Part shown: piece by piece, positions 1 through 64,000 of the stretch | Layout: every line of letters begins with the position of its first letter | How positions within the stretch are numbered: the first letter of the stretch is position 1 | NCBI GenBank assembly: GCA_018456245.1 | Contig: JAGYHQ010000001.1 | Location: 134,693 to 198,692, forward strand | Length of the DNA: 64,000 nucleotides | Source: Tenacibaculum sp. | Lineage (GTDB): Bacteria; Bacteroidota; Bacteroidia; Flavobacteriales; Flavobacteriaceae | Reading direction: 5' to 3' | Program-made: the position numbers and the translations under genes | The notes under the pieces: model-generated | What the model saw: only the letters and a program-made list of their open reading frames with translations | Databases searched by the model: none | Told to the model about the DNA's origin: nothing

Positions 1-813
1 ATTTACGCTACTCACACTGCTTTAGACAATTCTAACAACGGAGTTTCTGCCAAAATGTGCGAAGTTTTAGGGTTAAAAAACACCAAAGTTTTAATTCCTA
101 AAAAACAGATTATTAAAAAATTAACTACATACGTTCCTATAGCTAATGCTGATAATCTTAGAAACGAATTATTTAAAGCAGGAGCAGGAAATATTGGAAA
201 TTACAATAATTGCTCTTTTAATGTAGAGGGAAAAGGGACTTTTTGCGGAAATGAAAACTCAAACCCAACAATAGGCGAAAAAGGGGAATTAGTCTTTGAA
301 AATGAAATTTGTATATCAGTTATTTTTGAGAATTATTTAGAGAGTAAAATACTTTCTGCTTTATTTAAAAACCACCCATACGAAGAAGTTGCCTATGAAA
401 TTATAACGTTAGATAATAAAAACCAAAACGTAGGAATGGGAATGATTGGAGAGTTACCAAAAGAAATGGAAGAGACAGATTTTTTAAATTTTGTAAAGAA
501 AACCTTTAAAACAGGTTGTGTCCGTCATTCCGAATTGCTAAAAAAACCAATTAAAAAAGTAGCTGTTTTAGGTGGCTCGGGTAGTTTTGCTATTAAAAAT
601 TCAATTAGTTTAAAAGCCGATGCTTACATTAGTGCCGACTTTAAATATCACGATTTTTACAAGGCTGAAAAGCAAATTTTATTAGCCGATGTTGGGCATT
701 ATGAAAGTGAACAGTTTACAAAAAACTTATTATATGATTATCTTACAAAAAAATTCAGTACTTTTGCAATTATTTTAAGTGAAGAAAATACAAATCCTAT
801 ACATTATATTTAA
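1..813 (+). CDS. Nif3-like dinuclear metal-centre protein (YqfO/GTP cyclohydrolase I type 2 family), 5' truncated by window edge
   Basis: Frame is open from base 1 (IYATHTALD...). Motifs HPYEEVAY, GGSGS, ADFKYHDF and DVGHYESE are typical of NIF3 proteins with the PII-like insertion. Confidence 0.9.
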   Translation: MYATHTALDNSNNGVSAKMCEVLGLKNTKVLIPKKQIIKKLTTYVPIANADNLRNELFKAGAGNIGNYNNCSFNVEGKGTFCGNENSNPTIGEKGELVFENEICISVIFENYLESKILSALFKNHPYEEVAYEIITLDNKNQNVGMGMIGELPKEMEETDFLNFVKKTFKTGCVRHSELLKKPIKKVAVLGGSGSFAIKNSISLKADAYISADFKYHDFYKAEKQILLADVGHYESEQFTKNLLYDYLTKKFSTFAIILSEENTNPIHYI

Positions 814-816
814 CAG

Positions 817-1587
817 ATGGCAAAAAAAGAAGTAACGGTAGAAGAAAAGCTAAGAGCACTTTACGACCTACAATTAATTGACTCAAGAATTGATGAAATT
901 AGAAATGTGAGAGGTGAATTACCTTTGGAAGTAGAAGATTTAGAAGATGAAGTTGCAGGATTAAATACTCGTTTATCTAACTTAAAAGATGAAGTTAGTA
1001 ATTTAGAAACTGGTATTAACAACAAAAAATTATCTATTGAAGAATCAAAATCTTTAATTGAAAAGTACACGAAACAACAAAAGAATGTTCGTAATAATCG
1101 TGAGTTTGATTCTTTAAGTAAAGAAATTGAATATCAAGAATTAGAAATTCAACTATCTGAAAAACACATTAAAGAATTTAAGGCTAAAATTAGCCATAAA
1201 GAAGAAGTTATTGCTAATACTAATGAAAAATTAGAATTACAAAAAACTCATTTAGAACACAAAAGAAACGAATTAGATTCTATATTAAAAGAAACAGAAA
1301 AAGAAGAAGAATTATTACACAAAAAGTCTGAAGAGTTTTCTAAATCTATAGATGAAAATTTATTAACAGCTTATAACAGAATTAGAAACAAAGTTAAAAA
1401 TGGTTTAGCTGTTGTATCTATTGAACGTGGAGCTGCCGGTGGTTCTTTCTTTACTATTCCGCCACAAGTACAATTAGAAATAGCTAACAGAAAGAAAATT
1501 ATGATAGACGAACACAGTGGTCGTATTTTAGTTGATGCTGCTTTAGCTGCTGAAGAAAAAGAAAAAATAGAAAAGATGTTTTCTTAA
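817..1587 (+). CDS. Coiled-coil/C-terminal zinc-ribbon-like protein (DUF164/CT398 family), ribbon cysteines absent
   Basis: Long coiled coil, NNREFDSL and FTIPPQ...GRILVD motifs, and the usual position downstream of nif3. Confidence 0.8.
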   Translation: MAKKEVTVEEKLRALYDLQLIDSRIDEIRNVRGELPLEVEDLEDEVAGLNTRLSNLKDEVSNLETGINNKKLSIEESKSLIEKYTKQQKNVRNNREFDSLSKEIEYQELEIQLSEKHIKEFKAKISHKEEVIANTNEKLELQKTHLEHKRNELDSILKETEKEEELLHKKSEEFSKSIDENLLTAYNRIRNKVKNGLAVVSIERGAAGGSFFTIPPQVQLEIANRKKIMIDEHSGRILVDAALAAEEKEKIEKMFS

Positions 1588-1610
1588 AAACATTAATATT
1601 TTACATAATT

Positions 1611-1647
1611 AAAAAGCCTAACAATTTAAAATTGTTAGGCTTTTTTT
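1611..1647. terminator. Bidirectional intrinsic terminator
   Basis: Inverted repeat aaaaagcctaacaattt / aattgttaggctttttt between convergent genes, with A/T tracts on both sides. Confidence 0.85.
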
Positions 1648-1668
1648 AATGGTTGATTTATCTAAAAA

Positions 1669-3501
1669 TTAATAATCTAATTTCTTTAAATAATCTAACT
1701 TTAATTGCCAAATATCTAACTTATCTTTAAACTTCTGAATTCCTTCTCTTACATTTTTAACTAAAGGATTATCTTCAGTTGCATTAGATATAAAACTTAA
1801 ATTATTCTCTAATTGCTGCATTTCTCTTACCGTTTCATCTATTTTTTTACGAATAAAGAACTGTAAATTATCTATTTTTCTAAAGTCTTCTTTACCAAGA
1901 TAATCATCTACCTCGTTTTTAAACTTTATCATCTCAATATCTGAACGGTCTAAGTTTAGTTTTTCTAACTGTAAATCAATAAGTTTATTAAACTTACGGT
2001 CTAAATTTCGGGCTGTTTTAGGTAAATATCCTAACTCACGCCATTCAGCAATATTTTTTTGAACATCTTCTAAAGTTTTAGCATCTTCTACTTTAAAATT
2101 ATCTAAAAATGCTTTTTTAGCTTCAACTGTTTCTTGTTGTTCTTTGTTAAATTCCTCTTTACGAGCGTGTAATCTATCAAAATAATAATTACAAGCATCT
2201 TTAAATTGTTTCCAAATAGTATCTGAAAATTTATGAGGAACATGACCTATTTTTCGCCAATCTGCCTGAATACGTTTCATTGTATCAGTAGTTTTATCCC
2301 AATCTTCACTATCCTTTAAACTTTCAGCTAATTCAATTAATTTCTTTTTCTTGTTTAAATTATCATTCTGCACAGTTTTTTCTTCCTTGTAAAAAGCATT
2401 CTTTAAAGAATTGAATTTTTGTGTTGCTTTTTTTAATTTTTGCCAAACTGCCTCACTTTTATTATAAGGTAGCTTTCCTAAATCAAAATATTTTTTACGT
2501 AAAGCCTCAATATCCTTTATACTTTTCTGCCAATCTTTATGTGTTTTATTTTTTGAAGTGTCATAAGCATTTATCTCTGCAACCACCTCTAATTTAGCAT
2601 CAATAATTTCTTGATATTTAGATTTTAACTCTCTAAAATATTCATGACGGCGATTGTGTATTTTTTTAGTAGCCTCACTAAATCTTTGCCAAACAGATTC
2701 TCTATACTCTTTACCAACAGGACCTATATCTTCTTTCCAAATACGGTGTATATCTTGTAACTCTTTAAAAGCTAAATTTACATCTTCATTATTTACTAAA
2801 GCCTCAGCTCTTAATATTAATTTTAATTTTTCCTCTAAATTATGTTTAAAATCAAGCTCTCTAAAATCTTTATTTAAGTGTAATAAATCATAAAAACGTT
2901 CTACATGATGATGATATACTTTCCAAATATCATTATATCTCGTTTTTGGAACAGCCCCAATTGCTTTCCAACGTTCGTTCAAATCCTTGTATTCATTATA
3001 CATGGTTTTAGGGTCGGCATTATCAATCAATAATTTTAATTCATCAATAATAGCATTACGTTTTTTTAAATTTTCTTTTAACTGAAGTTCTAATGCTTCA
3101 TAGTAAGCATCACGTTTTTTCTTATAATCAGATAATAAATTATTATACTCTGTTTTTATAGGACTTGAATAATGAAAATCAATAAGATTTCCTCCTTCTG
3201 ATAAAAATTCTTCCTTTTTATTTTCTATCAATTCTCCAAACCCAGCGTTAAATGCATTTTTTATTGCATCAATATTTTCTTTTATTTTGTGTACAGGGTT
3301 ACTTTTAATCAATTTAGATAATTCAACAACTAATTGTTGTAAATCCATAGAATCATAATCCAGCATAGGAATTTCACTATTATCGTCGGTTTTATCTACT
3401 TCTTCCACTACTTTATTAGTGGCTTCCTCTTGGTTTTCTTCTACTTTCTTTACCTCTTCGTTAACTGATTTCTCTAATTGTTCTTCATTATTTTCTAACA
3501 T
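1669..3501 (-). CDS. DUF349 domain-containing protein
   Basis: Repeated helical units with W..IG.VP motifs (WKAIGAVP, WKEDIGPV, WRKIGHVP). Confidence 0.8.
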   Translation of the reverse strand: MLENNEEQLEKSVNEEVKKVEENQEEATNKVVEEVDKTDDNSEIPMLDYDSMDLQQLVVELSKLIKSNPVHKIKENIDAIKNAFNAGFGELIENKKEEFLSEGGNLIDFHYSSPIKTEYNNLLSDYKKKRDAYYEALELQLKENLKKRNAIIDELKLLIDNADPKTMYNEYKDLNERWKAIGAVPKTRYNDIWKVYHHHVERFYDLLHLNKDFRELDFKHNLEEKLKLILRAEALVNNEDVNLAFKELQDIHRIWKEDIGPVGKEYRESVWQRFSEATKKIHNRRHEYFRELKSKYQEIIDAKLEVVAEINAYDTSKNKTHKDWQKSIKDIEALRKKYFDLGKLPYNKSEAVWQKLKKATQKFNSLKNAFYKEEKTVQNDNLNKKKKLIELAESLKDSEDWDKTTDTMKRIQADWRKIGHVPHKFSDTIWKQFKDACNYYFDRLHARKEEFNKEQQETVEAKKAFLDNFKVEDAKTLEDVQKNIAEWRELGYLPKTARNLDRKFNKLIDLQLEKLNLDRSDIEMIKFKNEVDDYLGKEDFRKIDNLQFFIRKKIDETVREMQQLENNLSFISNATEDNPLVKNVREGIQKFKDKLDIWQLKLDYLKKLDY

Positions 3502-3580
3502 ATATACAATGTTTAAGTTCCATAAAAATTTTAGCCCATAAATATACGAATTATAACTTTATTCTTTACATATAAATAAG

Positions 3581-4342
3581 CTAAACTGCTTTATTCCATA
3601 TTTTCCAAGATTTTTCTGCTTGAAGTTTTAACATTTCTAATCCGTTTTTAATGGTTGCTCCTTTATTTTTTCCTTTTTTAAGGAATAATGTTTCTTCAGG
3701 ATTATAAATTAAATCGTACAATAAATGATTTTCATTTAAAAAATTATACGGAATATTAGGGCATTTATTAATATTTGGATGTGTTCCCAGCGGAGTGCAA
3801 TTAATAATTATAGTATATTCTTGCATCTCTTTTTCGGTAATATTAGCGTATGAAAATTGATTTTCTTTAGGATTTCTTGATACAAATTTATATTCAATCC
3901 CCATTTTTTCAAGTGTATAAGCAATTGCTTTTGATGCACCTCCTGTTCCTAAAATTAATACTTTTTTATGATGAGTTTTCAGTAATGGTTTAAAAGATTT
4001 TTTAAATCCGTATTCATCAGTATTATAACCTTTTAATTTGCCTTTTTTGGTTATTTTTATAGTATTAACCGAACCTATTTCTTGTGCTTTTTTATCTATT
4101 TTATCTAAATAAGGAATTATACTTTCTTTATAAGGAATTGTTACATTCATTCCTTTTAAGATATTTTTATTTTCTTTTAGAATATTCGGAAAGTTTTCAA
4201 TATCATCAATATCAAAATTTACATATTCGTAATTATTTAAGTTTAACATATTAAACTTATCAGTAAAATATTTTTTAGAAAAAGAATATGAAATATTGCG
4301 CCCTAAAAGCCCAAACAATTTTTTATTTTCGTTTTTTACCAT
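3581..4342 (-). CDS. aroE: Shikimate dehydrogenase
   Basis: SYSFS, GMNVTIPYK, GYNTD, GTGGAS, NCTPLG, YDLIYNP and NGLEML motifs. Start placed at MVKNE (4342); the ORF track start is 4351. Confidence 0.9.
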   Translation of the reverse strand: MVKNENKKLFGLLGRNISYSFSKKYFTDKFNMLNLNNYEYVNFDIDDIENFPNILKENKNILKGMNVTIPYKESIIPYLDKIDKKAQEIGSVNTIKITKKGKLKGYNTDEYGFKKSFKPLLKTHHKKVLILGTGGASKAIAYTLEKMGIEYKFVSRNPKENQFSYANITEKEMQEYTIIINCTPLGTHPNINKCPNIPYNFLNENHLLYDLIYNPEETLFLKKGKNKGATIKNGLEMLKLQAEKSWKIWNKAV

Positions 4343-5330
4343 AATAATCAATAACTATGATTAAAGTTATTCCAAAGATAATAATACCTATGGCAAACCA
4401 CGTTTCTAAAGATGATAAATCAGGGATAAACCGTTCGTAATTTTCTACAATTTTATTTCCTTTTTTATCAAATAAAAAACCTCCTTCATCAATTTTATAA
4501 ATTGTTTTTTTCCAAGGCCATACAATACCCAAAGATCCCGTTATAAAACCAATTATAATTGCCATTACTATTTTATTCCACCTTTTTAAAACATAACCTA
4601 ATATATGGGAAATAGATACCAAACCAAATACAGAACCAAGCGTAAATACTGATATAATTTTTAAATATCTTATTTTTATTGGGTCTTTCAAAACCTCCCA
4701 ATTACCCGAAAGTAACTCTATCATTACATTTCCAAAAACATTAACACTATCTACTAAAAGCAATACATAATTTCCTAAAAGGATTAAAATAAAAGAACCT
4801 GACAGCCCCGGTAAAGTCATTCCTGAAACACCAATAATTCCACAAACAAAAACAAATAATAAATTATCATTTTCTTTTGCAGGAGTCATAAAACTAATAG
4901 TAATACCAATAGAAATACCTACTAATAATGAAATAATATTTTTAAAATTCCAATCTCCAAAATCTTTTGAAACGTAATAAATTGAGCCTATAATCATTCC
5001 GAAAAACCAAGACCAAACATATAATTCGTAATTTTTTATTAAATAATCTAAAAGTAATGAAACACTAAAATAACTAAATACACTACCTAACATAATTAAT
5101 CCTAAAAACTGTGCATTAGTATACTGAAAAAAACTCTTAAATCGCCTACCAATTAATAGCTTTAATGCTCTACGATTAATTTTTTGAAAAGTATAAATTA
5201 ATTCCTCGTAAAACCCCATAACAAAAGCCACCATTCCTCCTGACACCCCCGGAACTTTATTTGCTCCCCCCATCATTAGTCCTTTAAAAAATAAGGAAAT
5301 GTTTTGTGTAAGTGTTCTACTTTTTTGCAT
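4323..5330 (-). CDS. DUF368 family membrane protein (putative undecaprenyl-phosphate translocase, PopT-like), copy 2
   Basis: GLMMGGANKVPGVSGG and MTLPGLSGSFILILLG internal-repeat motifs, multiple TM segments, and a WPWK motif. Confidence 0.8.
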   Translation of the reverse strand: MQKSRTLTQNISLFFKGLMMGGANKVPGVSGGMVAFVMGFYEELIYTFQKINRRALKLLIGRRFKSFFQYTNAQFLGLIMLGSVFSYFSVSLLLDYLIKNYELYVWSWFFGMIIGSIYYVSKDFGDWNFKNIISLLVGISIGITISFMTPAKENDNLLFVFVCGIIGVSGMTLPGLSGSFILILLGNYVLLLVDSVNVFGNVMIELLSGNWEVLKDPIKIRYLKIISVFTLGSVFGLVSISHILGYVLKRWNKIVMAIIIGFITGSLGIVWPWKKTIYKIDEGGFLFDKKGNKIVENYERFIPDLSSLETWFAIGIIIFGITLIIVIDYYGKKRK

Positions 5331-5366
5331 TCAATTAAGTTAAAAAGCGAAGTTACATAAAAACTA

Positions 5367-6377
5367 TTACTTTTTTACAGCAAGTTTTTCCATTAATAAA
5401 ATTAAAGCAAATCCTACAACTGCTAAACCAATAGCTAAAAATAATTGTGAGTCTGTTGAATGGTTACCATAGCTATACTTAAAAGGTGAAATACTTTTCT
5501 CTGAAATAAGTTTTATAGTTTCAAAATTATTTATACTTTTTTGATATACTGAAAGTGTTAAATAATCACTAACCTCAGAAAAAGGAACTACTTTTCCGCT
5601 TATTTTATCAAACACCATATTGGTTTGTTTCCAAGGCCAAATTTTATTAAGTGACCCTATAATAAAACCTGTTAAAACTGCCAGCATTTCATTTTTATAA
5701 TGAGCAAATAACCATTTTAAAACTCTTGCAAAAGTTAAAATTCCTAATACAGCACCTGCTCCTACAAAAGCTATTGTTTTAAAATCTTTATTATTAATAG
5801 CACTAATAATAGGTTTATAAGCCCCTAATAATAGTAAAATAAATGACCCTGAAATACCTGGTAAAATCATTGCACAAATAGCAATTGCACCAGATAAAAA
5901 TAAAAATATAGGCGATGAATTTTCAGACACCAACGGATTTAAAGTAGTTATCCAATAAGCTAAAATTGCACCCACAAACAATAATACAAATGAAACTATA
6001 TTCCATTTTGTAATTTGCTTTATAATATACAAAACACTTGCTAGTACCAATCCAAAGAAAAAAGCCCATAATAAAACAGGCTGATTTTTTAAAAGCCACG
6101 AAATAATTTTTGCAAGTGATATAAAACTAATGAAAATCCCTAATAAAATAGATAGTAAAAAATTACCGTTTAACTGTTGCCACGCTTTTTTTATCCCTTT
6201 ATCTTTTAAGGTTTTTAGCAAACTTAAATTTACATTACTTATTGAGCTTAATAGCTCTTCATAAATTCCTAAAATAAACGCTATTGTTCCTCCTGAAACC
6301 CCCGGTACTACATCGGCAGCCCCCATTGCCATTCCTTTTAAACCTATTAGAAAATAGTCTTTAATTGTTCTTTTCAT
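5367..6377 (-). CDS. DUF368 family membrane protein (putative undecaprenyl-phosphate translocase, PopT-like), copy 1
   Basis: GMAMGAADVVPGVSGGTIAF and AMILPGISGSFILLLLG motifs, plus WPWK. Confidence 0.85.
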   Translation of the reverse strand: MKRTIKDYFLIGLKGMAMGAADVVPGVSGGTIAFILGIYEELLSSISNVNLSLLKTLKDKGIKKAWQQLNGNFLLSILLGIFISFISLAKIISWLLKNQPVLLWAFFFGLVLASVLYIIKQITKWNIVSFVLLFVGAILAYWITTLNPLVSENSSPIFLFLSGAIAICAMILPGISGSFILLLLGAYKPIISAINNKDFKTIAFVGAGAVLGILTFARVLKWLFAHYKNEMLAVLTGFIIGSLNKIWPWKQTNMVFDKISGKVVPFSEVSDYLTLSVYQKSINNFETIKLISEKSISPFKYSYGNHSTDSQLFLAIGLAVVGFALILLMEKLAVKK

Positions 6378-9300
6378 TTATTTTACAGTATCTTTTTTAC
6401 GTGATGCAAAATTGATTAATTTTTTCGTTTTAACAATGGTATCTTTTTTGTGTAAATTTTCCTCTGGCTCTTTTCCTCTTATTTTTTGCCCTAATTCTTT
6501 AAAAGAATTAAAATTTACTTGATATGAAAGTCCTGTTCCTTGGGTATATCCCTCCTCTTCAATAGAATATTGAATATCATTAGGTTTATTAAAAATCGTC
6601 CACCTAAAAGTTCCTTTTTCATTTAATAAAACTTCTAATTTTACTTCTCCTATTACACTGGTTTGTGTTTTTGCTCCAACAGGAACTCCTACTTTTCCAT
6701 TTAATAATACTCTATCATTTAATTGAGATGTTACTGAAACGTCTAATTGATTATCAGTATCTACACCTTTAACATCATTTGTTCTTCCTTGTGAATAACC
6801 AACACCTAACTTAAATTTATCATCTTTTGAATTAATTACATTAGAAAGTACATTAGAAAGTAAATCAGATGCTGTTCCTATTCCAAAATCAGATGCTGCA
6901 TTTGAAGCAAGTGTTTCCCTATTATAAAACGACCCTGTAAATAGTAGTGAAAAGAAATTTAGCATTTTATTATTACTATCATTATCATTCAATACAAACT
7001 CCAACTCGGAAGAAATCATTGAATTTGCATTCGGAATTTTTATATCAAACTCTTGCTCTGAATTAAATAGTCCACCTGTTATTTTGGTATATAAATCTAC
7101 CGGAATTTTACGACTTGAAGATATACTATTTAACAATTGTGCAGGATTTGCCTTTGCCTTATATATTGCCACCAAATCTAACTCTGCACTAAAAGGATCT
7201 CCACTCCAAGAAATAGTTCCTCCTTTTTGAACTTCAAACTTTTTTGAAATACCTGAATATCTAAAATTATACTCTCCATTATCAATAGATAAATCTCCAT
7301 TCATTAAAAATTTTCCTTTAGTATCAATTTCAATTAATAAATTTCCTGTTCCACTTCCCTTTAATTCGTTTCCTGTTACTTTATCAATTACTACTTGAGC
7401 AACAGCATCTTTTGTAACTTCAAGATTCAAGTTTAAGTTTAAACCTCCAATATTTTTAATAGATTTTAATTTATCTGTTTCTTCCTCTTTATTTTTCTTA
7501 AAATGAATTAATTTATAATTATTTAAGGTAGTTACATCACTTAACGGAATTACAAAATTTGTTCCCTTTTCAGTTTTCCCTATTACATCAATAGTTAAAT
7601 TACTTGTTAATCCTTCTATTTGAGTACTTCCTCTTAAAAAGGCTTTTCCGTAATACGGAATTTCATCTACTTCTTTGGTATCTAATACTAGTAAATTAGA
7701 GGTATTCAAATCTAAATCTAAATACCACTTTTCAAAATTTTCATGATTTATATTACCCGATAAATATCCATGTGTATCATATTTAGTATCTTGTAATACT
7801 ACGTTTTTTAACGTAAATGATTGTCCTTTTAATTTAACATTAGCATTTTTTATAAAATCAAAATCAATATTTAAATAAGGAATTGTTAAACCTCCTTCAA
7901 CGATACTTAAGTCCCCCTTAAAAACAGGATTATACAAATATCCTTTTGATGTAAACTTACCTGAAACCCTACCTCTAATATTTTCAATTGTTTCTTCCCC
8001 TAAATTACTAAATCCGTTAATTTCGTATTCTTTTAATTTCACAAGAATATCCATTGTTGGTTTTTTAGTAGAAAAATCAAGAGTTCCAACAACTTTTACA
8101 TTATCAAAATCATAATCTTTAATTGAAATATCAACTTTGTATTTATCATATGAATTAGCTCCCTCTATTTTTGCTTTTAATGTACCTTGAGATAATTCAT
8201 TAACCATAACATCATTAATCACAATATTTGCAGTAGGCTGAATATTACCACCTTTTTGCAATATTGATAAATTACCATTTACAAGCCCATTTAATGCTAA
8301 ATTTTTAATATCAGGTAAAAAACTGGTTAACTCAACATTGGTAAAATTGGTTTTAAAATCTTTCTGTTTATTCCCTTTTAAACTTCCTAAAAACTCTATT
8401 TTTTGTTCTTTTGAAACTAATTTAAACGGACTGAAAACAAAGCTATCATCTCTTAAATCAAAAGATAATTTATTGTTTTGATTATCTTCTGGATTTATCG
8501 TCCAATTATTACCTTTATAATTAAAAGTTGATTTTTGTAAACCTATTACAGATTTTTTATCCTCATTAATTGTATAGAAAAAATCAAGATTAAAATTTTC
8601 TGTATCTTTTTCTCCTCCCTTAAAAGTAGATTTAAAAAACAGCGTATCATTTACCGTTCTGTTTAATAAATTTAATTTACTTACTTTATAATATTTTGAG
8701 GTTACTTTATCTGCTGTAATATGGGTATTATATAACTTGTTTTTATTATCAAGACGTAATTCAATTTTATCTATTATATTTTTATATACATCTATTTTTG
8801 GCGATGAAAAATTAAGTTTTACCGAATTTTTATTTGAATTTATTTTTCCTTTAACTATTGTTTTAGGAGATAAACTAACTTGAGGAAAAAATATATCAAC
8901 TATTTGGTTATGTATTGTAAAATTAAAATTTATAAATTGATTTGGAGACACAGGCAGCGGAGAATAGTTAGAATACACACTACCCAAAGCATTCTGAGTT
9001 ATAGGTAACAATTCAGAAAAAGTAAACTTTCCTTCTAACTTACCTTCAATAATATCTTTTGAATCTATTTTTATTGTATGAATACTATCCTTTAAAGAAG
9101 ATACAATATTAAACCTCTTAAAAACATAACTTTTTTTAGGATTTGTATATACAATATCTTTAAAATTTGCTTCACCAACTATATCATCAAACGTATTACC
9201 TGAAATATCTAAATTTATTTTTCCTTTTAATATAGATATACTATCTCGTTTAATAATATTTATTTTATGTAAATCTATTTTTTTAACATCAGCTACAAAA

Positions 9301-10832
9301 TCAAATTTGTTAATTTCTGATGAAAAATCGGCTAAACCTTTAAATTTTAAATTGAAATTTTCATCATTTGATTGTAAAATACCATCAAATTTTTTATTCT
9401 GAAAATTACCATTAACATCTAAATTTTTATACGTGTATTTTTTAAATTCTACTTTTGAAATCTTACCTTTAAGTTTAGTATTTATATTATTTACACTAAA
9501 TCCTTCTCCATAAACATTAGCTTTTAAGGAAACTTTACCCAAAATAGAATCTTGTGCAATTCTACCTAAATCAAAATCAACAAATTCTACTTCTCCTTTA
9601 TATTTTGCATTATCAATATCATTAATATTCGTAAGTCTTAAATCAGATATCATACCTCCTAATTTTGAGGTTACATCTAAAGTAGCATCAATTTGTTTTG
9701 GTGTAACTTTTATATTTCCTGATAAATCAAAATCTCCTAATTTATTAAATTCAGTAGGTATAGTTTTTCCTAAAACATTAGGTAATGTATTTATTAATTG
9801 GTTATAATTTGATGAAAGTTTTTTAATATGAGATTTAAAAATAAAACCTCGTTCATAATTAAACGAATTTGTAAAATGTGCATCTCCATTAAATTTCATT
9901 CCACCTTTAGATTGCATATTTAAATTATTCGCTACAAAATCATTAAGTACTCCTTTTACATTTCCCCTAAAATATATTTTATCATTTCCTTTAAGTTCAT
10001 TGTAAAATTTATTTAAATCTTTTACAGAAATAACACTTTTATTAAAGTTAGCTTTTATCTTAACTTTATCTAAAAAAATTGCAAAATCTTCTATTTTATA
10101 ATTAAAAGTAATGTTTCCTTTTATACTGGTATTATTATCGGTTTTAATGGTTGTATTTAACAACTCCATTTGTTTTTTTGTGTATGTAAAATCAGTTGTT
10201 AAGTCTTTTATGTTAATTCCTCTATTTTCAATAAAATACAATTCTCTTGCTTTCATAGAAACATCAGAACCGACTAAAGAAAAATCTTCAATTAGCCCTC
10301 CCGCATTAGTTGCTGAAAATTGCAAAGAGTCTTTTTTGTTTTCATCAATCAATTTAAAGGTAAGATTTTCAATACAAATATTGCTTGATTTTAAAATAAA
10401 AGGAGTGGAAATACTATCCTGTTCTTTATCTTCAAAACTATCAAGAAAAATAGACATATTGCTATCTTTTTCTCCTTTATGAGTTTTCATATAAAATTTT
10501 ACTCCGTTTAAAGTAGCATCTCCTAAATCAAGTTTATTATCTACAATATTTTTTACATTAAGAAGTGAAGTTTTTAAATTACCAACAAAAATAAGTGTAT
10601 CTTTATGGTGGTCTCGTATTTCTACATTTTTTAAATTAACTCTTCCTAAAAAAGATAAATCTATTTTTTTAACAACAATATTTGTCCCATATTCCTTATT
10701 AAGATAATTAGTAGTAAATTTACCCAACCTATTTTGTACCATAGGAATAGATAATACGATTACTAATAATAGTAAAATAATTAAAATGGTTTTAATAACC
10801 CTGCCTAATATTTTAGCTGTTTTTTTTATGAT
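6378..10832 (-). CDS. tamB: Translocation and assembly module protein TamB (DUF490); probable non-AUG start upstream of the ORF-track ATG at 10742
   Basis: About 1480 aa of beta-rich AsmA/TamB-like sequence with a DUF490-type C-terminus. The frame is open upstream to 10841 and encodes a basic stretch plus TM anchor. The exact start is uncertain. Confidence 0.8.
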   Translation of the reverse strand: MIKKTAKILGRVIKTILIILLLLVIVLSIPMVQNRLGKFTTNYLNKEYGTNIVVKKIDLSFLGRVNLKNVEIRDHHKDTLIFVGNLKTSLLNVKNIVDNKLDLGDATLNGVKFYMKTHKGEKDSNMSIFLDSFEDKEQDSISTPFILKSSNICIENLTFKLIDENKKDSLQFSATNAGGLIEDFSLVGSDVSMKARELYFIENRGINIKDLTTDFTYTKKQMELLNTTIKTDNNTSIKGNITFNYKIEDFAIFLDKVKIKANFNKSVISVKDLNKFYNELKGNDKIYFRGNVKGVLNDFVANNLNMQSKGGMKFNGDAHFTNSFNYERGFIFKSHIKKLSSNYNQLINTLPNVLGKTIPTEFNKLGDFDLSGNIKVTPKQIDATLDVTSKLGGMISDLRLTNINDIDNAKYKGEVEFVDFDLGRIAQDSILGKVSLKANVYGEGFSVNNINTKLKGKISKVEFKKYTYKNLDVNGNFQNKKFDGILQSNDENFNLKFKGLADFSSEINKFDFVADVKKIDLHKINIIKRDSISILKGKINLDISGNTFDDIVGEANFKDIVYTNPKKSYVFKRFNIVSSLKDSIHTIKIDSKDIIEGKLEGKFTFSELLPITQNALGSVYSNYSPLPVSPNQFINFNFTIHNQIVDIFFPQVSLSPKTIVKGKINSNKNSVKLNFSSPKIDVYKNIIDKIELRLDNKNKLYNTHITADKVTSKYYKVSKLNLLNRTVNDTLFFKSTFKGGEKDTENFNLDFFYTINEDKKSVIGLQKSTFNYKGNNWTINPEDNQNNKLSFDLRDDSFVFSPFKLVSKEQKIEFLGSLKGNKQKDFKTNFTNVELTSFLPDIKNLALNGLVNGNLSILQKGGNIQPTANIVINDVMVNELSQGTLKAKIEGANSYDKYKVDISIKDYDFDNVKVVGTLDFSTKKPTMDILVKLKEYEINGFSNLGEETIENIRGRVSGKFTSKGYLYNPVFKGDLSIVEGGLTIPYLNIDFDFIKNANVKLKGQSFTLKNVVLQDTKYDTHGYLSGNINHENFEKWYLDLDLNTSNLLVLDTKEVDEIPYYGKAFLRGSTQIEGLTSNLTIDVIGKTEKGTNFVIPLSDVTTLNNYKLIHFKKNKEEETDKLKSIKNIGGLNLNLNLEVTKDAVAQVVIDKVTGNELKGSGTGNLLIEIDTKGKFLMNGDLSIDNGEYNFRYSGISKKFEVQKGGTISWSGDPFSAELDLVAIYKAKANPAQLLNSISSSRKIPVDLYTKITGGLFNSEQEFDIKIPNANSMISSELEFVLNDNDSNNKMLNFFSLLFTGSFYNRETLASNAASDFGIGTASDLLSNVLSNVINSKDDKFKLGVGYSQGRTNDVKGVDTDNQLDVSVTSQLNDRVLLNGKVGVPVGAKTQTSVIGEVKLEVLLNEKGTFRWTIFNKPNDIQYSIEEEGYTQGTGLSYQVNFNSFKELGQKIRGKEPEENLHKKDTIVKTKKLINFASRKKDTVK

Positions 10833-10860
10833 TATTCTTATTTATTTTAATTTTTACTAT

Positions 10861-10868
10861 CAAAAATA
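10861..10868 (-). promoter_or_regulatory. Bacteroidota sigma-70 -7 element (TATTTTTG) for tamB
   Basis: Matches the TAnnTTTG consensus about 30 nt upstream of the extended tamB frame. Confidence 0.5.
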
Positions 10869-10911
10869 TTGCCCAATTACAAAGAAACATTAATTTTAAC
10901 GAATATCTAAC

Positions 10912-10919
10912 TATTTTTG
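10912..10919 (+). promoter_or_regulatory. Bacteroidota -7 element (TATTTTTG) for tsaD
   Basis: TAnnTTTG match about 55 nt upstream of the tsaD start, divergent from the tamB promoter. Confidence 0.5.
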
Positions 10920-10972
10920 CATTTAAATACACACGCAATTTACAAGATTTACAGAAAAAAATAATATAAAAA

Positions 10973-11998
10973 TTGACTGAAAAAGATATTTACATACTAG
11001 GAATTGAAAGTTCTTGTGATGATACAAGTGCTTCGGTAATTCATAACGGAAAAGTGCTTAGTAATATTATTGCAAACCAAGAGGTACACGCAAAATATGG
11101 TGGTGTTGTTCCTGAATTGGCTTCAAGAGCTCATCAACAAAATATTGTTCCTGTAGTTCAGCAGGCTATTGAACAGGCTAACATTACTAAAAATCAATTA
11201 AGTGCCATTGCTTTTACTCGGGGACCGGGATTAATGGGATCACTTTTAGTAGGAACTTCCTTTGCAAAGTCATTGGCTCTTGGTTTAAATATTCCTCTTA
11301 TTGATGTAAATCATATGCAAGCTCATATTTTAGCTCATTTTATTAAAAATGAAGATAAAACCCCTCCTTTTCCTTTTATTTGCTTAACCATTAGTGGTGG
11401 GCATACGCAAATTGTAAAAATTACTAATCATTTTGAAATGGAAATTTTAGGGGAAACCATTGATGATGCAGTTGGGGAGGCTTTTGATAAAACAGCAAAA
11501 ATATTAGGACTTCCTTACCCTGGTGGTCCTTTAATTGACAAATATGCCAAACTTGGTAATCCAAAGGCATTTCAATTTACAAAACCCAAAGTAGGCAATT
11601 TAGATTTTAGCTTCAGTGGTTTAAAAACACAAATTTTATATTTTGTTCAAAAAAATGTAAAAGAAAATCCTAATTTTATTAAAGATAATTTAAATGATAT
11701 TTGTGCTTCTATTCAATATACAATCGTAAAGGTTTTAATTGAAAAACTGAAAAACGCAATTAAACAAACAGGAATTAAACATATTGCCATTGCTGGTGGT
11801 GTTTCTGCAAATTCTGAAATAAGAAATCGTTTACAACTTGCCGAAAAAAATTGGGATTGGACGACTTATATCCCTAAATTTGAATACACAACTGACAATG
11901 CAGGAATGATTGCAATTGCTGGATATTTAAAATTCTTAAATAATGATTATGCTAATAATTCAATATCAGCAAAGGCACGTTTAAAAGTTACTGATTAA
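10973..11998 (+). CDS. tsaD: tRNA N6-adenosine threonylcarbamoyltransferase TsaD
   Basis: ILGIESSCDDT, GGVVPELASRAH, GPGL, HMQAH, SGGHT, DDAVGEAFDK and TDNAGMIA motifs; TTG start. Confidence 0.97.
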   Translation: MTEKDIYILGIESSCDDTSASVIHNGKVLSNIIANQEVHAKYGGVVPELASRAHQQNIVPVVQQAIEQANITKNQLSAIAFTRGPGLMGSLLVGTSFAKSLALGLNIPLIDVNHMQAHILAHFIKNEDKTPPFPFICLTISGGHTQIVKITNHFEMEILGETIDDAVGEAFDKTAKILGLPYPGGPLIDKYAKLGNPKAFQFTKPKVGNLDFSFSGLKTQILYFVQKNVKENPNFIKDNLNDICASIQYTIVKVLIEKLKNAIKQTGIKHIAIAGGVSANSEIRNRLQLAEKNWDWTTYIPKFEYTTDNAGMIAIAGYLKFLNNDYANNSISAKARLKVTD

Positions 11999-12777
11999 CC
12001 AAAAATGTCATTTAACATTTTAGCCAAACGTATCCCTGCAATTTGTAATTGTTCACGTACAGTAGGGAAAAAATCATATGAATAACGGTAACCTAATTTT
12101 TCACCTTTTTGTACCGAATCATATACTTTTGGCGTAATTTTATGTATTTCGTGTAGCCAATCTACAATAGTTCCTTTTTGAATGGCTTTTATCTGCTCTT
12201 TGGTTAAATCTTTAGTATTATCAGCCAATTCAACATAACTCATACCCCATTTTTCAAGCATATCATCATCCCAAACTCTATGAATGTTTGAGCCTACTCC
12301 GTGCCATTGAACTTGAATTTTATTTCCGCCCCAATCTTCTGCCCTTCCAACGTGTAAAGGCTGGTGCATATCTCCTATTAAATGGATTAAAAATTTTAAA
12401 TAAAAATTCTTTTCTTCATCCGATGAAGATTTATCTTTTAAAACAGAAACACAATAATTTATACCCGTTATTAAATCACCTTTCGGATTTTTTTTAGAAT
12501 TTTCATATTTCATTCCAATAGGCATATTAACATAATGCCAAGGTTTATATTTATCATATTTTTTGTCGGACTTTATATCATCCATATAAGTAGAGACAAA
12601 AGCTAAACTCTCTCCCTTTAACAGTTTGTTTATTTTTCTTTTTGCTTTTCTTGACAAGTGTTTTTCTGCAATTTCACCTATCGTTCTATGCCCTGTATTT
12701 CCCCAATCTTTAATACTATTTGCTGAAATAGTAAAAGTAATCATCATTACTAAAATAAATACAAACTTTAATTTCAT
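11995..12777 (-). CDS. S1/P1 nuclease, secreted
   Basis: Signal peptide followed by WGNTGH, WHYVN, HLIGDMHQPLH and NIHRVWDD zinc-ligand motifs. Confidence 0.9.
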   Translation of the reverse strand: MKLKFVFILVMMITFTISANSIKDWGNTGHRTIGEIAEKHLSRKAKRKINKLLKGESLAFVSTYMDDIKSDKKYDKYKPWHYVNMPIGMKYENSKKNPKGDLITGINYCVSVLKDKSSSDEEKNFYLKFLIHLIGDMHQPLHVGRAEDWGGNKIQVQWHGVGSNIHRVWDDDMLEKWGMSYVELADNTKDLTKEQIKAIQKGTIVDWLHEIHKITPKVYDSVQKGEKLGYRYSYDFFPTVREQLQIAGIRLAKMLNDIFG

Positions 12778-12894
12778 CTTAAATTATTTTTTTTGCGAAT
12801 TTAAAAAAATACTTAATAATAACCACCATACATTTTGTTTTACCACTAATTATTTACATTTTATTTAATACTTTAGCGAAAATTTACAACAATT

Positions 12895-14289
12895 ATGAAT
12901 ATAGCCGAAATTAATAATGATATTCCTTTTTTCTCTAATGATACTACAATATTTGGGGTTTTATGTATAACCTTAGCTTTAATATTTTATACTTCTAGAA
13001 GTAAATATTTTAGTAAGTTTTATAAAATAATACCTGCATTGTTGTTATGTTACTTTTTACCATCAATATTAAGTTCTACAAATATTATTGCAAGTAGCTG
13101 GATTGATGTTGATGCAACCATTAAACACTTAGCAAACACCTACGGAGATTTAAGTGGAATTACCAATTTAAAAAGCCTTAAAGAATATATTATATCTAAC
13201 AATATTAACACAAAAGAATATTCTCAATTCTTAGGAAAAAGTAATTTATATTACATATCCTCTCGTTTCTTACTTCCTGCATCATTAGTTTTATTAACAT
13301 TAAGCATAGATCTAAAAGGTGTTTTTAACTTAGGCTCTAAAGCATTAATTATGTTTTTAACAGCTTCATTCGGTGTTTTAATTGGAGGTCCTTTAGCTAT
13401 TTTATTCTTTAAATTTGTTAATCCTGATATTTTACAAACTGTTGAAGGAACTGAATTATGGAAAGGTTTATCAACCATTGCTGGTAGTTGGATTGGTGGT
13501 GGAGCAAATCAATTAGCAATGAAAGAACAATGGGATGTAAATGATAGTTTATTTAGTATTATGGCTGTTGTAGATGTATTAGTTGCTGAAATTTGGATGG
13601 TATTTTTATTACTCGGTGTTTCTAATTCTGATAAAATAGATAAATTCTTTAAAGCAGATAATTCATCTATTGAAGAGTTAAAAAATAAAATGGAAAAATT
13701 TACTCAAGAATCTGCACGAGTTACCACTTTTAATGATTTAATAATTATTTTAGGAATAGGTTTCGGTGTAACTTCATTAAGTCATTTTATTGGTGATAAT
13801 GCTAGTTCATTTGTTAAACAAAATATTCCTCAGTTAGTAGATTTCGGTTTAGGAAGCTCTTTCTTTTGGTTAATTATTATGGCAACAACTTTCGGTATTA
13901 TACTTTCTTTTACAAAAGCGAAACATTATGAAGGGGCAGGTGCAAGTAAAATAGGAAGTGTTTTTATATATATTTTAGTAGCTTCTATAGGAATGAAAAT
14001 GAACTTAAACGCAATTATAGAAAACATCAGCCTTATTGCTATTGGGCTTGTTTGGATGATTATTCACGTAGGTTTACTATTTATTGTTGCAAAACTAATT
14101 AAAGCACCTTATTTCTTTTTAGCTGTTGGGTCTAAAGCAAATATTGGTGGTGCTGCATCGGCTCCTGTGGTTGCTGGGGCTTTTCATCCTTCATTAGCTC
14201 CTGTTGGGGTTTTACTTGCTGTTTTAGGGTATGCTATAGGTACTTACGGTGCTTTTGCTTGTGCTTTAATGATGAAATGGGTTTCTTAA
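12895..14289 (+). CDS. DUF819 family integral membrane protein
   Basis: Multi-TM protein with GSWIGGGANQ and SKANIGGAASAPVVA motifs. Confidence 0.8.
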   Translation: MNIAEINNDIPFFSNDTTIFGVLCITLALIFYTSRSKYFSKFYKIIPALLLCYFLPSILSSTNIIASSWIDVDATIKHLANTYGDLSGITNLKSLKEYIISNNINTKEYSQFLGKSNLYYISSRFLLPASLVLLTLSIDLKGVFNLGSKALIMFLTASFGVLIGGPLAILFFKFVNPDILQTVEGTELWKGLSTIAGSWIGGGANQLAMKEQWDVNDSLFSIMAVVDVLVAEIWMVFLLLGVSNSDKIDKFFKADNSSIEELKNKMEKFTQESARVTTFNDLIIILGIGFGVTSLSHFIGDNASSFVKQNIPQLVDFGLGSSFFWLIIMATTFGIILSFTKAKHYEGAGASKIGSVFIYILVASIGMKMNLNAIIENISLIAIGLVWMIIHVGLLFIVAKLIKAPYFFLAVGSKANIGGAASAPVVAGAFHPSLAPVGVLLAVLGYAIGTYGAFACALMMKWVS

Positions 14290-14314
14290 TAAAAAACAAA
14301 TAAACTATAAAATT

Positions 14315-15016
14315 ATGAAAAGAATTATTACAATTTTAGCAATTTCAATAATTACATTTTCTTGTTCAAAAGAAAAAGGTAATATGATCGTAAAAGGACA
14401 AATTAAAGGATTAAAAAAAGGAAAATTATATCTACAAAAATTAAAAGATACTGCTATTATTTCTGTTGATTCAGTCGAATTATTTAATAATAATAAATTT
14501 ACATTAAGTGATAACGTTAATTCTCCTGTAATGTATTACTTAACTTTTAAAGGGAATTTACAAGAAAGAAGGATAATGTTTTTTGGAGAAAAAGGAAAAA
14601 TTACAATTAATGATAATATTCAAAATTTTGGATTTAAGCCTATTATTAAAGGGTCAAAAAACCAAGAAGTTTTAGAAAAATTTAATAAAGTTAATAATAA
14701 GTTTAAACTTCAAAGGTTAGATTTTATAGCAAAAGATATTGAAGCCCGTACAAAAAAGGACTTCAAAACAGTAAAAGAATTAGAAGAAAATTATAAAAAA
14801 ATGGTACGTCGTCGTTTTTTATATACTACTAATTTTGCAATTACCCATAAAGATAGTGAAGTTGCACCATATATAGCTTTATCAGAATTATTTGATGCCA
14901 ACATATCTTTGTTGGATACTATTAATAAAAGTTTATCTGAAAAAGTAAAAAAATCTACCTACGGAAAACAATTAGATAAATTTATTAATGATGTAAAATC
15001 TAATGAAAAGCAGTAA
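14315..15016 (+). CDS. DUF4369 domain lipoprotein
   Basis: Lipobox-type signal (TFSC), KGQIKGLKKGKLYLQK N-terminal domain, and a SKYGKQL-like tail resembling AhpC/TSA-associated N-domains but without the thioredoxin domain. Confidence 0.65.
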   Translation: MKRIITILAISIITFSCSKEKGNMIVKGQIKGLKKGKLYLQKLKDTAIISVDSVELFNNNKFTLSDNVNSPVMYYLTFKGNLQERRIMFFGEKGKITINDNIQNFGFKPIIKGSKNQEVLEKFNKVNNKFKLQRLDFIAKDIEARTKKDFKTVKELEENYKKMVRRRFLYTTNFAITHKDSEVAPYIALSELFDANISLLDTINKSLSEKVKKSTYGKQLDKFINDVKSNEKQ

Positions 15017-15048
15017 ATAATTTATTAATAACTACAAAAGTGTGTGTT

Positions 15049-15765
15049 ATGAATAAATGGCAAGATTTAAAAGTTTATAGAAATTTACCTCCAAAACTTG
15101 TACCTTTAAGTTTCAAACTTTTTGCGCATTATATTTCTGAAAAATTAGGTGATAATTTTAGGCTAAAAGAAAGTAAAACAAGAAAGCATTTTATTTATAA
15201 ATCATCAGAACTTTATGAAATTTCTATTTATTTTGACAATGGTTCACCTTATGAAAAAAATCAAACAAGTATTAAAGTTTCCATATTTTGTAGAATGAAA
15301 TATAAAGAAAATGGATATTTTCTTTCTGAACTCTACGAAATGGATAACACATTTAAAATGTCTTATCCTCTAACAAAGGAGTTTTTGTTATTAGCCGATT
15401 TTTTAATAGACAAGATTGAAAAAAATATTATTAATTTTTTAGATAAAATATTAACTCCTAATGATGTAATTGAAAATCGTGAAGAATTAAAAAAATATTT
15501 CCCAAAAGAATATCATTACAAGATTGGGTTGCGTAATCTTCTTTTTGAAAGTGCTTTTTTAACAAGAAATAAATCTGTTTTTAGTGAAATTTGTAGTGAA
15601 AAAATAGAAGAATATAAACAACAAATTATAAGGCATTCTAAGGATGAACCATTTATTAATTTTATTAAGAAATTAGAGAACTTAAAGAATGTTTTTGATA
15701 ATGATAACCTTTACGAAAAGGAAATGCAAAGAAGAAAAGAATTAGCTAAAAATTATAAATCATAG
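15049..15765 (+). CDS. Hypothetical protein
   Basis: Open frame of about 238 aa with a plausible ATG at 15049; no family recognised. Confidence 0.6.
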   Translation: MNKWQDLKVYRNLPPKLVPLSFKLFAHYISEKLGDNFRLKESKTRKHFIYKSSELYEISIYFDNGSPYEKNQTSIKVSIFCRMKYKENGYFLSELYEMDNTFKMSYPLTKEFLLLADFLIDKIEKNIINFLDKILTPNDVIENREELKKYFPKEYHYKIGLRNLLFESAFLTRNKSVFSEICSEKIEEYKQQIIRHSKDEPFINFIKKLENLKNVFDNDNLYEKEMQRRKELAKNYKS

Positions 15766-15817
15766 TAATCATTCTAAATGAAATTATTTAGAATATATTT
15801 TACAAATAAATTCAAAT

Positions 15818-15846
15818 AAAAAATCACAACTAAAGTTGTGATTTTT
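15818..15846. terminator. Bidirectional intrinsic terminator
   Basis: aaaaatcacaac-taaa-gttgtgattttt between convergent genes. Confidence 0.8.
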
Positions 15847-15852
15847 CTATTT

Positions 15853-16161
15853 TTAAGCCTCCCCTGTTGTCCCTCCAAAATTCATTGGAATTGTTGGTTG
15901 TTCATAGTCTTTAATTTCTCCGTGAGCTTCTTCAAATCTATGCACATTTTCGGCTAAAGCATTCATTAATCGTTTAGCGTGTTGTGGGGTTAATATAACC
16001 CTAGATTTTACTTTTGCCTTAGGCATACCCGGCATGATATTTATAAAATCTACTATAAATTCAGTATTAGAATGATTAATTATTGCCAAATTAGAATAAA
16101 CCCCATCTGCCATTTCTTGGTCTAATTCTATATCTAATTGTTGTCCTTTATTTTTTTCCAT
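15853..16161 (-). CDS. DUF3467 domain-containing protein
   Basis: EGVYSNL-like motif (DGVYSNLAIINHS), KVKSRVILTPQHAKRL, and the conserved position after rpoC in Bacteroidota. Confidence 0.85.
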   Translation of the reverse strand: MEKNKGQQLDIELDQEMADGVYSNLAIINHSNTEFIVDFINIMPGMPKAKVKSRVILTPQHAKRLMNALAENVHRFEEAHGEIKDYEQPTIPMNFGGTTGEA

Positions 16162-16187
16162 TTTTAGTATATTGTTTTATTAAAATA

Positions 16188-16237
16188 AAAAATTGAGTTG
16201 CTTATAGTATAAATATACAACAAACAACTCAATTTTT
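16188..16237 (-). terminator. Terminator/attenuator hairpin after rpoC
   Basis: 13-bp inverted repeat aaaaattgagttg / caactcaattttt, followed by a T-rich tract on the minus strand. Confidence 0.65.
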
Positions 16238-16257
16238 AAATACTTAAGTTTCTAATT

Positions 16258-19200
16258 TTATAAACTTTTTTCTATTTCATCTTTAGGACCTACGATAATA
16301 TCTTCATAAGAACGCATACCTGTACCTGCAGGGATACGTTTACCTACAATAACATTTTCTTTTAATCCTTCTAATGTATCTATCTTACCACTTACAGCCG
16401 CTTCATTTAACACTTTTGTTGTTTCTTGGAACGAAGCTGCAGAAATAAACGATTTAGTTTGTAATGAAGCTCTTGTAATACCTTGTAATACTTGCTCTGC
16501 TGTTGCAGGTCTTGCATCTCTTGCTACTACTAAATTTTTATCATTTCTTCGTAAGAATGAATTTTCATCACGTAATTGACGAGCAGAAATTAACTGACCA
16601 ACCTTAAGTTTTTCAGAATCTCCTGAATCTTCAATTACTTTCATTCCATAAATCTTATCATTTTCTTCAATAAAGTCATTCTTATGAGCTAATTGATTTT
16701 CTAACAATAAAGTATCTCCTGAGTCAATAATTTTAACTTTTAACATCATCTGGCGTACTAACACCTCAAAATGCTTGTCATTAATCTTAACCCCTTGTAA
16801 ACGATAAACTTCTTGAATTTCATTTACAATATGCTCTTGAACAGCTGAAGGTCCTTGAATTGCTAAAATATCTGCTGGTGTTATAGCTCCGTCTGACAAT
16901 GGCATTCCTGCCTTAATAAAGTCATTCTCTTGAACAAGGATTTGATTAGATAATTTAATTAAATATTTTCTAACATCTCCTGTTTTTGATTCAACTATAA
17001 TCTCACGGTTACCACGTTTAATTTTTCCAAAAGTAACAACTCCATCAATTTCAGAAACTACTGCCGGGTTAGATGGGTTACGTGCCTCAAACAACTCTGT
17101 TACACGTGGTAAACCTCCTGTAATATCTCCTGCTTTACCAGATTTACGAGGTATTTTAACTAACGTTTTACCTGCTTCTACTTTTTCATCATCTTCTACA
17201 ATTAAATGAGCTCCTACTGGTAAACTGTATGAACGTAAAGCATTACCATCTGCATCTTCAATAATTAATGCAGGGATAATTTTTTTGTTTTTAGAATCAG
17301 TAATTACTTTTTCCTGGAAACCTGTTTGTTCATCAATTTCTACAGAATAATTAATTCCTTGTTCTAAGTTAGAGAATTTAACTTTTCCTGCAAATTCAGA
17401 AACAATAACCCCGTTAAATGGATCCCATTGGCATATAACATCTCCTTTTTTAATCGTCTTTCTATCTTTATCAAAAATGATAGAACCGTAAGGAATAATA
17501 TTTGTACTCAATGCAATACCTGTTTTCTTATCTACAATCTTAATTTCTGCTGTACGAGAAATTACTATTTCAACTTCTTTTCCATCGTTATCTTTTCCTT
17601 TGACAGTACGTAAATCTTCAATATTAACCTCTCCATCAAACTTAGCAGTTAATTTATTTTCTTCTGAAATATTACCTGCTACCCCTCCAACGTGGAATGT
17701 ACGTAATGTTAACTGTGTACCTGGCTCTCCAATTGATTGTGCTGCAATTACTCCAACTGCCTCACCTCTTTGAACTCTATTATTTGTAGATAAACTCTTA
17801 CCATAACATTGTTCACAAATACCTTTCTTAGCTTCACACGTTAAAGGAGAACGAACTTCTACTCTATCTAATCCTGAAGCATCAATATCATCTGCCATTT
17901 TTGGAGTAATTAACTCTCCTGCCTTTACTAATACTTCATCTGAAACTGGGTGATAAACATCATGTAATGCCACACGTCCTTCAATTCTATCAGATAATGA
18001 TTCAATAATTTCATCATTTTTCTTTAATGGAGTTACCTCTAATCCTCTTAATGTACCACAATCAACTTCATTTACAATTACATCTTGAGAAACATCTACT
18101 AAACGACGAGTTAAATAACCTGCATCGGCTGTTTTTAATGCTGTATCGGCAAGACCTTTACGCGCACCGTGTGTAGAAATGAAGTATTCTAAAATTGATA
18201 AACCTTCCTTAAAGTTAGATAAAATTGGGTTTTCAATAATTTCTCCACCTCCTGTTGTAGATTTTTTAGGTTTAGCCATTAATCCACGCATACCTGTTAA
18301 CTGACGAATTTGTTCTTTAGAACCCCTTGCTCCTGAATCTAACATCATATATACCGAGTTAAATCCTTGCTGGTCTTCACGTAAGCGTTTCATTGATAAT
18401 TCAGTTAATTTATTGTTGGTAGAACCCCAAACATCAATTACCTGATTATAACGTTCTTTTTGGGTTAACATACCCATATTATAGTTTCCTACAATTGCAT
18501 CAACCTCTTTATTTGCTTCTGCAATCATTGTATATTTTTCCTCTGGAATAATGATATCTCCTAAACTAAATGATAATCCTCCTTGGAATGCAAACTTATA
18601 TCCCATGTTTTTAATTTCATCTAAGAAATTTCCAACTTCAGGAATACTTGTTACCTTTAAAATATTACCAATAATTCCTCTTAATGATTTTTTAGTTAAA
18701 ACCTCATTAATATATCCTGCTTCCTTAGGTACAACTTCATTGAATAAAACACGACCAACCGTAGTTTCAATAATTTTAGTTACTAATTCTCCTTCTTCAT
18801 TAAGATCTTTTGTACGCACTTTAATTGATGCGTTCAAATCTACTCTTTCTTCATTAAAAGCAATTGTTACTTCTTCTGGTGAATAGAAAGTTAAACCTTC
18901 TCCTTTAATTGGTAATTCAGGTGTAGATTTACGTTCCTTTGTCATATAATATAACCCTAATACCATATCTTGTGATGGTACAGTAATTGGGGCACCGTTA
19001 GCTGGGTTTAATATATTATGTGATGCTAGCATTAATAACTGAGCTTCTAAAATAGCCTCAGGTCCTAATGGTAAATGAACCGCCATCTGGTCACCATCAA
19101 AATCGGCGTTAAACGCCGTACATACTAATGGGTGTAAACGAATAGCTTTTCCTTCAATTAATTTTGGTTGGAATGATTGAATACCTAAACGGTGTAACGT

Positions 19201-20532
19201 AGGGGCACGGTTTAATAACACTGGGTGTCCCTTAATTACATTTTCTAAAATATCCCAAACAACTGGCTCTTTTCTATCTATAATTTTCTTTGCAGATTTT
19301 ACTGTTTTTACAATACCTCTTTCAATTAATTTACGAATTACAAAAGGTTTGTAAAGTTCAGCTGCCATATCTTTTGGCAATCCACACTCATATAATTTTA
19401 ATTCAGGACCAACAACAATTACAGAACGTGCAGAATAATCAACACGCTTACCTAATAAGTTTTGACGGAAACGTCCTTGTTTACCTTTTAAACTATCAGA
19501 TAAAGATTTTAACGGTCTGTTACTTTCTGTTTTTACTGCTGATGATTTACGTGTATTATCAAATAATGAATCCACCGACTCTTGTAACATACGTTTTTCG
19601 TTTCTTAAAATTACCTCAGGAGCTTTAATCTCCATTAATCTTTTTAAACGGTTATTACGTATAATTACACGACGATATAAATCATTTAAATCTGATGTTG
19701 CAAAACGCCCTCCATCTAATGGAACTAAAGGACGTAACTCTGGTGGAATTACAGGAATAGCTCTCATAATCATCCACTCAGGCTTATTTTCACGATTTTT
19801 TTGTGAATCTCTAAACGCCTCAACAACATTTAATCGTTTTAATGCTTCGTTTTTACGTTGCTTAGAAGTTTCTGTATTTGCTTTATGACGTAATTCATAT
19901 GATAATGAATCTAAATCAATACGTGCTAATAAATCAATTAAACATTCAGCCCCCATTTTAGCGATAAACTTATTAGGGTCTGTATCTTCTAAGTATTGAT
20001 TTTCTTGAGGTAGCTCATCTATAATATCTAAATATTCTTCTTCTGTTAAGAAGTCCATTTTTTGTAATGGCTCTCCTTCAGCATTTTTTGCAATACCTGG
20101 TTGAATTACCACATATCTTTCATAATAGATAATCATATCTAACTTTTTAGATGGTAATCCTAATAAATATCCCATCTTGTTAGGTAATGATCTAAAATAC
20201 CAAATATGAGCTACAGGTACAACCAAATTAATATGTCCTACCCTATCTCTTCGTACTTTTTTCTCTGTTACTTCTACACCACAACGGTCACAAACAATGC
20301 CTTTGTAGCGAATTCTTTTATATTTACCACACGCACATTCGTAATCTTTTACAGGACCAAAGATACGTTCACAGAATAATCCGTCACGTTCTGGTTTGTG
20401 TGTACGATAATTAATAGTTTCTGGTTTTAAAACTTCCCCTTTAGATAATTCTAAAATTGATTCTGGAGAAGATAAACCTATTGAAATTTTATTAAATTTC
20501 TTAACAGTATATTTTTCGTTTTTTCTTGCCAT
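16258..20532 (-). CDS. rpoC: DNA-directed RNA polymerase beta' subunit
   Basis: [12 protein letters not shown] catalytic motif, zinc-binding CACGKYK...CDRC, 1424 aa. Confidence 0.99.
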
Positions 20533-20614
20533 GTTTCTTAGTTGTCAGTGTTTAGTTTTTAACTGTTAGTATTTAGCTATAAACTAAACACTAACAATTA
20601 ATTACTAATAAAAA

Positions 20615-23600
20615 TTATTCTTCTAATTTAACGTCTAATCCTAAACCTTTTAGTTCGTGCATTAATACATTAAATGATTCTGGTAACCCTGGTTCTGGCA
20701 TTGGTTCACCTTTAACAATACTTTCGTAAGTTTTAGCTCTACCCATAACATCATCAGACTTAACGGTTAAGATTTCTCTTAAGATACTTGATGCTCCATA
20801 GGCTTCAAGTGCCCATACCTCCATTTCTCCAAAACGCTGACCACCAAATTGTGCCTTACCTCCTAATGGTTGTTGTGTAATTAATGAGTAAGGACCTATA
20901 GAACGTGCGTGCATCTTATCTTCAATCATATGACCTAACTTAATCATATAAATTACCCCAACTGTTGCAGGCTGATCAAAACGTTTACCTGTACCTCCAT
21001 CATATAAATATGTATGACCAAATCTTGGAATTCCTGCTTTATCAGTTAATTCATTAATTTGTTCTAATGATGCTCCATCAAAAATTGGTGTTGCATATTT
21101 CTGACCTAATTTTTGACCTGCCCAACCAAGAACAGTTTCATAAATCTGACCAATATTCATACGAGATGGTACCCCTAATGGGTTTAATACAATATCAACA
21201 GGCGTTCCATCTTCTAAGAAAGGCATATCTTCCTGACGAACGATACGAGCAACAATACCTTTGTTACCGTGACGTCCTGCCATTTTATCCCCTACTTTTA
21301 ATTTACGTTTTTTAGCAACATAAATTTTAGCTAATTTTAATATACCTGCTGGTAATTCATCTCCTACTGAAATAGTAAACTTCTCACGACGTAAAACTCC
21401 TTGTAAGTCATTTACTTTAATTTTATAGTTATGAACTAACTCATTTATTAACTCATTTAATTCTTTATCAGTCGTCCATACCCCACTTAAATGTGTAAAA
21501 TCACTAATAGAATTTAACATTTTTTGAGTGAATTTCTTTCCTTTAGGGAAAACTTCCTCTCCTAAATCATTAAATACTCCTTGAGATGTTTTTCCGTTTA
21601 CTAAACCAAATAACTTCTCTACTAATTTATCTTTTAGCTCTTCAAATTTAGATACAAAAGAAGCTTCTAAAGTAGCAATAGCCTCTTTATCTCTTGCTCT
21701 TTTATTCTTATCTTTTACAGCTCTTTTAAATAATTTTTTACCAATTACTACACCTCTTAATGATGGAGAAGCTTTTAATGATGCATCTTTTACATCTCCT
21801 GCTTTATCTCCAAAGATAGCACGTAATAATTTTTCTTCTGGTGTTGGATCAGATTCTCCTTTTGGTGTAATTTTACCTATTAAAATATCACCTGGTTTTA
21901 CTTCTGCACCAATTCTAATCATTCCGTTTTCATCAAGATCTTTAGTTGTCTCTTCAGAAACGTTAGGAATATCATTAGTTAATTCTTCACTACCTAATTT
22001 TGTATCACGAACATCTAAAGAATACTCATCTATATGAATAGATGTAAATATATCTTCACGAACAACTCTTTCAGAAATTACAATCGCATCCTCAAAGTTA
22101 TACCCTTTCCAAGGCATAAAGGCTACTTTCATATTTCTTCCTAAAGCTAACTCTCCTTGTTGTGTTGCATAACCCTCACAAAGAACTTGTCCTTCCTCAA
22201 CTCTATCTCCAACTTTTACAATTGGTTTTAAGTTAATATTTGTTCCTTGGTTAGTTTTTCTAAATTTAATTAGATTATATGTTTTCTCGTCTGGGTCAAA
22301 ACTTACCAAACGTTCCTCTTCTGTTCTATCGTATTTAATAATGATTTTATTTGCATCTACATATTCAACTGTACCTGCTCCTTCTGCATTTATTAATATA
22401 CGGGAATCTTTAGCCACCCTACGTTCTAAACCTGTACCAACAATTGGAGATTCAGGACGTAATAATGGTACTGCTTGACGCATCATGTTAGATCCCATCA
22501 ACGCACGGTTTGCATCATCATGCTCTAAGAAAGGAATTAAAGATGCTGAAATTGATGCAATCTGGTTAGGAGCAACATCTGTAAAATCAACCTCTTTCGG
22601 GCTAATTACAGGGAAATCTCCCTCTTCCTTAACAACTACTCTATCTACAGTAATTTGTCCGTCTTCTGATACAGGAGTATTTGATTGAGCAATTTTCTTA
22701 CCTTCTTCCTCTTCTGCACTTAAATAAATAGGATCTTGTGCTAAAACTTTTCCATCCTTAACCTCTTTATATGGTGTTTCAATGAATCCCATACTATTAA
22801 CCTTAGCAAATACAGCTAATGATGAAATAAGTCCAATATTTGGTCCTTCAGGTGTTTCAATAGGACATAATCTTCCGTAGTGAGTATAATGAACATCACG
22901 AACCTCAAATCCTGCTCTTTCTCTTGATAAACCTCCAGGTCCTAAAGCCGATAACCTACGCTTATGTGTAATCTCTGCTAATGGATTGGTTTGATCCATA
23001 AACTGAGATAACTGGTTTGTACCAAAGAATGAATTAATTACTGATGATAATGTTTTTGCATTAATCAAATCTATCGGTGTAAATACCTCATTGTCACGCA
23101 CATTCATTCTTTCACGAATAGTACGAGCCATACGAGCTAAACCAACTCCAAACTGTCCTGCTAATTGCTCTCCAACAGTTTTAACACGACGGTTAGATAA
23201 GTGGTCAATATCATCTACCTCTGCTTTAGAGTTAATTAATTCTATTAAATATTTTACAATGGTAATTATATCGTTTTTAGTTAATACTTTTTGGTCCATA
23301 TCTTCATCTAAACCAAGTTTTGTATTCATTCTAAAACGACCTACTTCACCTAAATTATAACGTTGCTCTGAGAAAAATAATTTTTCAATAATTCCTCTTG
23401 CTGTTTCCTCATCTGGCGGTTCAGCATTACGTAATTGTCTATATATATGCTCTACAGCCTCTTTCTCAGAGTTTGTAGGGTCTTTTTGTAATGTATTGTG
23501 AATAATTGCATAATCACCAAGCTGATTACCTTCTTTGTGCAGTAAAATAGTTTTTGCTCCTGCATCAATTATTTCATCAACATGTTCTTTTTCTAAAATT

Positions 23601-24424
23601 GTATCACGGTCAAAAATAATTTCGTTACGTTCAATAGATACTACTTCTCCTGTATCTTCATCTACGAAATCTTCAAACCAAGTTTTTAAAACTCTTGCTG
23701 CTAATTTTCTTCCTAATACTTTTTTTAATCCAGCTTTAGAAACCTTAACTTCTTCAGCTAAATCAAAAATTTCTAATATATCTTTATCTCTTTCAAAACC
23801 AATGGCTCTAAATAACGTTGTTACTGGTAATTTTTTCTTTCTATCAATATAAGCATACATTACTTGATTGATATCGGTAGCAAATTCTATCCAAGATCCT
23901 TTAAATGGAATTACTCTTGCTGAATATAATTTAGTTCCGTTTGCATGGAAAGATTGCCCAAAGAATACCCCTGGAGAACGATGTAATTGAGATACAACAA
24001 CTCTTTCTGCTCCATTAATAATAAATGTACCAGAATTTGTCATATATGGTATTGTACCTAAATATACATCTTGCACAATTGTTTCAAAATCTTCATGTTC
24101 AGGGTCTGTACAGTATAGTTTTAACCTTGCTTTTAAAGGAACGCTATACGTTAAACCTCTTTCAATACATTCTTGAATACTGTATCGTGGTGGGTCTACA
24201 AAATAATCTAAAAATTCTAAAACGAATTGATTACGAGTATCCGTGATTGGAAAGTTGTCCATAAAGGTTTTATACAACCCTTCTTCACCTCGCTCTTCTG
24301 CTTTTGTTTGTAATTGGAAAAAATCTTGAAAAGATTTTACTTGAATATCCAAAAAATCTGGATACTCTGTTCCTAACCGTGATGATGCGAAGTTGATTCT
24401 TTCAGTAGTGTTTATAGTTGCCAA
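20615..24424 (-). CDS. rpoB: DNA-directed RNA polymerase beta subunit
   Basis: [23 protein letters not shown] and GGQRFGEME motifs; TTG start. Confidence 0.99.
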
Positions 24425-24662
24425 AGAGAATATATTTTTAAATTAAAAATAATTTTTTTTCAAAACTTTTATAAAAGTTTTTTTGCAATTTTAATTGCAA
24501 TAATTGAGTACTAAAATACTCAACTAATAATAAACGTAAAATCACAAACTAAAATTTGTGATAAATAAAACGAATATATGCACAAAATGGTTTAGGGCTA
24601 AAAAATACATTTTAGCACCTAAACCTTTATTGTTTATCCCGATTATTAATCGGGAAAGTAGA

Positions 24663-25040
24663 TTATTTTAACTCTACTTCAGCTCCTGCTTCTTCTAAAG
24701 ATGCTTTAAGACCTTCAGCCTCATCTTTAGAAACTCCTTCTTTTACAGGTGCTGGAGCACTATCTACGATACCTTTAGCTTCTTTTAATCCTAAACCAGT
24801 TAATTCTTTAACTAATTTTACAACTGCTAATTTAGAACCTCCTGCTGCTTTTAAAATTACATCGTATTCTGATTTTTCTTCAGCACCAGCGTCTCCTCCT
24901 GCTGCTGCTCCACCTGCTACTGCTACTGCAGCTGCTGCTGGTTCAATACCGTATTCTTCTTTTAAAATATCAGCTAATTCATTAACCTCTTTTACTGTTA
25001 AGTTAACTAATTGTTCTGCGAAATCTTTTAAATCTGCCAT
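24663..25040 (-). CDS. rplL: 50S ribosomal protein L7/L12
   Basis: AAAAVAVA hinge and [20 protein letters not shown]. Confidence 0.99.
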
Positions 25041-25090
25041 TTTACTTGTTTTTAAAAATTTTTATTATTTAGTTTTATTAGTGCGCGTAA

Positions 25091-25606
25091 TTATTTTTCT
25101 GATAATGTTTTCAAGATACCTGCTAACTTACCTCCTCCAGACTTAAGACCTGAAATAACGTTTTTAGCTGGAGATTGTAATAATCCAATGATTTCTCCAA
25201 TAAGTTCTTCTCTTGATTTAATGTTTACAAGTGCATCTAATTGGTTATCACCAATGTAAATAGACTCTTCAACAAAAGCACCTTTTAACACAGGTTTATC
25301 AGACTTTTTTCTAAACTCTTTAATTACCTTTGCTGGTGCATTTGCAACATCAGAAATCATTATTGAAGTATTACCTTTTAATATTGTTGGTAACTCTCCA
25401 AAATCTTTATCAGAAGCCTCCATTGCTTTTTCTAACAATGTATTCTTCACAACAGCCAATTGTACGTTTGCTTTAAAGCAAGCTCTACGTAAGTTAGATG
25501 TAGTTAATGCATCTAAACCAGAAATATCTGCTAAATAGATGGTATTATTATCTGCTAACTTTGCTGTTAAATCTTTTATTATTTGTGATTTTTCTTCTCT
25601 ATTCAT
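25091..25606 (-). CDS. rplJ: 50S ribosomal protein L10
   Basis: VVKNTLLEKA and SREELIGEIIGLLQSPA motifs; located between rplA and rplL. Confidence 0.98.
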   Translation of the reverse strand: MNREEKSQIIKDLTAKLADNNTIYLADISGLDALTTSNLRRACFKANVQLAVVKNTLLEKAMEASDKDFGELPTILKGNTSIMISDVANAPAKVIKEFRKKSDKPVLKGAFVEESIYIGDNQLDALVNIKSREELIGEIIGLLQSPAKNVISGLKSGGGKLAGILKTLSEK

Positions 25607-25626
25607 AATCTATAAATTTAACTGCC

Positions 25627-26319
25627 TTACGAAACAGATTTTACATCTACAGCTACACTAGGACTCATTGTTGAAGAAATAAAAATACTCTTAATATAAG
25701 TTCCTTTAGCTGCCGTTGGCTTTAATTTTAATATCGTTTGAAGTAATTCATTTGCATTATCTGCAATTTTATTAGCATCAAAAGACACTTTTCCAATTGC
25801 TGCATGAATAATACCTGTTTTATCAACTTTAAAGTCAATTTTACCAGATTTTACTTCATTTACTGCTTTAGCAATGTCCATTGTTACTGTACCTGTTTTT
25901 GGATTAGGCATTAAACCTCTTGGTCCTAAAACACGACCTAAAGGACCTAATTTACCCATAACACTAGGCATTGTAATAATAACATCAACATCAGTCCATC
26001 CTCCTTTAATTTTTTGAAGGTACTCATCTAATCCTACATAATCAGCACCCGCTTCTTTAGCTTCTGCTTCTTTATCAGGAGTAACTAATGCTAAAACTCT
26101 TACATCTTTACCTGTTCCGTGTGGTAATGTTACAACCCCACGTACCATTTGATTTGCTTTACGAGGATCTACCCCTAAACGTACAGCTAAATCTACTGAT
26201 GCATCAAACTTTACATTAGTAATTTCTTTTACTAAGGCAGACGCTTCCTTTAAGTCATAAACTTTAGAGCTATCTATCTTAGCATAAGCCTCTTTCTGCT
26301 TTTTTGTTAATTTTGCCAT
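25627..26319 (-). CDS. rplA: 50S ribosomal protein L1
   Basis: [19 protein letters not shown] and [16 protein letters not shown]. Confidence 0.99.
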
Positions 26320-26339
26320 TTCTAAATATCTTTTAAAGT

Positions 26340-26777
26340 TTATGCAGGTGCATCACCTGTTACTGTTATTCCCATAGATCTAGCAGTTCCTGCAATCATT
26401 TTCATTGCTGACTCAACTTCAAAGGCATTCATATCTACCATTTTGTCTTCAGCAATTGTACGAATTTGATCCCAAGAAACTTTCGCTACTTTCTTTCTAT
26501 TAGGTTCTCCTGAACCTTTTTTAACCTTGGTCGCTTCTAATAATTGTACTGCAACCGGTGGTGTTTTTACAACAAAATCAAAAGATTTGTCTTTATAAAC
26601 GGTAATAACAACAGGTAAAACTTTACCTTGTTTGTCCTGTGTACGAGCATTAAACTGCTTACAGAACTCCATTATATTAACACCGGCAGCACCTAAAGCG
26701 GGTCCAACTGGTGGCGATGGATTCGCAGCACCTCCCCTAACTTGTAGTTTAACTAATTTACTTACTTCTTTTGCCAT
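26340..26777 (-). CDS. rplK: 50S ribosomal protein L11
   Basis: [14 protein letters not shown] and IAGTARSMG. Confidence 0.99.
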
Positions 26778-26846
26778 TGTTTTAAATTTAACTAGTGTAT
26801 TTAAAATGGAAGCTGAAAATACACTCTATATATTAGGTTGTAACAA

Positions 26847-27398
26847 TTATATTTTTTCTACTTGCATGTAACTTAGTTCTAATGGTGTTTTTCTTCCAAA
26901 AATTTTCACCATCACTTCTAGTTTACGTTTTTCTTCATTTACATTTTCAATAGTTCCATCAAATCCATTAAAAGGACCATCTACAACTTTTACTATTTCT
27001 CCAACACTATAAGGTATAGCAACATTTTCATCTTTAACTGATAACTCATCTACTTTACCTAGCATTCTATTTACTTCAGATTTACGCATTGGCACAGGAT
27101 CTCCTCCTTTTGTTTCTCCTAAAAAACCTATAACTCCTGTTACTGATTTAATTACGTGAGGAACCTCTCCTGATAAATTAGCCTCAATCATAACATAACC
27201 AGGAAAATAAACTCTTTCTCTGTTTATTTTCTTACCATTTCTAACCTGAACAACTTTTTCTGTAGGAACTATTACTTGAGCAACATAATCAGATAAACCC
27301 ACACGAGAAATCTCAGTTTCAATATAGTTTTTAACTTTATTTTCCTGTCCCCCTATAGCTCTAACAACATACCATTTCATCACCGAATCAGCCATCAT
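26847..27398 (-). CDS. nusG: Transcription termination/antitermination factor NusG
   Basis: WYVV, FPGYV, and KOW motif VKVVDGPFNGF...IFGRKTP. Confidence 0.98.
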   Translation of the reverse strand: MMADSVMKWYVVRAIGGQENKVKNYIETEISRVGLSDYVAQVIVPTEKVVQVRNGKKINRERVYFPGYVMIEANLSGEVPHVIKSVTGVIGFLGETKGGDPVPMRKSEVNRMLGKVDELSVKDENVAIPYSVGEIVKVVDGPFNGFDGTIENVNEEKRKLEVMVKIFGRKTPLELSYMQVEKI

Positions 27399-27586
27399 TA
27401 AAACATTTTAAAGAAATTACTCAATCCTGTTTGAAAAACTTTATCAATAACTGCTACCACCACCGCAAAAACGATTGTAAAAACAGCAACTACTACAGTT
27501 GATTTTTGAGCATCTTCACGAGAAATCCAAGACACATTAGTGTTTAATTCCTCAAAAGACTCCTTGATATATTGTATAATATTCAT
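27398..27586 (-). CDS. secE: Preprotein translocase subunit SecE
   Basis: ESFEEL..NVSW plus one TM helix; located between tRNA-Trp and nusG. Confidence 0.93.
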   Translation of the reverse strand: MNIIQYIKESFEELNTNVSWISREDAQKSTVVVAVFTIVFAVVVAVIDKVFQTGLSNFFKMF

Positions 27587-27671
27587 GCGTTACTTTAATA
27601 ATTTACACAAATTAAAAAAACTCTTAAAACATCTAAGAATTCCTCTTAAAATTTGTCCTTATTTTTACTTG

Positions 27672-27744
27672 CACGGGTTGAGAGACTCGAACTCCCGACA
27701 CCTGGTTTTGGAGACCAGTGCTCTACCAACTGAGCTAAACCCGT
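27672..27744 (-). tRNA. tRNA-Trp(CCA)
   Basis: Cloverleaf with acceptor ACGGGTT/AACCCGT, anticodon stem-loop ctggt-ctCCAaa-accag, and TTCGA T-loop. Confidence 0.97.
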
Positions 27745-27749
27745 ATCAC

Positions 27750-27783
27750 AAAAGTATTCCGACATAAAAATCGGAATACTTTT
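27750..27783 (-). terminator. Hairpin/terminator after tuf
   Basis: aaaagtattccga / tcggaatactttt inverted repeat between tuf and tRNA-Trp. Confidence 0.6.
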
Positions 27784-27804
27784 AATATATAATTAAACTT
27801 AATA

Positions 27805-28992
27805 TTAGTCTAAAATTTCAGTTACCTGACCAGCTCCTACTGTACGTCCTCCTTCACGGATTGCGAACTGTAAACCAATATTTAATGCGATTGGCTGGAT
27901 TAAGTCAACAGTAATAGTTAAGTTATCACCTGGCATTACCATATCTACTCCGTCAGGTAAATTAATAGTACCTGTTACGTCAGTTGTACGTACGTAGAAC
28001 TGTGGACGGTAGTTTTTGTGGAATGGCGTGTGACGACCACCTTCTTCTTTTTTCAAGATATAAACCTCAGCTTTAAACTTAGCGTGTGGAGTAATTGAAC
28101 CTGGTTTACAGATTACCATACCTCTCTTGATATCAGTTTTTTCAATACCTCTTAATAAGATACCTGCGTTATCTCCAGCCTCACCTCTATCTAAGATTTG
28201 ACGGAACATTTCAATACCTGTTACAGTAGAAGTTAATTTTTCTTCTCCCATACCAATAATTTCAACAGGATCTCCAGTATTAACAATACCTGTCTCGATA
28301 CGTCCAGTTGCTACTGTACCACGACCTGTAATTGAGAATACATCCTCGATAGGCATTAAGAATGGCTTTTCAGTATCACGTGGTGGCTCTTCAATCCAAG
28401 TATCAACAGCTTTCATTAATTCTAAAACTGTATCAACCCATTTTTGCTCTCCGTTTAAAGCTCCTAAAGCAGAACCAGCAATTACAGGACCATTATCCCC
28501 ATCATACTCATAGAAAGATAATAAATCTCTAACCTCCATTTCTACTAACTCTAATAATTCCTCATCATCTACCATATCAACTTTGTTTAAGAAAACAACG
28601 ATACGAGGAATACCTACCTGACGTCCTAATAAGATGTGCTCACGAGTTTGTGGCATTGGACCATCAGTTGCAGCTACTACTAAAATAGCTCCATCCATTT
28701 GAGCCGCACCAGTTACCATGTTCTTTACATAATCCGCGTGACCTGGACAGTCAACGTGTGCATAGTGACGGTTTTCAGTAGCGTACTCAATATGAGAAGA
28801 GTTAATTGTAATACCTCTTTCTTTTTCCTCTGGAGCATTATCAATTTGATCAAAATCTCTCTTTTCAGAAAAACCTGCATCAGCTAATACTTTACTAATT
28901 GCAGCTGTTAAAGTTGTTTTACCGTGATCTACGTGTCCGATTGTACCAACGTTTAAGTGTGGTTTCGAACGGTCAAAAGTTCCTTTTGCCAT
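27805..28992 (-). CDS. tuf: Elongation factor Tu
   Basis: [14 protein letters not shown] and RGITIN motifs; 395 aa. Confidence 0.99.
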
Positions 28993-29065
28993 GATTATTA
29001 ATTTTAATTCTTTTTAGTTAAATATATTTAGTGTTATTTTAATTTTATGACCCCCACTACTATAG

Positions 29066-29138
29066 AGCCAATGACGGGATTTGAACCCGTGACCTCATCC
29101 CTACCAAGGATGCGCTCTACCAACTGAGCTACACCGGC
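29066..29138 (-). tRNA. tRNA-Thr(GGT)
   Basis: Acceptor GCCGGTG/CATTGGC and anticodon arm catcc-ttGGTag-ggatg. Confidence 0.96.
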
Positions 29139-29191
29139 CTAATTAGGTCATAAGGTAAATAAAGCTAAATATACTTAGCTTTATTATTTTG

Positions 29192-29264
29192 AGCGGGAGA
29201 CCGGGTTCGAACCGGCGACATTCAGCTTGGAAGGCTGACGCTCTACCAACTGAGCTACTCCCGC
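29192..29264 (-). tRNA. tRNA-Gly(TCC)
   Basis: Acceptor GCGGGAG/CTCCCGC, anticodon TCC, TTCGA T-loop. Confidence 0.97.
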
Positions 29265-29299
29265 TTTTTATTTTAGAAAATTCTAAAACATCATTATTG

Positions 29300-29382
29300 T
29301 GGGGAGAGCAGGATTCGAACCTGCGAAGTCGAAAGACAACGGAGTTACAGTCCGTCCCATTTGGCCGCTCTGGAATCTCCCC
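29300..29382 (-). tRNA. tRNA-Tyr(GTA)
   Basis: Acceptor GGGGAGA/TCTCCCC, anticodon arm acgga-ctGTAac-tccgt, long variable arm. Confidence 0.97.
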
Positions 29383-29427
29383 TATTTTTTTATTACAGTA
29401 CTTAAAAAGAACTTTATTTTCTCTTAG

Positions 29428-29501
29428 AGCCGATGGAGGGACTCGAACCCACGACCTGCTGATTACAAATCAGCTGCTCTAGCCAGCTGAGCTACATCGG
29501 C
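29428..29501 (-). tRNA. tRNA-Thr(TGT)
   Basis: Acceptor GCCGATG/CATCGGC and anticodon arm gctga-ttTGTaa-tcagc. Confidence 0.96.
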
Positions 29502-29539
29502 TTTAACCTAAACAAAAAACCGTCATTCACAACGGACTG

Positions 29540-29547
29540 CAAATGTA
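29540..29547 (-). promoter_or_regulatory. -7 element (TACATTTG) for the tRNA-tuf operon
   Basis: TAnnTTTG match about 40 nt upstream of tRNA-Thr(TGT). Confidence 0.6.
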
Positions 29548-29608
29548 TAAAGTTATTTTGACTTTTTAAAATTTTTTTTTAAAAACTTTTCATTCATCAA
29601 TTTAAACA

Positions 29609-29908
29609 TTAAGAAGCTCTTTGTTTTTCTTTATTCTTCTTAACTTGTCGCTTTAATGATTCTATACAAACAGATACTCCTTCTTCAAATGTTTTTGTCT
29701 CTTTTTTAACCACTAATTCAGAACCTGGTATATTTAATTTTATTTCTGTTACCTTGTTTTCTTTTTCACTGGTTTTAATAACTTTTAAAAAAACCTCTGA
29801 ATCTACAATTTTGTCATGAAATTTTTTTAATCCACTTACTTTTTCTTCAACAAACTTAACTAATTCTACGTCTGCTTTAAAATTTACTGATTGCACGTAT
29901 ACTTTCAT
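29609..29908 (-). CDS. hpf: Ribosome hibernation promoting factor (HPF/RaiA family)
   Basis: About 99 aa, VQSVNF...FHDKIVDSEVFL...NKVTEIKLNIPG...TFEE pattern, in the usual position upstream of the tRNA-tuf cluster. Confidence 0.85.
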   Translation of the reverse strand: MKVYVQSVNFKADVELVKFVEEKVSGLKKFHDKIVDSEVFLKVIKTSEKENKVTEIKLNIPGSELVVKKETKTFEEGVSVCIESLKRQVKKNKEKQRAS

Positions 29909-29912
29909 GATA

Positions 29913-30809
29913 TTATTTTGTTTTTTCGCTTCTGGGATGAGCTTTATTAAACACTTTTTTAAGTTGCTCTAAACTATTATGAGTATAAACTTGCGTTGCA
30001 GCTAAACTTGAATGTCCCAGCAATTCTTTAACTGAATTTAAGTCTGCACCCTGATTAAGCAAGTGCGTCGCAAATGTATGCCTTAATATATGCGGACTTT
30101 TCTTAACCTTCGTAGAGACCCCACTAAAATAAGAAATAATAATTCTATAAACAAGAGTTTCATAAATTTTAACTCCTTTTAACGTTATAAGTAAATTTTC
30201 TTCATTTTCAACAACACATTGCTTTCTTAAAACCAAATAATTATTTAATGTTTCTAACACGGAAGGCAACAAAGGAACATATCTTTCTTTATTTCTTTTC
30301 CCCAATACTTTTATGGTTTTATCATATATATTAATGTCCTTTACTTTTAAATCAACCAATTCAATACGGCGCATACCTGTTGAATAAAACAACTCAACTA
30401 TTAATTTATTTCTTATATTTGTAAAACTATCATCTTCTACATCAATACAATTTATAACATTTTTCACCTCATTTTTCGTAAACGGAACTTGCACTTTTTT
30501 TTCAGCTTTTAAAGCCTTATGTTTAGCTAAAGGATTAATCTTTACGCCTCCTGTTTTTTGAAGAAATTTATAAAATGTTTTTAAAGTTGAAATTTTTCTA
30601 TTTATAGTTCTATTTGAAATTTCTTGATTTACCATACTCACAATCCAACTTCTAATTTGATTGTAATGAATACTCGTTATATTTTCTTGATTAAATTCTG
30701 TAATACAAAAATCACGAAAAGAAATTAAATCGGTTTTATAAGCTAAAATAGTATGATTAGAGTAATTTTTCTCACACTTAAGATATTCCAAAAAAGAACT
30801 AATAAACAT
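29913..30809 (-). CDS. xerC: Tyrosine recombinase XerC-type
   Basis: Catalytic R (TGMRRIEL), K (GKRNKER), HILRH and LLGHSSLAATQVYTH; conserved rpsU-xerC-hpf context. Confidence 0.8.
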   Translation of the reverse strand: MFISSFLEYLKCEKNYSNHTILAYKTDLISFRDFCITEFNQENITSIHYNQIRSWIVSMVNQEISNRTINRKISTLKTFYKFLQKTGGVKINPLAKHKALKAEKKVQVPFTKNEVKNVINCIDVEDDSFTNIRNKLIVELFYSTGMRRIELVDLKVKDINIYDKTIKVLGKRNKERYVPLLPSVLETLNNYLVLRKQCVVENEENLLITLKGVKIYETLVYRIIISYFSGVSTKVKKSPHILRHTFATHLLNQGADLNSVKELLGHSSLAATQVYTHNSLEQLKKVFNKAHPRSEKTK

Positions 30810-30858
30810 ACTTTAAATTATTAATTGTTGATAAAAGTACCTAAAACTAATTAAAAAC

Positions 30859-30890
30859 AAAAATCCTATGCAAAATTGCATAGGATTTTT
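30859..30890 (-). terminator. Intrinsic terminator after rpsU
   Basis: aaaaatcctatgc / gcataggattttt inverted repeat. Confidence 0.8.
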
Positions 30891-30910
30891 ATATCTGTAA
30901 GTAAGAAATA

Positions 30911-31108
30911 CTATCCTACTTCTTCTTGTGTTCTTAATCTTTGAACGTAAGAAGCTTTTATTTTTTGAGCTCTGTTAGCTACTGAAGGTTTTGTGAATTG
31001 TTTACGCTCACGTAATTGTTTCATTACCTTTGTTCTGTCAAACTTACGCTTATAACGTTTTAACGCTCTATCAATATTTTCTCCTTCTTTTACTGGAATT
31101 ATTAACAT
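30911..31108 (-). CDS. rpsU: 30S ribosomal protein S21
   Basis: ENIDRALKRYKRK...RKQFTKPS. Confidence 0.97.
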   Translation of the reverse strand: MLIIPVKEGENIDRALKRYKRKFDRTKVMKQLRERKQFTKPSVANRAQKIKASYVQRLRTQEEVG

Positions 31109-31115
31109 AGTATAG

Positions 31116-31123
31116 CACCTCCC
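31116..31123 (-). promoter_or_regulatory. Strong Shine-Dalgarno sequence (GGGAGGTG) of rpsU
   Basis: Minus strand reads AAGGGAGGTG-ctatact-ATG, with a 7-nt spacer. Confidence 0.8.
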
Positions 31124-31172
31124 TTCATACGTGTATTATATATTTTAAATATTTTTCTTAATTTTAAGACCG

Positions 31173-31180
31173 CAAATATA
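31173..31180 (-). promoter_or_regulatory. -7 element (TATATTTG) for rpsU
   Basis: TAnnTTTG match about 65 nt upstream of the ATG. Confidence 0.55.
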
Positions 31181-31225
31181 CACTTTACAAATAAAAAAAC
31201 AACATTTAATATTATTTATTTTCAT

Positions 31226-32386
31226 TTACTTAACTGCCGGTTTATAATCTTTACCGTCAATTACTATTTTTGCGATAATTTCTTTTAAAATTTCAGATGT
31301 TCCTCCACCTATAGGTCCTAACCTACTATCTCTTAATAAACGCGCCATAGGATAATCTTCAACATACCCATACCCTCCTAATAATTGCAATGCCTCGTAA
31401 ATTACCTCATCCGCCATTTTAGTTGATAATAATTTACTCATAGTTGCTTCTTTCACCACATAAACTCCGTCATTTAATCGTTTTGCTATTGAGTAATTAT
31501 ACTCCTTACACATATCAACCTTACTCGCCATTTCAGCCACCTTATGACGTAAGGCTTGAAATTTATTTATTTTTCTACCAAACGCCTCTCTTTCATTCAT
31601 ATATTGTATTGCATATTCCAAAGCATATTCAGCACGTGCGTGAGCATTAACACCCATAACCAAACGTTCTAAAGCAAAATGTTGCATTATATATGGAAAC
31701 CCCTTTCCTTCTTCACCCATTAAATTTTCAGCAGGAATTACAACATTGTCAAAAGATATTTCAGCAGTATCAGAAGCTCTCCACCCTAATTTGTTTAATT
31801 TTGTAGAAGATATTCCTTTTGTATTATTGTCAACTATAAAAATACTAATTCCTGAATGTTTTTCCTCTAAATTTGTTTTTGCAGCTACTATTAAATAATC
31901 AGCATAAACCCCGTTAGTAATAAATGTTTTTGAGCCATTAATTATGTAAGTATCTCCTTTTTTTACTGCGGTAGTTTTAATACCGGCAACATCACTTCCT
32001 GCAAAAGGCTCAGTTATACACAATGCACCTATTTTGTTTCCCTCAATACTTGGAGTTAAATATTCTTTTTTTATACAGTCATCTCCTTCTTTGTTAACGT
32101 GTGTCATTGCCAAATAAGTATGAGCCCACATTGCTGCCGCAAATCCTCCTGAATTAATACGTTGTAATTCTTCTAAAAATATAACTGTATAAAATAAATC
32201 TAAGTTTAATCCTCCATATTCTTCAGGTTGATTTAACCCAAAATATCCCATTTCACCAAATTTATTCCATATAAAACGTTCTATTGTTCCTGTTTTTTCC
32301 CATTTTTCAATGTGAGGAACAACTTCTTTTTGTAAAAAATCTCTAAAACTTAAGCGAAATGCGTTGTGTTCTTCTGTAAAGTACAT
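31226..32386 (-). CDS. Acyl-CoA dehydrogenase
   Basis: ALCITEPFAGSDV, GSKTFITNG, QLLGGYGY and IGGGTSEI motifs. Confidence 0.95.
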   Translation of the reverse strand: MYFTEEHNAFRLSFRDFLQKEVVPHIEKWEKTGTIERFIWNKFGEMGYFGLNQPEEYGGLNLDLFYTVIFLEELQRINSGGFAAAMWAHTYLAMTHVNKEGDDCIKKEYLTPSIEGNKIGALCITEPFAGSDVAGIKTTAVKKGDTYIINGSKTFITNGVYADYLIVAAKTNLEEKHSGISIFIVDNNTKGISSTKLNKLGWRASDTAEISFDNVVIPAENLMGEEGKGFPYIMQHFALERLVMGVNAHARAEYALEYAIQYMNEREAFGRKINKFQALRHKVAEMASKVDMCKEYNYSIAKRLNDGVYVVKEATMSKLLSTKMADEVIYEALQLLGGYGYVEDYPMARLLRDSRLGPIGGGTSEILKEIIAKIVIDGKDYKPAVK

Positions 32387-32415
32387 ATTTATAAATGTTA
32401 AATCTTGGATAATAT

Positions 32416-33303
32416 TTATTTAGCCTCCAAATATAAGATTATTCTGTCGTATTTATCTAAAGGAAACCCTTCTATATTTTTTAATTCTGATATATTTTGA
32501 AGTTCAGCCACTTCATCACGATAATTAAAAATCTTTTTACACAGGCTATAATCTATATACGGATTTTTCAACACCTCTTTAAAAGCAGCTGTGTTTACGT
32601 TAATTTTTTTAATAGTTGGTTTTTCAACTATTTTAAATTTTTCTAATATTTTTTTCACAACTGTCTTGTCAATGTTCCAAATTTCATAAAGTTGATAATC
32701 GTATGTAAACCCCTGTAATCTATTTCTATAATTTATTATTCTTTTTGAAAACGCGTCTCCAACTCCTTTTATGGTTTTAAAATCTTCAAAAGTTGCTTTA
32801 TTTATATCAGTAGTGGTTACTTTTTGAGAGTACACCTCTTTTTTAGATGCGTTGACAGCATTCAATTTTTTAACTTTATTCTGCTGTTTTACCCAATTCG
32901 GAAATTTAAAATATAAAGAAATTTTATTTAATAAACTGTCGGACACCCCTGTTACTCGTTGAAAATCAGAGATAGAATTAATCCATTTATTTTGTTTTCT
33001 ATATTTATGTAATCGGTTAATTTCTTCAACTGACATTCCTAATTGAAATCCTTTAAAATCAGTAATATAATTAGGATTAAAAGGAAATATTTTAGTTTTT
33101 AAAGATTTAGTTTTTATCTTTTTTAAACTATCAATTCTTTTTTGAAATACAGCTAATTCATTAGGTTTTATTCCCTTATTTTCATTTGATGAAAAATCAA
33201 CAAAAAAATAAATACCCTGAAAAACAACAATTAAAAATATTAAGAATAAAATTCCGCTTCGTTGATTTTTATTATACCATAAACGGAATTTTATATTTTC
33301 CAT
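32416..33303 (-). CDS. ComEA-like helix-hairpin-helix DNA-binding membrane protein
   Basis: N-terminal TM segment, FPFNPNYI, and DINKAT...IKGVG and INVNTA HhH repeats. Confidence 0.8.
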   Translation of the reverse strand: MENIKFRLWYNKNQRSGILFLIFLIVVFQGIYFFVDFSSNENKGIKPNELAVFQKRIDSLKKIKTKSLKTKIFPFNPNYITDFKGFQLGMSVEEINRLHKYRKQNKWINSISDFQRVTGVSDSLLNKISLYFKFPNWVKQQNKVKKLNAVNASKKEVYSQKVTTTDINKATFEDFKTIKGVGDAFSKRIINYRNRLQGFTYDYQLYEIWNIDKTVVKKILEKFKIVEKPTIKKINVNTAAFKEVLKNPYIDYSLCKKIFNYRDEVAELQNISELKNIEGFPLDKYDRIILYLEAK

Positions 33304-33312
33304 TACAAATTA

Positions 33313-34842
33313 TTATTTTACACCTTTTACTGCTTCTAAATATCTATTTAATTCTTCCTTAACTTTAGGGTATAAAAAGAACATACCTATTATATTAGGT
33401 ACAGCCATTGCAAAAATCATTGCATCTGAAAAATCAGTCACAGCTCCTAAACTTACAGAAGAACCTACGATTGTAAATGTACAAAATAATATTTTATACA
33501 CATAAATAACTGGTTTTGAACGCCCAAATAAGAACATCCAACCTTGTAAACCGTAATACGACCACGACAGTATTGTTGAAAAGGCAAATAACACAACTGC
33601 CAATGTTAAAATATAAGTAAACCAAGGTAATACAGACGCAAAAGCCTTTGAAGTTGCTAATACTCCATCTGGTGATTTCATTCCATAAGTCATAATACTC
33701 CCATCTGAATTTGCTATTATAATAACCAATGCAGTCATAGTACATACAATAACAGTATCTATAAATGGCTCTAACAAAGCCACTAAACCTTCTGATACGG
33801 GATATTTTGTTTTAACCGCAGAATGTGCAATAGCTGCCGACCCCACCCCTGCTTCATTTGAAAATGCAGCTCTTTTAAACCCTTGTATTAACACACCTAA
33901 AAAGCCCCCTGTAATTCCTTCAGGACTAAAGGCTCCGTTAAATATTTGACCAAATGCATTTCCTATATGAGAATAGTTAACTACCAAAATTACAATTGCA
34001 GCTACAAGATATACCCCTACCATGAAAGGAACAATTTTTTCAGTAAAACTACCTATTCTTTTAATTCCTCCTATAATTACAACACCCACTAAAACAGCCA
34101 TTACAATTCCAAAAATAAACGAATAGGTAGGTGATTTTAAACCTGCCATATCAGTAAATTGTTGTGCCGCTTGATTTGCCTGAAACATATTTCCTCCTCC
34201 AAATGATCCGCCAACAACTAAAATAGCAAACATTGGGGCTAATATTTTCCCCAAAGTTCCTTTACCTACATCAGCCAATCCTTTTTTAAGGTAATACATT
34301 GGCCCTCCGTACACTTTCCCGTCTTTACATACATCTCTATATTTTACCCCCAAAGTACACTCTACAAATTTTGACGACATACCCAACAAACCTGCAATAA
34401 TCATCCAAAAAGTAGCGCCTGGTCCACCTAATGACAATGCCACAGCAACACCCGATATATTACCCAAACCAACAGTTCCTGACAAAGCAGATGTTAATGC
34501 TTGAAAATGGGAAACTTCCCCCTCTTTTTGCTTTCCTGCTTTAACATACTCATCATCTAAATCATCATATTTACCTTTTAAAATATTTATAGATATAGGA
34601 AGTTTACCAACATTCACAAATTTGAATAACACTGTAAATATCAACCCTGCCAATAACAATAATACAACAACCAAAGGAATATAAACACCTTCTGAAACCT
34701 CTACCGAATAAAAAACAAAACCTCCCCACTTATCTGCAAGTGGTTGAAATTCTTTATTAATTTTTTCTGCTATTCCCTCTTCTTGTGCAAATATTACCGT
34801 TGACGTTACTGTAAACAATAATGTTAAAAGCAATTTAGTCAT
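33313..34842 (-). CDS. Alanine/glycine:cation symporter (AGCS family)
   Basis: SHFQAL..ALSGTVGLGNI, GGPMYY and FSNEAGVGS motifs. Confidence 0.92.
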   Translation of the reverse strand: MTKLLLTLLFTVTSTVIFAQEEGIAEKINKEFQPLADKWGGFVFYSVEVSEGVYIPLVVVLLLLAGLIFTVLFKFVNVGKLPISINILKGKYDDLDDEYVKAGKQKEGEVSHFQALTSALSGTVGLGNISGVAVALSLGGPGATFWMIIAGLLGMSSKFVECTLGVKYRDVCKDGKVYGGPMYYLKKGLADVGKGTLGKILAPMFAILVVGGSFGGGNMFQANQAAQQFTDMAGLKSPTYSFIFGIVMAVLVGVVIIGGIKRIGSFTEKIVPFMVGVYLVAAIVILVVNYSHIGNAFGQIFNGAFSPEGITGGFLGVLIQGFKRAAFSNEAGVGSAAIAHSAVKTKYPVSEGLVALLEPFIDTVIVCTMTALVIIIANSDGSIMTYGMKSPDGVLATSKAFASVLPWFTYILTLAVVLFAFSTILSWSYYGLQGWMFLFGRSKPVIYVYKILFCTFTIVGSSVSLGAVTDFSDAMIFAMAVPNIIGMFFLYPKVKEELNRYLEAVKGVK

Positions 34843-34950
34843 AATTTATGTATAATTATTTTTCACATTGACGCGCAATATCTTAAAACTATACATTTTT
34901 ACAAAATTTTTAACATTAAATATGAGATTTATTTAAAAAAAATGGTATTT

Positions 34951-35952
34951 TTAAAACAATTCTCTTAATTTACTAATCTGTTCGGAACGTCCTAATACAA
35001 TTAAAAAAGAATCTTCTACTAATTTTGTATTAGCTTCTGGGTTAATAATATAATCGGCATTTGGAGTTTTATAGCCAATTACGGTACAGCCTGTTTTTCT
35101 ACGTAAGTCTAAATCTAAAATAGTTTTATGAAGATAAAATTCGGGTAAATCATTAACCTCTATTTCTTCAAGGTTAGTTGTTGTTTCTCCTGAAATTGTA
35201 AGCCTATCAACAAACTCAATAACATCAGGTGTTACTACTAATGACGCCATATGTTCTCCTCCTAATTTATCAGGCATAATTACATTGTCAGCACCTGCAA
35301 ATTTTAATTTTTGATAAGAACTTTCTTTAGATGCTCTACTAATTATTTTACAATTTTTATTTAACTGACTTGCTGATAAAACTACAAACAAATTATCAGC
35401 ATCAGAAGGTAATGCTGTAATTAAATTATCTGCTTTTTTAATTCCTGCCTCCAACAAAGTTTCATCAGTAGTTGCATCACCGTATAAACATAAAATATCT
35501 TCTAACTCTAACTTTTTTATGAGTTCCTTATCCTGTTCAATCACTATTATGTTTTTATTGTAATTTCTAAGCCTGTTTACTGCCTGAATACCATTTCTAC
35601 CAAAACCACATATTATAGTATGATTTTGTAATTCCTTAATTTTCTTTTGTGCTTTTTTCATTTTTATTTGTTGAACAAATTGACCACTAACTAATAACTC
35701 CGTAAAAACAGAGATGAAATAACCAAATATAGTTACACTCATTAATATTAATAAAATTGTAAACAAACGCCCTCCTGAACTTAAATCAGTAACCTCTCCA
35801 AAACCAACGGTTGACATAGTGATAATGGTCATATATAAAGCATCTATAAAACTTAAGTTAGATATTAACATATAACCAACCACCCCCATTACTACAACCA
35901 ACAATAGTAGTATTAAGGCTTTATAAAATTTTGAGTTTACAATTCTTATCAT
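34951..35952 (-). CDS. Potassium channel protein with RCK (TrkA-N/TrkA-C) domains
   Basis: Pore motif TMSTVGFG, IICGFGRNG Rossmann motif, and C-terminal TrkA-C domain. Confidence 0.9.
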   Translation of the reverse strand: MIRIVNSKFYKALILLLLVVVMGVVGYMLISNLSFIDALYMTIITMSTVGFGEVTDLSSGGRLFTILLILMSVTIFGYFISVFTELLVSGQFVQQIKMKKAQKKIKELQNHTIICGFGRNGIQAVNRLRNYNKNIIVIEQDKELIKKLELEDILCLYGDATTDETLLEAGIKKADNLITALPSDADNLFVVLSASQLNKNCKIISRASKESSYQKLKFAGADNVIMPDKLGGEHMASLVVTPDVIEFVDRLTISGETTTNLEEIEVNDLPEFYLHKTILDLDLRRKTGCTVIGYKTPNADYIINPEANTKLVEDSFLIVLGRSEQISKLRELF

Positions 35953-35972
35953 AAATTAAATAACTAAATTCT

Positions 35973-35980
35973 CAAATGTA
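35973..35980 (-). promoter_or_regulatory. -7 element (TACATTTG) for the K+ channel gene
   Basis: TAnnTTTG match about 20 nt upstream of the ATG. Confidence 0.5.
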
Positions 35981-36015
35981 ACACAATAGATAAAAACCTA
36001 CCAAATTAAATTCAG

Positions 36016-36023
36016 TAAATTTG
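36016..36023 (+). promoter_or_regulatory. -7 element (TAAATTTG) for uvrA
   Basis: TAnnTTTG match; it contains the TTG that the ORF track used as a start. Confidence 0.55.
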
Positions 36024-36047
36024 CTTTTTTATACAAAATTTTTCATT

Positions 36048-38867
36048 TTGAAACAACAAGAATACATAGAAGTTTACGGAGCAAGGGTACACAATTTAAA
36101 AAATATTGATGTAAAAATACCTCGTGAAAAATTGGTTGTAATTACTGGTTTAAGCGGAAGTGGAAAATCTTCATTAGCTTTTGACACCATTTACGCCGAG
36201 GGGCAACGCCGATATATTGAAACTTTCTCTGCTTATGCTCGTCAGTTTTTAGGAGGATTAGAACGCCCTGATGTTGATAAAATTGACGGACTTTCCCCTG
36301 TTATTTCCATTGAACAGAAAACTACAAATAAAAATCCACGTTCAACCGTTGGAACAATTACCGAAATATATGATTTTTTACGTTTGTTATTTGCTCGTGC
36401 TTCTGATGCATACTCGTACGAAACCAATGAAAAAATGGTTATTTATTCTGATGAGCAAATAAAAAAACTAATTCTAAAAGATTATGATGATAAAAAAATT
36501 GTAATACTTGCACCTTTAATAAAATCAAGAAAAGGGCATTATCGTGAACTTTTTGAGCAAATTGCAAAACAAGGCTTTTTACGAGTTCGTGTAAACGGAG
36601 AAATTAAAGAGATTGAAAAAGGAATGAAGTTAGACCGTTACAAAACCCACGATATTGAAGTGGTTATTGACCGATTACACATAAATAAATCAATTGAAAA
36701 ACGCCTTGAAGAAACTATAAAAACAGCTCTTTATACTGGCGAAAATATTTTAATGGTTATTGATGTAGATAGCCAAAAACCTCGTTATTTCAGCCGTGAG
36801 TTAATGTGTCCTACCTCAGGAATTGCATACCAAAACCCTGAGCCAAACACATTTTCATTCAATTCGCCAAAAGGAGCTTGTACCAAGTGTAACGGATTAG
36901 GAGTAACAAGTGAAATAAACTTAAAAAAGGTTATTCCTGATGATAATATTTCTATTAAAAAAGGAGGAATTGCACCATTAGGAGAACAAAAAAGTAACTG
37001 GATTTTTAAACAATTACAAAATATAGCCGAACGATATAATTTTAAACTTACTGACCCTATTAACAAAATTCCTAAAAAGGCATTAGACATAATTTTAAAT
37101 GGAGGTAATGAAACATTTAAAATTGAATCAAAAATTGCAGGGATAAACAAAGATTGTGAAATTGATTTTGAAGGTATTAATTCCTTTATTGAAAACCAAT
37201 ACAAAAATACTGATAGTTCTTCGATAAAACGTTGGGCAAAAGATTTTATGGACGATGTTGTTTGCACAAAATGTAACGGAAATCGCCTAAAAAAAGAAAG
37301 CCTTTATTTTAAAATTGACGATAAAAACATAAGCGAATTAGCTAAAATGGATATAAATGAACTAAGAAATTGGTTCAAAAATATTGAAAAAAGACTATCA
37401 AAAAAACAAATAGAAATTGCATCAGAAATTTTAAAAGAAATCCGTACAAGAATTCAGTTTTTGTTAGATGTAGGTTTAGATTATTTAACGCTTGATAGAA
37501 CATCAAAATCACTTTCAGGTGGCGAAGCTCAACGTATTCGTTTGGCAACACAAATCGGTTCTCAACTTGTTGGGGTTTTATATATTTTAGACGAGCCTAG
37601 CATTGGTTTACATCAAAGAGATAATCAAAAATTAATTGATAGTTTATTAAAATTAAGAGATATAGGAAACTCAGTTTTAGTTGTTGAACACGATGCCGAT
37701 ATGATAAAAAAAGCCGATTTTGTGTTGGATATTGGCGAAGGAGCAGGAAAATATGGTGGTAAAATTGTAAGTAAAGGAACATTTAAGGAATTACTAAAAC
37801 AAAACACATTAACTACCGATTATCTTTCAGGAAGACGAAAAATTGAAGTTCCAAAAACACGTCGTAAGGGTAACGGAAACTCAATAAAATTAATTGGTGC
37901 AACGGGCAATAACTTAAAAAATGTTTCTGTTGAATTTCCTCTTGGTAAAATGATTTGTGTTACTGGCGTTTCAGGAAGTGGAAAATCAACCTTAATTAAT
38001 GAAACCCTGTACCGTATTTTAAATCAGCATATTTACAAAGCTGTAAAAAAACCTATGCCTTACAAAAAAATTGAAGGTTTAGAATATGTAGATAAAGTTA
38101 TTGATATAGACCAATCGCCTATCGGAAGAACTCCACGTTCTAACCCTGCGACATATACTGGTGTTTTTAGTGAAATTAGAGCATTATTTGCTAAAACCCC
38201 CGAGGCATCTATACGAGGTTATAAATTAGGTAGATTTTCTTTTAACGTTAAAGGAGGACGTTGTGAAACTTGCAAAGGTGGTGGAGTTAAAGTAATTGAA
38301 ATGAACTTTTTACCCGATGTACACGTAGAGTGTGAAACCTGCCAAGGAAAGCGTTTTAATCGTGAAACTTTAGAAATTCGGTATAAAGGAAAATCAATTT
38401 CTGACGTATTAAATATGACTATTGAAGATGCTGTTATTTTCTTTGAACAAATACCTAAAATTCACAGAAAATTAAAAACAATTAAAGATGTTGGTTTGGG
38501 GTATATTACTTTAGGTCAACAATCTACAACACTTTCTGGTGGCGAGGCTCAACGAATAAAATTAGCATCTGAACTTTCAAAACGAGATACGGGAAATACT
38601 TTTTATATACTTGACGAGCCTACAACAGGCTTGCATTTTGAAGATATAAACGTACTAATGAAAGTATTAAATAAACTAACCGATAAAGGAAATACCGTAT
38701 TAATAATTGAGCACAATATGGACGTTATAAAACTTGCTGACCATATTATTGATATTGGTATGGAAGGCGGTAAAGGTGGTGGTAAAGTATTAATTACAGG
38801 AACTCCTGAGGAAGTTGCTAAGCATAAAAAAAGTTATACGGCGAAATTTTTGAAAGAAGAATTATAA
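36048..38867 (+). CDS. uvrA: Excinuclease ABC subunit A
   Basis: GARVHNLKN, two Walker A motifs (GLSGSGKSS, GVSGSGKST), two LSGGEAQRI signatures and zinc fingers. Start placed at TTG 36048 (MKQQEYI). Confidence 0.98.
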   Translation: MKQQEYIEVYGARVHNLKNIDVKIPREKLVVITGLSGSGKSSLAFDTIYAEGQRRYIETFSAYARQFLGGLERPDVDKIDGLSPVISIEQKTTNKNPRSTVGTITEIYDFLRLLFARASDAYSYETNEKMVIYSDEQIKKLILKDYDDKKIVILAPLIKSRKGHYRELFEQIAKQGFLRVRVNGEIKEIEKGMKLDRYKTHDIEVVIDRLHINKSIEKRLEETIKTALYTGENILMVIDVDSQKPRYFSRELMCPTSGIAYQNPEPNTFSFNSPKGACTKCNGLGVTSEINLKKVIPDDNISIKKGGIAPLGEQKSNWIFKQLQNIAERYNFKLTDPINKIPKKALDIILNGGNETFKIESKIAGINKDCEIDFEGINSFIENQYKNTDSSSIKRWAKDFMDDVVCTKCNGNRLKKESLYFKIDDKNISELAKMDINELRNWFKNIEKRLSKKQIEIASEILKEIRTRIQFLLDVGLDYLTLDRTSKSLSGGEAQRIRLATQIGSQLVGVLYILDEPSIGLHQRDNQKLIDSLLKLRDIGNSVLVVEHDADMIKKADFVLDIGEGAGKYGGKIVSKGTFKELLKQNTLTTDYLSGRRKIEVPKTRRKGNGNSIKLIGATGNNLKNVSVEFPLGKMICVTGVSGSGKSTLINETLYRILNQHIYKAVKKPMPYKKIEGLEYVDKVIDIDQSPIGRTPRSNPATYTGVFSEIRALFAKTPEASIRGYKLGRFSFNVKGGRCETCKGGGVKVIEMNFLPDVHVECETCQGKRFNRETLEIRYKGKSISDVLNMTIEDAVIFFEQIPKIHRKLKTIKDVGLGYITLGQQSTTLSGGEAQRIKLASELSKRDTGNTFYILDEPTTGLHFEDINVLMKVLNKLTDKGNTVLIIEHNMDVIKLADHIIDIGMEGGKGGGKVLITGTPEEVAKHKKSYTAKFLKEEL

Positions 38868-38870
38868 AAA

Positions 38871-38907
38871 TAATCCTCTATAACAATATTAATTTTATAG
38901 AGGATTA
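38871..38907. terminator. Bidirectional terminator between uvrA and the ABC cassette
   Basis: taatcctctataa / ttatagaggatta inverted repeat. Confidence 0.7.
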
Positions 38908-38921
38908 AAAAAATTAGTCTA

Positions 38922-40346
38922 TTAATTATTATTTAATTTCTTAACTCCTATAACAAACATTAATATTGTCATTATCAATAGTAACAAAACAGAACTAATT
39001 AAAGTTCTGTTAGAATAATTGTTAAAATTGGTATTTGTATTAAACCTTGGTATTTTATTTGATAATTCATGATCAAATGTAGTTTTAGAATAAGAAATAT
39101 TAATATAAAAATCTTTTAAAATTTCTCTGAAATTATTTACATTACTATCAAATTTTTTATACTGTAAAGTATGAGTTCCTGTAATATAATTGGCTTGCTC
39201 CTGTAACAATAAAGCAGGACTTAAATACATAAAATTAGAGATAATATTTTGTTGTTTTTCTAGCTGTTTTTCTAGTTTTTTCTCTAAAGGATTAATCATA
39301 TTATCAATCTTCTTTATTTTTTCAAACTTACTTATATTATATTCTCTAACACTAATTTCCTTACTATTTTTACTTAATTCAGGGTGGTCATAAATAAATT
39401 TTTCTAATGTTTTAACCACTTCTTTCTCAATAATTTCTAAAGCATTTCTTTTTTCATTTATCAAAGTTACTCTTGAAGGCATTGGATATAATTTTTCTGT
39501 AACAACCTGTATTACACTAGGTACTAAAAGCATCGTTACTAACCACAAAGTCACTAAAAAAGAAACATTATAGTTTGATGATTTAAAGAAACTATTAATT
39601 AAAAATGACAAAGAAAACCACAGTAAAAAATAGAGATTAACAAGTATAAAAATCCATAAAAAATTTATAGATAAAATAATTTCTACGCTTATTGTTGTAA
39701 GAAATAAAACAACAATGAGCCAATAAGTTCCTGTAAATATTGAAAGCCTTAAAAACAGTTTATAAAATATAAATTTTGATAATTTTATATTAGAAATATT
39801 AATAACCTTTAAAGTACCTTGTTCTTTTTCTGATGATAAAATATTAAAAGAAAGGGCTATAATTATAAGAGGCAATAAATATATTGTTACAAAAAATAAA
39901 TCAAAATTACCTAAAAATTGAAGCACACCATTATTAATTTCAGATTCATGTATTAATGCTTGTTTTTTATTAGGTGATACCTTGTAATAATACGGTAATA
40001 AATCACTTTGCCCTACATTTAATATTTGTAAAGGAGAAGGTTTTTTTACAGCAAAACCACTTCCCATTTCTCTTGCTACTGTATAAATATTTGTAGGATT
40101 TTGCCATTTAGGACCATTAAAAAAACCATTATTTTTTTCTATTTTTTGTAAGTCTTTTTGAAAAGTTTGAAAATCCTTTTTTTCAAGTAACTCTATATCA
40201 GATATATTTTTTAAAATTTTATTATATCTAATTTGTCCAAATTTTAAAGAAGAAAAAATAAATGTTCCCATTACAATTAATAGTATAACAAATATTTTAT
40301 TTCTGTATAAAATTTTAAAATCGTGTAAGAATATATTTTTAATCAT
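38922..40346 (-). CDS. ABC-2-type transporter permease (DUF3526-like), subunit 2
   Basis: N-terminal TM, large extracytoplasmic loop, GQSDLLP, SSEKEQGTL and LPLIIIALSFN. Confidence 0.75.
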   Translation of the reverse strand: MIKNIFLHDFKILYRNKIFVILLIVMGTFIFSSLKFGQIRYNKILKNISDIELLEKKDFQTFQKDLQKIEKNNGFFNGPKWQNPTNIYTVAREMGSGFAVKKPSPLQILNVGQSDLLPYYYKVSPNKKQALIHESEINNGVLQFLGNFDLFFVTIYLLPLIIIALSFNILSSEKEQGTLKVINISNIKLSKFIFYKLFLRLSIFTGTYWLIVVLFLTTISVEIILSINFLWIFILVNLYFLLWFSLSFLINSFFKSSNYNVSFLVTLWLVTMLLVPSVIQVVTEKLYPMPSRVTLINEKRNALEIIEKEVVKTLEKFIYDHPELSKNSKEISVREYNISKFEKIKKIDNMINPLEKKLEKQLEKQQNIISNFMYLSPALLLQEQANYITGTHTLQYKKFDSNVNNFREILKDFYINISYSKTTFDHELSNKIPRFNTNTNFNNYSNRTLISSVLLLLIMTILMFVIGVKKLNNN

Positions 40347-41746
40347 TTTAAAACAGTGTTTTTGTTAATAATATTTAAAGAGAATACAGTTGATATGAAC
40401 AACCAAACCAATATAACAGCAATAGATAAGCCACTGTTTTTTAACCTACTAACCAAACTAAAAGTATTATGTTTAAATTGAGGTACAGATTTCCATAAAT
40501 TAATATTTGCTATACTGTTTTTCTCATAATAATCATTAATAATTTTTTGTATAATTCTTCTATGTTCTTCAGTTTTTTTTGTAAAACTTAAATGCGAGTT
40601 TAAATCGGTTCCTGCTATACTCATAGATAAATCTCTAAAAGCAATAAAAGGAGAAAAAACGGAACTGTATTTCACAAAAGCATTTTGTTTTTTAAAATTA
40701 TTAAAAACATCACCAAAGCATTTATCAAATATTTTAGCAGAATACTCCTCTGATTTTTGAATTCTATAACCCGAAAAGTTTATAGGTAATTCCTTCTCAC
40801 TTTTTACATTATATTTTTTCAAAACATCTTGTAACATTTTTTTACTTCTTTTTTTGTAAGTAGTTTTTCCGTCTAATCCATTCTGGCTATAATACTTAAC
40901 TTGCTCATCAAATTTTATAGATGTAATGTTAGGATAAATATTATTTGCTATTTCTGATGAAAATCTTGGAACTAAAAACACCCCTACTAACCAAAAAGCA
41001 ACTAATGTTATTAAAGAAGTAGAAGATTTTTTTAACCACAAAGAAATACTAATTCCAATTAATAATAATGAAGAATAAAACAATATTAAAAATAGAAATA
41101 AAGTAACAATATTAGCAAAAAAATCAATTACATTTTGCCCATAATTATTAATACAAAACATTAAAGCAGAAATAATTAATATAAAAGATACTACTACTAA
41201 AATTATTATAAATGTTGCTATAAACTTAGCTATAAATAAATGTTTTATATCTATCTTGGTACTTAAGAGCATTTTTATAGTTCCATTTTCCCATTCTTTT
41301 GAAAAAATACTATAGGTTAATACGAATATAAACAGGGGTATTATAAACTGTAATATATAACCTATGTTTAAAAAACCAAGCCTTCTTAAACTACTAGAAT
41401 CGTTAATTTCTTTTACTTTAACTTCCCCTTGTTTATGAGCTTCCATCCAGAAAACGGTTCCTAAATATTCATCTATTCCCCTTTCTAATGCACTCATTAA
41501 TGAAATAGGCTTAAACGCATAAAAACCATAATGAGCACCTGAATGAGGATTTTTTTCTCCCTGATTTACAAATTGCTCATAGCTCTCTTTTTGTGCCTTC
41601 CCAAACATATGAGAATGTGAGTTTAAATATAACTTACCATTATACAAAGCAATGACAGTTAAAAATATAATGATACCTAAGAAAAATAATATTCGTTTAT
41701 TCCTTACAATATCATTTAATTCTTTCTTAATAATGTATTTAATCAT
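40343..41746 (-). CDS. ABC-2-type transporter permease (DUF3526-like), subunit 1
   Basis: KNPHSGAHYG, MEAHKQ and KEWENGTIKML motifs; 4-nt overlap with the next gene. Confidence 0.75.
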   Translation of the reverse strand: MIKYIIKKELNDIVRNKRILFFLGIIIFLTVIALYNGKLYLNSHSHMFGKAQKESYEQFVNQGEKNPHSGAHYGFYAFKPISLMSALERGIDEYLGTVFWMEAHKQGEVKVKEINDSSSLRRLGFLNIGYILQFIIPLFIFVLTYSIFSKEWENGTIKMLLSTKIDIKHLFIAKFIATFIIILVVVSFILIISALMFCINNYGQNVIDFFANIVTLFLFLILFYSSLLLIGISISLWLKKSSTSLITLVAFWLVGVFLVPRFSSEIANNIYPNITSIKFDEQVKYYSQNGLDGKTTYKKRSKKMLQDVLKKYNVKSEKELPINFSGYRIQKSEEYSAKIFDKCFGDVFNNFKKQNAFVKYSSVFSPFIAFRDLSMSIAGTDLNSHLSFTKKTEEHRRIIQKIINDYYEKNSIANINLWKSVPQFKHNTFSLVSRLKNSGLSIAVILVWLFISTVFSLNIINKNTVLK

Positions 41747-41748
41747 AA

Positions 41749-42459
41749 CTAAATAATTAAAGATTTAACTTTATTTAAATACAATTTTTCTAATTCAGGG
41801 TAATCAATATCTTTTGTATCTACCTCTGCAGTAAGATTACCTTTGTGCATAATGCCAATTTTATGGCTTGTTTCTTTTGCCCTAAACAAATCATGAGTTG
41901 CCATTAAAATACTAACACCATTATTACTTAGTTCTGATATAATATTAGAGAACTCATTACTTGCCTGTGGATCTAACCCTGATGTAGGCTCATCTAAGAA
42001 CAAAACTTTTGTATTTTTAGCCAGTGCTATTGCAATACCTACTTTTTGTCTCATTCCTTTTGAATATCCTTCAACACGATTATTAATTAAGTTTTCACTT
42101 AATCCTGATTTTATCATAAAATCAATAAGTTCTAATTTAGAATAATTTAGTTTTGATAGATTACTAAAAAAAGTTAAATTCTCTAATCCTGTTAAGTTAG
42201 GATATAAATTAACTATTTCTGGGATATATGCTATTAGGCTTTTTATCTTTTCTTTTTCCTTTGCAACGTCTATACCGTTTATATAGACATTTCCTGATGT
42301 AGGTTTTATAAAACCTAAAAACATATTAATGGTAGTAGATTTACCTGCTCCGTTAGAACCTAACATACAATATATTTCTCCTTTTTTAATATGTAGGTTT
42401 AAATTATTTACAGCTGTAAAATCTCCATATTTTTTTACTACTTGTTCTGCTTTTATCAT
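41749..42459 (-). CDS. ABC transporter ATP-binding protein
   Basis: GSNGAGKST, YSKGMRQK signature variant, LDEPTSGLD and THD. Confidence 0.93.
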   Translation of the reverse strand: MIKAEQVVKKYGDFTAVNNLNLHIKKGEIYCMLGSNGAGKSTTINMFLGFIKPTSGNVYINGIDVAKEKEKIKSLIAYIPEIVNLYPNLTGLENLTFFSNLSKLNYSKLELIDFMIKSGLSENLINNRVEGYSKGMRQKVGIAIALAKNTKVLFLDEPTSGLDPQASNEFSNIISELSNNGVSILMATHDLFRAKETSHKIGIMHKGNLTAEVDTKDIDYPELEKLYLNKVKSLII

Positions 42460-42475
42460 AATATTTAATTTTTAT

Positions 42476-42504
42476 AAAAAACCACCTAAAAAAATAGGTG
42501 GTTT
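42476..42504 (-). terminator. Internal intrinsic terminator between TonB receptor and ABC ATPase
   Basis: Minus strand reads aaaccaccta-ttttttt-taggtggttttt. Confidence 0.65.
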
Positions 42505-42514
42505 AATTAAACTC

Positions 42515-44848
42515 TTAGAATATATATTTAACATTTAACCCTCCATAGAAAGCTCTTGGCTCTCCTAAATTAAAGTAACTTCCATAAGCATTTACATCAA
42601 GATAATCTACCCAAATAGTATCAAATAAATTTTTTCCTCCTACAAACACATCAAACTCTAAGTGGTTAAAGAATAATTTTTTATACCCTATTTTAGCACT
42701 TAATAAACTATGAGAATCTACAACTACCTTATTCGCATCTTCTGCAAATCTTTCATCACGGTAGTTAAATACTGTATTTCCATATAATCCAAAGTTTGTT
42801 TGTAAATCAACTCCTAAATTTAAACTATGAGGTGAAATTCCTGCCATTCTCTTACCGTCATATTGTGGTTTAGCCTCATTTTTAACAATAGTATAATCCT
42901 GATAAGTATATGTAGTCCAAAGTCTTAACAATTTAATTTTTTCAGAATCTTCAACAACATTATAATTTAATGTTGCTTCTATACCTTGTTGTCTAACATT
43001 TCCTCCATTAAAATAAACTTGTTTATCATTAGCATCTTTTTTACCAAGAATAATATTATCTGTATTCATTCTGTACAAAGTAACATCGTAAAAAAGTTTA
43101 TTTTTTGCTACTTTACCTCTTGCCCCGATTTCATAACTAATTCCATCTTCTGGTAAAAGTTTTGTATTAATGTCTCCTGTACTTGGGTTTATCTCAGCTG
43201 AACGAGGAGGACTAAATCCTTTGTTTATACTTGCATGAACAGAGATATTATCATTAAATTTCTTAGTAAGTGAAACCCTTGGAGAAAAGACCGACTTAAC
43301 ATCAAATTTACTACTAAAATCATTTCCATTTACTTTGTAAAGTTCTTTAATATCATAATCTTGTACATTATAACTTCCTCCAATTGTAAAGTAAAAATCA
43401 TTAGGAAAATCTAATTCTATTTGTCCAAAATAGAAACTATTGTTAGATTTTGTATTATCACTTTTTTTAATTTTATTAAAATCAACTATAGTATTTGTTG
43501 TTTCATATGTTGATTTATCTATATCATTATGTAATGTTTCTAAACCAACTGTAAATTTTGTTTTTACATTTTCAAAAATTTGTGGTTTATACTCAATTTT
43601 TCCTCTAAAAGTATAACCAATATCTTTTGAAAAAATAATAGCACCATATGTATTTTTATCAGTTGCTGGTTTTTTCTTATTTTTTCCATTATCTCTATTT
43701 GGGTGATTAAAACTTCTCGTAGAAACGGTACCACCAAATGTAGCAGATAAATTCTTTAGCATTTCATACTTGTAAGAAGCACCAAAAAGCAAATTTTTTG
43801 TATCTATTCCATAATCTGCTAAAACTCTATCTTTTATAACTCCAAAAGGGTCTTCTTTAAATGCTTTTTCAGATAAATACCCTCCTCTATTAACATTTTT
43901 TTCGTTTTTAACAGCAAAAACTGATAATTTCCCTTTTTTACCTGTATTAAACAAACCTGTTACTGCTAAAGTATTTAAAGATGTTTCAGTATGTTTTCTG
44001 TATCCATCATATTCTTGGGTAGTGTATGAAATATTTATTCTTGAATTTTCAGTACTTATATTTGCACCAAATTTATTTCTAAATAAACCATATTTACCAA
44101 ATAATGTACCTGCAGAAATAGAATTATCTCCATATTCAGGTAATTCAGTTTTAAATAAAATTACCCCACCTGTACCAGAACCATATACGTTACCAGAAGA
44201 ACCTTTAATAACCTCAACACTATTAATAATGTTAGGATTAAAAATATCCGTTGCAGTACCTCCATCTGCGCTTGTTACTGGTAAATCATTCCAATACACC
44301 TTTACGCCCATTGTTGTATGTATGTAACGATACATACTTCCACGTATTGACAAACGAGTTGATCCTCCTCCTGTAGCATCAACATGTACCCCTGGTATAT
44401 TATTTAAAGACTGTGCAATATCAATATTATTATCTCTATTAATTTCTAAAGACCTAATTTTTGATATTGAACCTGCAGTTTCTAAAATACTTCGGTTATT
44501 TTCAAAACCAGTTACGGTTATTTCATCTAACTGTTCATCACTTTCAACTAAAATAGTGTTTAAAGTAACATTTTTATTAAGTACTACTTTCTCTTTTTTG
44601 GTACTATATCCTAAATAAGAAAAAACTAAAGTGTACTCACCAGTTGGTAATTTTAAAGAATAATTACCATTATCATCAGTTACTGTTCCTTTTTTAGTGT
44701 TTTCTACTATTACAGAAACAGCATCTAAATATTGTCCTTTGGGGGTTTTAACACTTCCCTTAATTAAGTAATTTTGTTGTGAGTACACATTTACCCCACC
44801 CATTAAAAATACGCTTATGAAAAGCATTAAAATAATTGATTTTTTCAT
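42515..44848 (-). CDS. TonB-dependent outer-membrane receptor with N-terminal carboxypeptidase-regulatory-like domain
   Basis: Signal peptide, GTVTDDNGNYSL domain, LDEITVTG TonB-box-like segment, plug (LSIRGS, VEVIKG...YGSG), C-terminal aromatic F. Confidence 0.92.
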   Translation of the reverse strand: MKKSIILMLFISVFLMGGVNVYSQQNYLIKGSVKTPKGQYLDAVSVIVENTKKGTVTDDNGNYSLKLPTGEYTLVFSYLGYSTKKEKVVLNKNVTLNTILVESDEQLDEITVTGFENNRSILETAGSISKIRSLEINRDNNIDIAQSLNNIPGVHVDATGGGSTRLSIRGSMYRYIHTTMGVKVYWNDLPVTSADGGTATDIFNPNIINSVEVIKGSSGNVYGSGTGGVILFKTELPEYGDNSISAGTLFGKYGLFRNKFGANISTENSRINISYTTQEYDGYRKHTETSLNTLAVTGLFNTGKKGKLSVFAVKNEKNVNRGGYLSEKAFKEDPFGVIKDRVLADYGIDTKNLLFGASYKYEMLKNLSATFGGTVSTRSFNHPNRDNGKNKKKPATDKNTYGAIIFSKDIGYTFRGKIEYKPQIFENVKTKFTVGLETLHNDIDKSTYETTNTIVDFNKIKKSDNTKSNNSFYFGQIELDFPNDFYFTIGGSYNVQDYDIKELYKVNGNDFSSKFDVKSVFSPRVSLTKKFNDNISVHASINKGFSPPRSAEINPSTGDINTKLLPEDGISYEIGARGKVAKNKLFYDVTLYRMNTDNIILGKKDANDKQVYFNGGNVRQQGIEATLNYNVVEDSEKIKLLRLWTTYTYQDYTIVKNEAKPQYDGKRMAGISPHSLNLGVDLQTNFGLYGNTVFNYRDERFAEDANKVVVDSHSLLSAKIGYKKLFFNHLEFDVFVGGKNLFDTIWVDYLDVNAYGSYFNLGEPRAFYGGLNVKYIF

Positions 44849-44945
44849 AGAAAAACATTTTATAATATTACTATATTTATTTTAGTAACACTTTTAGATC
44901 AAAAAAAAACTATATTATTTTTCAATTATAAGTGTAATGATTCGG

Positions 44946-44977
44946 CAAATGTATAAATTAAATATTATTATTACAAA
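44946..44977 (-). promoter_or_regulatory. Full Bacteroidota promoter (TTTG-N20-TACATTTG) for the TonB receptor cassette
   Basis: -7 element at 44946-44953 and -33 TTTG at 44974-44977 on the minus strand, 20 nt apart. Confidence 0.65.
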
Positions 44978-45020
44978 AATTGTAACACTATTTATTTTAT
45001 TACACCTATTCGTTTTTTGC

Positions 45021-45028
45021 TACTTTTG
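45021..45028 (+). promoter_or_regulatory. -7 element (TACTTTTG) for the LOG-family gene
   Basis: TAnnTTTG match 14 nt upstream of the ATG. Confidence 0.5.
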
Positions 45029-45042
45029 TAAAAAATAAAAAT

Positions 45043-45750
45043 ATGACACAAGAAGACAAAAAAATACGAGAAAAACTACAAAAGAAAACTTGGAATGAGA
45101 TAAAATCAAATGATAGTTGGGCTATTTTTAAAATTATGGCAGAATTTGTTGACGGCTATGAACATTTAAGCAAAATAGGACCTTGTGTATCTATATTCGG
45201 CTCTGCTCGTACAAAACCAGATAATAAATATTATAAATTAGCGGAAGAAATAGCATACCAATTAACACAAAGTGGCTTTGGTGTTATTACAGGTGGCGGA
45301 CCCGGAATTATGGAAGCTGGAAATAAAGGAGCACATAAAGGAAACGGACTATCAGTAGGTTTAAATATTGATTTACCTTTTGAACAATTTGATAACGAAT
45401 GGATTTCTCCTGATTTAAACCTAAACTTCAACTTCTTTTTTGTACGTAAAGTAATGTTTGTAAAATATTCACAAGGATTTGTAGTAATGCCCGGCGGATT
45501 AGGTACAATGGACGAACTTTTTGAAGCATTAACACTTATTCAAACAAAAAAAATTGGTCGTTTTCCTATCGTATTAGTTGGAAGCAAATTTTGGTCAGGA
45601 TTATTAGACTGGATTAAAAACACCCTTTTAGAATAAAAAAATATTAGTGAAGAAGACCTAAATTTATTTAGAATAGTTGATACCGCGGAAGAAGCCGTAG
45701 AACATTTCAATCGTTTTTATGATAAGTATAAACTAAAACCTAATTTTTAA
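45043..45750 (+). pseudogene. LOG family (TIGR00730 Rossmann-fold) protein interrupted by an in-frame TAA at 45634-45636
   Basis: FGSAR, GGGPGIMEA, RKVMF and PGGLGTMDELFE motifs. After the TAA the same frame continues KNISEEDLNLFRIVDTAEEAVEHFNRFYDKYKLKPNF*, which reads as the expected C-terminus. Confidence 0.75.
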
Positions 45751-45785
45751 TTAAGTAGCGTTTAAACCAACTCAAAAAATAAAAG

Positions 45786-46220
45786 ATGAATAAATTTAGT
45801 CGTTACATAAAGGAAGGGATGAGAGCTAAAAATAGTAAGATTTATAAAATGGAGCCTCTTATCAATCCTTTTTTTGACAAATTATCACAAAATACATATA
45901 CAAAAAACCTTGATTTACAATTTCATTTTGAAATAAGAATTGATACAAAAAATGATGAATGGGGAGATGAAGAAGGAGCCAGCAACGTAAAACTTTTTCT
46001 TAAAAAAGGATTTATTGGAGCCTCAATAACACTAAAAGATGAAAAAATAAGTAGCCAAGAAGACTTAAATATGTATTTAAAACAATACTTTAATGATGCT
46101 TTAAATATGATAATAATTAGGTTAAAAAAAGCCAAAATAGAGGTTGAAGACGAAAAATTAATTTCAGATTTTAATCAATATTTTAATGTGTATTTTAACA
46201 AACACACACAAGAGGTATAA
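45786..46220 (+). CDS. Hypothetical protein (possibly immunity-protein-like)
   Basis: 144-aa ORF with ATG, co-oriented with neighbours; family assignment is only an impression. Confidence 0.55.
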   Translation: MNKFSRYIKEGMRAKNSKIYKMEPLINPFFDKLSQNTYTKNLDLQFHFEIRIDTKNDEWGDEEGASNVKLFLKKGFIGASITLKDEKISSQEDLNMYLKQYFNDALNMIIIRLKKAKIEVEDEKLISDFNQYFNVYFNKHTQEV

Positions 46221-46248
46221 TCTATTTTTTAAAATAACCTAAAAAAAG

Positions 46249-46256
46249 TATATTTG
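46249..46256 (+). promoter_or_regulatory. -7 element (TATATTTG) for the E1 gene
   Basis: TAnnTTTG match about 27 nt upstream of the ATG. Confidence 0.55.
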
Positions 46257-46282
46257 TAAAAATCTCAAATATTTTTAAAATT

Positions 46283-48739
46283 ATGATTCAGGATTTGGAA
46301 ACAGCTAAAAATACAGAACAACTTTCTTTTAATGATTTTAAAAACGAAGTTTTAAACGATTACCGAATAGGTAGAATTAGTCGTGAATGTAGTTTATTAG
46401 GAAGACGTGAAGTATTAACAGGTAAAGCCAAATTCGGAATTTTTGGAGACGGAAAAGAATTACCACAATTAGCAATGGCGAAAGCTTTTAAAAATGGCGA
46501 TTGGAGGTCGGGTTACTATCGTGACCAAACTTTTATGATGGCAATTGGCGAGTTATCTGCTCAACAATTTTTTGCAGGGTTATATGCTCATACTGATATA
46601 AACGCCGAGCCAATGTCGGCAGGGCGACAAATGGGAGGGCATTTTGCCACACATTCATTAGATGAAAATGGTAATTGGAAAAACCTCACTGAACAAAAAA
46701 ATTCATCGGCAGATATTTCCCCAACCGCTGGGCAAATGCCTCGTTTATTGGGTTTAGCACAAGCCTCTAAAATTTACAGAAATTTAAACGATTTAAAAGA
46801 ACGTAGCAATTTTTCTAATAACGGAAATGAAGTTGCTTGGGGAACAATTGGTAATGCAAGTACATCAGAAGGGTTATTTTTTGAAACCATAAACGCTGGT
46901 GGTGTTTTACAAGTTCCTATGATTATTAGTGTTTGGGACGATGAATATGGGATTTCAGTTCACGCAAAACATCAAACTACTAAAGAAAATATTTCTGAAG
47001 TTTTAAAAGGTTTCCAACGAGAAAAAGGAACAAACGGATACGAAATTTTTACCGTTAATGGTTGGGATTATGCCAAATTAGTTGATGTTTTTAGTAAAGC
47101 ATCTAACATTGCAAGAGAGCAACACGTACCTATATTAATTCACGTAAAAGAGCTTACGCAACCTTTAGGACACTCTACTTCAGGCTCTCACGAAAGATAC
47201 AAAACAGAAGAGCGATTAAATTGGGAAAAAGAATTTGATTGTTTAGCTCAATTCAGAAAATGGATTTTAGAATTTGAATTAAAAGACGAAAACGGAAATA
47301 TTCTAAAATTTGTAGAGAACGAAGAAGAATTAATCAATTTAGAAAAAACGGCTAAAAAGGAAGTTTCCATTGCTAAACAAAATGCTTGGAAAGCGTATCA
47401 AGATGATATAAAAACTGAACTAAATGAAGCCATTTCTATTTTAGAACGGGTTATTGTTAATAGTGACAATGGCTTATTTATAAAAAAACTAAAAACCGAT
47501 TTAGTTTCAAAAAAAGAAATAATCCGTAAAGATATTTTATTAACCTGTCGTAAAAGTTTACGATATTTAGTTAATGAAGATTTTTCAGAAAAAACAGAAT
47601 TAATAAACTTTATTAACATTAAATTAAAGAGTGCTTATGAAAAATATTCAACTCATTTAATTTCTGAAAACTCTCAATCGCCTTTAAAAATAGAGGAAAA
47701 ACCTGCAATTTATAGTAAAGATAAAAATTTAGTAGACGGAAGAATTATTTTAAGAGATAATTTTGAGGTTATTTTAGCCAAACACCCTGAGGTTTTAATA
47801 TTTGGGGAAGATGCAGGGTTTATAGGAGATGTTAACCAAGGATTAGAAGGCTTACAAAATAAATTTGGAGAATTACGTGTTGCCGATACAGGAATTAGAG
47901 AAGCCACTATTTTAGGGCAAGGTATTGGTATGGCTATGCGAGGGTTACGCCCTATTGCTGAAATTCAGTATTTAGATTATTTGCTATACGCCTTACAAAT
48001 TATAAGTGATGATTTAGCAACATTACGTTACCGTACTTTTGGAAAACAAAAAGCTCCTTTAATTATAAGAACTCGTGGTCATCGTTTAGAAGGAGTTTGG
48101 CACGCAGGCTCGCCAATGGCAGGAATAATAAATAATGTTCGTGGAATACACGTTTTAGTTCCAAGAAATATGACAAAAGCCTCAGGTTTTTACAACACCT
48201 TATTAGAAGGAGATGACCCTGCTTTAGTTATAGAATGCCTAAATGGATATCGTTTAAAAGAAGAATTACCTACTAATTTAGGAGAATTTAAAACTCCAAT
48301 AGGTGTAGTTGAAACCATTAAAGAAGGAAAAGATATTACCATTGTTTCTTATGGCTCTACCCTACGTTTAGTTGAAGAAGCATCTAAAGAATTAGCACAG
48401 GTAAATATTGATGTAGAAATTATAGACATACAAAGTTTATTACCTTTTGATATTAATAATGACACCGTAAAATCTTTACAAAAAACCAATCGTTTATTAA
48501 TTGTAGATGAAGATGTACCAGGGGGAGCATCAGCATATTTATTACAGAATATTTTGGAAAACCAAAACGGTTATAAATATTTGGATAGCAAACCACAAAC
48601 CTTAACATCAAAACCACACAGACCTGCTTATGCTACTGATGGAGATTATTTCTCAAAACCATCAGTTGAAGATATTTTTGAAAAGGTTTACGAAATTATG
48701 CACGAAGCAAACCCTAATAAATATAAGAAACTGTATTAA
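46283..48739 (+). CDS. 2-oxoacid (probably branched-chain) dehydrogenase E1, fused alpha/beta subunits
   Basis: TPP-enzyme features: GYYRD, GNASTSEG...DDEYGIS, GHSTS, FGED, DTGIREATI, AEIQY and IVDED. Confidence 0.9.
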   Translation: MIQDLETAKNTEQLSFNDFKNEVLNDYRIGRISRECSLLGRREVLTGKAKFGIFGDGKELPQLAMAKAFKNGDWRSGYYRDQTFMMAIGELSAQQFFAGLYAHTDINAEPMSAGRQMGGHFATHSLDENGNWKNLTEQKNSSADISPTAGQMPRLLGLAQASKIYRNLNDLKERSNFSNNGNEVAWGTIGNASTSEGLFFETINAGGVLQVPMIISVWDDEYGISVHAKHQTTKENISEVLKGFQREKGTNGYEIFTVNGWDYAKLVDVFSKASNIAREQHVPILIHVKELTQPLGHSTSGSHERYKTEERLNWEKEFDCLAQFRKWILEFELKDENGNILKFVENEEELINLEKTAKKEVSIAKQNAWKAYQDDIKTELNEAISILERVIVNSDNGLFIKKLKTDLVSKKEIIRKDILLTCRKSLRYLVNEDFSEKTELINFINIKLKSAYEKYSTHLISENSQSPLKIEEKPAIYSKDKNLVDGRIILRDNFEVILAKHPEVLIFGEDAGFIGDVNQGLEGLQNKFGELRVADTGIREATILGQGIGMAMRGLRPIAEIQYLDYLLYALQIISDDLATLRYRTFGKQKAPLIIRTRGHRLEGVWHAGSPMAGIINNVRGIHVLVPRNMTKASGFYNTLLEGDDPALVIECLNGYRLKEELPTNLGEFKTPIGVVETIKEGKDITIVSYGSTLRLVEEASKELAQVNIDVEIIDIQSLLPFDINNDTVKSLQKTNRLLIVDEDVPGGASAYLLQNILENQNGYKYLDSKPQTLTSKPHRPAYATDGDYFSKPSVEDIFEKVYEIMHEANPNKYKKLY

Positions 48740-49167
48740 TGGAGCAGGAAACAGATTTTATTTTAAAAGAAATAAAAAAGATAACCTATTTTCTATCTAA
48801 ATTAATTAGTAATATTAGCACATCAAATAATTTTGAAATAGAAAATATAATTAATGAAACCGATGAATTTCTTAAAGAAAAATGGAAATTATCTTTTAAT
48901 GAAATTACAACTTTAAATGAAATTGATTTTTTAAATAAATTAGAAAATTTACCTGAAATTCATCTTGATAAATTTGTAGAATTATTAAGTGAAATAATAA
49001 ATAAACTTAAAACTTCTGAATTACAAAACAAATACAACAAAAATGAATTAGCTAATAAAACTATTGTTTTAATTGATAAAATAAATAAAAATTCAAAAGA
49101 TCTTTCATTAAAACGAATGCAAATTAAAAATAACTTACAACAGGAAGTTCATAATATTTTTAACTAA
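48739..49167 (+). CDS. Hypothetical helical protein
   Basis: 142-aa ORF whose ATG overlaps the E1 stop codon (TAATG). Confidence 0.6.
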   Translation: MEQETDFILKEIKKITYFLSKLISNISTSNNFEIENIINETDEFLKEKWKLSFNEITTLNEIDFLNKLENLPEIHLDKFVELLSEIINKLKTSELQNKYNKNELANKTIVLIDKINKNSKDLSLKRMQIKNNLQQEVHNIFN

Positions 49168-49198
49168 AAATTAATATTATACGTAATAATTATTTTTA

Positions 49199-49206
49199 TA
49201 CATTTG
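49199..49206 (+). promoter_or_regulatory. -7 element (TACATTTG) for the Cys-rich module
   Basis: TAnnTTTG match 18 nt upstream of ATG 49225; it contains the TTG used by the ORF track. Confidence 0.6.
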
Positions 49207-49224
49207 TATATTACATTTTGTTAT

Positions 49225-49578
49225 ATGAAGTTTACAATTAAAACATTTTTTATAATTATTTTAAGTTTAGGTATTTTATTACCTCAAACTTATGCTTCTA
49301 ATTACAAAATAAAATCAACTATCACTGAAACAACAATGTCTTGTTGTGATGTAGATTCAGAAGAATCTTGTAATTGTTCAACAGATTGCAATATGTATAA
49401 CAAAACATGTAATACAAATTGTTGTTGTTCTAATTTATTGTACCTAAACCAAGAAGTTTCTTTTTGTAAGTTATTATTTTTTGATGTTCATTCAAAATTA
49501 ATAAATACTTACAATAACAGATATAATTATTTATTTCATTCTAATATTTATAAACCTCCAATTAATTTTTTATCCTAA
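49225..49578 (+). CDS. Cys-rich exported/membrane-anchored protein with C-terminal IYKPP motif (candidate metal-sensing arrest leader)
   Basis: 117 aa from ATG 49225: hydrophobic signal, 10 Cys (CC..CNC..C..C..CCC..C), aromatic-rich linker, ending IYKPPINFLS. Confidence 0.7.
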   Translation: MKFTIKTFFIIILSLGILLPQTYASNYKIKSTITETTMSCCDVDSEESCNCSTDCNMYNKTCNTNCCCSNLLYLNQEVSFCKLLFFDVHSKLINTYNNRYNYLFHSNIYKPPINFLS

Positions 49579-49626
49579 AAATGAAAAAATTAACGAAAAT
49601 AGATTTATAAATTAAAAACAATAAAG

Positions 49627-49923
49627 ATGAAAAAAATAATTTTAATATTATCAATAGCCTTGGGAACATTAGCTTATGGCTCTACATCAGTACAAAAAAC
49701 AGAAATAAAATGTGAATGTAAAACAACAGGAGTTTGCACTTGTGAAGAAACTTGTGAGTGTGATTCTTGTAAACATGAAAAATGTAAATGTACTGAAAGT
49801 GAAAAATGTACTTGCAAAGGAAAGTGTAAATGCAGTACTTCAAATTCAAAAAAATGTAATTGTGATGATACAAAAAATTGTACTTGTAAAGATGTTTGTA
49901 AGTGCGGTTCTTGTAAAAAATAA
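49627..49923 (+). CDS. Secreted metallothionein-like protein (20 Cys, three 24-aa repeats)
   Basis: Sec-type signal MKKIILILSIALGTLAYG. Residues 29-96 carry 20 Cys in CxC and CxCxxC motifs, are Lys-rich and contain no aromatic residues. Followed by a terminator. Confidence 0.8.
   Translation: MKKIILILSIALGTLAYGSTSVQKTEIKCECKTTGVCTCEETCECDSCKHEKCKCTESEKCTCKGKCKCSTSNSKKCNCDDTKNCTCKDVCKCGSCKK
49711..49914 (+). repeat. Three tandem 72-nt (24-aa) coding repeats, units starting at 49711, 49783 and 49855
   Basis: CECKTTGVCTCEETCECDSC / CKCTESEKCTCKGKCKCSTS / CNCDDTKNCTCKDVCKCGSC. Confidence 0.85.
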
Positions 49924-49941
49924 TTATTTTTTATAAAAAAT

Positions 49942-49969
49942 AAAGAGGTTCAATATGAACCTCTTTTTT
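49942..49969. terminator. Intrinsic terminator after the metallothionein-like gene (probably bidirectional)
   Basis: aaagaggttc-aatat-gaacctcttt followed by a T tract. Confidence 0.85.
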
Positions 49970-51233
49970 ATTTAATTTTATTGGTAACGGTACAATGTAA
50001 ACAATTTTTATCATTACAATGTTCATTCTTCAACTCAAGTAATGCCTGAGTTTCAAAAGCATTTTTTGCTTCTATTTTTAAATTTGAAAATTTTGAAATA
50101 ATTGAATTCTTTTCAGGTTTTAATTCTTTCATTAAGTTTAAAATTTCATCTTTATTAAACTTACCTCTACTGTATTCATATACATATTTTAAAGGTATTA
50201 TTGTGTTTATAATTAGCAAATCAATAAATGATTTTGTAAGTTTTTTTGATGATTTTTTTGATTCCTTGGTAAACGTATAATGGTTTTTCCAAAAATCATT
50301 CACTTTAATATTTAACAAAGAATAAAAAGATGTAATATCTTTTACTGATAGTATTTTTGAAAATAAATTATGATGTATATGATACAATGAAACCAACTGA
50401 GCAATCCTAATTGTAGGGAAATTATTCGGTCTCATTCTAAAAAATTGAAAATTATTATTATCAATTGGCGTTAATTTATACTTGTGTTGTAAATATTTAT
50501 ACTCACTTTTTAAGTGCAAAAAATATTCACCTTCAATATTTTCTGATAAAAATCCTGCTTGCCCAAACATTAATGCTGATAATATATCTTCATTAAACCA
50601 TTCTTTTCTAACAATTGAAAAATCAACCGACTCTGCTAAACTTAAAAAAGTCTCACCGTTAACTTTTAATCCAAAATTTTTGGCTAATAATTGAAATAAT
50701 ACAGCCTCAAAATCATTATTTGATTTATTTAACAACTCTTTAATTAAAACCGATTTGTTTTCCAATCTTTGAAAGTACAAACGTTCTAACACATTTTGTG
50801 TTATATAATTATTCTTTATTTCGGTAATTTGTTTTTCACATAAAATCCATTTTAATTGCTCCGAATAATTTTTATTATAATTCTCTAAAATATTTTTATC
50901 AATACAATTTTTAATTTCTAATGTTGGCAATGGTTTGTTATTTTTCATAAAAACCTCTGTATCATTTTCATATACAACGTGTAGAATTACGGTATCATAA
51001 TTTTTATCGGTTTCGTGATTATGGGTGTACCAATTAGAAGATTTTAAATGAATTTCAATATTTCCTACCCAAATTTGTCCGTCTATTTTTAATTTGGCAT
51101 TTAAAAAATCTGTACCTGTGTTTGTGTTATACGTACCTGTTTCTAAAATTATTACCTCTTCGTTATCAGCTGTTTTTAATTCAGTAGAAAACAATTTATA
51201 CTGCCATACATAATGTAAAAAATCTTCTTTCAT
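49968..51233 (-). CDS. DUF2851 family protein
   Basis: MKEDFLHYVW, WVGNIEIH, HETDKNYD.VILHVV, RMRPNNFPTIRIAQL and a C-terminal CxxxxCxxC. Confidence 0.85.
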   Translation of the reverse strand: MKEDFLHYVWQYKLFSTELKTADNEEVIILETGTYNTNTGTDFLNAKLKIDGQIWVGNIEIHLKSSNWYTHNHETDKNYDTVILHVVYENDTEVFMKNNKPLPTLEIKNCIDKNILENYNKNYSEQLKWILCEKQITEIKNNYITQNVLERLYFQRLENKSVLIKELLNKSNNDFEAVLFQLLAKNFGLKVNGETFLSLAESVDFSIVRKEWFNEDILSALMFGQAGFLSENIEGEYFLHLKSEYKYLQHKYKLTPIDNNNFQFFRMRPNNFPTIRIAQLVSLYHIHHNLFSKILSVKDITSFYSLLNIKVNDFWKNHYTFTKESKKSSKKLTKSFIDLLIINTIIPLKYVYEYSRGKFNKDEILNLMKELKPEKNSIISKFSNLKIEAKNAFETQALLELKNEHCNDKNCLHCTVTNKIK

Positions 51234-51296
51234 TTTATGAAATTACAAAATAATTTTCAATTTTAGGCAACAAACGTATGTTATAAAAAAATAATT

Positions 51297-51304
51297 TACT
51301 TTTG
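51297..51304 (+). promoter_or_regulatory. -7 element (TACTTTTG) for the nitroreductase operon
   Basis: TAnnTTTG match 16 nt upstream of the ATG. Confidence 0.5.
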
Positions 51305-51320
51305 CATCAAACTAATACAA

Positions 51321-51950
51321 ATGAACACGATAGAAAGTTTACAATGGAGATACGCAGTTAAAAAATTTGATGAACATAAATTTTTATCTGAAAACCAAAT
51401 AAATACTTTAAAAGAAGCCTTTAATTTAACCGCTTCTGTCTATGGATTACAACCTGTAAAAATGGTAGTTATAAATGATAAAAAAATACAGAATAAATTA
51501 GTTGAGCATTCATATAGTCAACAACAAATAAAACAAGCATCACACGTTTTAATTTTATGTATTCCTAAAAAATACAATACAGAGGAGGTTGAAAAATATT
51601 TTTCATTGGTTAAAAAAATTAGAAATACACCTGATGAAATTTTAAATCCGTTTAAAGAACATCTAACTAAAACAATTAGTAAAAAATCACAAGAAGAATT
51701 ATATATTTGGAATAAAAACCAAGCCTACATTGCCTTAGGTAATTTATTAACCGTTTGTGCAATAGAAAAAATAGATGCTTGCCCTATGGAAGGCTTTATT
51801 TCTAAAAAATATGATGAAATTTTAAATTTAGAAAAGTATAATTTAACCTCTGTTTTAACAATTCCTGTTGGTTTTAGAGCTAATGATGATTATATGAAAG
51901 ATTTAAAAAAAGTTAGAAAAAACACATCAGATATTATTATAGAACTTTAA
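51321..51950 (+). CDS. NAD(P)H-dependent nitroreductase-family oxidoreductase (NfsB-like)
   Basis: WRYAVKKFD, ASVYGLQP, DACPMEG and VGFR. Confidence 0.9.
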   Translation: MNTIESLQWRYAVKKFDEHKFLSENQINTLKEAFNLTASVYGLQPVKMVVINDKKIQNKLVEHSYSQQQIKQASHVLILCIPKKYNTEEVEKYFSLVKKIRNTPDEILNPFKEHLTKTISKKSQEELYIWNKNQAYIALGNLLTVCAIEKIDACPMEGFISKKYDEILNLEKYNLTSVLTIPVGFRANDDYMKDLKKVRKNTSDIIIEL

Positions 51951-51977
51951 TTCTACAACCTAAAATACTACAATTAA

Positions 51978-53411
51978 ATGCAACCACTACATATATTACT
52001 TGTTATTCTTGCCTATTTTGGCGTATTAATTTTTATTTCATACGTTACAGGAAAATCAGCAAACAATGCTACTTTTTTTAAAGCGAACAACTCTTCCCCT
52101 TGGTATTTAGTTGCCTTTGGAATGATTGGGGCTTCCTTATCTGGCGTTACTTTTATTTCTGTACCGGGTTGGGTACAAGGCTCACAAATGAGTTATATGC
52201 AAATGGTATTCGGTTATATTTTGGGTTATGCAGTTATCGGTTTAGTATTACTCCCTTTATATTATAAGCTAAATTTAACATCAATTTACAGTTATTTACA
52301 AACCCGATTTGGTAATAATTCCTATAAAACAGGGGCTTCATTCTTTTTAATATCAAGAATTACAGGGGCATCATTTAGGTTATTTTTAGTTGCTAATGTA
52401 CTTCAATTAATATTGTTTGACAGTTATGGAATTCCGTTTTGGGCAACAGTAATAATTACTATTTTACTTATTTGGTTATACACTTTTAAAGGAGGTATAA
52501 AAACTATTGTTTGGACGGATACTTTACAGACTTTATTTATGCTAACAGCCGTAGGTATTTGTATTTATATGATTACTGATAAAATGCAAATAAATAACCT
52601 ATTTAGTTATATTTCTGAAAGTGAGTTCTCAAAAACATTCTTCTTTGAAGATTATAAAGCTGGGAATTATTTTTGGAAACGCTTCTTTTCAGGTGCTTTC
52701 ATTGCTATTGTTATGACGGGGTTAGACCAAGATATGATGCAAAAAAACTTAACTTGTAGAAATTTAAAAGATGCTCAAAAAAATATGTTTTGGTTTACCA
52801 TTGTATTAGTTGTGGTAAATTTCTTCTTTTTAGCATTAGGTGTTCTATTAACCGATTACGCTACTAACAACGGAATTGATGCTCAAAAAGATAGTCTTTT
52901 CCCTGTAATTGCAATGAGTGGAGACTTAGGAATTACAACATCTTTATTTTTCTTATTAGGGTTAATAGCAGCTGCTTATTCAAGTGCTGATAGTGCTTTA
53001 ACATCATTAACCACATCATTTAGTATTGATATTTTAGAAATTGATAAAAAGAAGTCGCCAAAAGAACAAGAAAGTATTAGAAAACGTATTCACGTTTTAT
53101 TCTCATTTATTTTAGTAGTTACCATTTTACTTTTTAAATATATTATAGCCGATGAAAGTGTTATTGCAAGTATTTTTAGCTTTGCAGGATACACCTATGG
53201 TCCTTTACTTGGGTTATATGCTTTCGGGTTATTTACTAAACTTAAGGTAAAAGACAAAATTGTTCCTTTAATATGTATTGCATCTCCTTTTATAGCATAC
53301 GGAATTAACATTTATGCAAAAAATAAATTCGGATTTAATTTTGACTTCTTTATACTAATTTTAAACGGATTTATAACTTTTACAGGATTATACCTAATTA
53401 GAAAAAAATAG
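51978..53411 (+). CDS. Sodium:solute symporter (SSS family)
   Basis: GASLSGVTFISVPG, GGIKTIVWTDTLQ, GLDQDMMQK and AAAYSSADS. Confidence 0.92.
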   Translation: MQPLHILLVILAYFGVLIFISYVTGKSANNATFFKANNSSPWYLVAFGMIGASLSGVTFISVPGWVQGSQMSYMQMVFGYILGYAVIGLVLLPLYYKLNLTSIYSYLQTRFGNNSYKTGASFFLISRITGASFRLFLVANVLQLILFDSYGIPFWATVIITILLIWLYTFKGGIKTIVWTDTLQTLFMLTAVGICIYMITDKMQINNLFSYISESEFSKTFFFEDYKAGNYFWKRFFSGAFIAIVMTGLDQDMMQKNLTCRNLKDAQKNMFWFTIVLVVVNFFFLALGVLLTDYATNNGIDAQKDSLFPVIAMSGDLGITTSLFFLLGLIAAAYSSADSALTSLTTSFSIDILEIDKKKSPKEQESIRKRIHVLFSFILVVTILLFKYIIADESVIASIFSFAGYTYGPLLGLYAFGLFTKLKVKDKIVPLICIASPFIAYGINIYAKNKFGFNFDFFILILNGFITFTGLYLIRKK

Positions 53412-53417
53412 ATTACA

Positions 53418-54107
53418 ATGGAATTAGACCCTACAAATCAATTTATAAAGGCAATTTTAAAATGCTCTAATATTAAAGATAAAAATATTTTAGAAATTGG
53501 TTGTGGTAGTGGTAGAATTACTAAAGATTTAGCAAAATATGCAAAATCAATCACAGCTATTGACCCTGATGATAACTCTTTAAAAATAGCCAAAGAAAAT
53601 TTAACATCTAATAAAATTACCTTTATTAAAGGATTAGGGGAAGATTTATCTTTTTTAAAAGATAAAAAGTTTGATGTTGTAATTTACTCCTTATCATTAC
53701 ATCATATACCTTACAAGGCAATGGAATTAAGCCTAAAACAAGCTACTGAATTATTAAATGATAACGGAAAATTAATAATTATTGAACCTGATAAAAATGG
53801 AAGTTTAATAAAAGCTGAAGAATTATTTAATGTGGGAGATGGAGACGAAACATTTGTAAAGCAAAAAGCCATTAAGGCAATTAAATCATTAAAAAATTAT
53901 GAAGTAATTAAAAAAGATTATTTCAACACTTTATTCTATTTTAATGATGAAATTGATTTTTTAGAAAATATGTTACCTGATTACAAAACGAAACCAAACA
54001 ATTTAATTTCAGAAATAAAAAAATTCCTAAATGAGCATAAAGAAAATGATAAAATTACTTTATACGCAAGTAGGAATATAAATATTTTAAAAAAGTTAGA
54101 ATGTTAA
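53418..54107 (+). CDS. Class I SAM-dependent methyltransferase
   Basis: ILEIGCGSG motif I, AIDPD, and FDVVIYSLSLHHI. Confidence 0.88.
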   Translation: MELDPTNQFIKAILKCSNIKDKNILEIGCGSGRITKDLAKYAKSITAIDPDDNSLKIAKENLTSNKITFIKGLGEDLSFLKDKKFDVVIYSLSLHHIPYKAMELSLKQATELLNDNGKLIIIEPDKNGSLIKAEELFNVGDGDETFVKQKAIKAIKSLKNYEVIKKDYFNTLFYFNDEIDFLENMLPDYKTKPNNLISEIKKFLNEHKENDKITLYASRNINILKKLEC

Positions 54108-54452
54108 AACCTTATCACTATCAATAATCCATTCGGCTAATTCATTCATTGTTGATTTTTCTGCTCCCTCAAAATATGGGTGGTTTTTATAAATTCCACA
54201 ACGAGACATACAAGTACCACAAACCTTAACAACAACATTATTAGCTATTAAATCCTTTAACATTTGCGATAAATCTTGGTCATAACCTTGTGGTGGTTTG
54301 CAAATATCTCTTGCCATATCAACTGCATCATTCATTAAAAAAATCCTAACTTCTACATCTTTTTTTCTTAATGTTTCTGCTAATCGTAACCCATTCCAAG
54401 TTACGTCAGTATTATCATATGGTTCTCTATTAAAAATTATTAAAGTTTTCAT
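54096..54452 (-). CDS. DsrE/YchN-family protein
   Basis: EPYD...WNGLRLA, VRIFLMNDAV and VCGTC motif. Confidence 0.85.
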   Translation of the reverse strand: MKTLIIFNREPYDNTDVTWNGLRLAETLRKKDVEVRIFLMNDAVDMARDICKPPQGYDQDLSQMLKDLIANNVVVKVCGTCMSRCGIYKNHPYFEGAEKSTMNELAEWIIDSDKVLTF

Positions 54453-54483
54453 TTTATATTTTTTCTTTTTATGTTAAATACCC

Positions 54484-55647
54484 TTATTTACTAGAAAACA
54501 TCTTAACATCTTCTTCTGAAATTGTTTTTCCTCCAAGAATTATAAGCCTTTCAATAATGTTTCGTAGTTCACGAATATTACCCGTCCAATCATATCCTTG
54601 CAATATTTTAATCGCTTTATCTGAAAATGATTTTGTAGGTATTCCTTGTTCTTTTGATATTTTTTCAGCAAAATGATTTACTAATAACGGTATATCTTCT
54701 CTCCTATCATTTAATGCAGGAACTTTTATTAAAATAACAGCTAATCTGTGGTATAAGTCCTCTCTAAAACGCCCCTCGGCAATTTCTTTTTTTAAATCTT
54801 TATTTGTTGCTGCAAGCACACGAACATTTACTTTTATATCTTTATCACTACCAACTTTACTTATTTTATTTTCTTGTAAGGCACGTAACACTTTTGCTTG
54901 TGCTGATAGGCTCATATCTCCAATTTCATCTAAAAAAATCGTTCCGTTATTGGCAGATTCAAATTTACCAACCCTATCTTTATTTGCTCCTGTAAAACTA
55001 CCTTTTACATGCCCAAATAATTCACTTTCAATTAATTCTGACGGAATTGCAGCACAATTTACTTCAATCATTGATGAATTTACTCTTTCTGATTTTTCAT
55101 GTATCCAATGGGCAACTAATTCTTTTCCTGTTCCGTTAGGTCCTGTAATTAATACACGAGCATCAGTAGGTGCTACTTTTTCTATAATATCTTTAATGTG
55201 AGTAATTGCAGAACTATTACCAATCATTTCATAATTTTTACTCACTTTCTTTTTTAGTCGTTTATTCTCAACGATTAATTCTTTTTTGTCAAGAGCATTA
55301 CGAACGGTATTTAGTAACCTATTTAAATCTGGTGGTTTTGATATATAATCAAACGCACCAAGCCTCATTGTATTTACTGCTGTATCTAAATCTCCATGAC
55401 CCGAAATCATAACAACAGGAATTTCAGGTTTTAATTTTCGTACTTTTTCAAGCACCTCTACTCCGTCCATTTTTGGCATTTTAATATCACATAATACCAA
55501 ATCGTAATCATTTTTTTTAATTAGCTCAAAACCTGCTAATCCGTCTTCTGCTTCCTCAACTTCATAACTATCATTTTCCTCTAATATTATCTTTTTTAAA
55601 ACCCTACGAATTGCAGACTCATCTTCTATTATTAATATTTTACTCAT
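54484..55647 (-). CDS. Sigma-54-type response regulator (REC-AAA+, NtrC/NtrX-like)
   Basis: REC domain (EDE, CDIKMP), GPNGTGKE, ESELFGH, GSFTGA, FLDEIGD and GNIRELRN. No clear C-terminal HTH. Confidence 0.9.
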   Translation of the reverse strand: MSKILIIEDESAIRRVLKKIILEENDSYEVEEAEDGLAGFELIKKNDYDLVLCDIKMPKMDGVEVLEKVRKLKPEIPVVMISGHGDLDTAVNTMRLGAFDYISKPPDLNRLLNTVRNALDKKELIVENKRLKKKVSKNYEMIGNSSAITHIKDIIEKVAPTDARVLITGPNGTGKELVAHWIHEKSERVNSSMIEVNCAAIPSELIESELFGHVKGSFTGANKDRVGKFESANNGTIFLDEIGDMSLSAQAKVLRALQENKISKVGSDKDIKVNVRVLAATNKDLKKEIAEGRFREDLYHRLAVILIKVPALNDRREDIPLLVNHFAEKISKEQGIPTKSFSDKAIKILQGYDWTGNIRELRNIIERLIILGGKTISEEDVKMFSSK

Positions 55648-56495
55648 TATTTCACTATATTATTAGTTCTTATATGTATATCTCTTTGTGGGAACGGAAT
55701 TTCTATACCATTCTCTCTAAATAATCTTTCTATAATAAAACGGATTTCACTTTGAGGTATGCTAACCCACAAACTATCATTTAAAGTAAATATTAGTTTA
55801 AATTGAAGAGCACTATCTCCAAAATCAGTAAATAATACAGTTGGAGCAGGATGTTGAAATACCTTTGGGTGAGACATAGCAGCTTCAATTAAAAGTTTCT
55901 TAACCAATTCTACATCACTGCCGTAAGCCACACCAACGGTTATGCTTTCACGTGTAATTGTTCCGTTTTGCGTCCAGTTATACAAACTATTTGTTAAGTA
56001 TAAATGGTTAGGAACTACTAAAACTTTATGTTCAGTTGTAACTATTCTTGTTGTTCTTAATTTAATTTCAATAACTCGCCCTACTTTATTATTAATTTCA
56101 ATAACATCTCCTACATGAACGGTTTCATCAAAAATAATAAAAATACCAGAAATTATATCCTGAAAAAAAGTCTGTAAAGCCAAACCAACACCTATTAATA
56201 ACGCTGCTGATGCTGCTAAAATTGCTGTAACGTTAACTCCTACACTCTGTAATGTTACAAGAAATATAATTACATAAAAAAACCAACTTGCAAACGAAAA
56301 TATGGTATCAAACTTATTTTTATTATCCTCTTTTAACCTTTTTACTGCAACTTTCTTGGTTTTTCTTAAAACAAATGAAGTTAGTAAAAGAATAACAATA
56401 AGAATAACAACATCTAAAATAGATATTTTTATTTCAGACGTTACCTCAAAATCACGTACTATAAAATCAATTATTTTAACTAAAATATTCTTCAT
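55647..56495 (-). CDS. mscS: Small-conductance mechanosensitive channel
   Basis: GVGLALQ...DIISG, VGDVIE and VGVAYGSD...GDS...IEIPFPQRD. Confidence 0.9.
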   Translation of the reverse strand: MKNILVKIIDFIVRDFEVTSEIKISILDVVILIVILLLTSFVLRKTKKVAVKRLKEDNKNKFDTIFSFASWFFYVIIFLVTLQSVGVNVTAILAASAALLIGVGLALQTFFQDIISGIFIIFDETVHVGDVIEINNKVGRVIEIKLRTTRIVTTEHKVLVVPNHLYLTNSLYNWTQNGTITRESITVGVAYGSDVELVKKLLIEAAMSHPKVFQHPAPTVLFTDFGDSALQFKLIFTLNDSLWVSIPQSEIRFIIERLFRENGIEIPFPQRDIHIRTNNIVK

Positions 56496-56509
56496 TTTAA
56501 CTATATTTT

Positions 56510-57829
56510 TTAATGATTATAACGAATCCATTTCCATAAATCTTTATAAGTAGGTTTTTTACCGTATGATAAAATTCCTACTCGATAAATTTTTGCTGAT
56601 AACCAAACTACGCCTATAAAAGTAAGAGTTAATATTATCATAGAAGTTACTATTTCTAAATACGAAACTCCAAAAGGCACACGCATTAACATTACTACTG
56701 GTGATGTTAATGGAAAATGTGAAAAAAATACCGATACAACCCCATTAGGGTCATTAGCAACAGTAAATGCTCCTACATATATTGCTAACATTAATGGTAT
56801 CATAATAGGTGTTACAAATTGATTTGAATCTGCTTCATTATCAACCGCAGAGCCAATTGCTGCAAATAAAGCACTATAAAGCATATAACCACCTATAAAA
56901 TAAAATATAAACAAAATAAATAATTTTAAAATTGGTAGTTTTATAATTTCTTGTAATATTAATTGTCCTTCAATTCCTATTTTTTGCAGTGCTTCTATTT
57001 GCTCTGGCGAATTAGTTGATTGTTGTATTTCTTCAACATTTATTCCTAACATTAAAGAAGAAACTACACTTAAAATTACTATTAAAACAACCCAAATACT
57101 AAATTGTAATAACCCTGCTAAGGCATTTCCTATAATTTTTCCCATCATTAACTGAAATGGTTTTACCGATGAAATTATAACCTCAATTATTCTGCTTGAT
57201 TTTTCTTCAATAACACTACGCATTACTGATGAACCGTATAATATTACAAACATCATTAATAAATAACCAGCAATACTACCAACCCCAACGTTTAATTGAT
57301 TTGATAATTTTGAGCTTTCCTTACCCGAAAAATTATACATTTTAAGATGAGCAGTAATTTGTGATGATTTTATTTTTTCTTCATCAATACCTAATTGCTT
57401 CATTTTTAAACTCTGCAATTTATCTTCAATAGTTTTTTCTATATATTCTATTGATTTTAAACCTAATGATTCTTTTGAAAAAAATTCTACTGATTTTGAT
57501 AATAATTCCAAACTTTCTGCTTTTGGTATATATATCAATCCATAATACTCTCCTTTCTCAACTTTCTTTTTTGTTTCCTCTAAATTGGAATTAGAAAGGT
57601 TTATATATTTTATTGTTTTTGTGTTTTTAAAATCAGACGGTTTAAATAATTCTGTTTTATCAAAATATGCTATTTCTTTTAATGAATCATTATTTTTCTT
57701 TACTAAAAACCCTATTAAAACACCTATTCCTATAATTATTAACGGAGTTAAAAAGGTCATTAAAATAAATGATTTGTTTTTAACCTTTGCTAAAAATTCT
57801 CGCTTTATTATTAAATTTAATTTGTTCAT
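56510..57829 (-). CDS. ABC-2 transporter permease (NatB-like)
   Basis: IIKREFL, VIEEKSSRIIEVIISSVKPFQLMMGKI and SAKIYRVGILSYGKKP. Confidence 0.88.
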   Translation of the reverse strand: MNKLNLIIKREFLAKVKNKSFILMTFLTPLIIIGIGVLIGFLVKKNNDSLKEIAYFDKTELFKPSDFKNTKTIKYINLSNSNLEETKKKVEKGEYYGLIYIPKAESLELLSKSVEFFSKESLGLKSIEYIEKTIEDKLQSLKMKQLGIDEEKIKSSQITAHLKMYNFSGKESSKLSNQLNVGVGSIAGYLLMMFVILYGSSVMRSVIEEKSSRIIEVIISSVKPFQLMMGKIIGNALAGLLQFSIWVVLIVILSVVSSLMLGINVEEIQQSTNSPEQIEALQKIGIEGQLILQEIIKLPILKLFILFIFYFIGGYMLYSALFAAIGSAVDNEADSNQFVTPIMIPLMLAIYVGAFTVANDPNGVVSVFFSHFPLTSPVVMLMRVPFGVSYLEIVTSMIILTLTFIGVVWLSAKIYRVGILSYGKKPTYKDLWKWIRYNH

Positions 57830-57840
57830 CGTTTATTATT

Positions 57841-58767
57841 TTAATTCCCTTTTACTGCTTTAATAAAGATATCATTTGCACTTGGCAATAATTCCACAAA
57901 ATGTTGTACACTACCATTTGCACTTAAAAAAGATAACAAATCATTTGATGAATCTCCTTTGTTTAGGGTTATGTTTAATTTTAATCCGTTGTTTAATGTT
58001 CTAAAATCAGCAGTAGAAACTTCAAAATTTTGTTTAATTTTTTCGGTTACCTCCTTTTTATTTTCAGTTCCTAATTCAACTTGAAAAGTATTTGTTTTAT
58101 ACTGCCTTTTTATATCATCTAACTTACCATCTAAAATTTTGTTAGATTTGTTGATAAGAGCAATATAATCACACATTTCCTCTACACTTTCCATTCGGTG
58201 AGTTGAAAAAATAATTGTTGCTCCTTCATCACGAAGTTGTAAAATTTCTTTGGCTATAAGTTGAGCATTAATAGGGTCAAAACCTGAAAAAGGTTCATCA
58301 AAAATTAATAGTTTAGGTTGATGTAAAACTGTCACAATAAACTGTACTTTTTGCGCCATCCCTTTTGATAATTCTTCAATTTTTTTACCCCACCAAGCCG
58401 AAATATCAAACTTTTCAAACCAATATTTTAATCGTTTTTTAGCGTCTGATTTACTCAATCCTTTTAATTGAGCTAAATATAAAGCTTGTTCACCCACTTT
58501 CATTGATTTATACAAACCTCGTTCTTCAGGCATATAACCTATCTGTTCTATATGGTGTGGTGCTAATTTTTCCCCATCTAAAATCACCTCGCCAGCATCA
58601 GGTATTGTAATTTGATTTATAATTCTAATTAATGATGTTTTTCCTGCACCATTTGGTCCTAAAAGACCAAAAACACTCCCTTTTGGTATTGCTAAAGAAA
58701 CATTATTTAACGCTGTATAATTTCCATAATGTTTAATAACATTTTTAATTTCTAATAAATTCTCCAT
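57841..58767 (-). CDS. ABC transporter ATP-binding protein (NatA-like)
   Basis: GPNGAGKT, LSKGMAQK, FDEPFSGFDP and STH. Confidence 0.93.
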   Translation of the reverse strand: MENLLEIKNVIKHYGNYTALNNVSLAIPKGSVFGLLGPNGAGKTSLIRIINQITIPDAGEVILDGEKLAPHHIEQIGYMPEERGLYKSMKVGEQALYLAQLKGLSKSDAKKRLKYWFEKFDISAWWGKKIEELSKGMAQKVQFIVTVLHQPKLLIFDEPFSGFDPINAQLIAKEILQLRDEGATIIFSTHRMESVEEMCDYIALINKSNKILDGKLDDIKRQYKTNTFQVELGTENKKEVTEKIKQNFEVSTADFRTLNNGLKLNITLNKGDSSNDLLSFLSANGSVQHFVELLPSANDIFIKAVKGN

Positions 58768-58899
58768 TAAATATTTGGTTGCTTTATATTATTTACAAAC
58801 TTACACAAATTTAATTATGTACTTCGTTTTTGTAAATGTATTATTTTACTTTTAAAAAGTATTTAAAAATTTCATAAATTTACCCTCAAATTTTATACT

Positions 58900-60096
58900 A
58901 TGAAACGCTTTTTAATTTTATTATCATTTTTAATTTCATCAATTCTTTTTTCACAAGAAAATTATGTTGTTGTACTTTCTTTAGACGGATTTAGAGCCGA
59001 TTATATAGAAAAATATAACACAAAAAATATTAAAGAAATAGCAAAAAATGGGGTTCGTGTTAAACGAATGATCCCTTCTAACCCAACAAAAACATTTCCA
59101 AACCATTATACAATAGCAACAGGGCTTTACCCTGATAATCATGGTTTAATAGGAAATTCATTTTACGACCCTAAAATGAAGAAAAAATATTCGTTAGGTA
59201 ATAGAGAAAGCGTTGAAAACGGAGAATTTTACGGAGGAGAGCCAATTTGGAACACTGCAAAAAAAACTGGATTAAAAACAGCATCTTATTTTTGGGTAGG
59301 TTCTGAAGCAAAAATAAATGGGATGCAACCTGATATTTGGAAAAAGTATAATGATAAAATTACTTTTGAACAAAGGATTGATTCTGTTGTTTCTTGGTTA
59401 AAATTACCAAAGAAAAATCGTCCAAGATTAATTATGTTGTATTATGATGAACCTGATAAAGCTGGGCATTATTTCGGACCTAATAGTAAAGAAGCAGAAG
59501 AACAAGTTAAATATGTTGATAAACAAGTTGGTAACCTATATAAAAAACTAATGAAGTTACCAATAGCATCAAAAATTAACTTTATTCTAGTTTCTGACCA
59601 CGGAATGAGAGAGTTATCAAAAGACAAACAAATATTTTTAGAAGATTACATTAAAAAAGATTGGTTACTGGGTATTTACGGAGGTAATCCTGTATATACT
59701 ATAAGAGCTAAAAACAATAAAAGGGAAGATATTTACAAAGCATTAAAAAAAGTTAGAAAATTACGAGTTTATAAACGTGGTAAAGCTCCTAAAAGATTTA
59801 ATCTTGCAAATAATCCAAGAACAAATGATTTAATTGTTATTGGTAAAAAAGGTTACAGTGTTTTTGGTAAACGCCCAATAAGAAGAGATTTTAATGGTAC
59901 CCACGGATACATAAATAATGACAGAGAAATGAGTACCATTTTCTTAGCTACGGGTAATGCTTTTAAAAAGAATTACACCAAAAGAAAAATTAAAAACGTT
60001 GATGTTTACAACCTAATTTGTAACATTTTAAAAATAACTCCTGCTAAAAATGATGGTAATTTTAATAGAGTTAAAAGACTTTTAAAAAACAACTAA
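58900..60096 (+). CDS. Ectonucleotide pyrophosphatase/phosphodiesterase (alkaline phosphatase superfamily), secreted
   Basis: Signal peptide, LSLDGFR, PTKTFPNH (catalytic Thr), DEPDKAGH, SDHGM and GTHGY. Confidence 0.9.
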   Translation: MKRFLILLSFLISSILFSQENYVVVLSLDGFRADYIEKYNTKNIKEIAKNGVRVKRMIPSNPTKTFPNHYTIATGLYPDNHGLIGNSFYDPKMKKKYSLGNRESVENGEFYGGEPIWNTAKKTGLKTASYFWVGSEAKINGMQPDIWKKYNDKITFEQRIDSVVSWLKLPKKNRPRLIMLYYDEPDKAGHYFGPNSKEAEEQVKYVDKQVGNLYKKLMKLPIASKINFILVSDHGMRELSKDKQIFLEDYIKKDWLLGIYGGNPVYTIRAKNNKREDIYKALKKVRKLRVYKRGKAPKRFNLANNPRTNDLIVIGKKGYSVFGKRPIRRDFNGTHGYINNDREMSTIFLATGNAFKKNYTKRKIKNVDVYNLICNILKITPAKNDGNFNRVKRLLKNN

Positions 60097-60863
60097 TATT
60101 CTAAAAATTGTTTACTATCCTTATATATATTATCTACCTCCTTTGTATCTAAAACCGAGTAATTATGAACAGGAAATTTAACCATAAAATCTACCTCCTT
60201 GAATTTATATTTTTCAGCTGAATAAGTCATTAAAAAACCTGCTTGTACCAAAACTTTTAATGCAGAGTTTAATTCCTTTTTAGTTCTTTTTGGTGGTGTG
60301 CTCACATAACTACCAACTATTGGTAATTTAGATTTTTTAAATGGTTTTATTGGGAAATTATCAAGTACTCCGCCATCTGAGTATAATGTGTTATTAATTT
60401 TTACAGGAGTAAAAATACCAGGAATAGCACAAGATGCCATAACAGGCTCTATTAAATCACCCTCTTCAAAATAATGACTTTTACCCTTTTCCATATTAGA
60501 TGTGGCAACTATTAAAGGAATTTTTAAATCCTCAAAATTGTGTTTTACATTTTTTTCTAAAACCTTTTTAAAATAATAAGTATCAAAAATACCTGGTTTT
60601 GTAAAACTGAAATATGATGCCTTAAATAAAGGAGTTTCCTTGAATATTGTCATAATTCTATTAAAAGAAAGCCCTGAAGAATACATACAAGCAACTAAAG
60701 CACCCCCACTACTCCCTGAAATAGCATTTATTTTTAACCCTAATTCCTCTATTTTTTCTAATAACGCAATATGAGCAACACATTTTACACCCCCACCAGA
60801 TAAAACTAAATTTATTGGAATATCTTTATCTAATTTCTTTAAATCTGTAATATTATTTTTCAT
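60093..60863 (-). CDS. Patatin-like phospholipase
   Basis: LSGGGVK, GSSGG nucleophile elbow, SCAIP and DGG. Confidence 0.9.
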   Translation of the reverse strand: MKNNITDLKKLDKDIPINLVLSGGGVKCVAHIALLEKIEELGLKINAISGSSGGALVACMYSSGLSFNRIMTIFKETPLFKASYFSFTKPGIFDTYYFKKVLEKNVKHNFEDLKIPLIVATSNMEKGKSHYFEEGDLIEPVMASCAIPGIFTPVKINNTLYSDGGVLDNFPIKPFKKSKLPIVGSYVSTPPKRTKKELNSALKVLVQAGFLMTYSAEKYKFKEVDFMVKFPVHNYSVLDTKEVDNIYKDSKQFLEY

Positions 60864-60921
60864 AATTTGTTACTTCAATTCAACTTAAAAAATAACATCT
60901 TTTTTACTGATATTCCTAACG

Positions 60922-60995
60922 TGACCTCGGCGGGACTCGAACCCACAACCCTCAGAGCCGAAATCTGATATTCTATCCAATTGAACTACGAGGCC
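60922..60995 (-). tRNA. tRNA-Arg(TCG)
   Basis: Acceptor GGCCTCG/CGAGGTC, anticodon arm tcaga-ttTCGgc-tctga, TTCGA T-loop. Confidence 0.93.
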
Positions 60996-61014
60996 TAAAA
61001 ACATTTTTAGATCT

Positions 61015-62847
61015 TTAATCTACATTATCATGTAAAAATGAATTATTAGATTTTAAAGGAAAATCACTTGAATCAGTCTTCAAAATTGTTTTAGTTTTAC
61101 TAATTTCATTAGTAACTTCAACATCAAGTCCTTTTCTTTTAAAAGCTGGCTCTCTTTCTATTTCCTCAATATTTTCGTTTACTTTATATGAAAATTTGTA
61201 ATTAAATTTTTTCATTTTTTGTAAACGCTCCTCTGATCTACTTTGTAATTCAGCAATTGTTAAACTTAACGGTGAAACCTCTTCATTATTCTTTTTAGTA
61301 TAAGTAACAGATTCTTGTGGTTTTGTAGAAACCTTAAACTGTAACTCTTCCTCCTCTATTTTTACATTGGTATTTGAAAAACCTGAATTTTTATTAATAT
61401 CTGATTTTAAATCTGAGTCATCTAACGTAAAACGTTTTTCTACAACAATTTCTTGCCCTAAAGTAAGGTTATTATTAACTGTTTTTGTTGATGTTAAATT
61501 ATTTGATTTAACATTATCATCTTTTAAAGGAAAATTAAATAATAATTCTTGCCCATTATCAACAGGAATTTCCTCTTCAATAATTTCTTCTTTTTTAGTT
61601 ACGTTTGTAATAACAAAATCATCAAAAATACCATTATCACCCTCTTCTTCCGTTAAAATATTATTTTTTTTTATAACCTCATTTTCCTCTATTGTTTCTA
61701 ATTTAGGTTGTTCTTCTAAATTAAAAACTACTTTTTCTTTTTTTAAAGTACTTTCATTAGTTGATAAAGGTGAATTTACATTCTTACTTACCTTATTAAC
61801 ACTCTCTTGCTCATCTCCTAAAGAATGAACTGTTATTTGTGGGTTAGCATCAATAATTGTACTTTGTTGATCTGCTGGAAAACCAGTAGCAACAACAGTT
61901 ACTGCAATACCATCTTCTAAGCTTTCATCCTCACCAACCCCCATAATAATATTCGCTTCATGCCCTGCTTCATCTTGTATATAATCATTAATTTCTCCTA
62001 TTTCATCTAACGTAACTTCCTTAGTTCCTGAAACAATTAATAATAAAACATTCTTAGCTCCTGTAATTTTATTGTCATTTAATAATGGAGAATCTAACGC
62101 ATTAATAATTGCATTTTTAGCTCTATCATCTCCTGATTCTCTTGCAGATCCCATTATAGCTGTTCCACTTTTTGACAATACAGTTTTAGCATCATGTAAA
62201 TCTATATTTTGTTTATAATGATGCGTAATAACCTCTGCAATTCCCTTTGCTGCAGTTGCCAAAACTTCATCTGCTTTAGAGAAACCTGCCTTAAAGCCAA
62301 GGTTTCCATAAACTTCTCTTAATTTATTATTATTTATAACAATTAAAGAATCTACATTTGCTCTTAACTCATTAATTCCATTTTCAGCCTGTTTAGTACG
62401 CATTCTTCCTTCAAAAGCAAATGGCATAGTTACAATACCAACCGTTAAAATATCCATATCTTTAGCTATCTTAGCTATAATTGGTGCCGCACCAGTACCT
62501 GTTCCTCCTCCCATACCAGCGGTAATAAATACCATTTTAGTATGAGAACCTAACATATTCTCTATATCTTGAATACTCTCTGCAGCTGCTTGCGCACCAA
62601 TTTCAGGATTTGCTCCTGCTCCTAAACCAGAAGTTAAATGTGCTCCTAATTGAATTTTATTTGGTATTGGACTATTTTCTAACGCTTGTGAATCTGTATT
62701 GCAAATTACAAAATCAACACCATGAATTTGTTTACTATACATGTGATTAACAGCATTGCTACCTCCTCCACCTACACCAATAACTTTAATTGCATTAGAT
62801 TGTGTTTTTGGCATATTAAACGAAATTTCATCAAATTCTGCACTCAT
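61015..62847 (-). CDS. ftsZ: Cell division protein FtsZ with long C-terminal linker
   Basis: VGGGGSNAVN, GAGANPE and AGMGGGTGTG tubulin signature, NIDLHDA, and C-terminal EPAFKR...FLHDNVD. Confidence 0.98.
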   Translation of the reverse strand: MSAEFDEISFNMPKTQSNAIKVIGVGGGGSNAVNHMYSKQIHGVDFVICNTDSQALENSPIPNKIQLGAHLTSGLGAGANPEIGAQAAAESIQDIENMLGSHTKMVFITAGMGGGTGTGAAPIIAKIAKDMDILTVGIVTMPFAFEGRMRTKQAENGINELRANVDSLIVINNNKLREVYGNLGFKAGFSKADEVLATAAKGIAEVITHHYKQNIDLHDAKTVLSKSGTAIMGSARESGDDRAKNAIINALDSPLLNDNKITGAKNVLLLIVSGTKEVTLDEIGEINDYIQDEAGHEANIIMGVGEDESLEDGIAVTVVATGFPADQQSTIIDANPQITVHSLGDEQESVNKVSKNVNSPLSTNESTLKKEKVVFNLEEQPKLETIEENEVIKKNNILTEEEGDNGIFDDFVITNVTKKEEIIEEEIPVDNGQELLFNFPLKDDNVKSNNLTSTKTVNNNLTLGQEIVVEKRFTLDDSDLKSDINKNSGFSNTNVKIEEEELQFKVSTKPQESVTYTKKNNEEVSPLSLTIAELQSRSEERLQKMKKFNYKFSYKVNENIEEIEREPAFKRKGLDVEVTNEISKTKTILKTDSSDFPLKSNNSFLHDNVD

Positions 62848-62898
62848 AATATTTTGTTTATTATTTATTTTCTTTATTAATTTAGGGTAACAATACTT

Positions 62899-64000
62899 TT
62901 ATTCTGCATTGTCTAAAAACTCTTTAAAACCATCTATAAACTTATCAAAAAACGATTTTCTTTTTGGTTTATTAATTTTCACTTCTTCTCGATTACCTAT
63001 ATTTTCATCAATTGATAAATTAGAATCTTCCTCAAATATTCGCTCCACTTGTTGATCTTGTTCCTCTTTTTCCTGTTGTTCAAGTCCTTCCAATAATAAA
63101 CCTACAGCTGTTGAAAAATCAGGACTTGATAAAGCCTCATCACTATCACCTGCTAAGTGTTCATTTGGATAACCTATACGGGCATCCATTCCTGTTATAT
63201 ACTCCACTAACTGTCTTAAATGCTTTAATTTTGCTCCTCCTCCTGTTAATACAATGCCAGCTATAAGTTTACCTCTTTGTGTTTCACATCCGTAATTTTT
63301 AATTTCTAAAAATACATGTTCTATAATTTCCTGAACTCTTGCATGAATTATTTTTGATAGATTTTTTAACGTAATTTCTTTCGGTTCACGACCACGAAGC
63401 CCCGGAATAGAAACTACATCTGTATCTTTATTCTCTCCTGGCCACGCACTACCAAATTTTATTTTTAAAAGTTCAGCTTGTTTTTCAATAATTGAACATC
63501 CGTCCTTAATATCTTCAGTAATAACATTTCCTCCAAAAGGAATTACTGCTGTATGACGAATAATTCCGTCTTTAAAAATAGCTAAATCGGTTGTTCCTCC
63601 TCCTATATCTATTAAAGCTACACCCGCTTCTTTTTCTTCTTGACTTAATACTGCTGCCGCTGATGCTAAAGGTTCTAAAGTAATATTCTTTAAATTTAAA
63701 CCCGCACTTTTTATACAACGCCCAACATTTCTAATAGATGCTGTTTGACCAACAACTACGTGAAAATTAGCCTCCAATCGCCCTCCATACATACCTATTG
63801 GCTCTTTAATATCAGGTTGGCTATCTACTTTAAATTCCTGTGGAAGTACGTGTATAATTTCCTCTCCTGGTAACATTACCAATTTATGTACTTGGTTCAC
63901 TAAATCATCAATATCTTTTATCTTAATTATTTCTTCTACATCGGCTCTTGTTATATAATCACTATGGTGTAAACTACGAATGTGTTGCCCTGCAATACCT
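62899..64000 (-). CDS. ftsA: Cell division protein FtsA, 5' truncated by window edge
   Basis: Frame is open to the window end (GIAGQHIRSLHH...). LIDIGGGTTD and LTGGGAKL motifs. Confidence 0.97.
   Translation of the reverse strand, partial: GIAGQHIRSLHHSDYITRADVEEIIKIKDIDDLVNQVHKLVMLPGEEIIHVLPQEFKVDSQPDIKEPIGMYGGRLEANFHVVVGQTASIRNVGRCIKSAGLNLKNITLEPLASAAAVLSQEEKEAGVALIDIGGGTTDLAIFKDGIIRHTAVIPFGGNVITEDIKDGCSIIEKQAELLKIKFGSAWPGENKDTDVVSIPGLRGREPKEITLKNLSKIIHARVQEIIEHVFLEIKNYGCETQRGKLIAGIVLTGGGAKLKHLRQLVEYITGMDARIGYPNEHLAGDSDEALSSPDFSTAVGLLLEGLEQQEKEEQDQQVERIFEEDSNLSIDENIGNREEVKINKPKRKSFFDKFIDGFKEFLDNAE

Follow-up and report, generated by a model that had tools for sequence, protein, structure and literature searches.

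Two small genes lie side by side on the forward strand of the window, that is, the whole stretch of 64,000 nucleotides of Tenacibaculum sp. DNA that was analysed, and form, together with a candidate promoter, a spacer and a terminator, a self-contained unit. Gene 1 (49225..49578, + strand, with its ATG at 49225 and its stop codon ending at 49578) is an ORF for an exported, Cys-rich, leader-like protein of 117 aa. Gene 2 (49627..49923, +) is an ORF for a protein of 98 aa in which a signal peptide (49627-49680) precedes three metallothionein-like modules in tandem. The pair lies between a fused E1 alpha/beta 2-oxoacid dehydrogenase gene and a 142-aa ORF without family on one side and a DUF2851 gene on the other, as an earlier note on this DNA had stated. 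The two genes are separated by an A-rich spacer of 48 nt (49579..49626, +), nearly identical in the syntenic, 89%-identical locus L001, and a scan of this spacer returned no terminator-like site, again in agreement with that note. The strong terminator that it had announced after gene 2 is also present: an intrinsic terminator (49942..49966), with a T-run and an 11-bp stem containing 4 GC pairs, can act bidirectionally and is common to the gene pair and the convergent DUF2851 gene, while 0.2 terminator-like sites are expected in shuffled sequences.

Upstream of gene 1, the sequence TACATTTG (49199..49206, +), found 19 nt before the ATG, had been proposed as a -7 promoter. The box does fit the Bacteroidetes consensus TAnnTTTG, but the window contains this motif no more often than chance predicts (120 found versus 122.6 expected), and what makes TACATTTG a plausible promoter of gene 1 is its position and the presence of equivalent boxes in L001, L004 and L193. 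These -7-like boxes close before the gene 1 ATG in four loci, the window included, and the divergent orientation of the upstream neighbour in L011, L190 and L195 suggest that gene 1 has a promoter of its own. A scan for sigma-70 promoters (13 sites versus 16.4 expected) is uninformative, as this promoter type is wrong for Bacteroidota.

The gene 1 protein starts with MKFTIKTFFIIILSLGILLPQTYA followed by a Ser and contains 10 Cys in total, the signal peptide and the Cys count of the earlier note being corroborated by reading of the ORF. The signal peptide (49225..49296, +) was recognised by eye from two Lys, a 13-residue hydrophobic core and T-Y-A before the likely cleavage site; it ends without a Cys, and a lipoprotein reading was rejected on this ground. 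In the AlphaFold2 model, this region also provides the sole confidently helical segment (residues 2-16). Mature gene 1 has no predicted fold, with pLDDT below 50 for residues 22-94 and a shallow alignment of 13 sequences; this fits a protein that is active while nascent, although the shallow alignment makes it weak evidence.

Past the signal peptide, residues 40-68 (49342..49428, +) form a Cys cluster, SCC...CNC...C...C-x3-CCC, which we propose as a metal-sensing motif. Proteins of the gene 1 family carry 8-10 Cys each, five of which are invariant (C40, C41 and C62) or nearly so (C51 and C66) in alignment A3. The complete set of invariant or nearly invariant positions comprises CC40-41, C51, C62-x3-C66, Y96, Y100, Y102, F104, K110-P111-P112 and I113. 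The gap between the last Cys of CxxxC and the Lys of KPP is 42-44 residues in 17/17 family members, and this intervening stretch is fixed in length and variable in sequence. The family is small, with about 12 representatives at 50% identity among 1.84 billion proteins, and gene 1 matches no Pfam or NCBIfam family. Two further candidates from the exhaustive search, P0006 and P0015, gave long multi-stretch matches and were ruled out as relatives, being translated repetitive DNA. A tblastn search of plasmids with the gene 1 and gene 2 proteins returned no match.

The most conserved stretch of alignment A3 is the motif Y-x3-Y-x-Y-x-F-x5-K-P-P-I (49510..49563, +), a putative arrest peptide. The KPP that had been placed at the C-terminus of gene 1 is present (K110-P112, codons 49552-49560), but not at the very end, the five residues INFLS standing between it and the stop codon. 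Across the family, the motif reads (I/L)(Y/D/F/H)KPP(I/T), and PP is usually followed by 5 residues, with a range of 3-12. A scan with the back-translated motif revealed it in small exported proteins of Flagellimonas, Olleya, Winogradskyella and other Flavobacteriia, and two of these loci were examined. The gene behind the motif-bearing small protein of L036 encodes a TonB-dependent receptor that scores best against the TonB-copper model (2e-77, below cutoff); in L063, MbnP and MbnH come next. Comparison of the gene 1 family with this second family by hhalign gave a probability of 95% (E=2.5e-8, 41 columns), a match that is partly circular because the second family was recovered by the C-terminal motif itself.

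Gene 2, described in the earlier note as having a signal peptide and 20 Cys, indeed has both, and its Cys are distributed over a module present three times in tandem (7, 6 and 7 Cys). The protein starts with MKKIILILSIALGTLAYG followed by a Ser. Module 1 (C29-C48; 49711..49770, +) reads CxC-x5-CxC-x3-CxC-x2-C, and its alignment with the one module found in homologues of 49-52 aa is free of gaps (A4 and A6). Module 2 (C53-C69; 49783..49833, +) reads CxC-x5-CxC-x3-CxC and misses the seventh Cys, and module 3 (C77-C96; 49855..49914, +) has all seven. We found no tandem repeat at the DNA level, so that the triplication must be old. The mature protein contains 20 Cys in 80 residues (25%), no Phe, Tyr or Trp and one His, and hydrophobic residues are scarce across the family. 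Gene 2 hence displays the general features of metallothioneins (small size, about 20-30% Cys in CxC/CxxC arrangements, no aromatic residues), and has the Cys register of a metallothionein module as well as its composition. No match was found among PDB sequences at E<=10, nor in Pfam or NCBIfam above threshold. The signal peptide is unusually well conserved among homologues (MKKYIALAFMAIGLGTTVYG). Judging from the comparison with L001, both ORFs are under purifying selection, with a dN/dS of 0.33 for gene 1 and of 0.20 for gene 2, in which 20/20 Cys are kept.

In 12/12 loci compared, gene 1 is followed after a gap of 28-55 nt by a small gene coding for a signal peptide and a 7-Cys module, and then by a terminator, a GC-rich hairpin with a T-run that is likewise found in 12/12. 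These loci represent 11 distinct gene 1 proteins, 26-38% identical to that of the window, the relative in L001 being 81% identical. Gene 1 always comes first, with gene 2 downstream after a short spacer. At least five unrelated neighbourhoods surround the pair: E1/DUF2851, Na/H exchanger/LplA, M20 peptidase/PfkB, OsmC/PKD giant protein or GH16, and TonB receptor/DUF3078. Gene 2 homologues were identified in the DNA that follows gene 1 homologues, since an indexed protein search with gene 2 returned nothing, not even gene 2, probably owing to composition filtering; within the retrieved loci the module occurs only behind gene 1 homologues. The two genes are thus a pair kept together in a few marine Flavobacteria, and co-conservation, a test set beforehand, came out in favour of the proposed unit. 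In the other loci, the partner gene usually encodes one CxC-x5-CxC-x3-CxC-x2-C module of 25-30 mature residues, versus three modules, 20 Cys and 80 residues in the window. Gene 2 homologues are uncalled or called in the wrong frame in the source assemblies of L004, L005, L006, L010 and L194, and modules of this type are easily missed in annotation. Our literature search returned no paper describing the pairing of a leader with an exported mini-metallothionein, and the earlier note knew of no such description either.

The end of gene 1 may communicate with the start of gene 2 through the RNA. In L007, L010, L011, L189, L190 and L192, the start region of gene 2 (about -12 to +5) finds a complement in the 21 nt that follow PP, and at most 1% of same-locus control 21-mers pair equally well with it, keeping in mind that A-rich starts and U-rich Tyr/Phe/Ile codons are complementary by composition alone. 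L010 and L189 differ by one compensatory change, from U-A to G-C. Arms paired with the start of their own locus are more stable than cross pairs (-8.7 versus -7.2 kcal/mol, permutation p=0.008), a statistic that overstates independence as the loci are phylogenetically related. No convincing pairing was found in L004 and L195. In the window, two 5' arms can be considered. One, within the codons of N-Y-L-F-H-S (49524..49541, +), could pair with the gene 2 start region at 49625-49642. This duplex amounts to -10.0 kcal/mol, a value that 3.5% of control windows attain, and its stem is part of the minimum-energy fold in both the window (z -1.9) and L001 (z -2.95). The role of this arm is uncertain because it would lie behind a ribosome stalled at PP, not under it. 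The alternative arm consists of the tail codons after PP, UUUUUUAUC (49566..49574, +), complementary to GAUGAAAAA of gene 2 at 49626-49634. Among control 21-mers, 3.2% attain the -6.6 kcal/mol of this duplex, whose register agrees with that of the strong pairings in the six loci listed above; L001 does not keep it. The fold of the window spacer is no better than that of shuffles (z -0.37). An RNA switch linking arrest to gene 2 translation therefore looks convincing in a sub-clade and weak in the window.

The explanation that we favour, and to which we would give about an even chance, is that the two-gene operon constitutes a self-contained metal-sensing and metal-buffering module, in which a leader of the CutF/CruR type controls an exported metallothionein-like effector. 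Gene 1 has the anatomy of such a leader: an export signal, a conserved Cys motif, a linker of fixed length and an invariant KPP within a highly conserved C-terminal stretch. According to this model, the gene 1 product would be exported by Sec and act as a leader peptide in the manner of CutF/CruR, and its Cys cluster (CC ... CxxxC) would bind a soft metal, most probably Cu(I) and possibly Cd or Zn, during synthesis and membrane passage. Being located 42-44 residues before KPP, the cluster would be just out of the exit tunnel when the ribosome reaches Pro-Pro. Metal binding could then alter the length of the ribosome pause on Y-x3-Y-x-Y-x-F-x5-KPP-I. The paused ribosome would sit on or beside the last gene 1 codons, which in most family members are complementary to the gene 2 start region, and pausing would keep that region single-stranded, thereby allowing gene 2 to be translated. 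Initiation in Flavobacteriia dispenses with Shine-Dalgarno pairing and is tuned by structure at the start site. Induction as the direction of control is assumed by analogy with CutF. Finally, gene 2 is predicted to be a Sec-exported peptide that binds metal as thiolate clusters in the periplasm, and the triplicated module of the window would raise its capacity. Thiolate metal binding in the oxidising periplasm is chemically demanding, which counts against the metal-buffer reading. From the sequences, we infer that the ribosome arrests, that the gene 2 peptide resides in the periplasm and binds metal, which metal is involved, and in which direction control operates. A wider proposition, namely that marine Flavobacteriia possess a hitherto unrecognised class of Sec-exported mini-metallothioneins built on a 7-Cys beta-domain-like module, each cis-activated by its own metal-sensing ribosome-arrest peptide, is possible and is put forward more tentatively.

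Other explanations account for part of these observations. The products of the two genes could be partner proteins, gene 1 encoding a Cys-rich protein that is stable in the periplasm or anchored in the membrane, binds metal or acts as a chaperone, and works with, loads or protects the gene 2 peptide, with a C-terminus serving as a structural or interaction motif and with genes that are merely co-expressed. The 8-10 Cys of gene 1, five of them invariant or nearly so, exceed the single CXXC or CxxxC of CruR or CutF as well as the strict need of a sensor, which counts against the leader reading. Strict co-occurrence fits a physical partnership as well as cis-regulation, and according to PMC9973294 CutF-like proteins have no single function in common. 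Nevertheless, a partner protein sits poorly with a mature gene 1 devoid of predicted fold (pLDDT below 50) and with a linker of constant length and variable sequence, an uncommon pattern in folded domains. Moreover, conservation is strongest in the last 20 or so residues before PP, in a motif that heads unrelated copper-type operons, and in the sub-clade the start region of gene 2 can pair with the tail codons. On balance, a partnership of this kind seems rather unlikely to us. A secreted disulfide-rich peptide (a bacteriocin, a signal or an adhesin-like molecule) or the precursor of a modified peptide, with gene 1 as an immunity, escort or regulatory partner, would explain why gene 2 is small, Sec-exported and Cys-rich, why its signal peptide is so well conserved and why the module changes genomic context like an accessory cassette. 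The odd number of Cys (7) per module and their arrangement in CxC pairs make this improbable, as do the lack of aromatic residues in the window peptide and the few hydrophobic residues across the family. In the contexts compared, the pair is not accompanied by any conserved modifying enzyme, transporter or immunity-type membrane protein; a RiPP precursor with adjacent maturases was rejected for want of conserved enzyme neighbours across contexts. Module triplication also fits greater capacity better than signalling, and gene 1 resembles metal-sensing leaders.

A further possibility is a variant of the preferred explanation rather than an exclusive alternative. The leader could act on transcription, with pausing at KPP governing either mRNA decay or premature termination (by Rho or otherwise) between the genes, in which case metal may repress. 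CruR works in this way (PMC9426467), and four loci (the window, L001, L004 and L195) have weak RNA pairing or none. We see only a slim chance for it here, since the spacers of 28-55 nt are A/U-rich and very C-poor, hence poor Rho loading sites, compared with an intergenic region of 162 nt for CruR, and since a metal buffer repressed in the presence of metal would make little physiological sense.

Should the leader and metal-buffer model hold, nascent-chain metal sensing of the CutF/CruR type would extend to Bacteroidota, through families that current DUF2946 models miss, and would gain a new kind of target, an exported metallothionein-like peptide, as opposed to an oxidase, a pump or a receptor. 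It would also mean that bacteria perform thiolate-based metal buffering outside the cytoplasm by means unrelated to the four-helix bundles of Csp proteins. With about 700 bp, the unit would be the smallest self-contained sense-and-buffer metal module known, and the first arrest-peptide switch described for a phylum whose translation starts without Shine-Dalgarno pairing. The window copy would illustrate the growth of capacity by tandem triplication of a module, as seen in animal metallothioneins. The gene pair offers a compact genetic test bed for nascent-chain metal sensing across a membrane, for the coupling of arrest to initiation without Shine-Dalgarno pairing, and for the multiplication of metallothionein modules.

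How the pair relates to known systems can be examined gene by gene. The bacterial metallothioneins SmtA/BmtA and MymT are cytoplasmic, and SmtA/BmtA adopt a Cys/His zinc-finger-like fold and are controlled by a transcriptional repressor. Gene 2 resembles them in being small and Cys-rich, and differs in having no sequence match to them and in being alone in carrying a signal peptide. There is also a likeness to vertebrate metallothioneins: the register of the module is that of the first seven Cys of their beta-domain (with human MT2A as our reference), and high Cys content, lack of aromatic residues and tandem multiplication of modules are shared. The beta-domain has 9 Cys versus 7 in the gene 2 module, and gene 2 adds a Sec signal peptide. 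Its match to Metallothio (PF00131; residues 28-54 on model positions 5-31) scores 11.1 bits (E=0.44) for a cutoff of 23 bits, and one of 10 single-module homologues reaches E=0.15. Convergence is a more likely source of this likeness than homology. Csp1-type proteins are exported by the Tat pathway. Csp1 of methanotrophs and NGO1701 of N. gonorrhoeae, a Csp1-type exported copper storage protein (PMC12510493), set a precedent for Cys-thiolate Cu(I) storage outside the cytoplasm. Csp proteins are four-helix bundles of over 100 residues (PMC5171941), whereas gene 2 encodes short modules without helix-forming sequence, behind a Sec signal, and neither a four-helix bundle with Cys lining its core nor a match to the family HMM was found in it.

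For gene 1, a place in the DUF2946 type is not supported: the DUF2946 HMM (PF11162) matched neither the window protein (E<=1) nor 13 family members (E<=10). The family has an invariant CC and a C-x3-C (C62 and C66) where DUF2946 proteins have CXXC, which is not conserved here, and it has KPP instead of a RAPP about 3 residues before the stop. Uncharacterised Bacteroidota proteins of the HYC_CC_PP (NF047658)/DUF6769 group resemble gene 1 in size, CC motif and C-terminal PP. The HYC_CC_PP HMM matched neither the window protein nor 17/18 family members, and no HYC motif is present; the gene 1 relative P0009 reaches 17.2 bits over profile positions 38-111 for a cutoff of 28 bits, and another family member matches DUF6769 with E=0.007.

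In CruR (Bp2923) of Bordetella pertussis, the gap between CXXC and RAPP is 45 residues, conserved within 1-2 residues and functionally required; its intergenic region of 162 nt undergoes Rho-dependent termination, and copper represses the downstream genes (PMC9426467). Gene 1 shares with CruR an export signal (read by eye and helical in the model), a PP near the stop, the first place in the operon and a fixed Cys-PP distance of 42-44 residues as compared with 45, the spacing being constant within 1-2 residues in 17/17 family members. It differs by CxxxC versus CXXC, KPPI versus RAPP and a 48-nt A-rich spacer versus the 162-nt intergenic region. The TonB-receptor or MbnP/MbnH contents reported for CruR/DUF2946 operons (PMC9426467) are also found behind the sister Flavobacteriia family that has the C-terminal motif of gene 1 (L036 and L063).

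CutF-like proteins have been defined as having fewer than 150 aa, a PP within 15 residues of the C-terminus, a Sec signal peptide, and a downstream gene on the same strand after an intergenic region of less than 1000 nt (PMC9973294), a description that applies to gene 1 with its 117 aa, PP at 111-112, signal peptide by inspection and gene 2 at 48 nt downstream. Like gene 1, CutF of Rhodobacter capsulatus (cutFOG) is a small, Sec-exported first gene product with CxxxC and Pro-Pro near the stop, preceding a short intergenic region and an exported metal-handling protein, a role that is predicted for gene 2. No sequence homology between the two is detectable with the DUF2946 HMM, the CutF motif is PPP as opposed to a KPP embedded in a Tyr/Phe-rich stretch, and the gene downstream of cutF encodes a multicopper oxidase where a mini-metallothionein-like gene is found here, in a host of the Flavobacterium type that does without Shine-Dalgarno pairing. 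In CutF, ribosome pausing opens a stem that hides the start site of the next gene (PMC9973294, bioRxiv 10.1101/2025.02.05.636593), and comparable tail/start complementarity exists in six homologous loci, being weak in the window. The reading of the locus as leader plus metallothionein thus survives in its leader anatomy and metallothionein-like composition, but not in the DUF2946 type, and the usual partner in the family is a single 7-Cys module. We regard the pair as a new variant of CutF/CruR-type control, for which we infer arrest, metal binding and co-transcription, equipped with a new effector.

On the + strand, from the side of the E1 gene and a 142-aa ORF towards that of DUF2851, lie two small ORFs, gene 1 (49225-49578, 117 aa) followed by gene 2 (49627-49923, + strand, 98 aa), in a window of 29% G+C and Flavobacteriia-type gene content. 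The pair is flanked on one side by a 2-oxoacid dehydrogenase E1 gene (46283-48739) and a family-less 142-aa ORF (48739-49167) overlapping the E1 stop codon (ATGA), and on the other by DUF2851 (49968-51233) in convergent orientation. E1 is encoded as one fused 818-aa polypeptide joining the alpha (E1_dh) and beta (Transket_pyr/Transketolase_C) parts. The 142-aa ORF has no family match; L001, the closest syntenic relative, retains it at 71% amino acid identity and a dN/dS of 0.25, and in other genomes it does not accompany the pair. The two-gene unit described in the earlier note is present in all its elements: gene 1, a 48-nt spacer devoid of any terminator-like site, gene 2, and a closing terminator (49942-49966; 11-bp GC-containing hairpin and T-run), which can also be used by the DUF2851 gene. 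A 9-codon mini-ORF inside the spacer (ATGAAAAAATTAACGAAAATAGATTTATAA, 49580-49609), whose first bases resemble the gene 2 start, is probably due to chance because its ATG is missing in L001.

The candidate promoter proposed in the same note, TACATTTG (49199-49206), matches the Bacteroidetes -7 box and recurs in relatives. Across the window this motif occurs 120 times, against 122.6 expected, so its support is limited to position and recurrence. L001 differs from the window by a 14-nt deletion at the -7 box region. In L001 (1440-1460) and in L193 (345-365), another locus carrying the pair, a -7-like box ends just 4 nt 5' of the gene 1 ATG, which suggests that the mRNA is leaderless or nearly so in these two loci.

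Gene 1 begins with MKFTIKTFFIIILSLGILLPQTYA|S, ends with ...YNYLFHSNIYKPPINFLS, and has 10 Cys, all within residues 40-81. The KPP reported at its C-terminus is present, five residues still following it. The protein has no match in Pfam or NCBIfam, and when 1.84 billion representative proteins were searched exhaustively by HMM, about 12 true relatives emerged, so the family is rare; two long matches, P0006 and P0015, were ruled out as translated repeats. Alignment of the family reveals invariant positions C40, C41, C62, Y96, Y100, Y102, F104, K110, P111 and P112, nearly invariant C51, C66 and I113, and no conserved position in residues 69-95. From the last Cys of CxxxC to the K of KPP, 42-44 residues are counted in 17 of 17 members, while the intervening sequence varies freely. 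DUF6769 is matched by one of 13 aligned members (E=0.007), and HYC_CC_PP by one of 18 in the NCBIfam scan (P0009; 17.2 bits, below the 28-bit cutoff). The AlphaFold2 model, built on this shallow alignment, has a mean pLDDT of 49, with only the signal peptide confident and residues 22-94 below 50; this fits a protein that would act while nascent or fold only with metal.

Gene 2 begins with MKKIILILSIALGTLAYG|S and encodes 20 Cys, its mature part having no aromatic residue and one His. Its best Pfam/NCBIfam result is a sub-threshold match to Metallothio (PF00131; E=0.44, residues 28-54 versus model positions 5-31). The homologues in relatives are 49-52 aa long and consist of a signal peptide (MKKYIALAFMAIGLGTTVYG) joined to a single module, C-x-C-x5-C-x-C-x3-C-x-C-x2-C, which the window's gene 2 carries three times without gaps (7 + 6 + 7 Cys); no residual DNA repeat was found in it. 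The signal peptide is conserved almost like the Cys module, which is unusual, and judging from the alignment it may have a role exceeding plain Sec targeting. In several source assemblies the homologues are uncalled or called in an overlapping wrong frame (L004 4406-4561; L010 4407-4565; L006 2608-2763; L194 797-949), and the family is therefore under-annotated.

Both ORFs are intact in syntenic L001 at 89% nucleotide identity (with L002, a locus of the same type, from a second source), and their dN/dS values (0.33 for gene 1, 0.20 for gene 2) are comparable to those of flanking genes (0.05-0.25). Between the window and L001, gene 2 retains every one of its 20 Cys, with changes at 23% of its remaining residues; of the 10 Cys in gene 1, two differ. 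By these sequence measures, both are real genes.

The co-occurrence of the two small genes, which the earlier note had proposed to check, is borne out. When the DNA 3' of gene 1 was read on the contigs of nine diverse relatives, a 49-52-aa gene 2-type ORF followed 28-55 nt on in 9/9, with a GC-rich hairpin and T-run 3' of it, and among all fetched loci the module was found only 3' of gene 1 relatives. The neighbourhoods are entirely different from one another: Na/H exchanger and LplA; M20 peptidase and PfkB; divergent OsmC with a PKD giant protein or GH16; divergent TonB receptor and DUF3078; and, in the window, E1 and DUF2851. In three contexts gene 1 and its 5' neighbour are divergent, so the pair must own its promoter. 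Two paralogous pairs (L010 and L011) reside in a single metagenome-assembled genome, and the triple-module pair L002 comes from the same metagenome as the single-module pair L193. An OsmC gene is divergent to the pair in L190 (2505-2975) and L011 (3497-3940), and L011 also encodes, ~2 kb upstream, a multicopper oxidase carrying a type IX secretion tail (488-2161); the link to copper in these surroundings may be real or coincidental.

In Flavobacteriia, Shine-Dalgarno pairing is unused and initiation is tuned by start-site structure (PMC6847099). In six loci (L007, L010, L011, L189, L190 and L192), the codons directly after PP can base-pair with the region around the gene 2 start (~-12 to +5), and at most 1% of control 21-mers from the same locus do equally well. 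L007 and L192 have 11 perfect pairs, AUG included, and a U-A to G-C double change separates the helices of L010 and L189. Over 11 loci, a gene 1 end pairs with its own gene 2 start at -8.7 kcal/mol versus -7.2 with those of other loci (permutation p=0.008). All these figures are inflated both by the common descent of the loci and by base composition, since the Tyr/Phe/Ile codons are U-rich and the start region is A-rich. The complementary arm is precisely what a ribosome halted at PP would cover, and an RNA switch is likely in this sub-clade. The picture is weaker in the window: the spacer folds no better than shuffles (z -0.37), and the equivalent pairing (-6.6 kcal/mol, 3% level of controls) is not kept in L001. 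Another stem (49524-49541/49625-49642; -10 kcal/mol, 3% level) is kept in L001 and has an equivalent in L194, and lies behind a ribosome stalled at PP. No convincing pairing to the gene 2 start was found in L004 or L195.

We consider it about an even chance that the pair is a self-contained module in which gene 1, an exported Cys-rich leader, would detect a soft metal during its own synthesis and, through a pause at KPP, gate translation of gene 2, an exported mini-metallothionein effector triplicated in the window. The coupling could instead be transcriptional, a variant of this reading. The main rival, in which the products are merely co-expressed partner proteins, would account for an invariable pairing across unrelated neighbourhoods, and we hold it to be rather improbable; less probable still is that gene 2 encodes a secreted, disulfide-rich peptide serving some other purpose.

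The metal-gated leader reading draws on a second family. Back-translation of the gene 1 C-terminal motif and its scan over 185,579 species genomes recovered true pairs at only three loci in two Flavobacteriales genomes, and ~40 further matches (L014-L067) in Flagellimonas/Muricauda, Winogradskyella, Olleya, Lacinutrix and Algibacter. These small proteins, without Pfam or NCBIfam match, have an N-terminal hydrophobic segment, C-x9-C-x3-C (CENKDKPELNCNGKC) and the C-terminal motif shared with gene 1, Y-x3-Y-x-Y-x-F-x5-KPP(I/M), which in this second family stops two residues short of the protein's end. The hhalign match between the families (C-terminal 41 columns, 95% probability) is partly circular because the motif served as bait; the operon contexts carry the weight of the argument because they were not selected for. 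At the two loci examined (L036 4411-7002 and L063 3422-6721), the second-family gene precedes a TonB-dependent receptor (L036; best model TonB copper receptor, 2e-77, below cutoff) or MbnP and an MbnH-type di-haem enzyme (L063). Operons headed by CruR genes likewise carry TonB-dependent transporters along with MbnP/MbnH-like genes (PMC9426467), and the second family looks like a Flavobacteriia counterpart of CruR/DUF2946 leaders.

CruR combines an export signal with CXXC and with a RAPP motif placed three residues before its end, at a 45-residue spacing that is constant within 1-2 residues in >2000 proteins and required for regulation (PMC9426467). In CutF, a Sec signal peptide is combined with CxxxC and a proline motif at the C-terminus (PMC9973294), and copper-dependent pausing is described as opening a stem that masks the next gene's start site (PMC9973294; bioRxiv 10.1101/2025.02.05.636593). 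The earlier likening of gene 1 to DUF2946-type leaders holds for its anatomy, namely CxxxC as in CutF and a fixed gap to KPP (42-44 residues versus 45 in CruR), but not for sequence-based membership, as the DUF2946 HMM matches 0/13 aligned members; gene 1 has every item of the working definition of CutF-like proteins (PMC9973294). Exported Cys-based copper storage is known just for the unrelated Csp four-helix-bundle family (PMC5171941). Our literature search found no description of an exported metallothionein, of HYC_CC_PP, or of a metallothionein 3' of a CutF-like gene, in line with the earlier note, which was aware of no such pairing. The regulatory principle is already known from CruR and CutF; no description exists of the leader family, of its sister family ahead of copper-uptake-type operons, or of the effector.

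Follow-up and report, generated by a model that had tools for sequence, protein, structure and literature searches.

Only one or two proteins, CutF and CruR of proteobacteria, have been shown to sense a ligand across the membrane while still nascent and half-exported. Many CutF-like ORFs in Bacteroidota were counted in a published survey, yet none of these has been studied. We analyzed a stretch of 64,000 nucleotides from Tenacibaculum sp. (the window) that contains a small Cys-rich ORF, here called X, ending in a Pro-Pro motif near its stop codon and followed by a second small Cys-rich gene, Y. A first-pass annotation suggested X as a putative ribosome-arrest sensor. Is X such a sensor, or is it a protein made for its own sake?

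A conserved Cys-rich protein that ends in KPP

The 117-aa translation of X bears out the layout first read from the letters, in which a signal segment and a Cys cluster are followed by a spacer that leads to HSNIYKPP (Table 1). By inspection, residues 1-24, MKFTIKTFFIIILSLGILLPQTYA, read as a Sec signal peptide of n/h/c layout: the n-region is rich in K, the hydrophobic core spans 12 residues, and the cleavage region, P-Q-T-Y-A, is of the TYA/S type. All full-length homologues have a comparable N-terminus. Cys residues occupy positions 40, 41, 49, 51, 55, 62, 66, 67 and 68, and an additional, non-conserved one is at position 81. HSNIYKPP closes at P111-P112 (codons 49555-49560) and is followed by INFLS and TAA, which places KPP five residues from the stop, as annotated. 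The spacer, previously put at about 35 aa, amounts to 41 residues (C68 to K110).

Table 1. Features of the X-Y locus, with positions in the window
Feature	Position	Strand	Basis
Gene X, predicted exported Cys-rich leader protein, 117 aa	49225..49578	+	ORF, homologues, alignments A1/A2, selection analysis
X residues 1-24, predicted Sec signal peptide	49225..49296	+	inspection
X residues 39-68, Cys cluster S-C-C...C-x-C...C...C-x3-C-C-C, with CxxxC at 62-66	49339..49428	+	alignments A1/A2
X residues 69-95, variable-sequence part of the spacer (27 residues)	49429..49509	+	low conservation
X residues 96-113, block Y-x3-Y-x-Y-L-F-x5-K-P-P-I, proposed arrest module	49510..49563	+	invariant residues, selection, family Z
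Gene Y, predicted secreted metallothionein-like peptide, 98 aa	49627..49923	+	ORF, composition
TACATTTG, match to TAnnTTTG, 21 nt upstream of the ATG of X	49196..49203	+	read from sequence
Bidirectional intrinsic terminator, 11-bp stem, T-runs on both strands	49942..49966	.	terminator scan
Tail codons past PP (N-F-L-S), proposed as the 5' arm of a helix that includes the start of Y	49564..49574	+	alignment A5
Y translation-initiation region including ATG 49627-49629, proposed 3' arm	49619..49629	+	alignment A5

X is a real gene under selection, and its layout goes well beyond what is expected by chance. A DNA pattern for Y-x3-Y-x-Y-x-F-x5-KPPI matches once in the window and not at all in 100 shuffles. 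Both conservation and the pN/pS pattern exclude a spurious ORF. TTG 49204 is an unlikely start, given that a promoter-like element overlaps this codon and a homologue begins at the ATG. A C-terminal sorting signal also fits poorly: KPPI is followed by 1-6 residues, with no transmembrane segment or basic tail.

Family X is rare and unnamed, with about 18 distinct sequences of 99-150 aa, mostly from uncultured, low-GC Flavobacteriales. The relatives of X have 12 representatives among 1.84 billion clusters. Loci of this family, and of a second family (Z) discussed below, were collected with a hand-made degenerate DNA pattern; about 10/24 and 13/27 of the pattern matches were chance occurrences outside ORFs and were discarded. 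A scan of genome contigs with the single X protein as query gave no matches.

Overall identity within the family is 27-43%, with no variation in the Cys motifs, in KPP or at four aromatic positions. In alignments A1 and A2, C40, C41, C62, Y96, Y100, Y102, F104, K110, P111 and P112 are invariant. Within the Cys cluster, S39, C51 and C66 also count as invariant, and S39-C40-C41 and C62-x3-C66-C-C as a whole vary little or not at all. The annotation regarded a lack of PP conservation in homologues as fatal to its idea. PP is kept in 18 of 18 members, 3-12 residues from the C-terminal end, so this objection falls away. The residue before KPP is [YDFH], and no member has Arg-Ala ahead of PP. The tail past PP is exactly 5 residues long in 14 of the 18 members. 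Between the last Cys of the cluster and the K of KPP, 16/18 members have 41 intervening residues, and the other two have 42 and 43; the length of the spacer is fixed (41-43) while its sequence drifts.

In comparison to an 81%-identical homologue (L001), the overall evolution of X resembles that of neighboring genes. Residues 96-117 exhibit 5 synonymous and 0 non-synonymous differences (pS = 0.43, pN = 0), while pN is roughly 0.10-0.18 in the rest of X and 0.12-0.14 in the neighboring genes. The C-terminal 22 residues are under selection purely at the amino-acid level.

These data bear on the possibility that X is a stable protein after export, either periplasmic or membrane-anchored, whose many Cys bind metal or serve in thiol redox and which acts in trans with Y, e.g., as its metallochaperone or by helping it to fold or to be loaded. 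In that case, the Y...YxYLF...KPPI sequence would have a role in structure or interaction. We consider this rather unlikely. The 8 or more conserved Cys, spread over several motifs, are more than would be required of a minimal sensor and are in keeping with a protein that stably binds metal, and the fixed Cys-KPP spacing is equally expected of a folded domain. The absence of RAPP and PPP from X agrees with this alternative as well. However, the 27-residue spacer is poorly conserved in comparison to the frozen last 22 residues. Moreover, AlphaFold2 predicts no fold for X (pLDDT 46, pTM 0.19) and models only helix 2-18, the signal segment, with confidence; this is weak evidence, and the low confidence is uninformative on its own because the alignment held only 10 sequences.

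X and Y form an obligate two-gene unit

In the window, Y consists of a signal peptide and three CxCx5CxCx3CxC(xxC) modules with 20 Cys in all. Its orthologues, found downstream of X in every lineage, are single-module peptides of 46-52 aa with 7 Cys of CxC type and a Sec signal. Given its Sec signal peptide, Y would act outside the cytoplasm. It may bind metal, given its similarity to metallothioneins (PF00131, bacterial SmtA/MymT types), which is confined to composition and CxC spacing: these likewise have 20-30% Cys as CxC/CxxC, a mature part lacking aromatic residues, and modular duplication. Unlike them, Y carries a Sec signal peptide and has no significant HMM or PDB match. Pfam Metallothio (PF00131) is its sole family match, with E = 0.44 and 11.1 bits, short of the cut-off of 23, and PDB sequence searches that used Y or the X profile as query gave nothing meaningful. 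No family rose above threshold when X, Y and more than 20 homologues were scanned against Pfam and NCBIfam.

The start of Y lies 48 nt past the stop codon of X in the window. Across all loci, which represent at least 5 unrelated genomic neighborhoods, X and Y have the same order and are spaced by 28-69 nt, and the flanking genes are unrelated between lineages. When look-ups began from Y, X was upstream in 4/4 cases. The X-Y pairing is obligate, and the operon architecture is held in every lineage.

TAnnTTTG is the consensus of the Bacteroidota -7 promoter element. Elements of this kind, or resembling TAAATTG, occur 5-35 nt upstream of X at most homologous loci, and a promoter motif is absent from the X-Y spacer in 13/13 loci. 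The terminator downstream of Y closes both the X-Y unit and a convergent DUF2851 gene; the scan found 2 terminators, where 0.1 are expected. A GC-rich hairpin with a T-run follows Y in 13/13 homologous loci. X and Y are read as a self-contained bicistronic unit that runs from a putative promoter through X, some 48 nt of spacer and Y to a terminator.

The exceptionless co-occurrence of X and Y suits a pair of proteins acting together as well as it suits a leader and its target. It could also be imagined that X-Y is a secreted antimicrobial or signaling peptide system unrelated to metals, with Y of bacteriocin or defensin type and X as an immunity, maturation or export accessory. Y is short, Cys-rich and predicted to be Sec-exported, and the cassette is small, patchy and located in different neighborhoods, like accessory cassettes, with two copies in one MAG. 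However, Y is metallothionein-like in its odd number of Cys (7), its CxC/CxxC motifs, its abundant Lys, Ser and Thr and its lack of an aromatic or hydrophobic core. The tandem modules that expand the window's Y to 20 Cys are also metallothionein-like rather than bacteriocin-like, and X shares CxxxC and the C-terminal block with leaders of operons that are copper-receptor-like and MbnP/MbnH-like (see below). We therefore view an antimicrobial system as very improbable.

A second leader family in a copper context

Family Z is a second leader family, found in Flavobacteriaceae, that has CxxxC and a C-terminal block in common with X. An hhalign comparison of X and Z gave a probability of 93.5% and E = 2.4e-7, although the C-terminal likeness is by construction, the search that led to Z having used the C-terminal pattern. 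In this alignment, the CxxxC of X is matched with a C-[DN]-G-K-C motif of family Z. The best matches of the genes downstream of family Z are a TonB-dependent copper receptor (TIGR01778-like), MbnP and MbnH. By this alignment, X is related to the copper-context leader family. If X were a stable protein acting in trans, it would be odd to find its C-terminal block in a family that heads copper-uptake-type operons, a position typical of CruR-like regulators.

A variant of the sensor idea is that X monitors the thiol-oxidation capacity of the periplasm. Disulfides would pull the chain and release the pause, whereas failed oxidation would prolong the pause and induce Y. Disulfide formation is already the releasing force in the current model of CutF, many Cys of X would be exposed during the proposed pause, and Y itself is a Cys-rich exported substrate. 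On the other hand, redox genes are not linked to the cassette in most loci, and the kinship with copper-context leaders points to metal. We judge redox sensing by X to be improbable. Sensing of redox state and of metal are not mutually exclusive, because metal could act by blocking oxidation.

A candidate RNA helix between the X tail and the Y start

A leader that controls Y would need a way to convey its pause to the downstream gene. Bacteroidota largely lack Shine-Dalgarno-led initiation, so masking would need to involve the start codon directly. In alignment A5, the X tail and the Y start region pair in 80% of cells, vs. 42-49% when the partner is slid, a control that is inflated because one of the aligned sequences served to define the helix. 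Four pairs are changed on both sides. The covariation score is 0.169, vs. 0.088 in shuffles, and 0/500 shuffles reach it. The window forms 7/11 of the pairs, and locus L039 forms 4/11. In most lineages, the duplex of the tail with the translation-initiation region exceeds the locus background (background fractions 0.002-0.09), but L001 and L003 exhibit no excess complementarity between these two regions. AT-rich codons and A-rich start regions are complementary through composition alone.

A stable stem-loop that hides the Y start is unsupported. RNAalifold found no consensus structure, and the Y start region has average accessibility, being no more structured than the starts of other genes, which agrees with the stable-protein alternative. 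In the minimum-free-energy fold of the window, the Y start region pairs instead with X codons 101-105 (49525-49540; -12.6 kcal/mol, z = -1.83). Only the specific tail-to-start helix shows some signal, with modest covariation, and it is thermodynamically weak and AU-rich. The data thus argue only weakly for an mRNA switch that couples a pause to downstream expression.

Proposed mechanism and its significance

We think it somewhat probable that X is the Bacteroidota version of the copper-sensing, ribosome-stalling leader peptides of CutF/CruR type. We propose that X is most likely produced not as an end in itself, but as a cis-acting sensor peptide that is exported co-translationally. We infer its export, a pause at KPP, the nature of the ligand, the way in which regulation runs, the RNA switch and metal binding by Y, which would fit together as follows.

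The signal peptide of X would bring the nascent chain to the Sec translocon. When the ribosome arrives at K110-P111-P112, the block Y96-x3-Y-x-Y-L-F-x5-KPP would fill the exit tunnel and slow peptide-bond formation. The 41-residue spacer would then set CxxxC-CC at or in the translocon, with S-C-C and C-x-C in the periplasm. The length of the pause would be set by the thiols of X, either by a bound thiophilic metal, for which copper is the best guess, or by folding or oxidation. A ribosome held on PP would cover the five tail codons, which in most lineages are complementary to the Y start-codon region; a long pause would therefore keep the start site of Y open. Y, a secreted metallothionein-like peptide, would then be made and would buffer periplasmic metal.

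For the arrest-sensor idea as first annotated, all comparative predictions that could be tested agree. Against it, YKPP is not RAPP or PPP, the HMMs of DUF2946 and HYC_CC_PP miss X, and the RNA switch is weak.

A broader reading, which we offer tentatively and regard as possible rather than probable, is that Bacteroidota have an arrest module of their own, Y-x3-Y-x-Y-x-F-x5-K-P-P-I, that is unrelated in sequence to the RAPP, PPP and SecM types. The module might be attached to different Cys sensor heads, with X controlling an inducible periplasmic metallothionein cassette and Z controlling copper-uptake operons (TonB receptor, MbnP/MbnH). In each case, the paused ribosome would uncover the next start codon, which would otherwise pair with the five post-PP codons.

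Neither the YKPP-block motif nor a metallothionein-like target is described in the published work considered here. If the proposal is correct, the two genes are a compact test system of about 750 bp for such sensors, in a phylum with unusual translation initiation. They would also provide a new arrest sequence for studies of the ribosome tunnel, and the arrest module and sensor head would be exchangeable parts. Y would be a candidate secreted bacterial metallothionein, a barely known class of protein, and would be relevant to trace-metal handling in abundant marine Flavobacteriales.

Comparison with known systems

The arrest peptides SecM, VemP, MifM and RQH have an N-terminal export signal, as is predicted for X, and share with X a variable spacer and a conserved C-terminal block of about 17 residues that ends in Pro and is followed by a short tail (PMC10987492). 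They also control the next gene on the same mRNA, as is proposed for X (Fujiwara et al. 2024, PMC10987492). However, they sense export force rather than a ligand and precede secA, secDF or yidC, whereas X precedes Y in every locus. The idea that X is a Sec-monitoring substrate is rejected because its downstream gene is wrong for this role. The motifs reported for Bacteroidota in that study (Fujiwara et al. 2024, PMC10987492) are NSP-stop and NAP-stop, in contrast to the KPP of X.

Two uncharacterized families, HYC_CC_PP (NF047658) and DUF6769 (PF20558), are similar in length to X, with profiles of 130-131 positions, and the NCBIfam name of the former points to Cys and PP motifs, as in X. One homologue of X for each profile gives a sub-threshold match, which is collinear. 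The annotation had proposed an HMM search against DUF2946 and Cys/PP leader families, but the window's X was not recognized by these models. With HYC_CC_PP, it has no match, and the best family member (P0008) reaches 17.2 bits (E = 0.0054; cut-off 28). With DUF6769, only P0011 matches, at 17.4 bits (E = 0.0068; gathering cut-off 27). The window's X and at least 20 other members lack a match to HYC_CC_PP or DUF6769 at E <= 10. For DUF2946 (PF11162), there is no match at E <= 10 for 13 members of alignment A1 and 10 further proteins, nor at E <= 1 for the window's X and 8 further members.

CutF-like ORFs have been defined by rules: they encode fewer than 150 aa, with a signal peptide and with PP among the last 15 residues, and are followed by a gene on the same strand (Ozturk et al. 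2023, PMC9973294). X has 117 aa, PP 5 residues from its stop, Y 48 nt downstream and Cys motifs. Its N-terminus fits a signal peptide by inspection, and AlphaFold2 places a helix at 2-18. Judged from its sequence, X probably falls within the published operational definition.

CutF itself, from Rhodobacter capsulatus, arrests at a C-terminal PPP, which has been demonstrated experimentally, and its spacing of 45 residues is argued to put the Cys motif in the SecY vestibule (PMC9973294; 10.1101/2025.02.05.636593). Like X, CutF has fewer than 150 aa and few residues between PP and the stop, and it has a Sec signal peptide, as is predicted for X. Its CxxxC is located in the mature part, about 45 residues ahead of Pro-Pro, and in X the distance from C66 to P111 is also 45 positions. 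Both are encoded by the first gene of their unit, with a spacer below 100 nt and a downstream exported protein that is plausibly involved in metal handling, and in both, RNA pairing may conceal the start of the gene downstream. They differ in that CutF has PPP with nearby basic residues and 4 conserved Cys, while X has YKPP after a Tyr/Phe-rich block and 8 or more conserved Cys. The target of CutF is the multicopper oxidase CutO, and that of X would be a metallothionein-like peptide of 51-98 aa. X also stands apart in having hosts in Bacteroidota, in going undetected by the DUF2946 HMM and in the weak, AU-rich make-up of its candidate helix.

CruR (Bp2923 of Bordetella pertussis, DUF2946) has a spacing of 45 +/- 2 residues, which is needed for regulation (Roy et al. 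2022, PMC9426467). Like X, CruR is encoded by an upstream ORF, has a Cys motif and carries a C-terminal XXPP 3-5 residues from the stop; its export signal also has a predicted counterpart in X. In both, the spacing between the motifs is kept within 1-2 residues, although the value for X is 2-4 residues shorter. CruR is defined by CXXC and RAPP, whereas X carries CxxxC/CC(C) and YKPP. Most PP or RAPP-like motifs that have been tested do not stall ribosomes. CruR acts through Rho-dependent termination over a 162-nt spacer, with arrest relieved by copper, whereas the X-Y spacer is 28-69 nt (PMC9426467).

The characterized relatives with an X-type architecture are degraded after export and act in cis only, which argues against a stable X that works in trans. 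The fixed distance between Cys and KPP despite the drift of the spacer parallels the spacing of about 45 residues in CruR and CutF. Moreover, TonB copper receptors and MbnP/MbnH types are also found downstream of cruR homologues; like these homologues, the sister family Z occurs upstream of TIGR01778-like TonB receptors and MbnP/MbnH-like genes.

X as a probable leader-type protein

With moderate confidence, we regard X, a Cys-rich and putatively exported protein of 117 residues, as a Bacteroidota variant of the CutF/CruR class. X would be exported co-translationally with its Cys residues acting as a sensor, and its C-terminal Y...YxYLF...KPP block would pause the ribosome and so set expression of the downstream gene Y in cis. 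The layout proposed in the first-pass annotation, namely a signal segment, a Cys cluster, a spacer and IYKPP five residues before the stop, matches the ORF translation exactly. The sole numerical correction concerns the spacer, which was put at about 35 amino acids; counted from C68 to K110, it has 41. The relevant features are collected in the table; the window is AT-rich (29% G+C).

Features of the X–Y region, elsewhere in the window and in loci of family Z (positions refer to the window unless a locus handle is given)
Feature	Position	Strand	Remark
Five tRNA genes (Trp, Thr, Gly, Tyr, Thr)	27671-29501	-	clustered
142-aa ORF	48739-49167	+	immediately 5′ of X
Gene X	49225-49578	+	117 residues
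Signal-peptide-shaped segment MKFTIKTFFIIILSLGILLPQTYA	N-terminus of X	+	judged by inspection
Cys cluster of X	S39-C40-C41 ... C49-N-C51 ... C55 ... C62-NTN-C66-C67-C68	+	ORF translation
Spacer of X, Asn/Tyr/Phe/Leu-rich	after Cys cluster	+	ORF translation
HSNIYK110-P111-P112	PP codons 49555-49560	+	ORF translation
Tail of X, INFLS (5 residues), then TAA	C-terminal end	+	ORF translation
Mini-ORF MKKLTKIDL-stop, nine codons	49581-49610	+	2 nt past X stop, within X–Y spacer
Gene Y	49627-49923	+	next downstream of X
Bidirectional terminator	49942-49966		perfect 11-bp hairpin, T-runs on both strands; between Y and DUF2851 gene
DUF2851 gene	49968-51233	-	convergent with Y
Z locus	L014 5341-5394	-
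Z locus	L035 3716-3769	+
Further Z loci	L013, L017, L019, L020, L022, L024, L027, L032, L034, L054, L057, L059, L062

A longer reading of X from a TTG at 49204 is unlikely, as the closest homologue begins at the equivalent ATG, and it is also disfavoured by the promoter-like TACATTTG that abuts the TTG. GTG or TTG is the apparent start of many X homologues (loci L009, L043, L048, L064, L065 and L067), only 8-12 nt past a TAAATTG/TAnnTTTG-like element, which implies that the 5′ leaders of such homologues may be very short or absent. Several homologues were shortened to an internal Met by gene callers.

Conservation and geometry of X

A word-indexed protein search gave one close relative of X, locus L001, with 81% identity on a syntenic contig; X is thus about as conserved as its neighbour genes (71-92%). 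By region (Nei-Gojobori), the same pair has 5 synonymous and 0 non-synonymous differences in residues 96-117 (pS 0.43, pN 0), and pN is 0.10-0.18 in the signal, linker, Cys and spacer regions. Because residues 96-117 differ synonymously only, the amino-acid sequence of the C-terminus, and not merely its RNA, is strongly constrained.

Searched exhaustively with HMMER, 1.84 billion cluster representatives yielded 12 relatives (E <= 0.001), all of 99-127 aa, and family X has 18 distinct sequences once profile and DNA-pattern searches are added. Where named, the sources are Flavobacteriales bacterium MAGs or marine metagenomes, with a G+C content of 24-35%. Overall identity to the X in the window is merely 27-43%. 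Alignments show S39, C40, C41, C51, C62 and C66, along with Y96, Y100, Y102, F104 and K110, to be invariant or nearly so. The same is true of P111 and P112, and the first-pass idea of a pause at this PP, for which lack of conservation in homologues was named as a refutation, thus stands on this point. X is a real gene under selection.

The distance from the last cluster Cys to the Lys of KPP is exactly 41 residues in 16 of the 18 family members (42 and 43 in the remaining two), and the 27 residues following the Cys cluster are among the least conserved of X in sequence. The tail after PP has five residues in 14 of the 18 (range 3-12). If the P-site tRNA carries P111, the peptidyl-transferase centre is 43-45 residues away from C66-C68 and about 70 away from S-C-C. 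Ozturk et al. assign about 30 residues to the exit tunnel and about 17 to the membrane crossing (PMC9973294). Judged from lengths only, the CxxxC-CC motif would be in or at the translocon during a pause, and the upstream Cys motifs beyond it.

AlphaFold2, applied to X with 10 admissible homologues, gave a mean pLDDT of 46 and a pTM of 0.19, and the signal-peptide helix alone is confident. Sequence searches found no PDB relative of X or Y. The low model confidence, coming from a shallow alignment, leaves room for a fold and is merely compatible with a peptide that would act while nascent. In the main rival reading, X would instead be a stable Cys protein that is exported and works with Y in trans; we consider this unlikely, although it is the leading alternative.

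Gene Y and the X–Y unit

Every X locus has a short same-strand ORF, Y, that begins 28-69 nt downstream and is often missed by gene callers. Y consists of a Sec-type signal peptide (MKKYI...VYG), about 8-10 polar residues and the motif C-x-C-x5-C-x-C-x3-C-x-C-x2-C with 7 invariant Cys, for a total of 46-52 aa. This single module occurs in all lineages other than the window and L001, whose Y proteins have three tandem modules (Cys 29-48, 53-69 and 77-96, with 7+6+7 Cys) in 98 or 96 aa with 20 Cys. The triple-module form appears to be a recent expansion that raises capacity.

A profile search with Y found 11 clusters only, all unnamed. In a reverse test, X was directly upstream of Y in all four of the looked-up Y clusters that were not earlier tied to X. 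The genes flanking X–Y are entirely different from lineage to lineage: a Na+/H+ exchanger and LplA in one, an M20 peptidase and PfkB in another, OsmC and a PKD-repeat giant protein in a third, SASA and a glycosyltransferase in a fourth, and DUF2851 in the window. A GC-rich hairpin with a T-run lies 3′ of Y in 13/13 loci, and in the window this hairpin is the bidirectional terminator at 49942-49966. TAnnTTTG or TAAATTG-like elements occur just 5′ of X, and a search of the X–Y spacers found TAnnTTTG in none. X–Y therefore behaves as a self-sufficient unit, with a promoter before X and a terminator after Y.

Two diverged X–Y cassettes with differing neighbourhoods (L009/L016 and L010/L033) are present in one Flavobacteriales bacterium MAG, GCA_038154685.1. 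One of them adjoins an OsmC gene and has a gene for a multicopper oxidase (Cu-oxidase domains) about 2 kb upstream. These findings suggest that the cassette has been duplicated or is mobile.

Some other elements were seen in the window. The mini-ORF in the X–Y spacer is probably fortuitous, because L001, the close homologue, lacks it. The ATG of the 142-aa ORF upstream of X overlaps the stop of an 818-aa dehydrogenase-like gene. This ORF is syntenic in L001 (71% identity), is unlinked to X in other lineages and has no family match. Apart from the tRNA genes, no further Rfam family was found anywhere in the window.

Because of its composition, its CxC/CxxC spacing and the multiplication of its module, Y is most simply read as a secreted metallothionein-like metal buffer. 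Y has no significant match among HMM family models. That X–Y is instead a non-metal secreted-peptide system is a minor rival, which we consider highly improbable.

A second family with the same C-terminal block

We scanned GTDB species genomes and metagenome contigs with a DNA pattern for Y-x3-Y-x-Y-x-F-x5-K-P-P-I, dropping the roughly ten or more chance matches per scan that lay outside ORFs. The scan recovers family X and a second family, Z, in Flagellimonas/Allomuricauda, Algibacter, Winogradskyella, Lacinutrix and Olleya. Z proteins have a hydrophobic N-terminus, the motif Y-C-x-N-K-[DE]-x-P-x-L-x-C-[DNE]-G-K-C-[HM]-L and a spacer of at least 63 residues, longer than that of X. They end in the same Y-x3-Y-x-Y-x-F-x5-KPPI, followed by one residue before the stop. 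No Pfam or NCBIfam model matches Z.

A profile-profile comparison of X and Z gave 93.5% probability (E = 2.4e-7, 71 columns), and the alignment covers the C-terminal block, CxxxC (C62-C66 of X with C27-C31 of Z) and an upstream Cys. Since the search pattern itself led to Z, the C-terminal likeness is in part built in. The alignment of the Cys motif, the fact that the block is terminal and the role of Z in its genomic setting do not depend on that pattern. The sequences give a picture of one C-terminal module of about 17 residues that would serve two sensor heads and two kinds of target gene. Modular use of this kind is what one would expect if the block were an arrest sequence acting in the tunnel. 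The SecM block FxxxxWIxxxxGIRAGP likewise has 17 residues.

Z is directly followed by either of two gene sets. One is a TonB-dependent receptor of 703 aa that scores best with TIGR01778, the model for the TonB-dependent copper receptor (249 bits, below the equivalog cut-off). The other consists of an MbnP-like lipoprotein, an MbnH-like di-haem enzyme and an outer-membrane barrel. The same neighbour types were reported for cruR homologues (PMC9426467). Copper is our best guess for the ligand of X, because of these neighbours and the CutF/CruR precedents, and by analogy with CutF the metal would induce Y. X may instead sense another thiophilic metal or the thiol-redox state. A redox-sensing version of the arrest model, a minor rival that overlaps our main model, appears improbable.

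Possible coupling of X to Y in the mRNA

For the favoured reading, in which a pause on X sets Y in cis, tests for an mRNA switch were mixed. Two results speak against a stable switch. RNAalifold found no consensus structure over 12 diverse segments spanning the X 3′ end, the spacer and the Y 5′ end. The Y start region is also unremarkable in accessibility: its ensemble unpaired fraction is 0.54 in the window (rank 28 of 40 genes) and 0.34-0.80 elsewhere, the background being 0.48 +/- 0.13.

In favour of a specific helix, single-locus folds repeatedly pair the post-PP codons (e.g. CAUUUUAUUUC, coding H/N-F-I-S) with GAAAUAAAAUG, which is the Y start codon and the bases upstream. In most lineages, this duplex beats same-length windows from elsewhere in the locus. 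The share of the background that equals or exceeds it is 0.002-0.004 in L006, L009 and L010, 0.017-0.043 in five loci, 0.086 in the window, 0.22 in L003 and 0.60 in L001; AU-rich codons and A-rich start regions are complementary through composition. For a named 11-bp helix, defined from one member of an alignment of mutually related sequences, 80% of cells pair, compared with 42-49% after a shift of the partner by 1-3 columns. Both sides change in four pairs, a result reached by 5/500 shuffles, and the covariation score is 0.169 versus 0.088 in shuffles (0/500 reach it).

The two arms of the helix enclose a loop of about 54 nt. The window forms just 7 of the 11 pairs, and in the minimum-free-energy fold the Y AUG pairs instead with codons 101-105 (-12.6 kcal/mol, z = -1.83). 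With P111 in the P site, the 5′ arm lies at +9 to +19, mostly within the mRNA channel of the paused ribosome. If the helix is real, this placement suits the model, and masking of the arm by the ribosome would also explain the conserved five-codon tail. As the link from pause to Y, the helix is suggestive only; Rho-dependent termination, as for CruR, and termination-reinitiation coupling are alternatives.

Comparison with known systems

In Bordetella pertussis, the upstream ORF CruR (Bp2923, DUF2946) mediates copper control of a downstream TonB-dependent transporter through CXXC and a C-terminal RAPP three residues before its end; the spacing of 45 residues is kept within 1-2 residues and is functionally required (PMC9426467). 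CutF of Rhodobacter capsulatus combines a Sec signal peptide with CxxxC and, 45 residues later, a proline-rich motif, and is exported co-translationally and then degraded. Copper on its exposed motif prolongs a stall, which melts a stem-loop hiding the cutO ribosome-binding site (PMC9973294). The stall is reported to be at PPP inside the tunnel, with an interplay with EF-P and disulfide formation (2025 preprint, 10.1101/2025.02.05.636593). The proline motif of X is KPP, whereas that of CruR is RAPP and that of CutF PPP, and 41 residues separate the last cluster Cys of X from KPP, compared with 45 in both CruR and CutF.

Arrest peptides upstream of sec and yidC genes were catalogued by Fujiwara et al. 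in 2024. The Bacteroidota-specific motifs in that catalogue are NSP-stop and NAP-stop, KPP not being among them, and RAPP-like motifs of ordinary proteins mostly do not stall ribosomes (PMC10987492). The HMM search against DUF2946 that the first-pass annotation proposed gave no match for any member of family X. HYC_CC_PP (NF047658; best 17.2 bits, cut-off 28) and DUF6769 (PF20558; best 17.4 bits, cut-off 27) each scored below cut-off and with one member only. At the sequence level, X is a member of none of these three families.

Ozturk et al. class a protein as CutF-like if it is shorter than 150 aa, has PP among its last 15 residues, carries a signal peptide at its N-terminus and precedes a gene on the same strand. 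The authors counted 5,334, with Bacteroidota contributing 19% (40% normalised), varied Cys/His motifs and mostly metal-related neighbours (PMC9973294). X has every one of these features, its signal peptide being judged by inspection. The class is known, and its Bacteroidota members have so far been counted without study. Relative to the CutF/CruR-class literature, family X appears to be new, though it may be among the published CutF-like proteins. The KPP-type C-terminal block common to X and the copper-context family Z, the strictly kept 41-residue ruler and the obligate pairing of X with a secreted metallothionein-like micro-gene likewise appear new relative to that literature.

Follow-up and report, generated by a model that had tools for sequence, protein, structure and literature searches.

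A candidate two-gene operon for a modular, metallothionein-like protein with a predicted export signal in a flavobacterial lineage

In the present work, we examine a gene for a 98-residue, cysteine-rich protein and the 117-residue partner that is encoded directly upstream of it, both found in a stretch of 64,000 nucleotides, here called the window, from a marine flavobacterium. The reading that we favor, and to which we assign a probability of about 55%, is that the two genes form a self-contained and probably copper-responsive operon, whose product would be an extracytoplasmic, modular Cu(I)-thionein. A first-pass annotation of the window had already suggested a modular metallothionein. This suggestion is strengthened, although not proven, by the Cys pattern of the units and by the constant pairing with a partner of CutF/CopL architecture; the Pfam metallothionein model scores the protein below its threshold.

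The cysteine-rich protein

The gene and its parts are located as follows.

49627..49923, + strand: gene for the 98-residue, predicted-exported Cys-rich protein (ATG-to-TAA frame)
49627-49680, + strand: predicted Sec signal peptide, residues 1-18
49711..49770, + strand: unit 1, residues 29-48, CECKTTGVCTCEETCECDSC, 7 Cys
49783..49842, + strand: unit 2, residues 53-72, CKCTESEKCTCKGKCKCSTS, 6 Cys, Ser at the seventh position
49855..49914, + strand: unit 3, residues 77-96, CNCDDTKNCTCKDVCKCGSC, 7 Cys

The three units follow each other at an exact period of 24 residues, as the first-pass annotation had described. The 7 + 6 + 7 = 20 Cys are found at positions 29, 31, 37, 39, 43, 45 and 48, then 53, 55, 61, 63, 67 and 69, and finally 77, 79, 85, 87, 91, 93 and 96; their register is exactly +24, with Ser72 replacing the seventh Cys of unit 2. 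Counted from residue 21 to the C-terminus, the composition is C20 K17 T10 E8 S7 D4 V3 G3 N3 Q1 I1 H1, which bears out the 17 Lys, the single His and the lack of aromatic residues reported earlier, and corresponds to a mature part with 26% Cys. The N-terminus consists of MKK, a hydrophobic core of 12 residues (mean Kyte-Doolittle 2.76) and then A-Y-G/S. By the heuristic that was used for this protein and for its partner, based on charge and hydrophobic core, it reads as a Sec-type signal, and since the N-terminal region contains no Cys there is no lipobox, again in agreement with the annotation.

At the DNA level the three units are only 58-68% identical, such that the repeat is visible in the protein alone, and Tandem Repeats Finder detected no tandem DNA repeat at 49627..49923. 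The AlphaFold model (pLDDT 45) has no confident autonomous fold, which is weak evidence but would be compatible with metal-dependent folding.

The frame at 49627..49923 is a real gene under purifying selection. A relative has a 96-residue ortholog in matching gene order, in which 20 of the 20 Cys and the 6-Cys middle unit are kept. The dN/dS between the two is 0.20 at a dS of 0.66, and the neighboring housekeeping genes have values of 0.19-0.25. When 1.2 Mb of retrieved DNA was translated in six frames and scanned with the relaxed pattern C-x-C-x(4-6)-C-x-C-x(3-4)-C-x-C-x2-[CS], only this gene and its homologs matched, and the pattern is therefore not due to chance.

We have also considered that the frame could be a non-gene or a decaying remnant, with the Cys periodicity as a by-product of TGT-rich DNA. 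The exact 98-residue sequence is absent from a collection of 15 billion proteins, although the protein of a neighboring gene is present there, and homologs are likewise uncalled at some loci. The absence indicates that the source annotation probably did not call the frame. Homologs are, however, called in many independent assemblies, and the low dN/dS with conservation of every Cys, the terminator and operon structure around the gene (see below) and the absence of a DNA-level tandem repeat all argue against this scenario, which we regard as hardly credible.

Sequence comparison places the protein in a small, unnamed family. A word-indexed homolog search with the single 98-residue protein gave no match, while an exhaustive phmmer search of 1.84 billion representatives returned only three proteins, all with N-terminal signal-type leaders and with no fungal metallothionein among the matches. 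The first-pass annotation had called for a search for homologs with other repeat numbers, and such homologs do exist: with the profile search that followed phmmer, most family members turn out to be 46-52 residues long, with a signal peptide and one unit, and three units were found only in the lineage of the window. Most single-unit members carry 7 Cys, the seventh being replaced by Tyr in the member P0005. The single-unit members are acidic; the units of the 98-residue protein are rich in Lys, Glu and Thr. A signal-peptide protein from Phycisphaerae carries about two such units. These single-unit homologs, the partner gene and the operon structure were not part of the first-pass annotation.

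Comparison with known metallothioneins

Each unit of the window protein fits the strict expression X2-[CXC]-X5-[CXC]-X3-[CXC]-X2-C, unit 2 with Ser at the seventh position. The same expression fits the single-unit homologs, the N. crassa metallothionein as printed in PMC4755600, and mammalian beta-domains, whereas Cup1, Crs5, C. glabrata MT1 and SmtA fall outside it. The fungal family-8 copper metallothioneins, namely those of Neurospora crassa (P02807) and Agaricus bisporus, have the Cys spacing C-x-C-x5-C-x-C-x3-C-x-C-x2-C, identical to that of the window units, and share with them a length of about 22-26 residues per unit, the 7 Cys and the lack of aromatic residues. They are, on the other hand, cytosolic, single-unit and Gly/Ser-rich, whereas the window protein is bacterial, Lys/Glu/Thr-rich, carries a predicted Sec signal and is paired with a second gene.

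A similar picture is obtained for the beta-domain of vertebrate MT-1/2 (2MHU, 1DFT), whose first seven Cys align without gaps and which shares the motif C-T-C-x-G-x-C-K-C. The family profile aligns to 2MHU and 1DFT without gaps over all 7 Cys, at an E value of only about 1 against PDB metallothioneins. The beta-domain differs from the window protein in its 9 Cys, in being joined to an alpha-domain with 11 Cys and in the lack of a signal peptide. The comparison with the 20 Cys of vertebrate metallothioneins that was drawn in the first-pass annotation does not hold up, as this number is a coincidence of 7 + 6 + 7; the real parallel is found unit by unit.

It is important to point out that the match in spacing covers a short, low-complexity motif, over which common descent with the fungal proteins cannot be shown. 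The Pfam model Metallothio (PF00131) points in the direction of a thionein, but with subthreshold matches: the window protein scores 11.1 bits (E 0.44), its ortholog 15.9 bits (E 0.014) and the protein P0004 15.5 bits, all below the gathering threshold of 23. Among the curated models of Pfam and NCBIfam, none reaches its threshold for either the 98-residue protein or the partner, and a direct PDB sequence search with the 98-residue protein gave no match.

The bacterial proteins SmtA/BmtA, MymT and PmtA are small, Cys-rich and metal-sequestering, as is proposed for the window protein, but their Cys/His pattern and their fold are different and they carry no export signal, whereas the window protein has a predicted one; it also has no match to the SmtA/BmtA family model in Pfam or NCBIfam. 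Precedents for periplasmic Cys-based copper sites, in the form of Cu(I)-thiolate sites or clusters, are Csp1, CopG and CueP (PMC7558416). These are folded domains (a Tat-exported four-helix bundle; thioredoxin-like), in contrast to the unstructured thionein, exported unfolded by Sec, that is proposed here.

Tandem amplification of the 7-Cys unit is known from fungi as well. Cryptococcus neoformans CnMT1 consists of three 7-Cys boxes with one Cu5 cluster each, while 6-Cys boxes bind Cu4 (PMC4755600). CnMT2 has five 7-Cys boxes, and Tremella TmMT mixes 7-Cys and 6-Cys boxes like the window protein does, the fungal Cu5 and Cu4 clusters being additive per box. The three fungal proteins are eukaryotic and cytosolic and have long spacers, whereas the window protein has linkers of 4 residues, the exact 24-residue period and a predicted export signal.

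As the candidate metal of the 98-residue protein, copper has better support than Zn or Cd. One alternative is an extracytoplasmic thiol buffer or carrier that would handle something other than copper, such as Zn, Cd or Hg, As(III) or Sb(III), selenium or polysulfide, or that would scavenge oxidants. Cys-rich CxC proteins bind many soft metals and metalloids, and the vertebrate beta-domains, which share the spacing, are known to bind Zn and Cd (Cd7-MT2, 2MHU). The fungal 7-Cys unit, however, has been characterized as a Cu-thionein that binds divalent metals poorly (PMC4755600), and Cys-rich CutF-like proteins are mostly tied to copper genes. We therefore consider a non-copper role to be improbable.

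Another option is a disulfide-rich secreted mini-protein (antimicrobial, signal, adhesin or structural), in which the CxC pairs would be cross-linked as a ladder or knot and the partner would be an immunity protein, chaperone or anchor. The periplasm is normally oxidizing, and the Sec-type signals on both proteins would place their Cys in this compartment. Furthermore, the conserved core has an even number of six Cys that could form three disulfides, the seventh position being taken by Ser in unit 2 and by Tyr in P0005; no metal genes are found nearby; and a peptide gene next to one for a small membrane protein is a layout also typical of bacteriocin-immunity pairs. Against this stand the odd number of 7 Cys in most single-unit members and a spacing that equals that of a proven Cu-thionein unit. 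No disulfide-rich fold was matched either, the PDB sequence search being empty, the protein lacks hydrophobic and aromatic residues as well as Gly/Pro turns, and AlphaFold yields no confident knot. An immunity role is, in addition, hard to square with the most conserved feature of the partner, a KPP motif six codons from the stop. A disulfide-linked protein is thus unlikely, yet it is the main rival of the thionein reading. We have also considered an antifreeze-like Thr/Cys beta-helix, but this found no support; such a helix would have TCT every 12 residues, whereas the motif here is CTC and the period is another one.

The partner gene and its relation to CutF and CopL

The metallothionein-like reading draws its second line of support from the gene upstream, for which the following features are relevant.

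49225..49578, + strand: partner gene, 117 residues, upstream of the peptide gene at every locus examined
49342..49428, + strand: partner Cys cluster, residues 40-68, CC-x7-CxC-x3-C-x6-C-x3-CCC (from alignments)
49552..49560, + strand: partner codons K110-P111-P112, invariant in 11/11 members, 5 residues from the end and six codons before the stop
49579..49626, + strand: spacer of 48 nt between partner and peptide gene, without promoter motif

The partner protein is present in the public collection, and its family comprises 11 members with lengths of 101-127 residues across loci. It has an N-terminal signal or anchor helix, the Cys cluster, and a C-terminal segment Y-x3-Y-x-Y-x-F-x3-I-Y-K-P-P-I-x-F-x-S. 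The N-terminus has two positive charges followed by a 12-residue core with a mean Kyte-Doolittle value of 3.13. Invariant in the 11 members are S39, C40, C51, C62, C66, C67, Y96, Y100, Y102, F104, K110, P111 and P112, and C41 and C68 are nearly so. AlphaFold gives a pLDDT of 45, with confidence for helix 2-17 only. The last 10 sense codons (30 nt) differ between the window and L092, its closest relative, by three synonymous and zero non-synonymous changes.

The partner may resemble the Bacteroidota families DUF6660 and HYC_CC_PP, although Pfam and NCBIfam give no match. There is also no match to the NCBIfam model CopL_fam; the negative Pfam result is weak, because real CopL also has no Pfam match. 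A tblastn search with the partner against plasmids gave no match.

Rules for recognizing CutF-like proteins, a group that is taken here together with CopL and DUF2946, have been published (PMC9973294), namely a length below 150 residues, a signal peptide, a Cys motif, a PP no further than 15 residues from the end, and a gene on the same strand that follows after less than 100 nt. The partner has every one of these features, the signal peptide by prediction, with a downstream gap of 48 nt in the window. When the rules were applied as a filter to the 1.2 Mb, only the partners, one Phycisphaerae ORF and 2 other ORFs passed. In length, the partner (117 residues) is close to CutF of Rhodobacter capsulatus (118). 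The gene that directly follows is, for CutF/CopL as for the partner, an exported and metal-related one (proposed in the case of the partner), across a short spacer with predicted pairing to the downstream initiation region at some loci.

The differences are equally clear. The Cys cluster of the partner (9-11 Cys) is much richer than that in CutF/CopL, and its downstream gene, encoding a thionein-like peptide, is of a neighbor class that is not listed for CutF-like proteins in PMC9973294. Moreover, the partner stem pairs with the AUG rather than with a Shine-Dalgarno sequence, unlike in CutF/CopL, and is weak in the window. In hhalign, the partner profile against three Xanthomonas CopL database sequences reached a probability of 1.9%, covering the signal helix only; the link to CutF/CopL is hence one of architecture and not of demonstrated homology.

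CutF-like proteins with Cys-rich motifs are mostly found upstream of copper-homeostasis genes (PMC9973294). By analogy with CutF, we propose that the Cys cluster of the partner is a periplasm-exposed metal-sensing motif (PMC9973294), and that the K-P-P codons are a site of EF-P-dependent pausing or arrest.

The Phycisphaerae ORF that passes the filter lies upstream of the protein with about two units, and has a weak match to CopL_fam of NCBIfam (E 0.005). The partner profile against this ORF was not significant. A Burkholderia match of the same ORF in tblastn is spurious, as it falls within an ABC permease but in another frame.

The 3' end of the partner gene (49561-49578) can pair with 49617-49636, including the AUG of the peptide gene, in an A/U-rich duplex of 9 bp. 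In the window this duplex has an energy of −6.6 kcal/mol, a value that 2.3% of the control windows from the same region reach as well. A counterpart of this stem is strong at some single-unit loci such as L087, and likewise at L105, with 12-14 bp and −14.2 kcal/mol (0 of 2954 controls; z = −5.0 for L087). It is present also in L094 and L100-L104, and absent in L091 and in L092. In the register of partner end and AUG, 75% of the cells are paired, compared to 45-52% in slid registers. RNAalifold predicted no consensus structure over all ten spacers.

Predicted operon boundaries

49199..49206, + strand: candidate promoter TAcaTTTG, fitting the Bacteroidetes -7 element, 19 nt upstream of the partner ATG
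49942..49966, no strand assigned: predicted bidirectional intrinsic terminator, a hairpin of 11 bp with a loop of 3 nt and T-runs on both strands

Wherever a cassette contig reaches far enough, as is the case for 11 distinct loci in several genomic contexts, the partner lies 28-55 nt upstream of the peptide gene. The Bacteroidetes -7 consensus is TAnnTTTG. A motif scan places it upstream of the partner in L091, L092 and the window, and in none of the spacers between partner and peptide gene; TAcaTTTG at 49199..49206 is, from its sequence, likely the promoter of a two-gene operon. The terminator lies 19 nt past the stop of the peptide gene and directly after a convergent DUF2851 gene, and 2 such sites were found where 0.1 would be expected. 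At the other cassette loci, an analogous GC-rich hairpin with a T-run is located 3' of the peptide gene.

Proposed mechanism and implications

The following mechanism is inferred in all its steps, from export and metal binding to copper as the metal, its stoichiometry and a regulation by arrest. Positions 49199-49966 would constitute a two-gene operon inserted in this flavobacterial lineage. The partner chain would be exported via Sec, whereby its Cys would encounter metal in the periplasm, with Cu(I) as the most likely one. Once metal is bound, the ribosome would pause for longer at the Pro-Pro codons, and in this state it would open, or favor, translation initiation of the gene 48 nt downstream.

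The 98-residue protein would in turn be exported via Sec, to give after signal removal a chain of about 80 residues with 20 Cys in three Cu-thionein units. Each unit would fold around a Cu(I)-thiolate cluster, and from the analogy with the fungal 7-Cys (Cu5) and 6-Cys (Cu4) boxes one can estimate roughly 14 Cu(I) per chain. In this form the protein may act on copper in the periplasm or on the cell surface, either as a buffer or by sequestering it. Were the thionein made only with metal present, this would explain how its thiols escape oxidation outside the cytoplasm.

A more far-reaching claim, which we put forward tentatively and would sooner expect to fail than to hold, is that these proteins represent the first natural family of bacterial extracytoplasmic metallothioneins: a Sec-exported Cu(I)-thionein that uses the 7-Cys unit of fungal and animal metallothioneins, with one unit in most members, triplicated in the lineage of the window, and gated by an upstream arrest-peptide sensor of CutF/CopL type.

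If confirmed, it would provide a natural metallothionein that acts outside the bacterial cytoplasm, with metal-thiolate clusters being used there too. Periplasmic copper handling is thought to be mainly Met/His-based, because thiols oxidize there, and the presence of a sensor-like leader gene beside it hints at how this problem may be circumvented, in that the thiol-rich protein would be made only when periplasmic copper is available to fill it. Translational sensing of the CutF/CopL kind would also gain a new class of target and reach into the Bacteroidota, in which it is the accessibility of the start codon, not the Shine-Dalgarno sequence, that would need to be controlled. The similar pairing in Phycisphaerae would mean that the design arose or spread across phyla.

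The reuse of the fungal and vertebrate 7-Cys spacing would represent either a clean convergence or a very old shared ancestry, and the versions with one and three units offer a natural experiment on the modular gain of metal capacity. Small exported thioneins are, furthermore, of interest for metal capture, and genes of this type are easily overlooked by annotation.

Genomic context

No copper or other metal gene adjoins the cassette in any genomic context examined. The surroundings also bear on the option that the peptide is a RiPP precursor, with an N-terminal leader peptide and with Cys modified to thioethers or other cross-links. The peptide is indeed short and Cys-rich, and the stretch that links its hydrophobic N-terminus to the Cys core is conserved. 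However, in none of the contexts is there a gene for a radical-SAM enzyme, lanthionine synthetase, cyclodehydratase or peptidase-transporter, only the 117-residue partner being conserved, and the N-terminus is arranged as n-h-c, like a Sec signal. We thus consider a RiPP to be very improbable.

None of 80 related loci with the E1 dehydrogenase gene contains a Cys-rich ORF, which means that the cassette is an insertion rather than a conserved feature of the neighborhood. In the nearest relatives, the E1 and DUF2851 genes are directly convergent. One further ORF lies between the E1 gene and the cassette.

48739..49167, + strand: 142-residue ORF without family match in Pfam or NCBIfam, overlapping the stop of the E1 dehydrogenase gene

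This ORF is absent from 80 of the 80 related E1 loci and lies in a 1.2-kb block that is missing from Tenacibaculum-like relatives. A functional tie to the cassette is uncertain. The ORF has a 70%-identical ortholog in L092, with a dN/dS of 0.25.

The Peptide Gene

The following two genes, together called the cassette, are discussed here.

49225-49578, + strand: partner gene, 117 aa
49627-49923, + strand: peptide (thionein-like) gene, 98 aa, Cys-rich, three 24-aa units

What the analysis chiefly adds is the partner gene. The reading frame of the peptide gene was confirmed, with an ATG start and a TAA stop. The first-pass annotation had described three units in exact 24-residue register with 7+6+7 Cys; this is borne out by the Cys positions, each unit reading C-x-C-x5-C-x-C-x3-C-x-C-x2-(C/S).

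Unit 1: Cys29, 31, 37, 39, 43, 45, 48
Unit 2: Cys53, 55, 61, 63, 67, 69
Unit 3: Cys77, 79, 85, 87, 91, 93, 96

The composition given there also holds (from residue 21 on, 20 Cys, 17 Lys, one His and no aromatics), as does, by heuristic reading, the Sec-type N-terminus without lipobox Cys: MKK, a 12-residue hydrophobic core and A-Y-G↓S form a Sec/SPase-I layout. The DNAs of the three units are only 58-68% identical, so that the repeat is visible at the protein level only, and Tandem Repeats Finder detects no tandem repeat in the gene; the triplication must therefore be old. When 1.2 Mb of fetched DNA was translated in six frames, the unit pattern turned up in this gene and its homologs only.

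The 7th Cys is replaced by Ser in unit 2 of the window, and by Tyr (…CDCSSYES) in P0005, a single-unit homolog representing a cluster of 16 member sequences. This position is thus dispensable, and the invariant core consists of six Cys in three CxC pairs. Such a core could make three disulfides, as the main rival explanation, in which the peptide is a disulfide-rich mini-protein, would have it. The AlphaFold model of the peptide is of low confidence (pLDDT 45, shallow alignment), which is compatible with a metal-dependent fold.

Judged from conservation, the peptide ORF is a real gene. A metagenomic relative, represented by three contigs (L092, L093 and L098), has the same gene order as the window (aa sizes are those of the relative):

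E1 dehydrogenase
140-aa ORF
118-aa ORF
96-aa ORF
convergent DUF2851 gene
nitroreductase
SSF symporter
methyltransferase

The 96-aa ortholog retains 20/20 Cys, and its middle unit likewise lacks the 7th Cys. Between the two orthologs, dN/dS is 0.20 at a dS of 0.66 (Nei-Gojobori), compared to 0.19-0.33 for the neighbouring genes. A bidirectional intrinsic terminator (49942-49966) lies 19 nt past the stop codon. The exact 98-aa sequence is absent from a collection of about 15 billion predicted proteins, in which the neighbouring 117-aa partner does occur (from NCBI/Logan), indicating that the source-genome annotation probably skipped the peptide gene; a 52-aa homolog on contig L094 is missing from the called genes too.

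Homologs and Likeness to Metallothioneins

A word-indexed search with the 98-aa protein gave no match. Exhaustive phmmer against 1.84 billion representatives returned three proteins, to which a profile search added more. Homologs with other repeat numbers, which the first-pass annotation had proposed to seek, were thereby found: most members have 46-52 aa and consist of a signal peptide and one unit, e.g. MKKYVAMAFMAIALSTVVYGVKQSQNSDDKCICNQTEICTCITDCDCSSCGS, and three units occur in the window's lineage only. The single-unit proteins are acidic (net charge -2 to -3) and the three-unit proteins Lys-rich (+4 to +5). The carriers are uncultured metagenome contigs of low GC (24-34%). One gene neighbouring a cassette has a T9SS Por_Secre_tail domain, and the nearest relatives of the window's E1 dehydrogenase are from Tenacibaculum and Polaribacter (77-80% identity). 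P0004, a 79-aa protein from a Phycisphaerae MAG, has about two units behind a signal-type N-terminus and is either a distant or a convergent relative.

A strict regular expression for the 7-Cys unit spacing was run on known metallothioneins and family members. It matches 3/3 window units and the single-unit homologs P0003, P0008 and that of L094; P0002 fails, its third spacer having four residues. The N. crassa MT and the beta-domains of human MT-2 and mouse MT-1 match as the window units do, whereas Cup1, Crs5, C. glabrata MT1 and SmtA do not. The family profile aligns with PDB 2MHU and 1DFT without gaps over all seven Cys, with E about 1, and scores with Pfam Metallothio reach 11-16 bits, where the gathering threshold is 23. 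The spacing is thus exact but the scores are non-significant, and we therefore do not assign the peptide to PF00131. By spacing, the unit would be a copper-thionein unit, with statistically non-significant homology. The C. neoformans proteins CnMT1 and CnMT2 contain three and five 7-Cys boxes, respectively, with one Cu5 cluster per box, and Cu4 binding is assumed for 6-Cys boxes (PMC4755600). By analogy, the 7+6+7 protein of the window would hold about 14 Cu(I).

The Partner Gene and Its Setting

A gene for 101-127 aa precedes the peptide gene by 28-55 nt in every cassette contig that is long enough. Three contexts were found:

E1/DUF2851: the window's lineage
M20 peptidase/PfkB: another set of loci
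SASA-T9SS protein/GT2: a third set of loci

As the flanking genes differ among loci, the pair travels as a unit. The nearest Tenacibaculum-like relatives have E1 and DUF2851 in direct convergence, with a gap of 15-100 nt, and a Cys-rich ORF was found at 0/80 related E1 loci; the 1.2-kb block of the window's lineage (142-aa ORF, partner and peptide) is therefore an insertion. The 142-aa ORF (48739-49167), whose start overlaps the E1 dehydrogenase stop (ATGA), has no family match and is conserved in the closest relative only (70% identity, dN/dS 0.25).

Two other gene groups lie nearby. The one at 38922-44848 (- strand), about 5 kb from the cassette, looks like an operon: behind a TonB-dependent receptor with CarboxypepD_reg come an ABC ATPase and two ABC-2/DUF3526 permeases. 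A small DsrE/DsrF-like protein (54096-54452, - strand), about 4.5 kb downstream of the cassette, adjoins a sigma-54-dependent response regulator (54484-55647, - strand); these two are sulfur- or thiol-related neighbours.

In the partner family, a hydrophobic helix at the N-terminus is followed by an invariant S-C(-C) and a Cys cluster that closes with CCC. The middle region is poorly conserved and the C-terminus strongly so; the latter reads Y-x3-Y-x-Y-x-F-x3-I-Y-K-P-P-I-x-F-x-S, in which K-P-P is invariant. Over the final 10 sense codons (30 nt), the window and L092 differ by three synonymous changes and no amino-acid change, so the constraint there is on the protein. The AlphaFold model is again of low confidence (pLDDT 45, shallow alignment). 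At one locus (L095, 6001-6377), a frameshift splits the partner gene into 73-aa and 52-aa pieces upstream of an intact 52-aa peptide gene; either the variant is a natural one without a partner, or the assembly is wrong here.

These features resemble those of CutF from Rhodobacter capsulatus, a 118-aa nascent exported copper sensor with a Sec signal and a periplasm-exposed Cys motif. At its C-terminal proline motif GPPPRL, EF-P-sensitive stalling is prolonged by copper, and the stalled ribosome melts an mRNA stem-loop, which frees the initiation site of downstream cutO. CutF-like proteins are defined by <150 aa, a signal peptide, PP in the last 15 residues and a same-strand gene downstream; 19-40% of them are from Bacteroidota, members with Cys-rich motifs lie upstream of copper-homeostasis genes, and Xanthomonas CopL is counted among them (all PMC9973294 and follow-up preprint). 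The partner has all the defining features (signal peptide by heuristic reading), and a filter on them, run over the 1.2 Mb of fetched DNA, retains only the partners, a Phycisphaerae upstream ORF and two other ORFs. CopL from Xanthomonas plasmids ends in ...HLIRPPI(G/S) and the partner in ...NIYKPPINFLS, and the respective clusters are CC-x4-C-x-C-x-C and CC-x7-C-x-C. Comparison of the partner and Xanthomonas CopL profiles by hhalign is, however, non-significant, and Pfam and NCBIfam models do not match the partner; real CopL likewise has no Pfam match. We thus describe the partner as built like CutF/CopL and do not claim membership.

The Phycisphaerae ORF (L088, MAG GCA_022072405.1, 7494-7904) is uncalled and encodes 136 aa, 97 nt upstream of the gene for the 79-aa protein with about two thionein-like units (8001-8240). 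Its product starts with a hydrophobic segment and carries a CGCVCC cluster and, near the C-terminus, GPP. It matches NCBIfam CopL_fam weakly (E 0.005, below cutoff), and hhalign shows it to be unlike the flavobacterial partner.

Proposed Mechanism

We propose that the two genes are co-transcribed and that the partner is exported during translation, such that its Cys cluster would reach the periplasm. Residues 40-51 sit about 60-70 residues ahead of P111-P112, a distance that is enough for the ribosomal tunnel and the translocon. Metal on the cluster would lengthen a pause at K-P-P, and a ribosome paused six codons before the stop, about 66 nt (22 codons) short of the next AUG, would promote initiation of the thionein. 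The latter would leave SecYEG reduced and fold around Cu(I)-thiolate clusters, which would answer the objection, raised in the first-pass annotation, that the periplasm is oxidising. Extracytoplasmic copper sites built on Cys have precedents in Csp1, CopG and CueP (PMC7558416). Several observations count against this mechanism: neither protein is significantly homologous to a characterised family, no metal genes flank the cassette at any copy, both AlphaFold models are of low confidence, and the 7th Cys of the unit is dispensable.

No publication on a natural bacterial metallothionein that is periplasmic or exported was found, the phrase "periplasmic metallothionein" having no literature match, and the CutF papers describe no thionein-like protein among the downstream neighbours. 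The thionein chemistry and the arrest-peptide-like leader of the proposed mechanism are known, and what would be new is the compartment, the phylum and the pairing.

Operon Signals and the Spacer Stem

A perfect Bacteroidetes -7 element, TAcaTTTG (49199-49206), is located 19 nt before the partner ATG. In L092 and L091, too, this motif stands before the partner gene, and no partner-peptide spacer contains it. A hairpin with a T-run follows the peptide gene in all loci.

Single-unit loci show complementarity between the final partner codons (…CAUUUUAUUUCU) and the initiation region of the peptide gene (AGAAAUAAAAUG). In L087 and L105 the stem has 12-14 bp (-14.2 kcal/mol, fold z = -5.0), and 0/2954 local control windows are as good; L094 keeps it with altered sequence, and in L100-L104 it has 10 bp. 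Across ten loci, 75% of cells are paired, compared to 45-52% in slid registers. RNAalifold gives no consensus structure on the spacers, the stem is absent in L092 and L091, and the window has a 9-bp A/U duplex that takes in the AUG (-6.6 kcal/mol) and is matched by 2.3% of control windows. The stem thus belongs to some members of the family only, and its presence in the window is uncertain.

Three further elements lie upstream of partner genes. Single-unit loci (L081, L100-L105) share GATGTTAAAAYATGTSAAAAAAT at -60 to -30, which does not occur in the window. In the window, Tandem Repeats Finder reports a 19-nt A/T-rich unit, ATAATTATTTTTATACTA, in 2.9 copies (49151-49201); the array runs across the end of the 142-aa ORF and the stretch immediately before the -7 motif, and could be a regulator site or AT-rich noise. 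In L091 (about 240-361), AAAAAGCATCTTTTATTGTGTACAAAATAAAAAG occurs twice as a direct repeat of some 35 nt; the repeat contains the near-palindrome TTGTGTACAA, stops just before the -7 promoter motif and could be an operator.
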